From the NCBI RefSeq assembly GCF_002571385.2, contig NW_019217837.1:833714-897713 (forward strand): 64,000 nucleotides of DNA, given 5' to 3'. Source of the stretch: Stylophora pistillata. Taxonomy: Eukaryota. Within the stretch, counting starts at the first letter, position 1; each line of letters begins with the position of its first letter. Positions 1-64,000 of the stretch are shown here, piece after piece. Under the pieces are notes generated by a model. The model saw nothing but the letters and a program-made list of their open reading frames with translations, had not been told where the DNA came from and did no database searches. The position numbers and the translations under genes were made by a program.

Positions 1-1428
1 AAAAACAAGAACAAAGGAAAAACGTCACGGACTAAGTTCAACTAAACATTCCGCCCGCCTTGGGACGATTCGGTTGGACGATCGCCCAAAACTCCTGGTT
101 CAGCTCAAGTTTAGGTCTTCTCAAAATCATTTTCCAGTAGGCACAGCTTCTGAATCGGGCGTATGAACACGGAGTCTTTCGATTTGACTTTCGCTGTGCG
201 TACCATTCCATCGGCCCCAGGGTAGGTCTCCAGGACCCGTCCAAGACTCCAATGCCGTCTTGGTACGTTTTCATCAACCAGTAGGACCAGAGCACTTGGT
301 TTTAAATTGGGCAGGGCTTTGCGCCATTTTCCTGGAATTTGCAGGGTTGACAGGTATTCCCGTAGCCATCGCTTCCAAAACAGGTCTGCCAGGAATTGGA
401 CTTGCTTCCATTTCCTCCGGTAGTTGTCAGCCTTCTCGAACGCGCTTGGAGGTAGGCAGTTGGACTTTCTTTGCATCAAAAAATGCGCAGGAGTGAGCGG
501 CTTCAAGTCGTTTGGGTCATCTGAGTTGGCAGTGAGTGATAGCCCATTCAGCACTCGTTCGACTTCTGGGTTTCAAGAACTGGTTCTGTCACTACTTGAG
601 TTCCGACGATTGCCTTTAGAACGGTCTTGGTACTGCGCACCATCCGCTCCCAGATCCCCGACATGCTAGAAGCGGTAGGGGGCTGAAAGACCCATTTGCA
701 ACCTCTCTGCAGCAGTTCCCGATCAATCTGTTGTTGGTTCCACGACTTAATCGCTTCTCTAAGTTCCCTTTCAGCTCCGACGAAATTTGAGCCTCGGTCA
801 CATCTTAGTTCAAGTACTTCACCGCGACGGTTAATGAATCTTCGTAGACACAGTAGGAAGTCGTCCGTACTCATCGACTCAACCAATTCAAGGTAGACCG
901 CACGAGTATTTAAGCAGGTAAACAGACAGCAACAGCGTTTAGCTGTTCCTCTTCCCTGCTTTACATATAGGGGTCCAAATAGGTCCATGCCTGAGTACGA
1001 AAATGGAGGTTGATAGGCCATCATGCGACTTTTCGGGAGAGGAGCCATTTGCTGAGTCATCGGCTTCGCTTTCAACCTCTTGCACAGGATACATCGTGCG
1101 AGGATGGATCGAGCCAAAACTCTAATCTGAGGGATCCAATACTTCTCGCGTACCTTTGCTATCAGGTGCTCGCGGCCAAGGTGGCCGATCGATTCGTGGA
1201 TATGGCGGACAATCATGGCTGTTACTGGGTGATTTCGTGGCAGAATCACCTGGTTCCTAGCAGCGTCAGCGACTGGCGGTGATGTCACGCGCCCTTTGAC
1301 TCTCAGAATACCGCGGTCATCAAGCACTGGATTCAGGCTGACAATGTTACTGGATGACTTAACTTCACCTCTGGCCTTCAGGTCTTTAACTTCTTGGGAA
1401 TAGGCTGAACGTTGGACAAGTCTTCGCT
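1..1428 (-). mobile_element. BEL/Pao LTR retrotransposon, 3' part (integrase, C-terminal DUF5641-like domain, PPT, start of 3' LTR); frameshifted
   Basis: ORF 548..1327 has the integrase zinc motif (HESIGH...CILC) and rve core (GMDLFGP, RCDRGSNFVGA, GIWERMVRS). ORF 111..554 has BEL C-terminal motifs (PLTPAHFL, FWKRWLREYL, GADGMVR, RPIQKLCLLE). Purine tract AGGCGGGCGGAA (60..49) is followed directly by TGT at 48, the LTR start, which runs off the window. Truncated by the N gap at ~1429. Confidence 0.93.
111..1428 (-). pseudogene. BEL/Pao pol C-terminus (integrase) broken by a frameshift/deletion near 550-590
   Basis: Two overlapping ORFs in different frames join at VLETQKSNEC / LNGLSLTANSDDP, where intact copies read through a ...VE.ILN.RPLT motif. 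Confidence 0.85.
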
Positions 1429-2126
1429 ANNNNNNNNNNNNNNNNNNNNNCGGTAAGAGTCACGTCCGCTTTTCTAGTAGTGAGCCTGGGCTGCCTGTGA
1501 GCCACCCAAGAAGTTGTATTTGAGAACTTAGATTAGAAATGCATACTTGGTCTAACAATTTTACAAACGTGTTAATTGGGTTCTTTTCCAAAACGCATCA
1601 GAAAGTTTCAAATTTGGATTGCGTGCAGTTCATAGTTAGAACTGCTACTCATGGTTCAGGGTCAAATGAATGAATCTGTATATTGGAACAGCGAGGCACA
1701 GATCGAGATTTTCCATCAGTTCCCAGTAGGAGCTTATATAAAAAGATAAAATTAAATTCAGCTGTAATAAGTGTGTTCTGCTTGAATATATCAGGAATCT
1801 TAGTCACGGTCGTTGCTGCAGGTCTTCGCTCGCTTCTTTTCTAGTAAACGTTAATATGGAGTTGTTGTTTCAGTGTTTTACTCAGAGAAAAAGAAAAAAA
1901 AGGAGACGTAATATTTAAAGTCAAATGTTGGCTGATTACGAATCAAATTGATTTGTTTAGTTTGAGTTCTAATCGTTCTTTTAGGAGTTTTGACCTCTTA
2001 ACTTGCTTCTGTGGGTATTTTAGCTAAACCCTAAATCTAGGCACAATGCATAAATCTTTCTTGTCTTCCAGTTAAAAGTTACTTCTCTGGATTATATTTT
2101 CTGTTTACAACTTATATCATTTTTAG

Positions 2127-5100
2127 ATACAATCAGCCCCATCACGCATCAATGGTCTTTCAACGATCCCTATCCTTATAAGGACCACGTGTCGGGACAA
2201 GACGTTTTAAAGCTCATCGGCACCACATTAAACAACACAGACTACCTTAGCTTAGTTGGTCATTCCTGCTTGATATTAGGATCATTTACAGATCTTTGTC
2301 TTAAAAACATAACGGTTTGTGATTCCGAGTTCTCTTTGGCATTCTGGCTACTAATAAAGCATACCGCAACGGACCCTCAAATATTTCTTGGCACGTCTAC
2401 AAATGATTTCACAGACCTGAAAGGTGTTTTTGTCTACCAAAATGAAACGAACGATACCGAAAGGAAAGTCGTAGTGGAGATTATGGTTAGTGGGCTTAGC
2501 TGGAAGGAGCCACTCAAAATTCAGCAAGAGATTTGGAATTTTATCGTGATAACTTGGAGAGCAGGAGACGGTCGCGAAAACCAATTAGCCACCTACATCA
2601 ACGGAAAGTTAATTAATTCATCTGTGGTTGAAATGGAAAGTAATCTTTCGAAATACATCAAGCTGAGGGGAAACTTCCCAAGGCAGGTTCTACGTACGGA
2701 ATTGTACTTGGAGAGTGGAGGATTATATGATGAAGTTATAACATGGAATAGATCACTGCATGGCTTTGAAGTGAGGAGAGCATTCCAGTCACAAATGAGT
2801 AGGTTCACGTCAGTAGCCTGAATTTATTACACGACTCGGGAAGTCAGAGGGCCAATAACTAAAATCAACCAATCAAAATGCTCTATTGCCGGTCAATATT
2901 CTCTCAGTATTGGACCGGGCACTGTCCCGAATGATCCCGAATGATACCGCACTTGTGTCCCTTTGAACTTCAGTCGTGTAATAAATCTCTTATTAACCAA
3001 GCTTGCTCGGGACCGTACTGGAAGAATATCGGCCCTCGGTCTTTTTTGTACGGACCTCGCTGCGCTCAGTCCGTACTGTCAAGACCTCGGGCCGATATTC
3101 TCCCAGTACGGCCCTCGCGCTTGGTTAATAAGATATATATATCATGAACAAGTAGGTTAGACTATTTAGTTTTTAGCGTGTACTTCTAGAAACCATCAAC
3201 GTAGCTGCTTTTTCCAGTATTTTTTCAAATTCTATGACCTATGGTTATTCTGTGGTATGAAAGGAACAGAGGATTAATCGAACCACGCCATTTATTACAT
3301 GTACTTAATTGTGATACCCATTGACGTATTTTCAGGAAACTCCTCAAGTCAGTCTTTTTTTTTCATTTCAATCAATTACAGATAAACTCTCAAAAATACA
3401 CTGCACAGCCACAAATACCTCTCTAAACGTGACCTGGAAGGTTATAAAGCGTAAGTTATTTCAGATAAGGAAATCAACGTACAGGATTCAAGTCTGGAGA
3501 AATAAAACGCATGCGCAAGTTTTAAACAAAGTCCTTGACTATCCAACTGATCACCATTTTGTGAAAGATCTTGGTAAGTCTGTTCATATTTGTTATTTCA
3601 GGTAAGGTTCTATTAAATTTGTGCCCCTAACAACTTCGAAAAGATTTAAATTTACAGCCCTTTGAAGGTGACCGGAGTTCGCCGGAGAGACAAAATGTCA
3701 TTTGTTCGCAAATAAGTGTGGTAAGCTGCTGTTATCCCCTTTTTTCGGGTATTTCTTAATATCGAAAATGCAGAATAAGTAACATCGGTTTGAAACACGG
3801 ATTTCGTTGGAAGTCATAGCAACAAAGTCAATGTACAAAAAAAGAATTAATTATATAATAGAGAAAATTGACATGATCGTAAATAAACAAATATGCAAGA
3901 TTATGTGAGCGGGGACATGATAATGGACATAATCAGTTTCCTGTTTTAAACACTACGTTAGATCTTAATTAAACAACCAGAGGAAATTCACTCCCTTTTA
4001 TTTCACTTTCTTCAGCACCATACACCTCGTATAAGATTCGTCTCTGGAGAGAAGACAGTAAAGATAACAGGTGTCTTGGGGCTCTGCTCTGCCGCACAAA
4101 ACAAGGAGGTAAAGAAAAATAATCTGGTTACTTTCATTCAGTGTGTTCACGTAGTGACACCTTTAAGTTTCCGGGTAATATAAGGTGCTTCAAATTTAGT
4201 CACTGCATGAAACCAATAAACTCATCTCGTATATATCTTTATGATAACATGTTTAAGACTGTCGTGGGATCGGTGATGGTCAGACAAGAACTTTCTAGAT
4301 ATTATGAGTGGATTGATCAGTGTAATCAAAGGAAATTGTCTCAACTCTGTCAATTGCCGAACGCGTCACTTCTAATCAGAGACTAACTATCATTGTTTAA
4401 TATATAATTTATATTACTACAAGTAACTTCTGTGGGCTAGAAGATCATATTATATCATACCAAAACACATCCAGCTAAGAGCTTTTTTCAAAGTATGTTT
4501 AGTTACTTGTATAATTAACCTTACACTTTGTGTAAGGAAAGTATAATTTTCAGTACACACATGGATAATAAAGAGAAATGTCCTGAACGGTATACAGTCC
4601 TTATTCAACAAAATGATTATACATCAGTATATCGTTCCGTATACATAATGTAAAATGCTTCATGGAACCTCCTCATATTCGTCATTTCATGTAGTGTTTT
4701 GTTTTTAATCAGTACCTTCAGATATTCAAAATCTGACGATAGCTTCCTTTAACTCGACTTCACTTTTGGCACAATGGTCTCCGCCTGTTAAAGTTAATGG
4801 TATAATCCGAGGTTATAGTATTGAGGTAAGAGGTTAACTTTGCCTGATACTCGAATCAGCTTTTAGCCTTTTTAATCTAGATGTGCTTACGGCCGATTAT
4901 CTCGTGTTTACAATCAGTATTGCACATGCATGGTTATCTTTAACTACTGGAACTTCAAGTCGGACCCTCATTGCATTTGTCTACACTTGCATTAATAACA
5001 AAAAGGCAAATGTATCAATATGTTAGTAGCTGTATAGATAATGTTGAATATAATAATATAATAATATAATAATATAATAAAATAATAATATAATATAATA

Positions 5101-8100
5101 ATAATCTTTGCGGTTCAGGCGAGACATTTAAAGCAATCCGCATTCAGTTATCTATATACCAAATTCTGCCGGGTGCAAATTGGTTCACTATGTTTTCTCC
5201 ATTTAAAGTTATTTGAAAAGGCAAGTAAGAAACGTCTCATAGCAGTTAAAGGCGCTGAAAGCTACCTGATAACTGGTCTCATAGCTAACACCGAGTACAC
5301 CGTAGCAGTACAAGGCTTTACGTCCGCAGGGATTGGTCCGCTGTCACAAACCAAGACGGCCAAAACAAATAAAGTACCACCTGTTACAGGTATGCGGAAA
5401 GTATTATTTTTGGTTGCACTGCTTCGCATATGGACCTCTCTGGGGCTCATAAAGAACTTCAGTCATGTAGATGCGTATTTATTATTGAGCCTGGACCAGA
5501 TGTATCATCCAGTACATCCCTATTCTTTCAATAGTTTCGCGTGATAAAAGAGTACAACGACGGACTGCAAATATCTAAGGCCAAACCCCTAGGATTCTGT
5601 TTTGCTCCTATACACAAGCAAGTTGGCTACTTTCTTTACTTGTACAATGAATATATGAAGTTCATATATTTGAACTGCGGTATTAAATACGTATGATGCA
5701 CGATCCTTCGCAGTAGATAGCGCTATTTATGCAATAGCGAAAATCAGACCTGAAAAAAATCAGGCCTGTACGGGATTCGAACCACTGACCTCTGCGATAC
5801 AACTGGAGCGCTCTACCAATTGAGCTAACAAGCCAACTGGGAGCAGGCCGTTAACTTGATTCCTAAAAAACCCGTGATTACTATGAATAAACTTGTGTTA
5901 TCTATTTCTTTCTGGTCGCACGTTTACCCTCCCTTTTTTAATTTTCTTGTTTTCTAAATTAATTTTTTCTCTATTATTTCGAAAAAGAAAAGCCCAAAAA
6001 CGTCACCGCCATTGCTCTGAGCTCGGACATCATCAAAGTCACTTGGATACCTCTTGACCAAAGAGAGGAAGTGCAATCATATGACGTAGAATACTGGTCA
6101 TTAGATTGCACCAGAAAGAGAGTGGGTAAAACTGCTGATGTACTGCTGAAAAGTCTTCCTCAATACACAGCATTTAAAGTTAAGGTTCGAGGTCGGAACA
6201 CACAGTATGCAGGTCCGTGGGAGATGGCGAGGGAGGTGAATACATTAGGTCAGTCCACTGAAAACGTTGCCCCTTTATAAAATAATTCAGTTTTATCTAC
6301 TATGCGTTGGCTGTTGATAAACAGCACACTTCCTTGTCATATTTGCATGTCAAGAGAAACTCAGCTACAGCAGGAAACCAATGCTGGCAGAGTTTTACAC
6401 GGTTAAGTCACTAGAGAAAGTGTCAAATGTCGCTCACATTTGCTTCAACTAGACTTTGATGAATGCACCCAGCAACCATGCCATGAGGAAGCGGCGTGTA
6501 AAAATGTACCTGGATTGTATGAGTGTAGCTGTGGGAAAGGATTTACTGGGGATGGATTTAACTGGTGCGAAGGTAAGAAATTTCCAACAGGTCCTGCTTA
6601 GTTAGAAATCTGTCAAATTACTCCGCTTTTACATAAAGTGTGAAATGTAAAGTTTGATATAGCTCATTACAATTTCGTTTACAGTTTCGTTAAATCTGTA
6701 GCAGACCTCTCACCCCATCTCTCGTGGGAAGTTTGAAAGGGTAAAAAAGTTCATAACCTGAGAATGATGTGATGGGAGTAAATTGAATTAAATCAATCAT
6801 TAGGACCGATACCCTCAGAAAATGATAGCATATTACAGCGGTCGGGAAAAGGACGCCATAATAGGACGTTTGATGACTTTAGAATGACTAACTTTAAATG
6901 GTTGTTCTTCGGGTGGACAACAGAAAAAAAAATAAAAATACGAAATCACGATACCGTGGTCCATTGTGAAAATGTGTGCTCCGAAAGGATAAACAACGGA
7001 AACTTAACTCATAACCTTATTCCTGAACATATTAAGTCAGCCTCGTCCCTGCCAACTTTTAAAACGGCACTTAAGACTTACCTTTTTCGTCGCCACTTCC
7101 GTGATGAGTAATGTCACCTTTGTAGTTTAAGTGTTTTATTTTTATTGTTGTTATTGATAATTTGTTATTGTTATTATTTTTATTATTTATTGTAAGCGCA
7201 TTGAGATTCTTAAATGCGTATTAAGAACGTTCATTATTATTATTATTATTATTATTATGAGCTAGGAAAGCTCGTTACAAAAGTGTGCGTGTAAGTGTTC
7301 GTGTACGGAAATACACAGCAGCCAGTGATAATCCGCCAGAACAAAACCTCACGAAATTGGTCAACCAACCTCTTACGATTGAAACATCTCCTTTTTCCTT
7401 TTTCTTTCGTAGTCGATTCGGGTAATAGTTTTGACGACGACTTCTGCCAGCAGGAGTTGTTCAGAAATATAACTTGGTTGCGAACTCCAAAGGGGAAAAC
7501 CATTCAGCGAGGTTGTCCGTATGGATTCTCAGGTACTCTAAAGCAAGTATTTAAGTTGACAAAACTTCTTAAATTTGAGTTAATAAAGGTCGCGACATTT
7601 TTGTGAACTCAGATCGATGATATTGTCTCTTAAGTTGCGGAGGTTGAAATGTATTATTTAATTTAAGGGTGGGCCAACCGCTCCTGTTCATCAAAGGTCA
7701 AAGCGTCCTGGCATGAACCAGATTTGACAAATTGTGTCTCCGACAAGTTCAGAAAACTCCAACTTCAAGTACGTACTATTTCTCTGAGTTATTAGTATAA
7801 TTAGTTGATTAGATTATCACTCTTAAGGTTATACTACCAATTCCGTCTGAAATTTTCGAAGTTACGTCTTCTCTTAAAAGGTATTCATAAAGGAATAAAA
7901 ATGTATAAGCGGAAAACGGCCGAACGTATAGTTACTCTACAATGAGTTCAATTTTAATTTTAAAAGCTAGTTAAGCTCGCGTTATTAAGACGTTTGAATG
8001 GTGCCTTGTGATGATGTTATTTGTTTTTTTGTTTGTTTTTTTTTTTATTGTTATTAATTTCTTGGCATATATTTGCCCTTCTGGACTGGTTTAGATTATT

Positions 8101-11100
8101 TCTAAGAATGAGATTGATTCCGACACTGCGGTATCTCTGGCCTACGAACTTTCAAAGCTTACGGACCCTACGCAAAATAGATTCACAGTCAGTGGCGACT
8201 TGGGCGCCGCTGTCGGAATGCTAGAACTTCTGGATCAAAAAACCGCACAAAATGCATCAATGAATCAGGAAAAAGCTAATGCTTTTGTGAAGGTAAGTGT
8301 AAGAAAAAGAAAGAAAGAAAGAAAGAAAGAAACATTCTGTTACAACGGGGGTCTGAAAGGCCACATGAGTAGTTTCGAGAATATAAATAGTGCAAAAAAG
8401 TAAGCGAATGTGGTCGTATCAAGTAGTTTGCAGTATGAAGAAACTGATTTTTTGTTGTTGTTGTTGTTCAACGGTCAAAAGCATCCTTCGAACAGTGGAA
8501 TTTTGTTTTGTATTTACAAGTTTTGGGCTGTCTTCCCCTTATAATCAATCATCACCTTTTGCAGAATGTAGTTAACGTAGCAAACAATCTTCTGGATGAA
8601 AGGACAATGGATGCCTGGCAAGATTCACCTCTGGTATGCTCTCACGTTTCTTGTTTTCTGTTAAATACATTCTCAACCGGTTACTGGGTAACATGTGATA
8701 ACGTCTTGCGGGATTCATCAGTGCTAATGTTTACGAATGCATCTGCTTCAAAGACTGATGTTGCAACTGAGTACCTACAAGGTTAATTAGATCCTGGTGG
8801 ACACTTTATCTAGCCTCTATTAATCAATTGAGACTTCTAAATGGCTTTACGGGTAATAACCCCTACCTGAAATGGCGCTGTTCAATGTGCTGAACAATAA
8901 ACACGTACCAAGCTTTAGTTAGAAAAGTGTTGCCGAAGAACTTTTCCCTTTGAATAACAAAGTTTAATGGCAAAGGAACTTGATTATATTGTTAAACCTG
9001 CTGGTAAGCTACACTTTCTTCTCTCCTGGTAGAAATCTCGTTCAGATGAAGCTACAAAGCTCTTGATCACTATGGAAAATATAGCTTTGAAGACTGCTTC
9101 ACTTTCAAACAGCACAAATACTTCCAGTTTTGACACTTCTAATATCGGTGAGTATTATTCACATTCATTCTAAAGCATACACTGTCATACCTAAGCCAGT
9201 CACCTGCTCTATTTTCTACGTCGATAAATAGCTATGTAAGATTATCTGAGTATAACTTAACTGCCGGTTCTAATTGCCCATATCAATGGCACGATATAGA
9301 CTCACAAATTCTGTCAAGAAAAGAGTATTTAAAAAGGGATTCCCATCATTCTATGAAAGTACACGGATCATTTATACAAGACTATGTTACATTACCTCTT
9401 TTCGTTTAGTGTTAAAATTTCGCTCAGTTAAGGAAGAGGATTCTATTGCTGACAGAGTGATCTTTTCCGCGTTGGATGATGGACTTGGAAGCAAAATAGA
9501 GATGCCAACATCTGAGTTACAAAGAAAAGGCAACAGTACATCTTCAGGTACATGTATTGTCTTGTACTAGCAAGTTCCCTTTTTAGCCCCTAAGTTATAG
9601 AGGAGACGAAACACATAGACCGCAACATGATAATATATTGTTATACAGTATATTTTGCATGACGAAGCTCGCTACAAAACGATGTATAAAGCTCTAGCCG
9701 TCATAGAAATTTGCATCATTCCATCGTGACTTTGACTAGATCTCTCTGTGTGGTCTCTACAGGGGCAGCTCATCATATTGCCTTTATATATATGAAGAAC
9801 ATTGCACAATTGCTGACCACCTCAAGGTAAGGTACACGGTTTCGTTGTAAATGAATAAAAATGGGTGAGAGTTTGCATGTTTTTTGATAACAATAAGCTT
9901 TGTATTGTTTCAGATTCTCTAGTGCTACTCAAGAGGAGAATATTAAGAGACTGAAGAGTGTGACTAATCCTGGTGTTATTTCACTTTCCACTCTTCCCAA
10001 ATCATCAGGCAACTTCGCAGATCCTGTGGTGATATTTTTTCACAATAACCAGGTGAGAAGAGGAAATTCTCATACGTATATTAACGTCTAAATTATTAGA
10101 TCCCATCTTGCCTTGATTCGAACAAACTCATCTTGAAGGTACTTACTTCATTTTTGAAACTAATCTATTATCAGATCAACACAGCGATCATGTGCGATCA
10201 ATTTTGATCTCTTACGCGCTTACTTTCCGCGCAAAATTTCAAAGGAAAACAAAAGAAATAGCCGTTATCTCGCAAAATAAACGTTCCTAAAAGGAAACAA
10301 AGTAGGGAAAAGGAAAACTCGAGTACAGTTATCCTGCTGATTTTAAAATTTCCAATTTGTGTTTATCAGGCCAGTTTGTTCATAACAGAATACAGGTGCA
10401 ACTTAAAGGGAAAGTTCAATTTATGGTTTACATTGACCGGTCCGATCGATCGGTTTTGCTAACATAATCGAAGAGATGACCGAGTATATAGTCGAATAAT
10501 GAAATGATACAGAGGTTCCACAACTAACCGTGTCGTGAACTATAATTGGACGTGCGTTGAAACAGTTAATTTGCTCTCAAAAGCCATGGAGCGTATTTTC
10601 ATATACATTTGTCGTTGTGATAACTTGTCACTGACGTCACTGGATTTGTTCTTTCAGAGTGACGTACGCCTCAAACCATTGTGCGTCTTTTGGAAAATTT
10701 CAAAGTAAGTCGCGAGGTCTTAGTGCTAATTCATAAACGCCATTTAAACCACTGTTATCATCGGCTGGTAACGCTGATGATATGCCATAAATTTCTGAGT
10801 TGGCCAGTTTTTTACTTTCCTTTTTCAGGGTTGGCGGCTCATGGTCCACCGAAGGTTGTTATATGAATTTGAAAAACTTGACCGTGACTGTTTGTCATTG
10901 TTAACATTTGACAAGCTTCAGCGTCCTTATGCAATATACACCGGATTCGCATATGGAGGTAAATTGGGTTCAAGTTGTGAGAAAATTTCTTTTCACTTTC
11001 TTCATCGTTTGTCACTCTCATTCTTCTGCCTCTCTGAGCATATTCTATATCTGTTAACCTAAGATCGATCTATATCTAAAATATTCATCTATACTTTTTT

Positions 11101-14100
11101 TTGAACGGTTATACATTGTGAAAGAAGACGTTTTGTAAGCAGTATACATTGTCCGACTATTTTTTTTTTTTTTTGTCTTCAGGTGACCAACCAAATTGCC
11201 TTAGGACTTGTTACGTATATTGGCATCAGCATATCCCTGATTTCACTAGTGCTGGCTTTTGTAACGTTTTGCTCGTTTGGGTAAGAACTTCCCGCACAAG
11301 AAAAGTTGATTACTTTTGTTTGCTTTTTTGATTACTTTTTTGTAATCAATGTAATGTTACTTTTTTGTTTGCACGTAGTGCCCGGTGTTGTGGTCTATCT
11401 TTGTGTAGTGTCTAATCTAGGGTGAATTGGGGAGGGAAGGTGAGATCAATACATGGACTGAAGTGGCTGCATAGTGCGCCTGATGAATTCTGACGTCCGA
11501 TCTCACCTTAACTGATTGTAAAGCGCGACTGATTATCTATATAGTAGTTTGCGCTATATAAATGTTAAATTGTTGTTGTTGTTTGTTTGAGAGGTGTTGG
11601 GTACATACTTATGGAAATCTCCCTCTCAGTTTCTCCACCTTAACATGAGAAAGTATGACATTGATCTTGTATAGTTGTGACTTGTAGTTTTTTCAGATGC
11701 CGAACAATAATCATGAGAACCTTCAGTAACCTACTATTTCCCACTGCTTTTTCTTAAGGTTTTTGAAATCGAATCGTAATTTTGCTCACATCAACCTGGT
11801 GCTATCGCTTTTTTTGGCCGAACTGCTGTTTGTTGTTGGTATGGAAAAGACACAGTACAAGGTACTTGATTATACTGTACAACAGTCTGGTTTCTCTCTC
11901 AACTCTTTGTACCAGAATCCAAATAATCACATGTCTAACAGAGGTTACAAACGTTCGTGTTCATGATACGACATATAGCTCATCAAATGAGCCATATCAT
12001 CGTTTGAACTTACTGAATGTCCTTCGTTCTAGTTAGCGTGTCATAACGGGATCTCTTCAGCCGGAAGTTAAAAGATACAATAGTTATCGCCGTATAAAAA
12101 TTTGTGGACAGTTTTTTTCGCACAAATCGCTCTGAGCCGGTGGAGGTTATGATTGCAAACTGATCGCTTATCTTTACTGCTGTGTTTGTTTCTAGACTGG
12201 CTGCTTTGTAATTGCCATGTTGCTACATTATCTATTTCTTGTCGCATTTTGCTGGATGGCAACAGAGGGAGTGATTCTTTATATCATGCTAGTTAAAGTT
12301 TTCCCAACATCAAGTTCGGGTCCAAGGAAAAGGATATTTTTCCTTTGCTCATGGGGTGAGCCAATTCTTTGTTAAATGTATGAATGTCGATGTAACAGTG
12401 CCAAACTTATAGCGGAGCTGATCCTTAAATCTTAATACACAATGATATGTTCAACCTAAAGCAGAAACTTAAGGACGTTAAAATGATGAAAAGGTGAGCT
12501 GAGAGATTTAATGAAAAAAAAATCGACAGAACTGAACTAAGCTGGGCTATTTTCATATCCTTCATTATGATTTGTGCGAATATCAGGTGTAAGACTTGGT
12601 TTGTAAAACTGTTGGATTAATAATTCAGCTGTGGAATATATGTTTGATTTTCAAGGTGTGTTCGATTCCAACAAATTCTTTTAATTCTAAAGGAATACCT
12701 CTCATACCTGTGGTTACAGCGTTCCTTATAGATAAAGAGGGCTACACTTCAGACAAACAGTAAGAGTTTTAATGTTTACAGACAATTACATTAATTAATG
12801 TAATGTCTGTAACTGGGTACACGCGCCATCAGAAAAGCCGGAGTGATCGCATCTCCGGAGTGATCGCATCTCGGGACAGCGGACGCGCGCTTCAAAATAC
12901 AAAACAAATTTCAAAATGGCGGCTTCTGAAGCATTTGAGGATGTTGTTGAAGAAGTCATTCGTAGTGACACTGAAGAGCTACAAGACTCCATTGATGAGG
13001 AAAGCGACCAAAAAACTGTAGCTATAGAGTCGGCTGTCAACTGTTTTACAGAATGCAGTGACCTGGGGGAAAATATCGCACTTTTTAAACAAGAGGCAAA
13101 AAGATATCTAAAAGGGCTTTAAGAACAACATGCTCGAGGGAACGATTCATTTGCCATTTTGTGTGAATCATCACTCAACACAGGGGTAGTGTTAAAAGAC
13201 GAAGCCTGTACATGGTTGGATTTAATCTACAGGAGGCTGTCAGCTCGTCAGCGAATTAGGAGACCGTGGTATTTGGAGTTTACCCGTGACATTCCAAAGG
13301 AAATTTTTTTAGCTCTTAAAAGGGCCTTTTCAACCAAAACAAATCATGAGCTAAGGAGCGATGTAGACATCGAAGGAAATCGTAAGGGCCTCTCAAACAG
13401 AATTGCATATTTGCCTTCTGTTTTTTACATGTTTCGAATTTTGACAGGAAAATCAATAGGACAGTTCAAAAGTTATTTGAGAAGGAAGACACCTGGGAAG
13501 GGCAAAGCAAAAGTCCTTATTAGGAGGTTTAAGGAATTCAAACTTTACTACAAGTATTCAAAGCGGCAAATGACTGTTTCGTGTCATTATGGTTTCTGGA
13601 ACATACATGGGTTTCCTTTACACGACTAAGTTTATTATGTTCAATTTGTAGTCTGTTAAAAATGCTTTTAATATGTTTCTTGCATTGTTGATTGTTTACA
13701 AGATAGGAAATAAATATGGGTTTTTAAAACCTCTGAACATTTCTTCTTGACAAATGAAAATTGAAAATTTTAATACTTTACTACAATGCATGTAAGGTAT
13801 GCATAAATACTTCAGTCTGGTCTATGTACTAAAAGCTTGTTGTAAATACATGTTATTCAATGGAATGATAATAAATTATTCATATACATTAACAGTACTT
13901 AATGCATGGTCAATAACTACAAATACAGCAAGTAACATACACAAGTATAAATACAGGCATCAAAATGCAAAATTCAAAAAAACTGGTATTTGATACCTTA
14001 TTTAAACAAGTTATGCAAGTAATAGTTCATGCCAAATTTTTAACATTGATTTGCATGTAACTACTTAAAGATCTAACTGCACATCAAAGACAATTGTTGC

Positions 14101-17100
14101 ATAAAATGTACATAAACCTCTGAAAGACACTTTGATTGTCCAACATGCAAAGCTTTTCACATTTTAAAGGACAGTGATTTCACTGAGTTAAAAATTGCTT
14201 TAGTAGAGCTTCTTATTAACAGCCAGCTTTCCTGATTGACAAGACAGCAAAATAGCCTGCCTATGTAGATGTGAACAATACCCACACCTTTCTGACACCT
14301 CTGGCTTTGGGCAACCACAAAAACAAGTTGTTCAGGGCAACTCTGTTAGGGACATACCTGTCCTTTGAAGGAATGTAATTGTCAAGGTTATATCCCTTTC
14401 CCTTAACCAGATTAAAGAAAGAAATTCGTGGCCAAAAATTTGCTGCCATCTCATGCCATAGTTGGTGTTTTGGGAGTACCTTGAAATAGCAATGTGTTTA
14501 GCTTCCCTCCTTTCCATTGAGGTAACTGAAAGACCCTTTCCATACTTGCACTTAACATCTTTGGTATGCACAGGGACAATGTAACCTATTGTCCATACAG
14601 TAGGTGTTACTATCCCAATAAAAAAACTATAAGCCCTGAAATAGTTGGTGCAGTAAGAAGACAGCACTTTAATTTCATCATCACTGATAGTCATTCTGCA
14701 GAATAAAGACACTGCATTTCTTAGTTGCAAGCTCACAAATGCAAAAGTGTGCAGTCTGAAGGTTTGCCTTGCAGTGTCTGCAGGGGACTCCAAAGACACA
14801 ACTAGATGCATAAAATTATGTAAATACATCCTGGAATCTCTGCCTGTAAATCTATACTCAAAGTCTTTCCCATCTGCCTTTGTTTCATTAAACCACCTTG
14901 TTACTTTGTTTGCTAAGCGGGACAGCTGGCATTTAGATTTCAGTGCCTGTACAAACTTGGAAAATGGAGAATCCCAAGGTACCCCACTCATATTTGTTAC
15001 ATTACCTCCAAGGGCAGACTTTTGGATAGCTTCATGCAACATTATTTTGTGGATATGCTGACAGGCATTATTCTTTAGATGCAAAGGATCTAAATGTGCT
15101 CTGTCAATGAATTTACCAATGAGTGGCTCAAACTCCTGCCTACTCTTACTAGAAGCAATGAATGCTGTTATTTTGCACGNNNNNNNNNNNNNNNNNNNNN
15201 NNGCTTTAGTGTTGGGAGCTAACTGAGTCTTGTTTAATTTATCCTTGAGGTCACCAACTTTCTTAGCAACAGATAATCTCTTATGATATTCCCATGGTCT
15301 GAAATCATTATGGGGTTCTGGGCCAAATGATTTGTTTACATCAAGCAGTTCATCAGTTGAAATGTCAGCAAATGTTGAAAAATACTTGGCACTGTTTGGA
15401 AGCTGCCGAGCCAGAAATGCCAACATTTTCATGTCATTGGGGAATTCTGAAAACTTAAATTTAATGATGGTTGTAAGGTAGAAAGCTGCTAATCTAACAA
15501 GACATTCTGTTAAATTTCTGTAACAGCCATCAACCTGATCCTCAGGTTCCAAATCAGAACAGAAGCTCTCTCTTACACTCTTTAAGGTTCCTATGTCAAC
15601 TTCTTTGAGAAACTTGATAAGTTTGTTATAGGGAACTAACCAAGGCAAGGAACATGACATTACTTGAATGTGTGTTGTTTTAGTTTTCCTCTTAGGATTG
15701 GTAGTCATTAAAAGAGATCTGTACACAGATCTGTACTTTTTCTTACCCATTACCCCTTTTGAATAGAAAACTGAAACACTTCTAAGCATGTTTATGTCTG
15801 AAGTTTCAAATTTTTCTGCTGCATTCTTATAAAGTTTAGGAAAAACCTTTTTGGAAAACTTCTTACTTTTTGACATAAAGTCAACTAGTATCTTTGTAGG
15901 GCACCTTTACTCAGCTGTACTAAGAATACCTATGTGTGCTGGAGTATTATCATTTAGGTCAGCCCCATGTATTTCTTTGGCTGCTTGGTATGTCTCTGAC
16001 CTTCTTTGTGTCTCCACTGTTGAAGATGGCCTCTTCTTATCATCAGAAGGGAGGACATTCGGGTTTTTGCGTCTTGCCTTAATAGACTGCCTGGTTAGAA
16101 AGGCCTTCTCTTTTTGAGGGATAGCTGTGCCAGCTTCAGGCAAGTGTTCTCCCAATTCTTGTATGTCCTCAGACACTTCATCTACCTTTAAAGAGGTGGA
16201 AAATGTGGAATGATTCAATTCCGGTACATGCTTGTATATGCTGTGGTTCAAATTGATCATAACCTCAATAATTTCACTTTGATTTTAACTCATTGCTACA
16301 TACAAGAACATTAAGAAAAATATTTATTGAGTCAAGGATAAAATGAAACAAAACATACATGTCATTTAGCTCGTTAATGTAAGTTGATTATCCATGTATA
16401 TAGTCATAAAGTTAAGTCAAACCAGTAGACTCTGCAATTGCACTACCTATATGAAAATGCAGATAAGTTGACAGCAAATATAAACGAATTTGACAACTTT
16501 TCCTTAGTGTCCTTGCCAGTATAGTCTAACTTTTTATTTTTGTTGTTTTTTCTTTATCATGAGTGGGAATGTTAATAGACACAAATCCATAAGGCTTCTA
16601 TGTAAAATATTTTGATTACAAAAGCACAGATCTGGGTGCCAGCCTGCTTATAATATGTTGATTTATTTTCTCTCTAAAATGTATGTGAGTGAGGAGTTAA
16701 ACTTTTTTTCGTGGGGGGGGGGGTATGAATACTTACTTTCCGAATAAGGTTTGATCATTCAGCCTTTTGCTTGACTAGAATTTTGAGAGTCTTGGCAGCT
16801 TCATCTCTTAAACGCCTTTTCTCTTTCAGAAAAACTCCAACATTAAACCGGCTGTAAACTTTAGCCTTCCTTCGAGCCATAAGGTTAATGTTTATGACGT
16901 CTTCACTGTGTCCTGTTTTTTAACTCCCATCATACTTTAACTGAGGTTTAGCTGTAGTTCAGTTTAGATTCCTCAATACTCGAAATAACAGCTTTTGCTT
17001 TGCCACTTCCTGGTATCTCCCTGTTCACAGGCTTCTTCTCTTAACACTGCTCCTGTGTTGAGTGATGATTCACAAAAAATGGAAAATGAAACGTTCCCTC

Positions 17101-20100
17101 GAGTTTGTTGTTCGTAAAGCCCTTCGACTATATCTTTTTGCCTCTTGTTTAAAAAGTGCGACATGTGCTCACACATCGCTGCACCAAATAGACCAAATGG
17201 CTCGCTCTTCCTGGCCGTCGCACGGTTATTCGGTTGTGAGAATCGAAAATTTAAAAACATAGGTTTCTTCTTCCATTGCTTTTCCTCGGTTCTTGGTGGA
17301 AAACTGTACTCTTGCTGTAGACAGACGAAATATATATGAAGCCAAATATTAGCAACTGTTAGTTAGCGATACGCTTAAGCACAAACAAGAACTCGAGTGG
17401 GGACATACCTGCAATACCTGCAGAGACCGTCGCGAGAAGGTCGGCCATGTTTGGTATCAAAGTGAAGCTCTCACTTCGTAGAATGTAATATTGGCGTCAA
17501 ATCGACGATCAATCGAACTACATTGTCGTTAGGCTTCGTAAAAAACGGCCGATCTCGACGACGCACGGAAAATATTATTAGATCCCAGTCTCCCAACTTC
17601 ACGGCCCAAAAATGTTGCTCACAGCGAACCCGGCAGTTTTTATGGCGCGCGTGCCCAGCGTGATATATATATATATATATATGATATATATTTTTCTTAC
17701 TTCTGATTTCCTCATTCTGGACGAAATTTAATTCTTTGGTCTAGTCACCTAGTGTTTGACCCCGATTTTTTGCAGACTGAAGTCGTCCCTTTTTCGCTTA
17801 GTTATAGAAAGCCCGACTGAACGACTGCACACGAGTCTTTTGAGATTTTCATGTAACTGACGAATCACCTCTCTGCTGGAAGTTACTTATTCAATTGACA
17901 ATTGTTCATCCTTCATTAATTAATTAATTCACTCACCATTCACTTATCAGAAACCAACTTTTATTCTAAAAAGTAGGTAAAGAATATATTACATAACTTA
18001 TTTAATGCAACTTTGTAATCACCAACTTCACTCGTAAATATTTAAACAAACTGAACTAAGTTGTTAATCAACAATCAAACGATTAAACATTGAAGAAGGA
18101 AAGGTGTTAGTTGTTCCTTAAATTTTGCCTCTCCCCTTTGACCTCGCGATTGAATTTTCATGCGATTTCTCTTTGTGATAGCTGCTGGTTGTCTGTTGAA
18201 GACGGTTTCGTATGGAGTTTTGTCGGCCCTGTTCTTCTCATATGTGTGGTAAGACTGATACCTGCATTTAGCTTCCACTTCTTTTTTGTCAGCTGCCGCT
18301 GTGTTGCACATGTTGGAAAATGTACAATGCTGATTGTAATTTTTACGTTTTAGCTGAATCTGGTGTTTTTAGGAATGACACTCAAGGTTATGGCAACGCG
18401 TTCCCTGAATCAGCCTGCCCGTAACCCGCCAAAAATGAGGTAAGGAATAAAACAACAGTACTGCAAGCTAAGATGTTAAAAGCATTAAGATGATGATTAC
18501 CATAATGGAAGAGTAGAAGAAGTCACTTGGTAAATTAATCACTGTGAGGAAAATTTTACTCAGGAAGATTCTGGTGCGTAAGCTGAGCAAAAACAATCTG
18601 AACATAAATTAGTAGGTAATAGGTTATAAGTTCCAAGCATAAGTAACTGGTTGGATTCGTAATGCTATAATGAATTCGGTCATAGGTTTTTTCATTTAAT
18701 ACCCTTTGCGATGCTGTAACCCGGTTGACATTTTTTCACGTATTATTTATTTTTTCATGTATTTGTTTATCTATTCATAAAATATTTTGCTCGTTGACTA
18801 ACTCTCAACTCCTTTCCTCAGGTACTGGGTAAAAGCCTGCGCAGTATTGACGTGTCTTTTAGGCACAACATGGCTACTGGGATTGTTTTTCCTGGACAAA
18901 GCTACAGTCCTCTTTGCTTATCTGTTCAATATTTTCAACACTTTGCAGGTGAATCCGATAGTTGATTCCTTCCCTAGCCTCCTGAATTTTATGATTACTT
19001 AATTCTTTTGGGTAGGAATTAGTAGGAAATAGCTGTCTCACAGAGATGAGAACGCTCGTCTCCCACCGTTTGTGCCCAACTTCTCTTCACGAACCTGCTA
19101 GCGACAGAGATTGGTTCAGTTTGTTGTTGCTTCTCGTCCTCTCACCAAGAGGTTTTTCCACGTTCTCTAGATTCCGTCCCTCCTATTAAGACAACAACCC
19201 TTATCCCAATATCAATTAAGAATAGAGAACAAAAAGCCATCTTGGTTAATTCTACATCCGATTCAATTAATTTAAGAAGTTTTGTCTTCCAAGCAAGAAG
19301 ACCTCTGTTTCCGAATTACTTATGTTCCTTGTTTTTCTTTAATTTTTCAAGGGACTTTTCATCTTTATTTTTCATTGCTTAGCTGATGACAGGGTAAGCA
19401 AGTCTTTCGATTTTAATCGTTTGTCTTTTAGTCATATAATTAAAATTGAAATCTAACAGAGTCACGGTAATCGAAACAAGACTATAACGGGGCATTTTTG
19501 ATTAATTGATTTTAGATTAATGGTGAATACATTGTATTATGGGTAAAATATAAAAGATTAATCACAAGCTTCCGACTTAATAATCCTTAATGATTTTTAG
19601 ATTCGCTCTGAGTACAAACGGATACTTTGCTGTCATGGAAGTCGAAGAGACTACCTCCGTGACAATATAATTGCAAAATCACAGCAGAAATATTCGTCTA
19701 GTCAGGTGAGTAAAATTAGTTAGTTAAGACACTCAGAGAAAAAATGAACAAACAAGTTCATGGTTGTATGGTAGATTACCATACAACCATGGCGGATCCA
19801 CGTAAAAAACCCAGCTATTAATTCCTGGTCTGAATCCTCTCTTGTGTTTTGCATTGTACAGACGACAAGACTTCAAAGGAAAGCCATGTTATCGGAAGGT
19901 GGGTTAAATGGTATATTTCAATGAACGTAGTCAAAGAGAATTTAAAACATATTTTCCATATTTTTTTCACTAACAATCATTTTCAATCCTTTGTTCTCAA
20001 GGCTGACTTCTAGAAAGAAAGCCATGAACATGTTTTATGTCGCCTGCAAAACAGGCAAAAAGGCGCTGGTTCTTGCTACCCTAGGCATGGCCAGGATCTC

Positions 20101-20773
20101 ATCAGCGTCCCTCGGTTTTTGGTTTTATTTGGTTCAGCTAGTGATACAATTTCTTTTTCTTATTATTGCCTTCTTTCTTCAGAAAAAAGGATTGATGTGG
20201 GGACACACACTTCTTCTGGGCTTGAGCTAAGGCCAGTCGACCAGGCAAGGATATTCTACAGAATACTCTCTAATTTCTAGTTGCTTGAAATCCACCAGAT
20301 AAACACTGTGATAAGGGTTACCACTGTAATGCGTAACATTAAAATCTCTTTCATGTATATACTTGCAGAGCTTTAATAGCAACATAGATATTACAGCCGG
20401 TGCAAGGACAAAAGAAAACGAGAGACTGAAGGAATATCAGCATTACCACATAGCCGTAAGAGACGAAGAACACAACCAAGAAGATAACGAGGAAGAAAAT
20501 TCAGATGACCACTTCTTTGATGATATATCTTCGAGTTTAATAAACATCTGTAACGGCACCACAACGAAGCCTGTGAAAACAAAGGAAACACGAAGATCTG
20601 TTACTTCTGATCCTTTTCAGGACAAGCTATCTCAACTCTCAGACCACGAATGCGACACATTCGCTAATAATAGCGAAAAAGAAGAAATCTTAAATGTAAA
20701 AAAAATGGGACTCATGACAAACCAACTGGAAAACACGTTTGAAGGTGTACGAGACGAGTTTGGCGACTTATGA
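2127..20773 (+). CDS. Adhesion GPCR (LamG/pentraxin-like, 3x FN3, Ca-binding EGF, HormR, GAIN/GPS, 7TM) with an in-frame TAA in the GPS; possible null allele or young pseudogene
   Basis: Phase-compatible exons: 2127-2798, 3382-3573, 4016-4108, 4713-4825, 5209-5389, 5988-6248, 6453-6572 (DFDEC..EGF), 7413-7532, 7668-7768 (HormR), 8095-8292, 8565-8633, 9033-9147, 9410-9547, 9763-9826, 9914-10052, 10658-10704 (CVFW), 10829-10958 (WSTEGC...CHC*HLTSFSVLM), 11183-11280 (TM1), 11759-11861, 12196-12355 (LHYLFLVAFCWMATEG), 12693-12759, 18182-18248 (CWLS..FVWSFVGP), 18354-18439, 18822-18948, 19352-19393 (GLFIFIFHC), 19601-19705. Tail exons are less certain: ~19862-19902, ~20002-20054, 20183-20244, 20369-20773. 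First (signal peptide) exon uncertain, candidate 1746-1821. Confidence 0.92.
2823..3135. mobile_element. Non-autonomous bipartite hairpin element (inverted-repeat unit plus long palindrome)
   Basis: TTTATTACACGACT...AGTCGTGTAATAAA inverted pair enclosing a CCAATCA box, directly followed by a ~150 bp palindrome TCTTATTAACCAAGC...GCTTGGTTAATAAGA. Confidence 0.8.
5047..5105. repeat. (TAATA)n microsatellite
   Basis: About 11 near-perfect TAATA units. Confidence 0.9.
5650..5880 (-). mobile_element. tRNA-derived SINE-like repeat
   Basis: Minus strand 5834..5764 reads GGCTTGTTAGCTCAATTGGTAGAGCG...GGTTCGAATCCCGTACAGGCC (Pol III A and B boxes) followed by a non-tRNA body. Anticodon arm degenerate. 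Confidence 0.75.
7008..7257 (+). mobile_element. 5'-truncated L2/CR1-type LINE 3' end
   Basis: Encodes NLIPEHIKSASSLPTFKTALKTYLF, typical of the ORF2 C-terminus, then a short 3' UTR (TTGTAAGCGCATTGAG) and an (ATT)n tail. Confidence 0.8.
11335..11585 (+). mobile_element. L2-type LINE/SINE 3' fragment
   Basis: TTGTAAAGCGC...GCGCTATATAAATG followed by a (TTG)n tail, the L2-like terminal motif. Confidence 0.55.
12916..13629 (+). pseudogene. Transposon-borne accessory gene of unknown function (~237 codons, one in-frame TAA at 13120-13122)
   Basis: ORFs 12916..13122 and 13159..13629 are in the same frame. ATG lies in AAAATGGCG context; AATAAA at ~13709. The homologous copy at 17161..17027 has TAC where this copy has TAA. 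Confidence 0.7.
14200..16880 (-). pseudogene. RAG1-core/Transib-like transposase with stops, frameshifts and an apparent internal deletion
   Basis: Motifs in RAG1 order: FKFSEFPNDMKMLA (cf. FRGTGYDEKLV, D708), EPLIG..HLDPLH (cf. KPFIE..IDALH), FTGRDSRMYL (cf. MNGNFARKL), TPTVWTIGYIVP...GLSVTSMERREAKH (cf. TNYFHKTLAHVP...GAWASEGNESGNK, E962). ORFs 15907..16260 and 14332..15876 are in frame across one TAA. Frameshifted C-terminus CFCGC-PKPEVSER-CGYC ends at 14200. Candidate first exon 16880-16737 (MARRKAKV..., one TGA, GTAAGT donor). Confidence 0.75.
16953..17161 (-). pseudogene. Second, internally deleted copy of the accessory gene
   Basis: 17161..17027 aligns by eye to 13076..13209 (GLYEQQTRGNVSFSIFCESSLNTGAVLREEAC vs GL*EQHARGNDSFAILCESSLNTGVVLKDEAC). 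17019..16953 aligns to ~13487..13552 (IPGSGKAKAVISSIEESKLNY vs TPGKGKAKVLIRRFKEFKLYY). Confidence 0.85.
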
Positions 20774-23488
20774 TTGGATTTTCACACGGCAGAGTCCAGT
20801 TATCAAATGAGAAAAATAACTTCAACCTGCCGAGTTTATCGACACTGTCAAAAGTCATATTTCACAACTTCGTCTCGTCCACAAATAGCAATGAGTGACA
20901 GTAGCGTTCTGAGCGATGACTTAAGGGCGAGCCTGTCAATAGTCGAGAATAGCGATAGCGACTCTGTTTTCGGATGATAATTTTTCAACAAAAACATGTC
21001 ACGGTAAAGGATTCTTTTCGAACTGACCTCAGATCTCGAAAAAGGATTATTTCTACACTCAGTTTTAACTTAATACCACGCTGACATGATTAATCCATAA
21101 ATATATACTGTGGTTATTTTACCTAAGTGAAGAAAAGATGTTTGTCGACACAGATATCAATAAATTGGATTAATATCCAGTAAGTTCGGGTCCTCTTTTC
21201 CTTAAGTTGTGAATCTCAATCGGCAAAAGTTGACGGCTCAAAAAATTCGGGAAGGGCTGATTCAAGGGTGGATATTCATCTTTTTTCAATGAACATCGAG
21301 TCGTAGTAAATGTAATTCCGGCTCACATATCTCGCAATCCCAGTACTTCTAAAGTGGACAGTTATCTTGATCCGAGGGGCGTTTGCAATTTCAAACATTA
21401 GGAATGAGGAGGAGGAGGGATTTTCTCTGTCCTGTAAAAGAAAAAGAACTTTTTCCCCATAGGAGGTTTCATTCAGCAAAATCTTCCAAGCTATTTCCAT
21501 TGTAATTCGCCCATCATGTAGTCCTCAGTTTGATTCGATTTGCTCTCATTCCTTGCTCTTAATCCTTGGATTAATTTTTATTAACGTGCCTGCACCACGC
21601 AATGAGGAGTGATATTTACTAATTCATTCTTATGGAATTTTAAGCAGAATTGCGCTTGAACGATTTATGAGCCTTGTTTAATTCATCAAAATATTTTTCG
21701 TGGTTATGATGTTTTTCAATCCTTACGTATGAATATTGGGCAAAATTTTTAATTATCAAAGCGAATGTAAGTTGAGTTACTTGCATCAGATACAAGCCCG
21801 TTTATTTGAAATATACCCTTTTATGACAAATTCTGTGTGAAATGTTGCCGTAAGTGATCGACAGCACTCCTCCAACTCCGCGTATGTCAGTTTTCTCCGC
21901 AATTAAAATATTAAAAGTTGAGACTTTAAATATTTATGCACAGACCACCGGGAGATTTTACCCGACTTTCAGTGCCTTTATATAGTTGAAAAAGGACTAT
22001 AGTGAAAATATCTTTTAAAAGAATATGAAAACTGTCACCCTTTTTTTTATGTTCAGTACATTGAACGAAAATGAATGTGGGAGAGATCGCACCTTCAAGC
22101 AGACGATTTAAGAAACACCTGCTCTGAAAAGCGACGGTGATTGAACAAAAGATTTCATTGAGTCGACGCAAAATGTTTTGGCACAACTGCTTCAGAGATC
22201 ATTTCTAGGATCTTTATAATTGGTTCAAGTGTCGAGTCTAATATAAACAAAGGTGAATGCTTTTAATATATAGTTATTTATTCTGCCTGCTCGTTCATTG
22301 TCTTTTCATGTCGCACCGCGTGGTGGACGGAGGTAAGTCTTAAATTTTATATGTTCATATTCGTATTTTTCCTGTGTATCGCGTTTCTCATTTTAAATAT
22401 GAAAGTAACGGCTCCTAAAACAGTGTCTCCCACTGTACTTGATCAGCTGGGGTTGAATTTCTATCACAGCGTCAGCCAAACGAATCGACAGGAATGATTC
22501 AATCTATTTTGATTGTACGATTGTATACCCTTCACTATGTTTATGAAGCACCGGTGGGAATCTTCTTTCATTAGTAAACTAGTTTAGAAATAAAATCCTT
22601 CCCGCGTAGTTCAGAGACTAATGCATGTAGGATTTTAATACAAAAATTGTGTTTGTAACTATTTTAGAAGTCTACTACTCGGCTTGTATATGTGCGAACA
22701 TGATGAAAGGAAAATCAAGGTTCCGTAGATTCTTTACTTAGTGAGTGTCAACGTATGATTTTTATCGAAGAAATCTGAAAGAAAGGGAAATTTAAGCTCG
22801 GCTGAGCATTCTCTTTTTTTTTTCTCTCTCTCTTTTTCATTTTCACTTGAATATCATCCAGGCTAACTCGAGACTTTCCTTTGTCAGGTTGATCCCTGAA
22901 TAAATTATAGATTTCAATTTCTTTGTTCGTCAATGATCGCGGCAAATAAAGTGGACGCGAAAACTTCTTTAGCTAGCCTCAGTAAAACGAAGCTATATCC
23001 GAAAGTTTCTCACATAATATAGACGTATGGTGTAACCAAGATCTTCTTTGGGTAAAACTCTCAGTAGCTTGAGTGAAATAATATCGGAGTAAAGATATAG
23101 CCACACCTGTTGGAATGAATACACTTCATAGTCGGCGAAACTAAAAGAAATTAAGTATGTGAAATAAGTCCTGGCGTGTTCGAATAACACCTTCCGTAAC
23201 GCAATGGCGCGTCATCGCCAAATTAGGATTTTATCAATTTCTGTTTTGTATGAAACCGCAATGTGCTTTTGGATTGAGTTGTTCAAAACATTAGCGAAAC
23301 GTACGTGCAAACACAAAATTTACTTATAAATCCTTTCTCTGATTGCTCCCTTCGCGTGAGATATCTTTCAATCACGCAGAAACTCTTTCTTAAGGAATGG
23401 AACTTGACGTTTCTTATTTATATTCTTCATATATGGTTTTTATTCTAGGCTGATTTACAAGCCATCTGTCTGAGGCGGAGAGCAGAAA

Positions 23489-26400
23489 ATGGCATCAACC
23501 CTATACGAGGTGCGATTTGATTTCCGTCTATTATTTCAAGTCCTTATTTAGCAATGTATACATGGCACAGTATCTATTTAATTTTGTCATTAATGAACAC
23601 GTATCTCACTGCCTTTGCCTTAGTCGATTGTGCAAGGAAAAGACAACTGCAACAACAATACATGCGTAACGTTCGTAAAATACTCATTTACGAGAGACAA
23701 CATTCAAGAGACGCACAAACAGAGTCAAGCGAAAAAAATTCTCTGAACGTAACGTTTACTAAGATTACGTCCTTCTGAAAAAGAAAATTATTTTTTAGCT
23801 GAACACATTTCGTCAATGACGGCGTTGTGTTGGTATGTTGCTCTTTAAAATGATCAAGTCTCCCTCTCTGGAAGCTTTTAAAAATGACAACCAATTCTAC
23901 CCATTTGCTCAGAAATCAACAAACTTTGTTAAAATCTTAAATTTCAAACGCGCATGGGAAAAGACACTAACTTGCTTATATCTTAGCCACCGAGCTTATG
24001 GCCTCGAGTCAGTTCCTGTAAAACCAACAGTTCAACAGGATTACAATACATGTAGCTCATTTGAAATTTCAGGGAATGTTACACGGTGATAAAAGCAGAA
24101 ATTATTTATGTGCGCCTAAAGGCATTTTAAGGTTTAAGTATTTTTTTTTATAAGTATTTTAATAATAAAGCTAAGTCTTGTAATGACTACATTATATCAT
24201 TTTGTGATATGTTCATGTGCCATACGAAGACATCTAAACATTAAACGAAAATAGTTATTAAACTCCATTATTTGCACGTGAATTTTTTAATATTATATAA
24301 CACGGAAGTTAGAAACTAAAAGTAAAGATCACTTTTTTATTCGAAGCCCAAAATTTCCTCAACGAGAGGTGAAAGGCAAGAGTGATTTAGCATCTGATAC
24401 ACTGCCATCTCCATAATAGGCAATGCTGGAAATCGCACTGTGAATTAGTTATTCTCGGTTCTTAGCTTTTCCTTTGTTGACCATTTCTGGTAACTTGGTG
24501 TGATATTGAGGCTATAAATTTCCTATTTGATGACACTGTTAATTCTCATACTTGACAGAGTAAGAAGATTTTACTTAATGATCATTCGTGGGAGTGAAAG
24601 GGTAAATAAGTGCCTTAGGGGTAAGAGTGAACATTGACCAAACATCATTTAATAGCTTAATTTGGAAATAAGACAGCGAGCATGGTCCATATCAAATAAA
24701 ACCAAACAGATTCGCAAATTTGCAATAGGACACGATAATAATGAATGATGCAGTATTTCAAAGCCTACGAAATAATTTAGTCAGATTTATATTGAAATGC
24801 GGATTAAAAACGTTGGACCAACATTTTGGTTCTATTCGCAACAATTCTTATGGTATGATGAATATTAACGATATAGATAAAGCTTTACCATGTTAATTTA
24901 GTCACAAGTGGAAGAAAGAAAATATCCGGGTTTCATTTTCTGTTTTGTAGAACGTGGAAGATTGGCACTCAAATGAGGATCGAAAAGATTTACTCTCATC
25001 TGGCGAAATAGAGTCACTTCAGGTCAAAGGAGATATCGAAGAGCACGATGATGGATATGAAGAAATATGTCCAAAACAACAACCACAGGATGAAAAAACT
25101 GAAAGAGAGCTGGATGGTGTGGATGGAAATGCAAAGGAAAATGGTCACGAGTGTAGTGATGAAAACGGCAACGGTATTGATGAAGAACTCGATGAAGATG
25201 AGGTAAATGATGACGAAGAAACAGTGAATGGCAGTAAGCGTGACCAAGATGATCAGGACAAAGACGAAAGCGTCGAGACACTTGCCGAAACGAACGGAGA
25301 AGAGGCCACATCATCAGTACCTTATTATGGAAGAACTCTGGTAGCTCCCGAGTATATGAACTTTCTTCCTCCCGAATTCGAAGAAACTTCTCAGGCTGGA
25401 GAGGGGAATGAAGCAGAAAAAGATTCTGCCCAAAGCACCTTACTGAAAGAATTCAAAGATCAAATTAAAGAGGACCGCAAAGAAGATCAGAGGGCAGAAG
25501 AAACATCCGTTCAAACTGTTGAGAATGAGAAAGAGAATGAAGACGACTTAAGTTCGCCCGAAGAAGAATTGGACGAAGTTGAAAGTGAAGTTGAAAAAAA
25601 AGAAGATGGATGACAGTCTTGTACCGTTGAGAGGGTGGAACAGAGCGAAGGAGAAGAGGAAACAGTTGAGGAGGAAAAAGAAGAGAAAGAGGAAGGGAGC
25701 GATTCAAGTAATGGTTCAAAGCTTACCCCACTGGAAGAGGAGGGATCCCCACAGCTAGCTCAAGAAGAAGATGATGAAGACCAAAGTGAAGGCGAGGAGC
25801 CAGAGAAAGATAATGAAGACATTGGAATCAAGGAGGAGGATGAGAAGTTAGGCAACGGCGAGGAGGCAGGAATTTTGAGTGTGGAACAAACGCTTGAAAA
25901 AGGGAGCGAAATCAGTCCTGAATTAGCTAAGGTAAATGATGAAGACAGCGACAGTGACGAAGAAATAGATATCGAGCATGAAGAATCAGGTCGAAAGCAT
26001 TCCTCTTCTCTCAAAGTACACGTCCACTCGCCAACTCCAGATGTAAGCGAAGTGGGTTCTGCTGCCCAGTCGTTCGACGCTGGAGAAGACCAAGTCACCG
26101 GTCAACAAGATACGGCACAAGAACAGTCTTTTAAGGAAATTGGCAAAGAAGAACAAGAACGAAACTTGGTAAGCATAACCTGACTACTTTAATCACAGGG
26201 TATATTCACTGATCAATGCTGCCCCATATATGGTAAGCATGGTAAGCATACCCTGACTAGTTTAATCACAGGGTATATTCACTGATCAATGCTGCCCCAT
26301 ATATGGTAAGCATGGTAAGCATACCCTGACTACTTTAATCACAGGGTATATTCACTGATCAATGCTGCCCCATATATGATAATAAGGATAATGGCAGGTC

Positions 26401-27509
26401 ACTTTCTGTGTTCCCATTTTCTTGTAAACTCAGATACCCTAACTATACTTGCACTTGAATTAGATAAAGGTATGTAAAAACAGAACAACATTGAAGGCTC
26501 TTTTAGATTTTTTTGTCTATTCTAAGTAAATAAGACAAACGGTTATACGGTAGGGACGCGTTTTTTTCCTGAAGTGACATGCGTGTTCTCTTTATTTAAC
26601 GTTTGCAGTTCAGTGAGCCAGTTGAAACTAATGACAATTATCAGGATGAAGATGATGAAGGACACGAAGCAGTTGATGGTGAGACCTACCAAGAAGGGGA
26701 TTCAGAGGAAGATCGCGAGGGTGGCGATGAGACCGGGGCGGAAAGTTGTGAAAGTGACCAAGAAGCCGCGGACGAAGTGGAGGCCGAGGTGACTGATACA
26801 TTCACAGAGGCGCCGTTGAAAGAGGACTATGCTGGTAAGTATCATAAAGCCCTTGCCAGTAATTCAAAAAGCTAGTTTGAATTAACTGAAAGAAGAAAAT
26901 GTTACCGACTAAACTAGGTACACCGTTAGCTGGACTTGGTATATTGCTTTATAAGAGCTCTTCTTTCCTTATAAGTTCATTTCAGTTTACAAGGTCAAGA
27001 AAGGGAGTCGGACCTCACCGGAAAAGTGAAGGAGCTGGGAAGGATGTTCGATGGAGGTGGTCCAGTATTTCCTTCATCTGGGAGGAATAACTCTGAAGGA
27101 GGTAAAATTTTAAACTTATTTAAACTGAAATCAGAATAAGTGATTAGATGGAGGTCAAAGTTGATAAGTTAAACCACAGAAAATGCATTAGGTTAGGTCA
27201 CTAAGAGACGCATTTTGCCATTTCATCTCTTGCAGTTGATGGGTCTCCAATCAGTGTGCGCAAGTACAAAGCCATTTTTGAGCAAGACCAAAATTCGGTT
27301 CAGGGTGCTCGAGACCCAGGTGAGCTTTCATTTAAAACTTTACAGTTGGTGCATCAGCTTTTACAGGAGTATCGCAACTAAGTGACTCAAAAACAGTTTA
27401 CCCTCCTTCAGGACGAAGAGAAGAATTGATCAATCCTCCGAGAGGCATGGTGAAAAATTTGCGAGGATTCTTTGAAAATCCGCAGGGCTTGGAAGCAAGG
27501 AAAGGATGA
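23489..27509 (+). CDS. Highly Glu/Asp-rich disordered protein with three C-terminal V[KR]xxxxxF[ED] repeats; internal in-frame TGA at 25611
   Basis: Exons 23489-23509 (MASTLYE), 24951-26168, 26609-26834, 26994-27101, 27236-27319, 27412-27509 (TGA), all GT-AG and phase compatible. Probable 5' UTR donor at 22333 and a 3' UTR intron starting at 27511. Confidence 0.78.
26168..26377. repeat. Tandem repeat, 3 units (64, 73, 73 bp), starting at a splice donor
   Basis: Unit GGTAAGCATA[AC]CCTGACTA[CG]TTTAATCACAGGGTATATTCACTGATCAATGCTGCCCCATATAT; units 2 and 3 carry an extra GGTAAGCAT. Confidence 0.95.
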
Positions 27510-28015
27510 GGTATAGACACTATAGTACATAATGAAAGTATTTTTTTTTTCTTCTACTAACTCATTCAATTGAAGTCACCGTTCAATGGTACCAATGTTG
27601 GATCTAACAAATGATAAGGTCTCTTCCATCCCACTCATTTGTGTGGATCATCCATGGTAATATTTTAGAGACATTAAGATTTTCTTCCATCAATGCAACC
27701 CTTAGCCTCGGCTTTCATGTCAGTTAAATAGAAATCTAGCGTCATTAAGAATGGTGCATGAATAAGCTCCAAGAAAAAAAAAATACTGAAGGGTTAAGGT
27801 GGAGGTCTGCTCGTGTAACGAAGGTAATTACCGATCAATGGGATGCTTCTTTCGAAATCCTTGCCGTGTACGTATTAACAAAGGCTTGCTTCAGTTAAGG
27901 CGTGAAAGGAGTGGAAAAGAGAAAGAAAATAGATGAGGGAGGGCAGGCGAACATGGATTTGAAACCACTTCTGAAATCTGTTTCGTTAAGTCGGGGGCCG
28001 AGAAAATCATCAACA

Positions 28016-28403
28016 TTTATAACATAACCAAAGTAAAGCGCGCGCTCTGATCGGTCAATTTAGCGCCCCCCATTTGCCCATGGGTGTATGCTGGTGACGT
28101 GAGCAAATGCAAAGACTATTTTTCCGCGCGCGCTTGTTTTTTTCTGGTCGCGTAAGATTTGTTAAATAAAAGGGAACTCTTTAGCTACAATGTATTAATG
28201 TTATGTTATAAAACAAATGGTAAACACCACAGCGTACACTATTGAGTTATGGATGCACGCGGGAGGTTGCTAAGCACGAAAGAAGCGTAAGAGTCGCTCT
28301 CGGCTATCGCCTCGAGCGACTCTTACGCTTCTTTCGTGCTTAGCAACCTCCCAAGTGCATCCATAACTCAATAGTGTACGCTGTGGTGTTTACCATTTGT
28401 TAA
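28016..28403. mobile_element. Non-autonomous bipartite hairpin element (inverted-repeat unit plus ~190 bp near-perfect palindrome)
   Basis: TTTATAACATAAC...GTTATGTTATAAA (28016-28212) followed by AACAAATGGTAAACACCACAGCG...CGCTGTGGTGTTTACCATTTGTT (28212-28401). A second copy of the palindrome arm starts at 44134. Confidence 0.88.
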
Positions 28404-31400
28404 TTGGCTCACTCAGGGGAAAACTGTCATGGCTTCACATACTTATCATTATCTCATTATGTTTCAGCTGGACGCTCAACGAAGATCCGTGGATCTACAA
28501 CTTAATCACATTTTATCTAAAAGACCGTTGAGCAAGTCATTTAAATGAAAGTTATTAGCAGCAATCTTTTACATGGATATATATGATATCAGTATCCAGT
28601 TATCTAAGGTAGCTTAAAGTCAGTACTTTCAAGGGTGGAGCTTTGATCACCCCAAACTTTATATGGAAGGCACTGGGATATATGAAGCGGCGAACATATT
28701 TTGAGAGAAGCCTAAGAGGTTAAATTTAGGCTTGATAAAGAACTTTGGAAATAATTTTACCTAGATTTTATGGCACGAAGAAGTGAGATAAAGCATAAAA
28801 CAGAAGCGCAAAAAAACCCTTAATTAAATCCAACTAGTTAAGCACTGTTTTATCAATATCTAAAAATGGTTCAATGAAAACAAAAAAAATCCCGATATAT
28901 TCCAAAGAATGCTTATACCTAAAGATAAGAGACAATTCTCGAGTTAGAAAAGGATTTTTGCACATTTGTATGTGGATAAATGTTATAGAAATGGAACTCA
29001 ATGGTGATTATCGTCTAGGGATTTGTCTACAATAATCCTTGACCAAAATGAAAAAATAAAATGTAAAAGTAAGGTTTCATGTATTGGCTCACCCTTTAAT
29101 TTTTCCTATTTTTCTAGTCAAAAAAAGTAATTATGTTTCTTAGTTAGGAAGTATAGATAAATAGACTTAAAAAATATTTTCTGTGCATCAGCTAATCTGA
29201 ATGACTGTAGCACAGAGTTTTCCGAGCGAATAAAATACAAGGAGTCTTGCAAGAGCACAGTAAATAGTTGAACTGAGGAATAGCATTTGATCGAGTAGTC
29301 TGATCTTTCGGGGAAGAACAGTCCTGGAAAGGACTGTTGTCTGTATATGTTGCGCAATTTTCGATTAGAGTAGCACGAGTGGAATCGATGCCAAGAAGAA
29401 TTTATAACAATGTTTCGAAAACTGACAAAATGACCACACGTAAGTCCCAAGGCAATAAACCGCCACTGTGCCCACATAACTTCAGATTTACCATTGATTC
29501 TATTGACGTAAGGCGATAATGCACGGTCCGCAGAAAAAAGAGATATTTTAGAAATCAAATTACAAGAGTGAAAAACAATCGTCAGAGGAAGGAAGAATAA
29601 CGTCAACAGTTATCCTCGACTGACGTGGTTTGCGCACATTTTTGAGATATTTTTTTTTTAAGAGGGATTGTGAGCCGGTTTAAACTGAAAGCAGGACGTC
29701 CGTGGTTTTATTCTCAGACAGATGGTTCCTGTATCTAAGAGGTCTAAACTATCTCTTTCTTTCTGATACATCAGCATGAAAGAAAGCACGACAAATTAAA
29801 AGAAAACATACTTGCATGGCATTAACTTGACTAAAGCCTTCAAAACTATTATTACAGAGTTTACAATCGTCTGCGTCTATTGTTCTTAGCGTAACTTTCC
29901 CGGTTGATTGCGTGATGCGCTTCGACAGCACGTACGTATAAGTATCACATCAAGTGTTAAATTTCGTTTTACAGAACAGAGGTGTTATATGGGGCAACAA
30001 AGGTCAACATTTCTTTTGAAAAAAGCACAGTTGTTTGCTGGTCGGGAAATTAACAAAAATGCCTTGGTAAGTGGCGCTTGGACAAAAAGGTATGACTGAC
30101 TACTCTTGAATTTAAAATGCACCCAAGGGAAATAAAAAATCAAGTATGTTTCCTCTGTCGCCGAACCATGAATGGAACGAACGCCGGCAACTCAGTTAGC
30201 AAGATTACACGTGCATTGTTCAGTCTAAATTATCATCAGATGTAAATATGAACGAGAGTTTGTATCTTCCCTTTACCTTTAAGTGTAAATTTTGTATTTA
30301 CACTGAGTAACTTCGTGCTTAAAACTTTTATAGAATAGATAATTGTTCCATCTGCAAGAGTTGAACGACAGACAAAAGATGCAGTGCTTAAAAAACATAT
30401 AATTACGGCCTGTTATTGTGATCAGGAACGATAAACACGTCAGTACGCCGAAGCTCTTTTGAGAGATCAAGTTAAAAGGAACTGCAGTCTTAATTGTTTG
30501 CATATGGTGCTAATAACGCACTCTCGCCGCCAAAATGTAACTCTGAAGGTGAGTTAAGTTTTGTAAAAGGAAACAACTGACGAAATGTTTCCGAATTTGT
30601 CATACATGTACCCACGATGACACTCACTTAAGCAGAAAGAGATAGAGACAGAAGGACCAAGTTTGCCTTTACTTATGGCCTGCTAAAGTCCTAATCACTT
30701 GTAACCTTCTTCATTCGTCCATTTGATAGTTTGTTTCACTGCCTGCCAGTCTTCTCCAGCCTTAGTGCACAAAAGTCATAAACATCCAATGTCGATTGGC
30801 AAACGGTTAATTCTGTGTCATTCTCTGTGTCATCGCCAGCCACAAGCTTACTCTATACGACAACTTTAGTAAAGAATCGTAAACGTTCTGACCTCACGTT
30901 ATATTTAAGTAGAGTCGCTCCTTCTCCTGAATTTTTTTATTTTTTCTGTTACACGGATTAAATTAGAGTCTAGGTCATGAAGGAGAGTAAGTCAAATGAA
31001 GCTTGCTGGGCGTATAACCTCGCACTATCATAGTAGTTTGTATTAAACTACATTACACTTAATAGAAATTTAACAAAGGTATGAAATTTCGTATTATTTT
31101 CCTTTTTAACTGGTGAGTTCAGTATCTTTCAGTACCTGACTATTTCATAGAAATGTCACATAATTCGTTTCTGCAGTTTGCTTTAGATTGACTATCATGT
31201 TGCGGCGAGCGGCTTTTGCATCGTTAGAGTCCGTAAGAAGAATGTTCGAGTCTAATTTGTTTCTGTTGATCAAGCTTTGTGGTTTTCTGTCACTGAGCTT
31301 ACAGGATAATCTATATTTGCATTATAATGAGCTATTTTGGTAGCTGCATCGATGTTAGTCTGGAGACAAAGTAACGGGCCGTTATTGTAGTAAAATCACT

Positions 31401-31881
31401 GGGTTGCATCGCATGATCCAGTGAGTTCGCAAAGACGGCCCTATGAAATATACCTTTGGTATTTTGAGGGGAAAAAATAAACACAACAAAGGTTATTCAA
31501 TTGACATTTGAACCAAAGATATCAATGTACAGTTTTCTGTCTTTTAATCAGTCACATCATTGAAGTTTCGTGATAAGGAAAGATAAGGACTAAGTTTTCC
31601 TTTTTTCTGATTACTCAGTAACTCACCCGTTTTGAAACTAAAATAGTTCCCATTAGAATCAGACGTAATTTCTTTACTGAAAAGAAACTTAATTGTTCTT
31701 ACACTGCAAAACAATTAAGATTTGAATAATATCTTTCATCGACTAACAAGCTTTATTCTTTAGATAAATCATATGCTTATGTTGGTAACAAGACAGAGTG
31801 GAGTTTAATTAGGTCCGTAATCATGATTGTTTACAAAATCGGCCGACCCGTAGTGGGAATCTGACTTAGTTATCATAGCAG

Positions 31882-32104
31882 TTTTGGTTTTATCAACTGA
31901 GTTGATAAAGTAAATTGGCCACCGTAAAGAGTTTCAAAGCTCACGTTTCGAGGGTTAGCCCTTCGTTAGAGCGAGCGTTAACCCTTCGCTCTGACTCTTT
32001 CGGGTGGCCAATTTACTTTATCAACTCAGTGGATAAAACCAAAATTATCATGTTACTCCCACCGACGTAGCATCACAGTTTCTTTAGAAACTTATCCCCT
32101 TTAT
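31882..32104. mobile_element. Palindromic repeat resembling a Penelope-like element terminus
   Basis: ~40 bp inverted arms TTTGGTTTTATCAACTGAGTTGATAAAGTAAATTGGCCACC / GGTGGCCAATTTACTTTATCAACTCAGTGGATAAAACCAAA around a degenerate hammerhead-like core. Related copy at 37880-38075. Confidence 0.65.
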
Positions 32105-35100
32105 GAAGTTCTCGTGAGCATGATTACAGCCAGAATTGGACAGTACAATGTCCATTTTAACAATTCAACAAAACCAAGAAAATTTAACAAACGAAATATC
32201 CATTCCTTAAGCGTATTCATAAAGAAAACAATATGGTAGCAACGAGCAAAAATGGTGCATATTTTCCAATAGCAAGCATAAGTCGTATACTGTCCTTTTG
32301 GTGCTAAATTAAGGCCACTCGGATGGCCAATCACGTTATAGAAAAAGCAATATTTGACAATGGGTCCATCACAAAAACCAGCAGGTGCAGGGCAATGTCA
32401 GCAAAATACTATTTCACTATTTTTCGAAATACTTAAATTTTGTTACAGGCTAATAGTTTTTGCTAGAGGCTACGAAAATAAGCGTATTCAAGTGAGGTTT
32501 TGGAATTGTCAATGGCATGTAGTAAACATTATTTGAAAACGTTTCCCGTAATTGAGAAGTGAATAAAATAAGATATAAACTTAAGGTAGCACTCACAATA
32601 TCATTGCAGAGATTTTTTTTCACCTCAACTTTATACCTTTCACACCTTCACCGACGAATAATTCAGGAACTTACGACAGTCGATAATTGTTCATCAGCTC
32701 TAAAAGTTCTAGATTTATGTCCAGAGTATAGTGTTTGTTCAAGGTGAATGACACCTGTTCTGCCAAGGGGCAGGGATTCTAAGTCTCGTAAATCCAAGCC
32801 TGCTACTGGTCAGAACAACTAGAGACAGTTATCGAGAGAACTTTGCATCGCCATGAGGAGAGCAGAACAAATATGTAAGTAACTATTGCAATTTGTGCCG
32901 GTCTTGTACCATTAGATTCAAAAATAGTTGAGTAGTTCTGCAGCACGTAATTCAACAGGTATGAAACAACGGCCAGCGGAATTGAAAATAAAAACGCTAA
33001 TGCTGAGTATGAAGAGTCCATCAGCTAATCGAATCGTAACAACCCTCGTATTTATTTATCATGATTTTACACTTATGCCAAACCTAGTCTCACAAAAATA
33101 TCTTGCCCAGTCGAGTAAGAACAAACTAACATATGCTTTATAACGCTTTTGAGTAGTCCCGATTAACCAGATGCACGAAATCCGAAGTAAACACGGTTAA
33201 ACATGATAACAGTACCTGCCGAGCGGTTAAAGCAATTTCGCTTTGCATTTTGGCCGGGCATGTATTTGAATTGCTGGTTTTAACGTAGACGGCTAGATCT
33301 GATGTGTCACCGTACTTACGTTGCTCTTTTAGTTTTATACTCGCTTGGTTCTCCTTTTCTATGATAACGCCCCCTTGAAGGAAATTAAAAAAAAAAAATA
33401 CAGAATAACTTGCGAATACTAGTCCCACTTGTCAACTAAAGAAGTAATTTTATTCACTTGCGGCGGCGTGACGACCACAAGAGCTTCACAGAATTTTAAA
33501 TCAGTTCCCGTCCTCCTCTCGTCGGTGATATTCCATAGCTGATAGAAAGTGCACCTGACCTGTGTTAATGAGTTGTGTTATTGCAATGACAAAAATGAGT
33601 CAGTAGGCCCGAAACTGCTCCATGCGATACTGGCAAACTCAAATCGGCACTTAGATACATGACACAACGAATCAAAAATGATAATGCATAAGAAAATATT
33701 TGAAAAAAATTATGTTTGACATTTGTTTCCGTAATATTTATTCACGCTCGCATCTGGCCAGGTTTCATTCGTTATTTGCATTTTCTTTTTATGACTTCGT
33801 TTACAGTTTTCACATGTGGTGAGCAAATTTTTAGGTTTCCCAAACATAATCGACTCGGAAAAATAACTTTCTGGTTCGGATTAAGAGGAGTATTCAGTCT
33901 CAAAGATGAATTACTTTTTGTTTCTAATGCTAAGTAATAGTCGAAGAATAAAGTAGAATAAACATGAATAAGTCCAAAGAAAATTATTTAGAATGGACAA
34001 ATAAGCTATTTTTATCACCAACACCTGTTATAATGCTTGCTGCGAGGTTTTCACTTCCTGAAGGCAAGAGCGGAAAGGAAAACATCAGTTGCGATAGGCA
34101 CAAGACACGTATACTTTGAAAAACTTGTTTTTTACTAATATGGGAGGACGCCATTTACGACGTTTCTCGTACGATATGGTAGGCTAGAAGTTGGTAAGTT
34201 AAGGCTATTTAAAATCACCTTATTCACTGGTCTTAGACATATCTCCGGAAATTCAATTCGGACGCGATGAATGTATACCGTCGAATAAGGTATTACCAAA
34301 ATGTAAACAGACAGCTCTCTAATGCTCAGTACAAAACGGGCTTAATTTAGATTGCGGGTAAAGAATTATCTTGTCCAGTCTGTGTTTCATATTCAAGCAA
34401 GGTTACATTGCCGTATGAATAAGAGAATGAGGATAAGATATAAAACAAGAAATTTGAAATTAAAACGGCAATTTTAATGGAACTTTTTTCGGTTTACGTT
34501 CATTTGTACCACGCTGGCTTCAGCAAGGCAAGACACTCAATTTGTTTTTAAGACCTCGTCTTTAAATTTTTGAATAATTCAGAAAATCAGCTGGTGGCAT
34601 ATTGTCAGAATTTTTCGGCCAATGAGATTTTCTACATAAAAATTGAAGCATAGGTCATTATAAGCATTATACTACATGATCTTAAAAATTGATCTTTCGT
34701 TGAGCCTTACTTCATTTTATAATAGATATGTTCGTCCTAATCACGATAAGGTCAAGATCGTGGTAGATTTCCTGATAAGCAAAGGCCTTCTAAAGATCCA
34801 CTTGAGTTCACGAAATATATTCATATTAAGCGTTTGTTGTGGTTTTCCGGCGGCCAGCCTGTCCGTTTGAACTGAAAGACGAAGGAAGCAATCGACAGAA
34901 TAAACAATTTTATGTCGATTCTAGCCGATTACAATTGCAAATTCAAATAAATGGTAATTTTTGCAAGTCAGAATTGATCACGAACTCTGGCTACGAAATA
35001 AACAATGATGATCATATTAGCAAATACTGAAAGGCCTCGTCTAATCTGCGGTCGTCGAACTCTTTGGACTGCCTCTTGGCCTTACAAGGTATTCATTGCT

Positions 35101-36550
35101 TTTTGTTCATTCAAACATTTTAGCAGCTTTGTATTGACTTAGGTCCCATTACGTTGAACTGAAATCTACAGTTAGAATCATCTCTTTACGACCTATAAAG
35201 TATTTGCCCAAATTTTTGTCAGAAAAGGAGTTAAAGAATAATCCTAAAAAAATTTTCATTTTTAACGTTATCAAGCTGTGTACATGAGCTAATATAAATG
35301 ATTTTCACTACTGAACCCAAACACGAAAACACCAGTCATGTCTCATTAAAGTGAGTTGCGAGCGTCGATCTTTTCATAGAAATGTTAAGTAGTTCGACAT
35401 TGAAATTTTTCGTAATTATATCTTGTGATAAAGTAAGGAAATAAACTTATCTTTAGTCTGTAAAACTGGCTGAAATTGAAATTGCCTATTAGATTTTAAG
35501 GTTTTATTGTGGCGTATAATTAGTTAGATACGTCATTTCTTTTTTTTACTAATTCAAAGCTCAGGCGAGAATGACGCTGATTTTTACAGATCCTTTTGGT
35601 AAATCCCAAAGCTTTATATTGACTACTATTTCGTATGGTTCAAAATGTCTTGAGGTTAACTAAACTCGAAAAAACCTCGCCTTGCAGGCCTACAAAACCT
35701 GACGATGTTATCTGTACTCCGCCTTCCACATACATTCGAAATGCCGGTTGCCCGTCAAACGAATTCAATTGCCAAAACAGATCTGTACGTTTTCAGTTAG
35801 CACTAATAATATAATCAGTATAATTCAAGATATGTAGAAAAGATTCACGTTTTGTTCGGACATCTCTGAAAGAACCAAATCAGTAAAGAAATCTCGTGCC
35901 ATATGATTTAGTGACGTACATAGGTACATGTATTATACTTAACGTCTATGATATCGAAACGATAGTCATGAGACAGGCAGTGTGGTTATAGAAGGACAGA
36001 ATCTTGAATGCCACTAAAGGAAAAAAATCTTCTGGCTCGTCTAGACAGAAAAATTGGTATTCGAATGAATGGGTTGAAAATGGTACTATATATAACAATT
36101 AGCGTTTATTATCAATGACAAATATTCGAATCGTCAGCAATGAAAGTGACGGCCATGATTTGCATATTGCCGGAACAGGCTGAGATTGACAAAAGTTCCA
36201 GTTAGGTTAATTCTGATGTGAGTACGTTTAAGAAGTGAAATTCTAAGAAGTAACAATATTTCTCTATTTCGGTTTATGAAAACAGGTGGTGCCGATTGGT
36301 GTAATGCTTCGGCTTGTACCTTGGTTGGTGAAGTGCAGTCGACACTCAGTCGTTCATAGCCTACAATAAATTCAACATTTTGTGCGGTCGGATCGCAAGA
36401 GCTTCTGTGTGCATTAATTCCTTCTGCAGTCTACTCCTGGCCGGACCTTAACACGGTTTAAACACTGTCATTGATTCCAAGCCCACCATAAAAACAACCA
36501 GTAACAAGCTGGAGGTGATCGAATTTTAATAGAAAAATTGATCACAGTTT

Positions 36551-38278
36551 ATGAGTAAGGATCAAGGAATGGATGTGGACAAGTCAGATTGTGAATTGTC
36601 CATCACAAAGCAGCTCAGCCTTATCTCGTTTGATAAGAAAAACGGCCGGGAGGGATTTTCCGATTGCAAGGATTTTCACAAAAACGAACTTTGCAAAAAA
36701 CGATGCGATTCAACTGGTTCTGTGAAGAGCTGCACTGATCAGCTGAGATTTATTCAAAAAACAGTGAGGGATACTAGTTGTGATGCAACGAGTAGCCATG
36801 ACACCTCAAGTAATCCAGAGCAATCGTTGCCATCACCAGGGAACATTGACAGCAAGCGACATACACTGCAGAAAGTACCAAGCATCACAGTGTGTGATGA
36901 TACCGAAAATCGGGCGGGTGTAGAATCAAGGAAAAATTCATTGTTCGATCCCAGGTTCCTGATGCCTACTGAGGTAGGTTTAATTGTAGTTCATCAACCG
37001 ATCGATCCATTAGTTCAATGATTGGTTGATTGATCGATTGGCGGACTGATTCATCGTGATTGATTTAGATTTTTGCAATCGCATTAACAAATCTATACTT
37101 TTAGTGATTTTCATTCTCTCTTAATTAATGATATGTTCAGGTGAAAAGTGCAAAATTGTCTCATACATACATACATACATACATACATACATACATACAT
37201 GGTTTATTTGATAAAGCAGGTTACTAGGTAGGCAAGACTAAAGTCCTGATGTGGACCTGCTACTAATTTAAAACTTTACACTTAATTAAGAAATAGAAAT
37301 ATGTACATATATATAGAAGTTACTAGTATTACAATAATTAGTTCAAAAATATGTATAAATATCGTCCTTATTCGTAATTGATGAAGATTCCTTTGAATAA
37401 GATATACTGCTCAAGATCTGTTTGTTTTTCTTCAGTTTTTCTTTGAAAGCTTCAAGGCTGGACGCCTCGTTTATGCTCCTTATGTCTCCTTACCTTCTTC
37501 AGTTATTCACTTGTCCGTTTATTTCCAGTCAAGTGTGGATGAAGCCAGATATCTTTTGGCATCCAGACGAGTCTCTTTACCATCTACTTCCAAAGGCATA
37601 CGCAGTAGGAGCCTTGATATGGTGGCAGAGGAACAGCCTTCTGACTCTGCACATGAGAGCAACACAAGTGTGCCACTTGCCTCTCTCGGACTTCCTCGGT
37701 ACCGAGCTAGGTCACGCAGTCTTGACACCGGCCTTAGAAAAAGAAATAATTTTTCTGCTTTCAAAGAATCTCTAAAGGTAATACTGGGAATGATTACTTC
37801 ATTTATGAAAAGTGCTGGTCCCCATTGCCTGTGTCCATATGATCATAAACGTATTCGTGCTCACCAGGGTGTTATTCCTGTTTCAAAGAAACTGTCGGTG
37901 GGAGGGGGGGTGTTACAAGATAATTTGGTTTTATCAACTGGGTTAATTAACTAAATTGGCCACACTGTAAACAGTTGCATCAGAGCAAAAGGCTAACGCT
38001 CCAAACGTCAGCTTAAGAAACCCTTTAAGGTAGCTGACTTACGTTTTCGACTCAGTTGATAAAACAAATTATCTTTTTTCCCCTTTGTCGAATTTTTGTT
38101 TTTTTCGTGGGTGCGTGCGTAATTATGTTCGCATGTGTGTTTGTTTCTTTCTTTGTGTTTCTTCTCGTACAGTTGTCTTCGGTAATCCGTTACGATGACA
38201 TATATGCGAACAGGCTAATGACAATTTGTCTCAATGTTTCAGTTACGTGACGTGCAAAAAACAAGGCTTGGTACGTGA
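36551..38278 (+). CDS. Uncharacterised Ser-rich protein (~235 aa) with multiple basophilic kinase motifs
   Basis: Exons 36551-36973, 37529-37777, 38243-38278 (all phase 0, GT-AG); upstream acceptor near 36286. Motifs PSITVC, RKNSL, RRVSLP, RSRSLD x2. Confidence 0.7.
37163..37262 (-). repeat. (CATA)n microsatellite, likely the tail of a minus-strand LINE 3' end
   Basis: About 9 CATA units followed by GGTTTATTTGAT (AATAAA on minus) and a short stem GCAGGT...ACCTGC. Confidence 0.6.
37880..38075. mobile_element. Degenerate second copy of the Penelope-terminus-like repeat
   Basis: Shares GATAATTTGGTTTTATCAACTG..TAAATTGGCCAC, GGCTAACGCTC.AAACGTCAGCTT and AAAGAAACTGT.GGTGGGAG with 31882-32104, in the opposite orientation. 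Confidence 0.65.
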
Positions 38279-40739
38279 GAAGAGATCTGTCGTTAGCAAA
38301 AGAAGTTACTGCAAGTTATTTAGACCTCTGTTATCCCTTCTGCAGTCTGCTACGAATGTCTTGGTGGTCTAATTTATGTTATGCAAAGGCCCGGACGCGA
38401 ACGCAACAGAGTACGACTTTCTTTTTGCTTGGTGGAAGCATTTTCCCGACTTAAAGGGATTTAAATGAATTTTCGAAGATCTTTTTATAAATTTTGAAAA
38501 GCTGATAAAATATGAGGTAAATTTTTTTTATCGAGCAGAACATTTTAGTGCCCAAACATCTTAAAATGTTTAGCTTTTTAGATGTAATGAATCATTTAAT
38601 AACTGAACAATGGAAACTTACCAGCAAGACTTTTTTATAACTAATTAGCCCGTTTCAGTTGATTACTTTTTATAACAAAATTTCAGTATACATTTTGCAG
38701 GTTCAAGTCTGACTGCTTTTTTTGGAAACATATGAACCCATTTATCTCAGTTTGAATGATAACATTCGAGTAAAAAAGAAAGGTTTATCTTGGTTAAAAG
38801 ACGTGTAATCTACATTCAACCATCTTTTGTTTGGACGTTATTTTATGCTAATAGTTTTTCAGGTCTTTTTTTAGCTGGATGTCTATGATAAAGACCGAGT
38901 GGAAAAATTCAGCGGGTTTGTTCTTCATGATAGTCAGAAATTCCAACTTGCACCAACGGGATTTCAAAGAGCACCGTTGTCAACTTCCGGTCTCAAAATT
39001 CAACGAATATAATTTCAAAGTGAGTTTCGAATGCGTGGTGCGACCGAGTTGCAGTTAAACGACGCGCCTTTCACAAAAATCGACTTCCATGAAAAACAAC
39101 CCTACAAGCAATCCCAGCTTAAATGCTTGAAATCCTAAGGATATAAAGACAACTTGTATTGTCATATCAATCGTCTTGTATGTCATTAACTTACAATCCT
39201 TCGTTTCCCTCTGTTTGACCACAGTTTGAGACCGCAGTGAACCACTAGCACGAAACTTACTGGAGTCCTCTCACTGACAAGATTTTTCTCTGGCTATTAG
39301 CCCTTCTACTTGCAAACAAAAATATGAAGCCGATCATAACTTCTCAATCCCACGATTTTGTCTCTTTTTTGCTACCTATAGCTCGATACTTATCAGGCGG
39401 TTTTGTATGCGCTAAACCGGAAAGGAACGTCATAGTCGTGTGAGACCTGGCCGCTAGAGGCCCCACCATTTATTACGTAGCGCACACAAAACCGTGAAGC
39501 TCAAGTAAATCAGCTGATATGGCAAACCATGACTACTTGCCTTTCATTTGTTATTCCGCCATAAGGTTCGATTGAAAATGGGTTGTTGGAAAATTATTCC
39601 GTTCAATCCGGCTAAAGGTCATATTGAAATTGTTTATTCTGGTCACATACCCCCTCCAATATGAGCCTATTTAACCCCAGCCCCCCTCCCCCATACTCAC
39701 ACAGACACACATAGGCAGAGCTACCACGTGACAGTTTACGATATTTCAATTTTTTTTCTTCCGATAATCATTTGCTGCATATTTAACCACTTTTAAAAGG
39801 AATGGAAACTGGACTAAGTAGTCTTCCTGCTGAGATGCATATAAAAGTATGAGGCCAAATGCTCGATCACAAAGCCATATACTTCCCACATACAAACATA
39901 TTTATTATAGCACGAGTTTAAAATTTACTTTGGAACCTCGCTTTGATTTTTAATCTTTGAAGTTAACATAAAACACACATACTCAGACAACTTTGAAAAA
40001 TTACTTACCTTCGATTCAGTTTCATCCGAAAAATGAGACGAAAGATTTGAATGTGGCCCTCAGTCTTCGATGACAACTGTATGATCCTGATTCTTCGTGG
40101 CTTTGTTAAGGGCCAAAATCCGTTAATATTCTTCATCGTACATTGTGTAATGCACAGGCAATTATTATAGGCCTGAAAATCCACATGCTTGCTTTCGAAA
40201 ATCCATTTTAATTGAGGTTTTTTTTTGCACGCAAATGTTCGTGTATATGGAGAAGATTTGCTAAAATTTTTATCGATGATGGACGGCTGCGTTCAAATAT
40301 TTCCCGCCTTCCGTGATGTCAAGTTAGACTCGCTTCTATGTAATTAAGTATGGTTTTTTTGAGATGCATTATAATGCCGGCTTCTCGACTTCTCTGTGCT
40401 TTCTGCGCAAAAACTAAAAGGCAGCGAATATCGAAAACCGAAAATCAGGTTAGTATTCTAGAATTATTTTGATAATGCAGTGTTTTGTTTTTCCCATTTC
40501 CCTGTCGACACTTTTGTCCGAGAAGTACTGCGGCTTGTCGCCTGCGACTTTAGCACATGTGCTCTGACATGCGCTGTACGATTTTCTTTACGCGCCAGAT
40601 TAGAAATTTTACCGCCATTTATGTGAACAGTAATGGATGTCGAGATTTCGAAGCATTGAGTCTGAATTCATAGCTTTGATCGATCTTTGCCCATTGCACA
40701 GCGCTTTAAACAGTTCATGTGGTCTTCTGGTTAGTGAAT

Positions 40740-43700
40740 ATGGCAAAGGTTCACATCATCGATGTGACAATCGGCCAAAATCCGTCTTCCTTCTGCAGTG
40801 ACTTTGAATTTCAAATTACCTTCGACTGCACTGAGGAACTTAACGAAGGTTTGTACTGTTTTATTTGAACTTTGTTCCTTTATGAATGCCAATTTTAAAT
40901 GGCATTAAGTCTCTGTCTCTCAATTTATTTTCTCTTGTGTAAATCCTGAAGATCTAGAGTGGAAGCTCATTTATGTTGGATCGGCCGAGAGTGATACGTA
41001 TGATCAAGTGTTAGACTCTGTCTTAGTTGGACCTGTCCCGATTGGAAGACACACTTTTGTGTTTCAGGTATTTCATGACATGTTTTATCTATTTTTTAGA
41101 TGATTTAAGCCTTTTCCTGTACAAATTCCAATATGAATTTGTACGATTTACCACTGTAATTAATGCTCTCTATACATGTACAATTGCCGTCGTGTGAACT
41201 TCGAGTGATGTACATTCCCCGATGATTTTATTTGAGCAACTGAAGAATTTTTCCGATTTCATTGACTTATGGTCAGGACCTTGCAAGCTTGGTGTTGATG
41301 TTGTGTCTTTAATCGATGAAGAATTAACGTGAGATCAGATCGCTCTGGACAAATGCCAATTATATGTTTCATTTTGACACTGAGTTTATTTGATGAAGAC
41401 TTCTTTCCAAGTCTTCTGGGCGCGATGACCCTCTTCACACCATCCTGATATCTTATAAAGACCTCTAAAGACCTCCCTAAACGGCCAAAGATGTCCATCA
41501 GCTTCAAAAACTTAGCTCATTAGCCAAGGCGCTGTCTCAAATATACCCCCAGGTCTATTGTTATTCAGTGGTAGAACATCCAGAATATTTCTTAGAAAAT
41601 CGTTGGTTTCTTTGTGTTGGTAGCACTTAATATTTCTCTTTCTGAGTGTACTTGTTATTTGCTGAGCCATTTCATGGTTGAATCATTGAAGATTTTTGAG
41701 AGTGTTGGCAAAGACATTTACCATACTTTAGTGGCTTTGGCAAGAGTACCATATAACCCCATACTTTAATTATGCATTCAGTCTTTGTTAAATGAAAACA
41801 ATAGTGATAACAATAGAACTCCTCAGAGACTAGTAGTCTTTGTTTTCAAGATTTGGATTTTTTTTGTCTTTTTTGAAACAGGGTAAATTTGGTGCGTTTT
41901 GGCTTTGTAAAACAAGAAATTTAAGGCATTTTCCAGAGGTTTTTAATTTTGAAATATAGATTAATGTTCAGTTTCACGTTGAAAGCTTATGGGTGACTGG
42001 AAAATAATATCAAGGCTATCATCAGGCTGTAAAGTTTGTCAATGCAAAGTTTACATAAATGTTATATCTAACCTGTTATTGTGGTTTTGGTTGATTCTTT
42101 CATTATCTTTTCGTGCCCGAGTGATGAAAGTAGATCACGAAGGCCGGTGCATACGGCGATGCAAAAAAACCTTNNNNNNNNNNNAGGAGAAATTAGTGGG
42201 AATAGAGGGGAGAAGGGAGAGGAACATAAGACAAACATAGAGAAGGAAAAGCCACTCTCAAACAATTTCTCTTTTATTGAAGCAGTAAGTACTCATTAGT
42301 AATGTATATATGCTAAACCCTTTGGGAATAAGTTATTGTCTTGAAAAACAATAACATGCATACATAATTAATGGAATGGAATGCATAATTAATGTATGGG
42401 GTTATATGGAACTTTTTCCGTGGCTTTTTCTTACAGGGCTGGGAAAGTTTTAGTTCTGTGAGAGTCAGTTATAATTAGGAGAATGACAGCTCTGGGATTG
42501 ATTCAGTTTTTTATTGATTATGAAAAGACTTTTGGAAGGTGTCACATTTTTAATCAAGAGAAGTAATACTTTCAGATGACATGTTTGAAAAAGCATCAAA
42601 TTATTGTGTTCTCAAAAACCAATCCATGCATTAAACCATTTATGTTTGACTAAAACAATCTGTGGACTAGTTAGTTTAGTTCTTCGTAACATCACATACA
42701 GTCTTTCATTGTGTGGTGCTGAAGCCAAGCTTAGCACAATTAAGAGCTTTCTAGAGAGATGCTGTAAGCAAAGACATATTCACAACCATAAACAGACATG
42801 AACTTTTAGATATACAGGACAAGAAAGTACCTAATAAAGTGGAAAAATTAGATTTACATCCTCTTAGAAATATAATCACTAAGAAAAGGACATGAAATAT
42901 GATAGTAGAGACAAGTCTTGTTAATACAGACCCTTTTAAAGATTCCTTAGAAAATTGTCCAATTTTTAATCTCAAGGTAGTGTTGAAAGTTTGGAATGTT
43001 GTACTGTTTTTACCTTTTTAGGATGTTGTTCTACTTTTTAACATAAGATGTAATTTTCATCTTTTGAAAAAATAAAAACTATCAGACTACTACTAAAAAT
43101 TAAATGTATTTGGAACAATACATGTTCATCAATTTTGTGTAAACAGTTTACATATGGATGTCCTGAGACACTTGATAGATAATTCTAAAACTTTGCATGG
43201 ACCCTATAAAGGTAGTAACTTCATTTTGAGTGCAAAAAAAAAAAAAAAGGGAATGGTTATTTGGTGTTTTAACGTCGTGTATCTTTTTGTGATTGCTTCA
43301 GTATTTGTACAGTGAGATAGTTTTTCCTTTCAAAACATTGTATGAGTGCAATTTGTTGTTTGATGATTGCTAATTGTTTCTAAGTAATATAATATGCTAG
43401 TGCAATCACTGGCCACCATTATGGCATCAACAAAACACATCACTCATCAAGCCCATGCTAAAACCAAATTGAATGAGGTGGTAATTCCAAGCAGAGCAAT
43501 TGTCACACCTATCATCTAGTTACTTTTTCATTTAAAATAATTTAAAATTCAAGATACAATCCAGTTTTTTAGTTACAACCTTTGGTCCTGGGAGATGTGT
43601 AAAAATGTTTGAAGAATTAAATGAGGCAATGTTTTCTTAACTCAGTTTGAAAAGCTCCTGCTACTCATTGCTGCATACGACTTACCTTTTTGCCACATAG

Positions 43701-45246
43701 AGTACTTGTGTCTTGTTTTTTGATATTGCACAAGTTTTCCTACACCTCCTAAACTTCCTCTGTTACACTTTGACAGATGCTTCCTTCAATATAGAGAAAT
43801 TCATTTTTTTTTACACTTTTTGTTTAACTTACAAGTACAGTTGATGTTGAAAGCAATGATTATAAAAGAGCCTTTATTGCCTCATGTTGTACTTTAGTTT
43901 CATTGGATGCAATTGCAATGTGTTAAATGTTTTCTTCCTCTTTTAGGCAAAATCTCCAGATCCTAGTCAAATCCCAGATGAAGACTTGGTTGGTGTAACC
44001 GTGATCCTTTTAACTTGCTCATATAAAGACAGAGAGTTTGTGCGAGTAGGATACTATGTAAACAATGAGTACACTGAGGAAGAAATGAGAGAGAATCCTC
44101 CCACTAGGCCTCTCATAGAAAAGGTATTTATTTAACAAATGGTAAACACCACAGCGTACACTATTGAGTTATGGATGCATGCGGGAGGTTGCTAAGCACG
44201 AAAGAAGCGTAAGAGTCGNNNNNNNNNNNNNNNNNNNNNNNNNNNNNNNNNNNNNNNNNNNNNNNNNNNNNNNNNNNNNNNNNNNNNNNNNNNNNNNNNN
44301 NNNNNNNNNNNNNNNNNNNNNNNNNNNNNNNNNNNNNNNNNNNNAACTTACCAAAAACCACTTGACAGCTCGTGCACTCGACGGCCTTTCGATCCAAATG
44401 CAAAATGGCGGCCTGAAAATCTCGGGCACGCGCAGAGAGCAAAATTTCGACATAGTTTTTGGGTTGAAAAGTCACGCCCCACTTACGACTTCTACTTTTC
44501 TCTCTTTCTCCTGCCCTTTTTTTCCCCTCTCCTTGCCTAAAGTTTCTCCTCACTTGCTGGAAATTGAGTAGGCTTCATTTTGGTGTAGAGATTTTTCAGA
44601 AACTACTCATTATTTTCAAAGCACATGCTCGGAAAGGTAGGTGGGTAGTGAAACACGATCTTCGTGCAGATTTTCCAGTCAAAGTGACACGGTTTTTTGG
44701 CTATTTCTCCAATCTCCTCCACTCAATTGCGCTCATTCTGGTATCGTCTGCAAGATATTTTCAACCCGTTCAAGTACATGCTCGAATTCGTGCTCCAGAG
44801 TTAAAATTGAGGACGTCACAGGGCGTAGAAAGGGTGTGGCTCCCCATGGGCGCATACGGGCGCACTGGACGTTAATGGGTTAATTAAACTTAACCACTTC
44901 CAAATGGGTGTGAACATGTATTAATGTTATCTTTGCATTGAAAAATCTCCATTTTATTTTTAATATTTTGGAACTAGTTGATTTTATTATTGTTAATAGT
45001 AGTTGTTGTAGATTCCTATCATCTTTTAAAAGAAATTGTTGAGAAGATTTACCCAAACTTCTAGCATGTTTGATGTTAGGTCATCTACACTTTAATCACC
45101 TCTGCATTCTACAAGATTGCTACTTTTGCTTAGGATGACTGAGTGCTGAATGTTTTGCTTACTTGTCTTTTTCCTTTCAGCTTCAAAGAAATATACTTCA
45201 TTCAAAGCCACGAGTTACAAGATTTAAGATTGACTGGAATGATTAA
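40740..45246 (+). CDS. ASF1: Histone H3-H4 chaperone ASF1 (155 aa)
   Basis: Exons 40740-40848, 40952-41067, 43947-44123, 45181-45246 give MAKVHIIDV...[48 protein letters not shown]...[26 protein letters not shown]...[21 protein letters not shown]. Confidence 0.97.
44134..44218. mobile_element. Left arm of the same palindrome element as 28212-28401, running into an N gap
   Basis: ~85 bp nearly identical to the left arm starting at 28212, inserted ~10 nt after the ASF1 exon 3 donor. Confidence 0.9.
44345..44883. mobile_element. Probable piggyBac-type non-autonomous element, one end lost in the gap
   Basis: GC-richer block ending ...GGACGTTAATGGG followed by TTAA (CCC terminus plus TTAA target). 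The other end is not visible. Confidence 0.45.
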
Positions 45247-45677
45247 CTTAAGAAAGCATGCTTTCACACTTGTAACCTACAGCTGTATTTTGTTATAGAT
45301 AGCTTCATTCCAATGAGATGAGATGAGATGTTAGATTTTAGCAGGAACAAATCATTGCTTTAAAACTAAAACTAAAATATCAATTCCAAAGAATGTAATC
45401 CTTTATGCAGACGCCTGTGCAGCAGTTTTGTACATATTTTTTTATTTCTATTTTTGAGTTGGTGGAAATAACTTACACTGTTAATTATATGGAGGTCTAT
45501 TAGAATTTTGTCTAACGTTGAATTTTTTAGCCCAAGCTGGCCTGCTTTTTTTCATGTGGCATGAATAGTACAGTCATAATACAGTATATTTTGATCCACT
45601 CCTGTGTATGTGCTCCTATGATTTTAAGGGACACTGCAGCATTTCTATGCATATCAATAGGATATTCAGATCAACTA

Positions 45678-45847
45678 TACACCGAATAGAAATATGGCAT
45701 CCAATTTGAACTGCCATTGTTCTAGAGGCTGTTCCACTAGCCTCTCACACATGTAAAAATCCTTTTTGTGTTTTCCACGTGAAGACGAGGCTAGTGAGTC
45801 CAGAACAATGGTAATTCAAATTGGACGCCATATTTCAATTCGGTGTA
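45678..45847. mobile_element. MITE with ~45 bp TIRs and TA target duplication
   Basis: TA|TACACCGAATAGAAATATGGCATCCAATTTGAA...TTCAAATTGGACGCCATATTTCAATTCGGTGTA|TA. Confidence 0.85.
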
Positions 45848-46824
45848 TAGGCTTTGGTTAAACATGTATCCTGTATAGGAAAGAACTATGTAAGCAACCT
45901 AAACTATTGAACTAATTGGAAACAGTTATCTTCATTCTAGAAGCTTTCTGTACAATTGTACTGGAATATTTGTAGCTAAAGAGGAGGGGATATGCATGTA
46001 AGGTTGCTTGTATGATAAGAAGTGTAAATTTTCATGCAACGTGATTACACATCCCTGTATTACATTTTAACCCTGGTGTAGCACCCCTTGTTAAACAAAA
46101 TATTTGGCTACACACTCAGATACTTAGACAAAACACAGCTGTAGTTTAACACTCAGAGCTTTCAGTGCAAAATTTGAATCCTGTTGGCTCAGTAACATTT
46201 GTCAAGCATTAGATAAAAAGACATGAACCAGTTAACACAAGTGAAAGGCGTTTAGAATTACTTTAAATACCCAGTTTAATAAAATAAGTTGAAGAAAACC
46301 TTCAAGTTTTTTTGTCCTTTTATATAAACGCCTTTTGTTTCTGCAACGTAAGAATAGTTTCTGGAAACCAACTTCCAATCGACCTTCTACTTAACAAACC
46401 AGCTTGTTCAGAGGTATAACACAAACCCTCCGCCGAATGGAGAACCCGAGCCTTTCGTAACATAGTACAGAGGACGAATCTTCAATCAAAAAGTAAGCTT
46501 TTCCGTTATAGTTGTCACTTTAAATTTCAAGGTAAAAGATATAATATGCCAATTCGTAAAAAATTGTACACGAGAGGGGAACTTGAACAGTGAGTTAGAA
46601 CGATGCATGGACGATTTGGGTACCTTTCTGCAGGGAAGGTGTTGTGCTTCTCTTTTAAAGAAAAATTGTACTGCGGCATAAGTTGATAAACACTTTATTT
46701 ACTGTAAGATGTACAAAGCACGCTTGTTTAGTCTTGCGATAAAATATCTATAAAACTACCAGAAGGGAATATACTTTACAAGCTATACACTTTACGGCTG
46801 CCAATGCCTACCTAAACTGTTTAA

Positions 46825-47127
46825 GGCTGCGTTCACACGAATTACGGTCTTTTCGTCCAGAAGTCTCTTCGTCCAAAAGTCTTCTCGTCCACTTGGTGCC
46901 CGAGCATTAGTGCCTGGGCACCGGCACAAAATGGTGCTGCGTTCAGACACTGGGTACCCGATATATCAGTGCCCGAGTACAATTGCAATTACAATTGACC
47001 TTGTACTCAGGCACGGGCACGGTACCCGAATTCTGGCGTAGGTACTTTAAAAAAGGTGTGTTCACATTAGTAGCCATCAAGAATCGTACTGCGACACCGT
47101 GCTCGAGCACCCAGTGTGAACACAGCC
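46825..47127. mobile_element. PIF/Harbinger-type MITE
   Basis: TAA|GGCTGCGTTCACAC...GTGTGAACACAGCC|TAA (13/14 TIR match, 3-bp TAA TSD), with internal repeats of the TIR motif. Confidence 0.88.
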
Positions 47128-47533
47128 TAAGAGCCTAGTTTTAACATTTACACTGCATCCATAACTGTTCTTCCCTTGCTGTTGTTTGCTTTGTTTTGTT
47201 TTGTTTTTTAACAGCCAAACCATTTTACTAAGCTTTTAAGAAAATTTAACGGCCTTTCATTTGTTTAGTATTTTTTCATAAAAAAAAATTAATTTTTTGG
47301 ACAAATTTCTCAATCAAAGTATTTCGTCAGTTATATTTTGGTTGCTTTTCTTAGAAACAACTACGTGCCTGTCGTTCGATACTTCTACTATTGAGTTGGA
47401 AAACCATGTTTGACGGTGAACCTACTTCGAGCAGGTAGGACTGCAGCTTTATCAGGTCTTGAGAGCAAGGGAAATAACCTGTACATTGTTATGTAACAAA
47501 GGCATAGTAGTTGTGTCCTGTTAATGTTCTTGT

Positions 47534-49378
47534 CTATCTTTGGTTTTGTCGCGTATTTTCTGACGCCTCTCTAGCTGCTGACGCCGTTGAGTTTCTATTG
47601 CTGTCATGATGCTGCGGAAGAGAGGGTGAAACCAATTCTAACAAAACTCCTTTTGATGAACTACTGTCGTTTGGCTTCAATACAAAGTCACTTTCGCAAA
47701 CACATCAGACATTTATTACATCGTGACATAATTCATAATTATTCTTTACCCGTTTTAAGAGCGGGAAAATGCAAGTGGTCAAATCGTGATTGGTTTTCTT
47801 TCATCTTATTGGTTTGGAACCAATCAGAGAGCGTGATAAAAAAACATCCTGACCCATTTTAACGGCAGGAAAGTACAGTCTCCATCACTTTAACAGACCT
47901 TATCCCTAACTAAGCGTTCTGCTCCTTACCTGAATATGATTGGTCGATTGTTCTGAACTCGAACCACTTTCTCCGCTCAAACGCAGGTTTCTTACAAGAC
48001 TCCTACTGTGTTCACCGGTTGAAACTCCACGCACGCGCACTTGCCCATCTGAAAAATGGTTTCTTTGAGTGAGCTCATATTGTTCGAAATTATCTCGCTG
48101 TTGCGTTAGTTTTTGAAAACCGATTGTGGGTATCGTACTTATTCGGTTACATTTCGGGCATAGCTTATAGATACAAGAATAATGTTATTTCGGTTTCAAT
48201 TTCCTTAAAATATAGCAAGTATCAACATAGTTGATAGAGCTCTATTAACTATGGCATCAAATACTTTTGCAATGACTTGAAATGAGTGAAAACTAAGTTT
48301 AGGCTGCTTCAATGGCCTTCTATTCCTTTCTTCCCCAATTAATGGGTCAGTTGATAATCCTGCAAAAAAGTGTTCACAATCGACCAACTACTTCAGTTGT
48401 AATTTAAAAAAATCATGCGTAAACTAGACTGCCTTACCTGTGACATGCACAACAAACGTATTCCTTTTGCTCTCTATGGTACCCTGCAAGAAAAAAAGAA
48501 ACTCTGTAAGACTGTGGTAGACGCTACAGCAGTGCAGTTTTCCCATGAAGTGCAGAGAAAGCCACCTCTTAAACCATCATAAGATAATTCTTCCTTACCT
48601 TCAGCGCATTTCGCTGCGTTTGTTAAGATGAGGGGAGATGAAGATAGCAGAATTTCTACTTAATGCAAGCCGTAAACCAATATAGAATTCCTTAGCAATA
48701 GTATCAAATCTTGGTTTGTTTCCTTAGTTACTTACTAGTGAGTCAGCTGAATCGCTCATTGTTTGGTTTTTTCCCTTGAAGTTGTCAACATAGCCCCTCT
48801 TTGATTTGGAGCGAGAGTCTGATTTGCCGGATTCAGAACTTGATGGTTTCGTTAACAAGTAGCGCTTGTCTTCTTCATGACAACACAACACTCGACGATA
48901 CTCACGGCGAACCTGCCAGTTTTAAAGAAACGAGCGTAGAACTCAGTAGACGAACCGATTGCCCTGAATCACTGACTTACTGACCGAAAACGCAAATTGA
49001 TACTGAAGCAAAAACCGTGAGGGTAACTCACTGATTTCTTACCTTTTCATCTCCAACGCAGTGAAATAAAAAGATGAACAAACCCTACAGGGAATATAAT
49101 AAAATACAATAGTTTACAATGACACTATGAGTGTATCTTCTCCTTCTCTTGTTCAGTGCCGATACTCAGCCATGAAAGAGGACGAAAGATTTCACGTACT
49201 TTACCTGAAGTGTGTTAAATATTGTGAAAAAATAGGCCATAAAAAGTGATTCTTGATTGATATAGAACACTCCAAACATCCATGAAAGACCAAGAATACA
49301 AGTCAGGAGCACGCACGCTTTTGACCAACGTCTGAAATAAAGACAAAACAAAAACAACTTTTGGTAACTGATAGATAG

Positions 49379-49437
<59 letters not shown>

Positions 49438-52400
49438 GCACCCACCCAACCCACCCCACCCCAGGGGAGGACATCCATCACACAGTATACTCGTGCGTGG
49501 GAAATTAACGTCTCCTACCCCTAACCCTGCAGGAGACGGGACCTCCATTTATTCGTCCCTATCCGAGAAGACTAGAATATCTAACCATTTCTTGATGTTA
49601 CAGAAAGGAATTGACACAATTGGAGACTTGAGAATCCGAATAGTGTCACTTTGTCACAATTGCATTTGTATCGGCAGAAAGCGTTTGTTCTCACCGTATT
49701 CTGCTTGTTCTTTTCCTGTTACTTGATGGCCCCGACTTTGCCATAACATGAAAAGTAATCCCCAGGCATACGAAGTTGAACTGCGGAGGTTAAAAGTGTT
49801 TTTTAGCCCTTTTACTCCCATGAGTGATCAAAATAGAATTTCTCCTTACAATATCAATACAATATCATGCAGACAAGTAATGAGAATAACGAAAAAAAGA
49901 AAATCAGGGGATTATCAGTTGATCCAATACCAAATTCTCCAAACTAAAATCATAAGAATTGTATAGCAGACAGTAAGGAGAGTTGCGAATGAGATCTTGG
50001 GAGTGAACTGAAGAGTTAAATCGTCTAAGCTTACTGTGTACAATCGGAATGAGACTGGCAACGCCATCTCTTACCAATTTAGTGCAAATTCTACAGACTT
50101 TGCGGAAATTCAGAGTACAGGGCTAATTTGTATAGGCAATCACATGATTTCGAGTGCAATTTGGAATAAATAAGCACGAGAAAATTTTTTCAAAGACTAA
50201 CAAAATTGCATGAGCCCGTAGGGCGAGTGCAATTTGTGATCTTTGAAAAAATTTACAAGTGATTACTTATTCCAAATTGCACGAGAAAATCATGTGATTA
50301 TGTATTAATATGCATGAAAAAATACGAAGAAGAAAAGCGCGTGCATCACGTGCAAAAATAATTTATTCAAACCCTGCAAGTGACATTGACCTTGACATTG
50401 ACATTGACCAATCATTCTGACCAATCAGAATTTCTGGTTTTTTTCTTTCTTCGCATTGAATTAACCCTCTTCTGCACTGAATTAACTCTCTTCTGCACTG
50501 GATTAACTGAAAACTGCATTCATCTTAGCCAATCAGAACTGAGAAATTTTTTCATGTATATTATTAAGAGATAAATGGCACTGGAATCAGTAAATTTAAT
50601 TTGCTTCTTCAAAGGTATAGAAATACACTAATTTCATACCTGTCGAAGCCTTTACGCTTTTTATAAAACTAAGTAAAGAAAATAACGTAATATTCAATCG
50701 TCTTACTGCAAGCACCAATAAAACAGGTCCAACGAACGACCAGATGAAACCACGCTCAAGAGAAAGCCAGCAGCTAAAGACCAAAAAAATAATTCGATTA
50801 ATTAATGAAAAATGTTTATAGATAATTCATCAGTTATTCAATTTATACGTCTCTTGTCCTTTATTTGGATTCCTATGACAGCCAAAGGAGCGATGGACGA
50901 AAGACTCCTGAAATAGTGTGATTGCTTTTTCTCTTTTTCTCGAGCTGATACTTCGTCTGTTTGTCAATATTTTTTCAATTTCATGATCAGATAACAATGT
51001 TATTACTTACTAAGCGGGAGTACCATATCCCTCAAGAAACAAGACTCCAGAAGTGACAACTATCACTACAGGTAAACCTGCACGAGAGAAACGGGAAGAT
51101 GACCACAGATTACTTTACTTCTTTACTCAGCAACACGCTTTCCAAAGCTAAAACAAGACTATAAACTTTCTTCTAACCCCATCCGATGACGAAGAAAATC
51201 TTTTTGCTCTTTGTTGGTGCAGTTTTGGTGTGAAAGACTTTCACAAGCATCAGGTAGAGCATGACTCCTTCAATTGCCATCCAAGCAAAAGCCACCAAGA
51301 AGAAATAATGTAAAGCCATGGCAATTCCCCTACACACCCACTGGAATAGATGAGAAATATACCGTTAGCTATCGCATAAAACTGTAGCAATTTTCAAATG
51401 AGGGTCGATGAGGATCTGGTATTAGTTTTGCTTCACCTAACTTTGTACTAGTTCTGGGAAACCTGTGTTTCTTAATTCATCAGAGACTAAACTAAAACTG
51501 ATTAGGACGCACAAACTCCCGCGCTTAAAGACGTTTGCTTATGTTTACTTCTGGCTCATGCACATTTAAGTTATGTTTCTTATAACCGACTTACCTCGTT
51601 CTTAGTTTTATTGATACCAAACAAAAACAGAAGCTGCGCCAAGATCAGAGCAACCGACAAGTTCTTGTGAATAAACGTACGGGCAGATTTGGAAAACCTG
51701 CGAATGGTATTACCGTTTTAGAACAATGTTAGCGGCAGAGTTATCAGAAATTTCTGAGATTCAAGATTGCACAAAATCACTTTTGCCTTCGATCTTGTGT
51801 AATTGGTGTGTGTGCACCACAGTGCAAATTGTACTCCGGGACACGCTCGGGGACAGAAGAATGTCCCCTGAAAAGAGGTTTCCCTTGAACGAAGACACCA
51901 GATACAAATCACGTTTACAGGGGCATTTGTCTCAACGTGGACCGACGTTTCAGTCCTCATGATGAATTTTTTTTTCCCTTCAATGAAGATAGTAGAGAGA
52001 AACGTCATGCGAGTACTTTTCTGTTTAGAACATAGTTTGCGTGCCTTGAACTTCTAAGGTATCTCTTGAGTGTACCAAAGAAAAGGTTTCACTGTGGTAG
52101 TGGTAGTATCATATGAAATGATACTGGAAAGAGAACACAGTTACCTGAAGAAGAAGAACGTCAGGAACGCTAGGCACAATGCTACAACCGATATGCTCGC
52201 CCCGACATAAGTGATGAGCGTTAAAGCAAGCTGATGAGGTTTCTGCAAAACAGAAGAAACTAGATAGATCCTAGTAACTGAAATATGGGAATTTATTATT
52301 TTTAAAACAGCTCAAATCTAGTATTTTTCTTTCATTACAATCTTATGATTTCAAGAAGGCTTCTCACCGATATTCTGGTTGACACGTCTTCTTTGACGCT

Positions 52401-55400
52401 CATCAAGACAGCAAAACTTGTGAGATGATAGCAGTGACATACGGTGTGGGTCAGATTTGTAGAATTTACTTCACATCCTGCGTCCGACCAGCTTATGTTT
52501 CTTTAAAGAAAAAAAAAGGAAAAACTTTTGAAAATGAAAGTAAAATTAATCATGAAGTAGCGCCCTCAACCGTTCTTTTGTTTGTTAAAGTGAGTACGAT
52601 CATTTTCTTTCGAGTGCAGCGCCCGCCAAACACCTCTTTTGGCTGTAGAGGGCAATAATATGAAGCATTTTTAAAAACACGGATCGAATACCTGGAAATA
52701 AAGTTGATATAGATTTTGACAAACCATTCAAATGTTAAAGAAGATGTACATAGATGCTGGGAAAGCTACCTTTGAAAGAAATAGCGCCTGCGAAACAAGG
52801 CTGGATCTATCTATCTTTATTATATATCTAAGTGGGGCTAACTATGGTGGGGCCTTATGGCCTAAATACGTTTTAAGTCAAAGGTGCAATGAAATTAGGC
52901 TGACATTCGACAAGCCTCTCAATAAATAGAATATCACGATTAAAAAAGTTAACAAAAAGAGTTTAAGTTAAGTTATTCACTTGTCTGTCTCCAAAAAGAC
53001 GCATGATGGTTCATTCGTTTTCCCTCCGCCGTCCTAAATAAAAGATACAAAGATGATAATGAGAAATAAAGCACGTTTTAAGATGGGAATTTCGTATAAA
53101 CCTGTCCATTATGTATCAGTCTGTTGACTAGCATAACTCTTAACAACCCAGCGACTATTATCTTTGTAACCCGTCAAAGGGACGGCCGGAAAAGCAGTTA
53201 GTTCTGTATTGAGTATCTTAATGTTGAGCAAGCAAAAGTTGCATATCTTTCACCACGCCTTACCTTTGCTTAATAGTATCACTTTAAGAAAAGACATATT
53301 CTACTAATATGCCTATTACAAAACATTTTCTTTGAAATGGCAAATGATGTTGAACCTACCACAGAGTGACGCAGCGTTATCGCCACAGGATCCTTGAACG
53401 TTTTGTTAGCAAGTGGACGAAGATTTACCGATAAGACAGCAGAGTTTATAGATGCGTGATCTGTCATCTGGTAATTCTGTTTCCTACGATTCACAATTGC
53501 AGGGTAAAAATCAATACTGAAACCGTTACTGCAAGTTTTTAGGCATAAATTTTCAAGTATTGTACTTAAAAGCCTCGGAATTTGACCTTAGCTCTGGGAA
53601 AAGCGCTGCTAAAAAATTAAGTGTTGCGCTAAATTGAGCTGAAGCTAGCCACTGAATTAGAATACATATCCACTTCGGTAAGTTTATAACTGTGCCCCTA
53701 CGAGCAGGCAGGCATTAGCGCTGCGGCACGATCGACGAAGCGAAGTTTCGAGCCAGCGAGCGATGAGAGCAAGCGTGGTGCCTTAGCAGAATGCTCTTCT
53801 CACTTTATATCATGCTGTGCATGATGCTGGTGTGTATTACTGATTATTATTTAGCCTCTGATGGAAAATCATTCTTGTGATCAATGGAGACAATTCTTCG
53901 ATAAAAGTCTTAAGCGATACTTCTTTACATGATTGCTCGTGATTAAATTTTAATCGTTAAGAAAACTATTTTTAAAACTCCAACACAAAAGGAATTACAA
54001 ACTAAACCAGCCAACGCTATAACGATAAATATCGCATCAAGTTTACCTCTGCTTTCCTCTTGGTGGCAGCAAAGGTCCAAGGGTTTTGAAGGAAACAAGC
54101 GTGGCAAAATCAGGCTCTGGACCTGTGAAAGAGAAACTGGTTTTTGATTTTAAAAGCAACGGTTGGTCTTCAGATCATAACATCTCAATAAAATTTAATT
54201 TTACCTGCTGGTGAATGCATGAGTAGTTATGAAATCTCACTTGCGATCTGACCCGTAACAGTCAATCAAACAAAGAGATACTTTTGATCTTAATGGGCGG
54301 ATTGCAGTTTTAGTGTTCGTATTCTTAGAATATCTCACCTGCAATGGATTAAAATCTGACAGTAACTCACTCATTTAGACCCTTAGCGCTGAATAAAGCA
54401 CAGTGTACTGATGCCTTAACTATACCTTCTGCTATAGTATGAGGAATATCAAGCCTCAGAATTTAAAAGGTCGGAGGTCCTTACCAGATGAGGTATCTCC
54501 CCTTAGCCAAGATATCGGAAAGGAGACTACATTCCTGGAGGATTCGTCTCCTTTCTCTGTTCGCTGTGACATAACAAGAACTTTTTTTGTTCTTACATTC
54601 TGTAACGACTCCACGCTAATCACTGTAGGGAAAATGCGAAGTAGAATTCACGTCAGCGTGATACAAATTTTCACTTAGGTAACAAATTGAAGCCCCCTCT
54701 TTTCCTGAGGTTCCTTCGCCTCATTTGTCCTACAAGGTTAAGTTTGCAGTCTTAGTGATGTGAAAAGAAGGCCTGTCAGGGGCACTATAGGAAAGGGAAA
54801 AATTAACAAGGACAAGTATTAACGGTTACTATTCAATGCCACGTACCAATATTTTCCGTCTCAGCTGATTTACTTTGCGAAGCGTTGGCCATGTCCAAGG
54901 CTACCACATCTAAACTATCAATAAGCGAACTTGCCTTCTCTGTTTGGGAATCCTGATGATAGTTGTAAAAGATATTATATTTCATCGGTATTTTTAAAGC
55001 ACTTCGTCGAAGAGAAAATTAACGTCAAAGTGTAAGAGAAACTTTTGATCTAATTTAATACATTACCTTTGGCATGTACTGCCAAGACAAAAGGTTTTTG
55101 TCGTGCAAAATGTTGCTTGCAGTGCCAACGACATCCTGAAAAAATTGAAACTGTAGTAGTTTAACCAGCATATCAATAACATTCATAAAACTGCTTCCTG
55201 ATCACTAATATAATAGTAAAGAAAAACATTACTTTATGGTTATAAATTCCTATTTCTAACTTGCCTTTTTAATTTTTGTAGCCCTCCGGCTTAGGAATTA
55301 TCTTGTTTTGTTTTGTTTTCTTTTCCTTTTTTACAGTTCGTGGTTATATCATTTAAAGTACTGTTGGAACGAAAAACAATACCTTTCCTCGGAGTAAAAG

Positions 55401-58400
55401 TTGCCAAATGAATATAGACTTCGCCTGTCAAATGTTAGGAACTTGGCAAAGACAAAAAGAAGAAAAAAACTTGGTAATATTAACAAATAAACAAAGCTAA
55501 CCTTAACAAATTCCTCTGAAGCCTCTGAAGTTTCGTTCTTCTCAATTCTTAACCCCCTCTTTGCGAACACACCAATGACATCGACCAGTAACTTCAGGTC
55601 GCCAGCATATAATAGTTTACCAGACTTGACGTCAGTCAAGCTTGAAAGCTGATTGGCTAACAAAGATAGACTGACATTTGGGTTGTTTAGCTGCAAATAG
55701 ACATTTACACAGAAAGTAAAAAATAATGTAGACCTGACATGCATAAAGAGATTATTGTTGAGAAAACGTCGCGCATAAAACTGACGAATAGAAATTCACT
55801 TCAATCTGAACGTAAATAGTGTAAATATTACTTCGATCTGAAATGTTACAGAAATCGGGCAAAAGTTAAAGCAGAAAAAGCAAACACATGTTTGCATACC
55901 TGTTTACTAATGTCCGACATCCACCTTGAAACACAATCGCCAAGATCAGGTAGTTCCCAGACCGCAGGAGTTCCAGTACAGCGCCGCAAGGCCACGCCTT
56001 AAAATGAATGGAGAAAACGAAACACATTATTGATCCCTTTTCTGGGTCATCTCACTTATCAAAGAAAATCCCAACATCAATCGCGTTAAGTAGCAAGCAA
56101 GTAAACGTATTTAGTTACATGCTCAGGACAAGAGTTGACTTACCGACAGTCCCTTTGGGGCAAGCCGCTTCGTCTTCACGGTCGACCATTGTTCTCCTCC
56201 ATTCAATGCCGACGTAATTTTCTTGAGGACAGAAGGACTCGTCGCCTAACCCTTCTGGAATTTCTACACAATATACATTTATCATTCAAAATAATCGTTA
56301 ACTGCTGCAAGAATGTGGACCTATCATATCTTTTCATAAAGTACGATTCTGTTTATTCTACTGCGTAAATTTTCTACATTTATCTACACTGATTTGCTGC
56401 TGAATTCGTCGTTACTGAGGTCGGACAAAGGGTGCATGTAATACTCTTTGCTCCGGAAAACTGAAGGTTTATGATAAAAGTGAGACAACTCCATGTACTT
56501 GCTAGGACGCTGTTAAAGGACGTCTTTACCGGAAAATCCTACCTATGACATTTTATTGACTAAGGGTCAGATACTGTAGCGTTGTAAGCGACTAAGTTAC
56601 GCCACAAAGGCTTCTAATAAGCACTTTAACACAAACACACAAAGTACATTCTTTTTCGCTTTCATGCTCTCTCAGCCACTCCTCAGTGAGAAACCGCCAC
56701 TCCTATAACACTACGGAAACTCGCTACATTTACAACCCACCTTCACAATTTCTCCCGGTCCCAATGTATCCAGGCTGACACTCGCATAAGTACGATCCAT
56801 CAGTATTGATGCACGTGGCCTTCACGTGACACGTGTGAGTATTGTAGACGCACTCGTCGTAGTCTATAGCAATGAAAGGAATTAAAAATGTGAACGCCTC
56901 CATCAGAAGTCGAACATGACACGCAGCGCAATCACGTGATCCAAACGTGTGTCTACTTCAAGGACAAAGGTGTTCTTGGTAGAGTTGCTTTCCACTCGAT
57001 TTAATTTGAATACGGATCTCTCAGTCCAAGTTTTCTTTCTACAGTATTTTGTTACAACGGAAGGATATGCTGGTCCCTATTGTCAGTTCTTCCTGAACAG
57101 GCTCACTGTAAGAGTAAGATATTTTGTCCTTCAAACATCCTCTTACTTAAGTGCCTGTTGAAAATACTGAGAAGTGTAACCTTAGAAACGAACACGATGA
57201 CCAGTAATTGCGCATTTCAAACCCTCTCAGATAATCGCCTCTCGGTTAGCTCAATGGATAGAGCGCTGGAATGTTGTACGGGAGGTCGAGGGTTCAAGCC
57301 CCGGCCGGACCAACACTCAGGGTCTTAAGATAATTGAGAAGAATATGCTACCTTTCTATAACATCAAGAAATGGTTAGATATCCTAGCCTTCTCGGATAG
57401 GGACGAATAAATGGAGGTCCCGTCTCCTGCAGGGTTAGGGGCAGGAGACGTAAATTTCCCACGCACGAGATTACTGTGTGATGGATGTCCTCCCCTGGGG
57501 TGGGATGGGGGGTATGGGATGGGTGGGTAACAGGACCATTGTTGATACCAGTGTTTACTACACTAAAGGGGCTATCCTGTATAAATATAGATTTCTACTC
57601 TACTCTACATGACTGAGAGGAGTTGATTTTCACAGATTTTAACGCAGCAGTGTATTTGAAGATTACAGGACACACAGGGAGATTACTAACATCATATTTT
57701 ATCTACCTGGTGTTCTGAAGCTCATATCTTTGGGAAGAAAAGGTCCAAAACCCAATTCGTTCCAAGCCTGCACGTTTAGCAAATAGTTGGTCAGCTGTTT
57801 CAGGCCATTAATACGAGCATGCGTCTTACTGGTTGTTATAGAAATCTTGTCCTTGTTTGACCAGATGGTCAGACGATACGAATCAGCAAAGTCGACAGTT
57901 CTGTCGTAGAAGGGTGAACTCCAGTTTAACACCACGTGAGACCAGCTTCGAGAGACGATGTTAACGTCCATCGGTGGATCTAAGTACAAAAATGGATTAA
58001 CAGAAAATGAACGGAAATCTGACTTAATTTCCTCTTTTGAGGTTACCCTTGTTTGTTTGTTTGTTTATTATTATTTTATAGAACATTACAAGCAAATTTA
58101 CACAACCTGCATATACCCTTTAATGAAATATTCTAAAAAGTCTGAACACGAGCAGTGGCTAACTGTACAATGTTAAATGTACAGAACCACGATGAAACAA
58201 CTAATCATTAATGGGAAAAATCTCAAGACACTTGTAAGCTTTGCTTCACTGTTATCTCCTCTCTGCTTTTTGACATATGGGAAAGCAATGGCATGTCAAA
58301 GTAGTACACTTCATTGATCGGAAAAATGCCCTTCATCCAGGTGTAACTGTTTCTGCCGTGTACTTGCTCCAGATTCATGGAGTTTGTACCCCGAATTCTC

Positions 58401-61400
58401 TGATCCTTTGATTTTTTTAGTTGTTTTTATTTTTCTTAGACTAATCACTGACATTGCCGTGAAAGGAAGACCTGTACCCCGATTGCCATGCGCTTCACAG
58501 CTACTTAATGCGAAAACTAAGAAATTTCAGGTAGCTTAATGTCAGCATACCTACCAAGGATAGGCTCGAGAGCAATACGTTGTACCTCGTATGCCATGAT
58601 ATATATTATTTGACTACGTGGAACATCCATCATGGAGTAAACACACGAGGTCGCGTTCCCATCATACACCTCGCGAACGTGCTTTTGTCCTTCAAGATCC
58701 TCCCACTTGACAAATGCTCGGTAGGCAAACACCTTGTATTTATCTCGTGGTCTTTGCCATGTGACATGAACGGCTTTAGGTCCAGCCATTTGCAAGAGCT
58801 TGTCCTTAACTGACGATTTATCTTTAGGGTAAACAGTAAAATTGTTTGTACTTTATAATTTCAAACATTTAAAAAGTTTCTCCTCATGTTATGTGACATT
58901 ACAAAATTAATCTTTTTCAGGAACGCATAACTTTTAGTCATAAAACCAAACGGTGCAAAAATGAAAAGCCTCATTGAATCAATAATTCATTGAGAAAGTA
59001 GTGGAAGTGCGACAAAGTCATCGAGGCGTCACTATTGACCTTCCTTGAGCATAACTTAGCACCTTGAAAATCTCATTACTAAGCATGGAATTTCCTGATC
59101 ACAAAACTTACCATCATATTCTGTCTTTACTGTTATTACTGCTGGAGTACTGTCAAGAAAACGTTGATCGCCATAACTTTGCACTTGCACCCTGTATTTT
59201 GTATTCATACTTAGTCCAGTTAGGAGAAATGAAGTTGACGGCCCTGCCCTGATTTCTGTGGGTTCTCTTTTAGATTCTACCTCGTTGTACCTAATCTGAA
59301 ATGTTCAAATTCAGAGTAATAATGGTATAATGGGAAGTTAATCCGAACAATCTGATAGCAAAATGATATTAAATCACAATCAAGATAATGGCTACTTTTT
59401 GCGGCACTACGATTTTTATGTTACAGATAAGGGCATTTCATCGAAAAATGTACCTTATATCCCTTGATATCCTCATATCTTCCTGAGGGTGCTGTCCACT
59501 TTAGTAGGACATTAACGTGTGATTTCATTTCCACAGTCAGGTTGAGAGGATTGCCTAGAACTGATTCAAGAAAGAGTAACGTGAACTCAAAAACCGTCCC
59601 GACGTGTACAAAACTGACAAACAATTACTATGAATATATACAACTCTATATACAAGGATAAGGAAACTTGAGTAAATATTCCACAGATTAATGCAGCTGC
59701 TTAGAGACTCGGGAAGCTAAAATTTGGAAAAGGATCGTAGTTCTCTTTTATCAGCTTACCTTCAGTTTTGGTCCAGCACTCAACTATCTTGCTTGATGCT
59801 CCAACAGAAAAACGAAAAGCATTCTGGATGCGAAATTTGTACAGTGATCCGGGATCTAAACAAAGCAAAAATTACATCGTTGTCCTAAATAGATTAGATA
59901 CGGATGAAATATTAGTCAGCGAGCTCATTTTTATATAAAGAATAATTTATACAGGAGGGTTGGAAAGCCCACAAACACTCTGATTTCTAGTCGTCCGTTA
60001 TTTATGAAAAATAATTTTTAATGTCAGAATGAGTCAAAATTGTAGCTTTCGAGTTTGCGTGGAGTAAAGTAGTTACTCTGGCAAGTACGTGATTATGATA
60101 GATTGAAATAGTTCCTTTTGAAAATAAAAGGTAATTTCAGAAAAATCGAGTCCATTAGCAATTTCTAAATGTTTGAAAACAGAGCAACTTCAGAGCAACT
60201 TAGAGGAGCGCCTCTACCTAATTATATATGACAATGGGACGTACCAAGATCAGTGAAATTCAGTGTCAGTTTCTCGGTCCTTGAGATAAATTTTGTCCAG
60301 TTTAAGAAGGTGTTCCACCACCATACATTGTACCCACTGAGTATGTCATACGTCATAAGGGGAGGAGTCCATCTGATTGACAGCCATCTCGTGGAACCTT
60401 CACAGGTGGAGTTTAATTTTGGTGCTTCTGTTAGGAAAAACAAAACCCAAGGGTTAGTAGGACTAAGCAAAATTACGAATTCTCTTGCAAAATAATAAAG
60501 AATAATAGTGAATAAAGAAGGGGGAAAAAACTAAGAAATTTAAAAAAATACACAGCGCGAACCACAACTCGGCAAAGGTTATGATTACCAACAAACGGTT
60601 AGAACAAAAACAATTATAGATTTGTCTTTGTCAGGCATCTCTTGCGTCAACTATTGCAAAGTCATTTTAAAAGCCTACGTAAAACGCATTTTTGACTCGC
60701 TATTTATTCGGGGTCAACATTCATGGTAAACCCTCCTTTTTCAGTTCATTTGCGTTCCTATTAGCCATACCAACCTAACTTATCACGGCAAATCCAGTTT
60801 CTCTCATGAGACTCCATCTTTCGATAAAGCACTGTTAGATCTTCGTACACAGCTCTAGCACCAACACCAGAATGGCTTAATTGTGTCCCAGACAAACTCA
60901 AATGGTGTTCTAAGACATTTGATTGGTTGTTTCTCGTCGACGTTTTAACTTTACTTCGTGAGGCCAGAGCCATCTGGTTGCAGTTCTGAAATATCGCCAG
61001 CCCCGATTTTGGCTCCCATGTGAACATCACGTGTGACCATACTTTCGGTATAAGGGTTAAGGACCCACTCCATTCTCTTTGCCCATCGTTAACTCTTAGA
61101 ACAATGGTGTTGTTCGCTATGTCATCAGATTGCTTATATATTGTAAAACCTTCTGAGTATGTCAGGTGACTCGAAGTCCCCACAAAGTATCTCTTGTTCC
61201 TATTTGGGAAATATTTCAACCATAGAAAAACTGTCAATGCTTCCCTACATCTTGAAGGTTCCGCAATGCAGGACCCTGTGAAGTTTCCAAGATCAACCCA
61301 GGCTCTTCCATTCGTATACAAAAATCCGTTCCCAGGCCCTTTATAAAGAATGTTCTCGATTTTGCCATGTTTGACTCCTGTAAGGTTGGTTTTTAAATCA

Positions 61401-62855
61401 GTTAGGCGGTTAAGACGATTTAAGGGCCAATAATGAGCAGCAGAATTAATCAGACGAAGATTATCTGAAATAATAAAATAATGCTATTAAGATCCTCTTT
61501 GTGAGTCGCTTTAAAAATCTAGCCCCTTTAAACATGTTGAATTTTAATTTAACTCAAGAGGCACTAGAGAGATAAATAAATAACGTAAATCATCCTCGGC
61601 TTCTCCAGACTAACTAAGGCGAATCACTGCCGGATCTCACTGTTGAAAAAACAAACATATCTTATCATTTGTCAGTTTATATATACAGTAAACGTTTACG
61701 TGAATAAATTAGCTTGTGATGTCATAGATGCTCCGAAAACAAAAACAACATTAGACTAACATAAACAGAATTTGAGACAAAGAAGAGTAATTAAATTCAC
61801 TGATCCGCTTAAGAAACATTCTTCTTCAAAGCAGTTTTGGATACGAAATTTTTCTTAGTCGGGACTATTCGTTCCGTGGCCAAGAATTCCATTTTTTCAC
61901 TTCGAGGTTGAGATTTTTAGATGGCATTTAAGCTTAAATAAATATATAAATATTCTGACTTGCCGGAAAGGAAACTTTCCAATTTCCGTCAAACGTTACA
62001 AACAGCCAGGTCGTGTTTCTTTGTTTCATTCTACATGGATTGTGATGTGATTATGTTATCATCTGATGGTATGTCTTACCTAAAATGCATATGATGGGAA
62101 ACAAGCCAAATTGATGATATGTACGCAAGACACGGCGAAATCAGTGTCGAATAATTGTTATTCATGTGAAACCTTGAGCCCGTTTTGAAATGACTTTATT
62201 AACACATATGCCTCGTAAACTAAGTCTTCATTATACCAGTACATTTGATGGTTTAGGTATGAGCAGAAGATTTAATAATTCCATTGCTTATCGTGAAAAT
62301 TTGTAGTAGGAGACTACGTGTTCACAAGAAAGCGAAAAGATCAAAGGTGTAATGCCAACACGGTTTGTCCCTGGTTATATCCTTACGATAATTGATTGAA
62401 AAAAATCTTTTTTTACCAACTTAGCAAAGTTACCAAAATCTGTCCTTAAGCGTTGACTGTCTAATCCCATCTATCTTTATGTTAATTCTACTGACTTTCG
62501 CACCGCATAATCCGCCCGAACGAATAGCACTGATCGTAATACGACATATGCGAGGAAAGGAAAATATCAGGGAATGATACGAGCGAAACGTTATTTATTT
62601 GTGTTTGTTACCGATAGAGGCCATAATTAACCTTTAAGAGAAGCACTTAAGGACCTGGAAACGTTGCCATATCACAATAATTGAATAACCAAACTTTGAA
62701 ACAGCGAAAGAGGCACCTAACTTACGAAGTTGCAGAGGTATGATTATAATTACTATAAACTACAACATGAAACAGTGATTACTAGGAATCTGCTCACCTG
62801 CCGTTCCTTTGATCTGCACAATCGTTAACAGCAGCATACAGCAAGCAAACTTCAT
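47534..62855 (-). CDS. Adhesion GPCR (signal peptide, LamG/pentraxin-like, 4x FN3, Ca-binding EGF, HormR, GAIN/GPS, 7TM); apparently intact, 32 exons
   Basis: Exons (minus): 62855-62798 ([19 protein letters not shown]), 61464-60775, 60427-60245, 59855-59760, 59560-59454, 59295-59112, 58821-58555, 57979-57707, 56863-56741 (DYDEC EGF), 56263-56144, 55997-55900, 55690-55502, 55135-55067, 54952-54847, 54622-54485, 54122-54047, 53483-53360, 53033-52981, 52500-52368 (WSDAGC...[13 protein letters not shown]), 52242-52145, 51697-51595, 51340-51178, 51077-51011, 50773-50707, 49780-49695, 49331-49205, 49084-49043, 48912-48736, 48613-48599, 48483-48438, 48048-47930, 47611-47534. All GT-AG and phase compatible; the last four are less certain. 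Confidence 0.93.
49368..49608 (-). mobile_element. 5'-truncated SINE, same family core as 57237-57610
   Basis: Reverse complement matches ~57350-57505 closely (CCTTTCT.TAACATCAAGAAATGGTTAGATAT...GATGGATGTCCTCCCCTGGGGTGG). It has a different 3' tail, ending in (TCTA)n. Confidence 0.85.
49802..50019. mobile_element. piggyBac-like MITE, degenerate
   Basis: TTAG-CCCTTTTACTCCC ... GGGAGTGAACTGAAGAG-TTAA. A similar GGGAGTGAAAGGGTAAA end occurs at ~24590. Confidence 0.55.
50133..50567. mobile_element. Non-autonomous bipartite hairpin element (reverse orientation)
   Basis: Palindrome AATCACATGATTT..TGCAATTTGGAATAA...TTATTCCAAATTGCA..AAATCATGTGATT followed by an inverted-repeat unit TAATATGCATGAAAAA...TTTTTCATGTATATTA containing CCAATCAGA boxes. 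Confidence 0.78.
57237..57610 (+). mobile_element. Full-length tRNA-derived SINE
   Basis: Head GGTTAGCTCAATGGATAGAGCG...GGTTCAAGCCCCGGCC (A and B boxes), conserved body, (CTACT)n tail; second copy at 49368-49608. Confidence 0.85.
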
Positions 62856-64000
62856 TGTTTAATTGCACTCCCTTGGATCACGTCCTTAGTTAAAATTCAC
62901 TGTCGACGAAAATATTAGTTTAGTCTCCTTCGCACTCAGATAAGCAATCAGCTAACAAAGCTGGGAAACGTCAAACAAAGGCATCTTTCAGCATTATGTC
63001 AAAATAGATTAAGGTTGCTATAAGTGTTCCGAAATGCACAAAGAAAAACATGCAGTTTACCCTCCATGCCAGGTTCTAAAGTGATGTCGAATGCTTGGGT
63101 GAAGACGCGACATTGAGTCGTTAAGTCATTACTTTGCTGACATTTTAATTAAAAGCATCATTGCGGCTTCTAGTTACGGTATGAATTATCTTCACGAGAT
63201 TTTCACTTCTTTGGTTGTTTTTAATTAAGGTTTTCCTTTGGAAATATACTCACCTCTGCTTTTCCTCTACAGCTGGAGCACAGCAGCTCGTAAACCAATT
63301 TCCGCTAAAGGGAAAAAAAAAAAGAGCATCCGGCGTTTAATGAACAAACAATGTGGATTTTCGTTCTGCTCGCCCTATTGACCCCAAGCTTTAGAAATGC
63401 CCACTCCACGCGTGTTTTACTTGACATATTGAATATCATTATGTTGCTTTTATCTCAATTCTTTTTTTTTTTTTGAATGACAGTAACTACGAATTTCAAC
63501 ACGATATCCTGAACATTTGACGTCAATTCACAGATCGTAGCCTCTCCAGTCATTGCTCGATTTAAAACTATTCCTTCAGGGTCTCGATATTCGGAAAAGG
63601 TGATAAACGTTAGCCAAAGGATAAATAGTTTTCCAGCGGTTTGCGTACAAGATGCGTAAAGGACGTACTGTACCGTATGGACAGAGATTTATCCAGTAGA
63701 TAGTGCTATCCACACTAATCCACACGACCGGGCCCAAATCCTTAAATTACGCCACTTTGAAGATTCTACCATAATCTCAGTCAACTTTGTCAAGCTGGCA
63801 TATTTTACTTGTACGTACCTGCAGCCAAGTTAAGGAGCCCTGTCAAGCTCTGACAAAATACCTTGTATATACCCAAAACGGAACAAGGCAGGTCAAGGAT
63901 GTAGATAATTAACACAGCATAAAACAATTTAGAAACAATTTTTCTAGATAATCAATCCGTGACCTAACAAGTTCATGTATACTTCACAAGACATAATGTA

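What the first reader, a model, noticed from the sequence alone, without database searches (positions are those of the whole stretch)
17635..17662. Element end reads as a 12-RSS: CACGCTG - 12 nt - ATAAAAACT
Seen: reading inward from 17662 on minus gives CACGCTG, exactly 12 nt (GGCACGCGCGCC), then ATAAAAACT. Established: the V(D)J 12-RSS is CACAGTG-N12-ACAAAAACC with invariant CAC. The match is 5/7 and 7/9 with exact spacing. The left end shares the spacer (GGTACACGCGCC) but has lost CAC and has a weaker A-rich block (ATCAGAAAA). Heptamer-spacer-nonamer geometry next to a RAG1-like ORF bears on RSS origin. A single copy could match by chance.
Basis: partly seen in the sequence, partly recalled or inferred. 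Interest (0 to 1): 0.85.

Follow-up and report, generated by a model that had tools for sequence, protein, structure and literature searches.

The report
RSS-like end of cnidarian transposon
The flagged 28 bases are the real terminal inverted repeat of a dead two-gene DNA transposon whose transposase has a RAG1-like predicted fold. The CAC tip and an A-tract two helical turns inside are conserved across the family, but both ends are alike and the element makes 3-bp, not 5-bp, target duplications.

Summary
Read inward from 17662 on the minus strand, the sequence is CACGCTG, 12 nt, ATAAAAACT. As a single match this is chance level: 3 such matches in the window against 1.1 expected.

It is nevertheless the true tip of a roughly 4.85-kb transposon.
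- In 18 termini from 9 lineages (transposase 43-91% identical), C1 A2 C3 is 18/18, G8 is 18/18, A24 is 16/18 and A25 is 15/18.
- Positions 16-22 are unconstrained.
- CAC marks the boundary, and 10 of 11 complete elements carry a perfect 3-bp target duplication.

The intact transposase has no Pfam hit. Its AlphaFold model matches the RAG1 core at Z 22-26, BbRAGL at 20.7, HzTransib at 20.0 and P element at 12.5. A conserved convergent partner gene (DUF8238, about 237 aa) does not look like RAG2.

Four features differ from an RSS:
- Both ends have the 12-type geometry, and no 23-type partner end was found.
- The first "spacer" bases (GGCA) are nearly as conserved as CAC.
- The target duplication is 3 bp.
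- One distant clade has a T-run at positions 12-17 instead of the A-tract.

The best fit is an undescribed lineage of the CACTA/Mirage/Chapaev/Transib (CMCT) clade. The window copy is dead. The scan had noted this element only on this same window.

The parts
17629..17662 (-). Transposase-side terminal inverted repeat (about 31-34 bp), complete. Tip CACGCTG is 17656-17662, conserved GGCAC is 17651-17655, and the A-tract block ATAAAAACT is 17635-17643, followed by GCC.
   Evidence: It pairs with the other end in intact relatives (L013 arms of 34 nt, 91% complementary). Similarity to other copies stops exactly at CAC.
12813..12842 (+). Partner-side terminal inverted repeat, truncated. The first four bases (CACG) are missing and the A-tract is weakened to ATCAGAAAA.
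   Evidence: Relatives L013, L005 and L002 read CACGCTGGGCACAC... at this end.
12838..12871 (+). 17-bp tandem duplication (two copies of CCGGAGTGATCGCATCT) of the partner-side subterminal GTGATCGC block. It is specific to this copy.
   Evidence: alignment A4 shows one copy in L013, L005, L002 and L014.
12916..13629 (+). Partner gene (DUF8238 family, 237 codons) with one in-frame stop at 13120-13122.
   Evidence: Precomputed Pfam PF26709 on orthologues, always convergent with the transposase.
14332..16260 (-). Transposase pseudogene. It has an in-frame stop at 15907-15909. An in-frame deletion of about 85 codons near 15468/15469 removes the first catalytic Asp (D286 of P0001). Masked N at 15181-15203 was left untouched.
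   Evidence: 91% identical to intact P0001; deletion seen against L013.
17027..17183 (-). Inverted partial duplicate of partner-gene sequence (pairs with 13054-13209) in the transposase-side subterminal region.
   Evidence: 85-90% complementary. Also present in L013 and L014, but not in L018, L019, L022 or L055.
17598..17613 (-). Transposase-side subterminal block: a T-run followed by GGGCCGTGAAG, about 50-66 nt from the tip. It is conserved across several lineages and absent from the partner side.
   Evidence: alignment A3, T51 invariant, consensus TTTTTTGCCCGTG.

Best explanation
Window 17629-17662 is the transposase-proximal terminal inverted repeat of a dead copy (12813-17662) of a cut-and-paste DNA transposon. 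The transposon family is abundant in cnidarian-type genomes. The family belongs to the CACTA/Mirage/Chapaev/Transib (CMCT) assemblage. It has CAC...GTG termini and 3-bp target duplications. Its DDE transposase shares the whole RAG1/Transib core fold in the model, and it carries a conserved convergent partner gene of unknown function. The 31-34-bp TIR is bipartite. A terminal block CACG-yy-GGGCA carries the cleavage site, an unconstrained stretch spans positions 16-22, and a second block AAAA(23-26)..GCC(29-31) follows. That layout coincides with a 12-RSS at the five RSS-critical positions (heptamer 1-3, nonamer 5-6). Shown here: the boundaries, the target duplication, the conservation pattern, the fold similarity, the invariant acidic residues and the decay of the window copy. 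Inferred: a transposase dimer binds two like ends (12/12 type). It reads CAC and the following bases with the catalytic and insertion domains, and reads the A-tract two helical turns inside with its basic N-terminal helical region, which sits where RAG1 has its nonamer-binding domain. It then cleaves at the CAC border and integrates with a 3-bp stagger. Whether the A-tract block is homologous to the RSS nonamer or convergent is open.
For: Boundary and mobility. Similarity between copies ends at CAC. Eleven complete elements were examined and 10 have perfect 3-bp duplications: AAA three times, GCA, GTC, CTC, AGT, ACG, AAT and CAA. The same element sits at two loci with different duplications (L177 CAA, L178 ACG). 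Conservation over 18 termini from 9 lineages: C1, A2, C3 and G8 are 18/18; G4 17/18; G7, G9, A11 and C31 16/18; A24 16/18; A25 15/18. Positions 16-22 carry 0.07-0.43 bits. Nine transposase-side ends have C1-3, G7-C12 and A24-26 invariant. Fold: AF2 model of intact P0001 has pLDDT 86.4 and pTM 0.80. Foldseek top hits are RAG1 at E 2e-14. VIA Z is 22-26 for RAG1, with model residues 150-711 aligned to RAG1 459-1007 over about 474 residues. BbRAGL scores 20.7, HzTransib 20.0, P element 12.5 and Hermes about 7. Language-model neighbours include RAG1_RNase_H clusters. Motifs in 40 sequences: D286, D367, E666 and E669 are 40/40; (D/E)-P-L-H477; H643(27/40)-x4-H648(40/40). Literature: CMCT lineages share CA..TG termini, 2-5-bp duplications and C(2)C / H(3-4)H motifs with RAG1 (PMC12730594). 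Chapaev hallmarks are 3-4-bp duplications and CAC/GTG ends (PMC4079192). RAG contacts the first five spacer positions (PMC8289069).
Against: There is no sequence-level link to RAG1 or Transib. Pfam gave nothing for 53 family proteins. A profile search against PDB sequences gave nothing. The PF12940 search of this genome found nothing, but it also rang in none of the tool's 14 control genomes, so it shows little. The C(2)C pair that defines CMCT transposases appears replaced by S386/A389, but that placement rests on RAG1 sequence recalled from memory. The N-terminal domain modelled alone matches the RAG1 NBD only at Z 3.1-3.5, below unrelated hits at Z 4.1. One clade lacks the A-tract at 23-26. 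The catalytic triad was assigned from invariance and predicted strand order, not from a residue-level superposition. I could not compare with Repbase or Dfam, so the family may already be named there.
Confidence: 0.8

Rival explanations
1. The RSS likeness is generic or convergent. CAC...GTG tips are common to the whole CMCT clade. An internal A/T tract is a frequent feature of transposase binding sites (DNA bending, minor-groove contacts). The coincidence with the 12-RSS register therefore carries no information about RSS origin.
For: The single match is at chance level. CAC/GTG termini are a clade hallmark (PMC4079192, PMC12730594). The A/T tract moves in some lineages: a T-run at 12-17 in L055, L027 and L034, and an extra A5 at 11-15 in L176. 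The 'spacer' start is conserved and both ends are alike. HzTransib TIRs, which are closer to RAG, have little nonamer similarity (PMC8289069).
Against: A24/A25 are kept in 8 of 9 lineages while neighbouring positions drift. A rough binomial for 7 or more of 9 lineages at the background AA frequency of 0.07 gives about 3e-7 before correcting for choice of register. The protein shares the full RAG1 core architecture and has a helical basic region where RAG1 has its NBD.
Confidence: 0.4
2. The element is a genuine Transib/RAG-like transposon, and this end is a 12-RSS progenitor paired with a 23-type end.
For: The fold match is as strong to RAG1 as to HzTransib. CACAGTG is the exact tip in the L022 and L028 lineages. 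The two genes are convergent, as in ProtoRAG.
Against: The target duplication is 3 bp, not 5. Both ends are 12-type and positions 33-36 carry no information. No RAG1 Pfam or PDB-sequence hit was found. The partner is about 237 aa with no kelch or PHD hit and no PDB relative.
Confidence: 0.03
3. The second conserved block (A-tract plus GCC) serves transcription, as outward or inward promoter elements for the two genes that start about 100 bp to 1.4 kb inside each end, rather than transposase binding.
For: The partner ATG lies only about 100 bp from its terminus. The subterminal blocks beyond the TIR differ between the ends and could be promoters.
Against: The block is the same on both ends, in inverted orientation and at the same distance from the tip. 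That is what a TIR binding site predicts, not two different promoters. It is also kept in the 868-bp non-coding derivative L002.
Confidence: 0.08

Closest known systems
V(D)J 12-RSS (CACAGTG-N12-ACAAAAACC) cut by RAG1/RAG2
   Same: CAC lies at the cleavage border and an A-tract falls on nonamer positions 4-7 in a 12-nt register. The bases just after the heptamer are constrained, as the first five RSS spacer positions are contacted by RAG (PMC8289069). The enzyme's predicted structure matches the RAG1 core from DDBD to CTD (Z 22-26).
   Different: No 23-type partner end and no evidence for a 12/23 rule. Positions 8-11 are nearly as conserved as CAC. Heptamer positions 4-7 are G-y-y-G rather than AGTG in most lineages. 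The target duplication is 3 bp. The partner protein is not RAG2-like. Protein sequence identity to RAG1 is about 11-13% in structural alignments.
Transib transposons (TIR CACAATG-N23-AAAAAAATC, 5-bp GC-rich duplication; PMC1131882)
   Same: Bipartite TIR with a CAC tip and an A-rich second block. Mostly symmetric ends. RAG1-like DDE core fold (HzTransib Z 20.0).
   Different: The second block is at a 12-type rather than a 23-type distance. The duplication is 3 bp, although some Hopper/Nozomi-related Transibs also give 3 bp (bioRxiv 10.64898/2026.08.26.747230). There is a second gene. No Pfam RAG1 hit.
Chapaev / Chapaev3 (CMC)
   Same: Invariable CAC...GTG termini, 3-4-bp duplications, LH and H(4)H motifs, and occurrence in sea-anemone and other animal genomes (PMC4079192, PMC4411706).
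   Different: No N-terminal Chapa zinc-finger domain: the N-terminus is disordered or helical and Cys-poor. C(2)C seems replaced. The duplications are not the TWA of Chapaev3. The family has a C-terminal CxC...CxxC cluster and a partner gene.
EnSpm/CACTA
   Same: CAC... termini, 3-bp duplication and a two-gene organisation (transposase plus a second protein).
   Different: No hit to the plant CACTA transposase Pfam models. The partner (DUF8238) is unrelated to anything named. The host range is animal (cnidarian). The TIR is CACG-yy-GGGCA rather than CACTA.
ProtoRAG (amphioxus RAG1L/RAG2L transposon)
   Same: Convergent two-gene layout between TIRs. CAC heptamer essential. A second conserved TIR block. 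BbRAGL structure matches at Z 20.7.
   Different: ProtoRAG has 5-bp duplications and 27/31-bp spacers. Its TR5 block is not A-rich (PMC8289069). Its partner is a kelch RAG2L.

Membership tests
RSS / RAG-type recombination signal | Invariant CAC at the cleavage border | tested here: met
   C1 A2 C3 in 18/18 termini of 9 lineages. Similarity and target duplications stop exactly there.
RSS / RAG-type recombination signal | A-rich nonamer with positions 5-6 = AA at 12 +/- 1 from the heptamer | tested here: met
   A24 16/18 and A25 15/18. Invariant in 9 transposase-side ends. Absent in the L055/L027/L034 clade.
RSS / RAG-type recombination signal | Two signal types (12 and 23 spacers) that pair asymmetrically | tested here: not met
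   Both ends of 11 complete elements share one geometry, and positions 33-36 carry 0.1-0.3 bits.
RSS / RAG-type recombination signal | RAG2-like (kelch propeller) partner | tested here: not met
   The partner is about 237 aa. It has no Pfam hit in the local copy, the precomputed annotation is DUF8238, and it has no PDB sequence relative. Its fold was not modelled.
Transib superfamily | 5-bp target site duplication | tested here: not met
   Perfect 3-bp duplications in 10/11 elements, and the fourth base never matches.
Transib superfamily | Transposase detectably similar in sequence to the RAG1 core | tested here: not met
   No Pfam family at E<=10 for 40 members. Profile against PDB sequences found nothing. 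PF12940 found nothing in this genome, but that search also rang in none of its control genomes.
Transib superfamily | RAG1-like core fold (DDBD, pre-RNase H, RNase H, insertion and C-terminal domains) | tested here: met
   Z 22-26 to RAG1 and 20.0 to HzTransib, with about 420-475 residues aligned. The next family, P element, scores 12.5.
CMCT clade (EnSpm/Mirage/Chapaev/Transib) | 5'-CA(C)...(G)TG-3' termini and 2-5-bp duplication | tested here: met
   CAC...GTG and 3 bp. Criterion taken from PMC12730594 and PMC4079192.
CMCT clade (EnSpm/Mirage/Chapaev/Transib) | DDE triad with LH and H(3-4)H between the second D and E | tested here: met
   D286, D367, E666 and E669 are 40/40. L476 is 40/40 and H477 39/40. 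H643 is 27/40 and H648 40/40, spaced x4. Assignment is by invariance and predicted strand order, not by superposition.
CMCT clade (EnSpm/Mirage/Chapaev/Transib) | C(2)C motif after the second D | tested here: inconclusive
   No conserved Cys pair lies between D367 and H477. S386 (40/40) and A389 (32/40) sit where I place RAG1 C727/C730 from memory of its sequence. This needs a tool-based alignment.
Chapaev | N-terminal Chapa (NZD-like) zinc-finger domain | tested here: not met
   Residues 1-52 are disordered and 53-152 are helical without Cys/His ligands. Longer homologues show no zinc-finger Pfam hit.
RAG1 nonamer-binding domain | NBD fold N-terminal to the DDBD | tested here: inconclusive
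   The domain model (pLDDT 78.8) aligns to RAG1 389-457 in four RAG1 entries at Z 3.1-3.5. Unrelated chains reach Z 4.1 and Foldseek finds nothing.

The most novel reading that the evidence does not exclude
The heptamer plus A-tract (12-type) bipartite end, read by a RAG1-fold transposase with an NBD-like N-terminal region, is an ancestral trait of the CMCT clade that this cnidarian family has kept. The nonamer and its spacing would then predate the Transib/RAG lineage. The 23-type signal, the 5-bp stagger and RAG2 would be later additions.
Probability: 0.2. Interest if true: 0.8.

Novelty: new variant of a known kind. Interest (0 to 1): 0.55.

Why it matters
The origin of RSS geometry is still argued. 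HzTransib ends have little nonamer similarity, and the second block of ProtoRAG is not A-rich. Here a large family (3110 clusters at 50% identity, no Pfam model for the transposase) has a full RAG1-like core in the model and ends that keep the five RSS-critical positions in a 12-type register. It nevertheless uses symmetric ends and a 3-bp stagger. Natural intact copies exist, so three questions become directly testable. Is the A-tract read by the N-terminal region? Does cleavage go through a hairpin? What does the conserved DUF8238 partner do? If the resemblance proves convergent, the family still adds a distinct two-gene lineage to the CMCT clade and annotates many cnidarian 'hypothetical proteins'.

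Tried and rejected
- Pfam on the window ORFs, three intact homologues, ten N-terminally extended homologues and all 40 alignment members gave no consistent family.
- A profile search against PDB sequences gave nothing for the transposase or the partner.
- The PF12940 (RAG1) HMM search of the host genome gave no match, but it also rang in none of the control genomes, so it shows little. PF26100 is not in the local Pfam copy.
- The N-terminal domain modelled alone gave no significant Foldseek match, and the RAG1 NBD rows sit in the noise.
- The ESM Atlas gave no usable hit for the partner.
- Complex prediction of the transposase (53-771) with the partner gave no verdict (score 0.00). This is not evidence either way.
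- The metagenome scan with the 15-nt tip returned only unrelated, mostly GC-rich contigs. None of 120 matches has AAA at 24-26, which makes it only a weak negative control.
TIRs of many host-genome lineages therefore remain unseen.
- No TIR pair was found for L020 or L054.
- An RSS information-content (RIC) score was not computed because no model tables were at hand.
- Read laying and sequencing-run searches were not used. The window copy and the short derivative are old and unlikely to be polymorphic.
- The masked N at 15181-15203 was left as it is.
Full report
**1. The observation**

Window 17635-17662 reads, on the minus strand inward from 17662, CACGCTG, then GGCACGCGCGCC (12 nt), then ATAAAAACT. 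An (AT)n run lies outside it. The left end holds GGTACACGCGCC at 12816-12827 followed by ATCAGAAAA, and it begins at CTGGG (12813) without CACG.

As a bare pattern match it is not special. With the same stringency the window has 3 hits, against 1.1 expected (maximum 4) in random sequence of the same first-order composition.

**2. It is a real transposon end**

- Only four such termini exist in the host genome, which is 397.6 Mb and anthozoan-like judging by the named homologues.
- One pair bounds an 868-bp internal-deletion derivative, L002.
- Intact relatives fetched from public assemblies have TIRs of 31-34 bp. These enclose a transposase gene and a convergent gene annotated PF26709/DUF8238.
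- Similarity between copies ends exactly at CAC.
- Eleven complete elements were examined. Ten have a perfect 3-bp target duplication (AAA three times, GCA, GTC, CTC, AGT, ACG, AAT, CAA) and none extends to a fourth base. L013 is the exception (GCA against CAT).
- The same element occurs at two loci with different duplications, L177 and L178.

**3. Conservation of the end**

I took 18 termini from 9 lineages whose transposases are 43-91% identical to the intact reference P0001.

| Positions | Conservation |
|---|---|
| C1, A2, C3, G8 | 18/18 |
| G4 | 17/18 |
| G7, G9, A11, C31 | 16/18 |
| A24 | 16/18 |
| A25 | 15/18 |
| C10 | 14/18 |
| 16-22 | 0.07-0.43 bits |

- In nine transposase-side ends, C1-3, G7-C12 and A24-26 are invariant.
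- The TIR is therefore bipartite: CACG-yy-GGGCA, a free stretch, then AAAA..GCC.
- In a 12-spacer register, A24/A25 are nonamer positions 5-6. Together with heptamer positions 1-3 these are the positions that Kapitonov and Jurka call universally conserved in RSSs (PMC1131882).
- The exact heptamer CACAGTG occurs in the L022 and L028 lineages.

There are four qualifications.
- Both ends have the same geometry, and nothing is conserved at a 23-type distance.
- The first 'spacer' bases are nearly as conserved as CAC. RAG also contacts the first five RSS spacer positions (PMC8289069).
- A more distant clade (L055, L027, L034) has CACGCYGGG followed by a T-run at 12-17 and no A-tract at 23-26. L176 has an additional A5 at 11-15.
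- Beyond about 31 bp the ends differ. The transposase side has a T-run plus GGCCGTGAAG at about +50-66. The partner side has GTGATCGC at about +35-45. These blocks could be binding sites or promoters.

**4. The transposase**

The window ORFs (14332-16260, minus strand) are 91% identical to the intact 771-aa P0001. They carry an in-frame stop and an in-frame deletion of about 85 codons that removes the invariant D286. They also contain a masked N stretch, which I left alone.

Size and annotation of the family:
- 3110 clusters at E<=1e-3 in the 50%-identity library.
- 71 matches in the host genome.
- No Pfam hit of any kind and no hit to PDB sequences by profile.

Fold evidence:
- The AlphaFold model built from a 40-sequence alignment is confident, with pLDDT 86.4 and pTM 0.80.
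- Foldseek ranks RAG1 first at E 2e-14.
- VIA-align gives Z 22-26 to RAG1, with model residues 150-711 aligned to RAG1 459-1007 over about 474 residues.
- Other scores are 20.7 to amphioxus BbRAGL, 20.0 to HzTransib, 12.5 to P element and about 7 to Hermes.
- Language-model neighbours include RAG1_RNase_H clusters.

Motifs:
- Invariant D286, D367, E666 and E669.
- (D/E)-P-L-H477.
- H643-x4-H648.
- A C-terminal CxC...CxxC cluster.

These fit the DDE, LH and H(3-4)H signature shared by EnSpm, Mirage, Chapaev, Transib and RAG1, the 'CMCT' clade of PMC12730594. The C(2)C pair seems replaced by Ser/Ala. That placement uses RAG1 sequence recalled from memory and is a lead, not a test.

**5. Classification**

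| Candidate | For | Against |
|---|---|---|
| CMC side of the clade (Chapaev 3-4 bp, EnSpm 3 bp; PMC4079192, PMC12730594) | CAC...GTG termini and a 3-bp duplication | see the next two rows |
| Chapaev | termini and duplication length | its Chapa zinc-finger N-terminus is absent |
| Plant CACTA | termini, duplication, two genes | no plant CACTA Pfam model hits |
| Canonical Transib, ProtoRAG, RAG | fold | they make 5-bp duplications |

I therefore file the family as an undescribed, or at least Pfam-unannotated, lineage of the CMCT clade. I could not query Repbase or Dfam. Within that clade a RAG1-like fold is expected rather than surprising (PMC4411706 even places Chapaev inside the Transib superfamily). 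What is unusual is the RSS12-like register of the second TIR block and the conserved partner gene.

**6. Does an NBD-like domain read the A-tract?**

- Residues about 53-152 are helical. A conserved basic stretch (R-x-RR-x-ET..AA..IHG) lies directly N-terminal to the part that aligns with the RAG1 DDBD.
- Some whole-model alignments extend into the RAG1 NBD, but at high rmsd.
- Modelled alone (pLDDT 78.8), the domain aligns to RAG1 389-457 in four RAG1 entries at Z 3.1-3.5. Unrelated chains reach 4.1 and Foldseek finds nothing.
- The result is inconclusive.

**7. The partner**

- The protein is about 237 aa, with an acidic N-terminus and an invariant C-terminal YG-x-WN-xx-G-(F/W)-P-x-H.
- It has no PDB relative, no local Pfam hit and no Atlas hit.
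- It is not RAG2-like in size or annotation.
- A complex prediction with the transposase gave no verdict.
- The window copy has one in-frame stop.
- An inverted partial duplicate of partner sequence lies near the transposase-side end in the window lineage only.

**8. Verdict**

The end is a genuine, conserved, bipartite TIR of a transposon whose transposase has a RAG1-like predicted fold, and it matches a 12-RSS at the critical positions.
- It is not a 12/23 system, it makes 3-bp duplications, and it belongs to the wider CMCT clade.
- Homology of the A-tract block to the RSS nonamer is possible but unproven. I put it at roughly 0.2-0.3.
- The window copy itself is dead: a truncated left tip, a broken transposase and a broken partner gene.
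- Earlier notes of this scan on this element all come from this same window.

Noticed in passing
L055:1-14241: This copy of the transposon sits among genes with Pox_A32 packaging ATPase, rve integrase, HNH, Endonuclease_7 and phospholipase A2 hits. The context looks Polinton- or virus-like, so the transposon may have inserted into, or travel with, a larger mobile or viral element.
   Followed up: no
window 13054-13209 and 17027-17183 (also 13478-13552 / 16953-17027): Part of the partner gene is duplicated in inverted orientation near the transposase-side end. The duplicate is present in L013 and L014 and is not detected in L018, L019, L022 or L055, so it is lineage-specific.
   Followed up: partly
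window 12838-12871: A 17-bp tandem duplication of the partner-side subterminal GTGATCGC block, unique to this copy.
   Followed up: partly
window 16882-16910 (minus strand): A second RSS-like match inside the element: CACAGTG, 12 nt, ACATTAACC. It is at chance level and I did not check it in relatives.
   Followed up: no
window 28212-28401: A near-perfect palindrome with 93-nt arms, 96% complementary, and a 4-nt loop. It is probably a foldback or MITE-like repeat.
   Followed up: no
G000:C157:489607-491772 (L026): A stop-free homologue of the transposase lies within an open frame reported as 2453 aa. It could be a fusion or a domesticated copy.
   Followed up: no
window 17663-17690: An (AT)n microsatellite directly abuts the transposase-side tip. 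The original target duplication cannot be read because the other tip is truncated.
   Followed up: partly
L177 and L178: The same element (identical TIRs and the same 682-aa transposase) sits at two different loci in two assemblies, with different 3-bp duplications (CAA, ACG). This suggests recent mobility of that lineage.
   Followed up: partly
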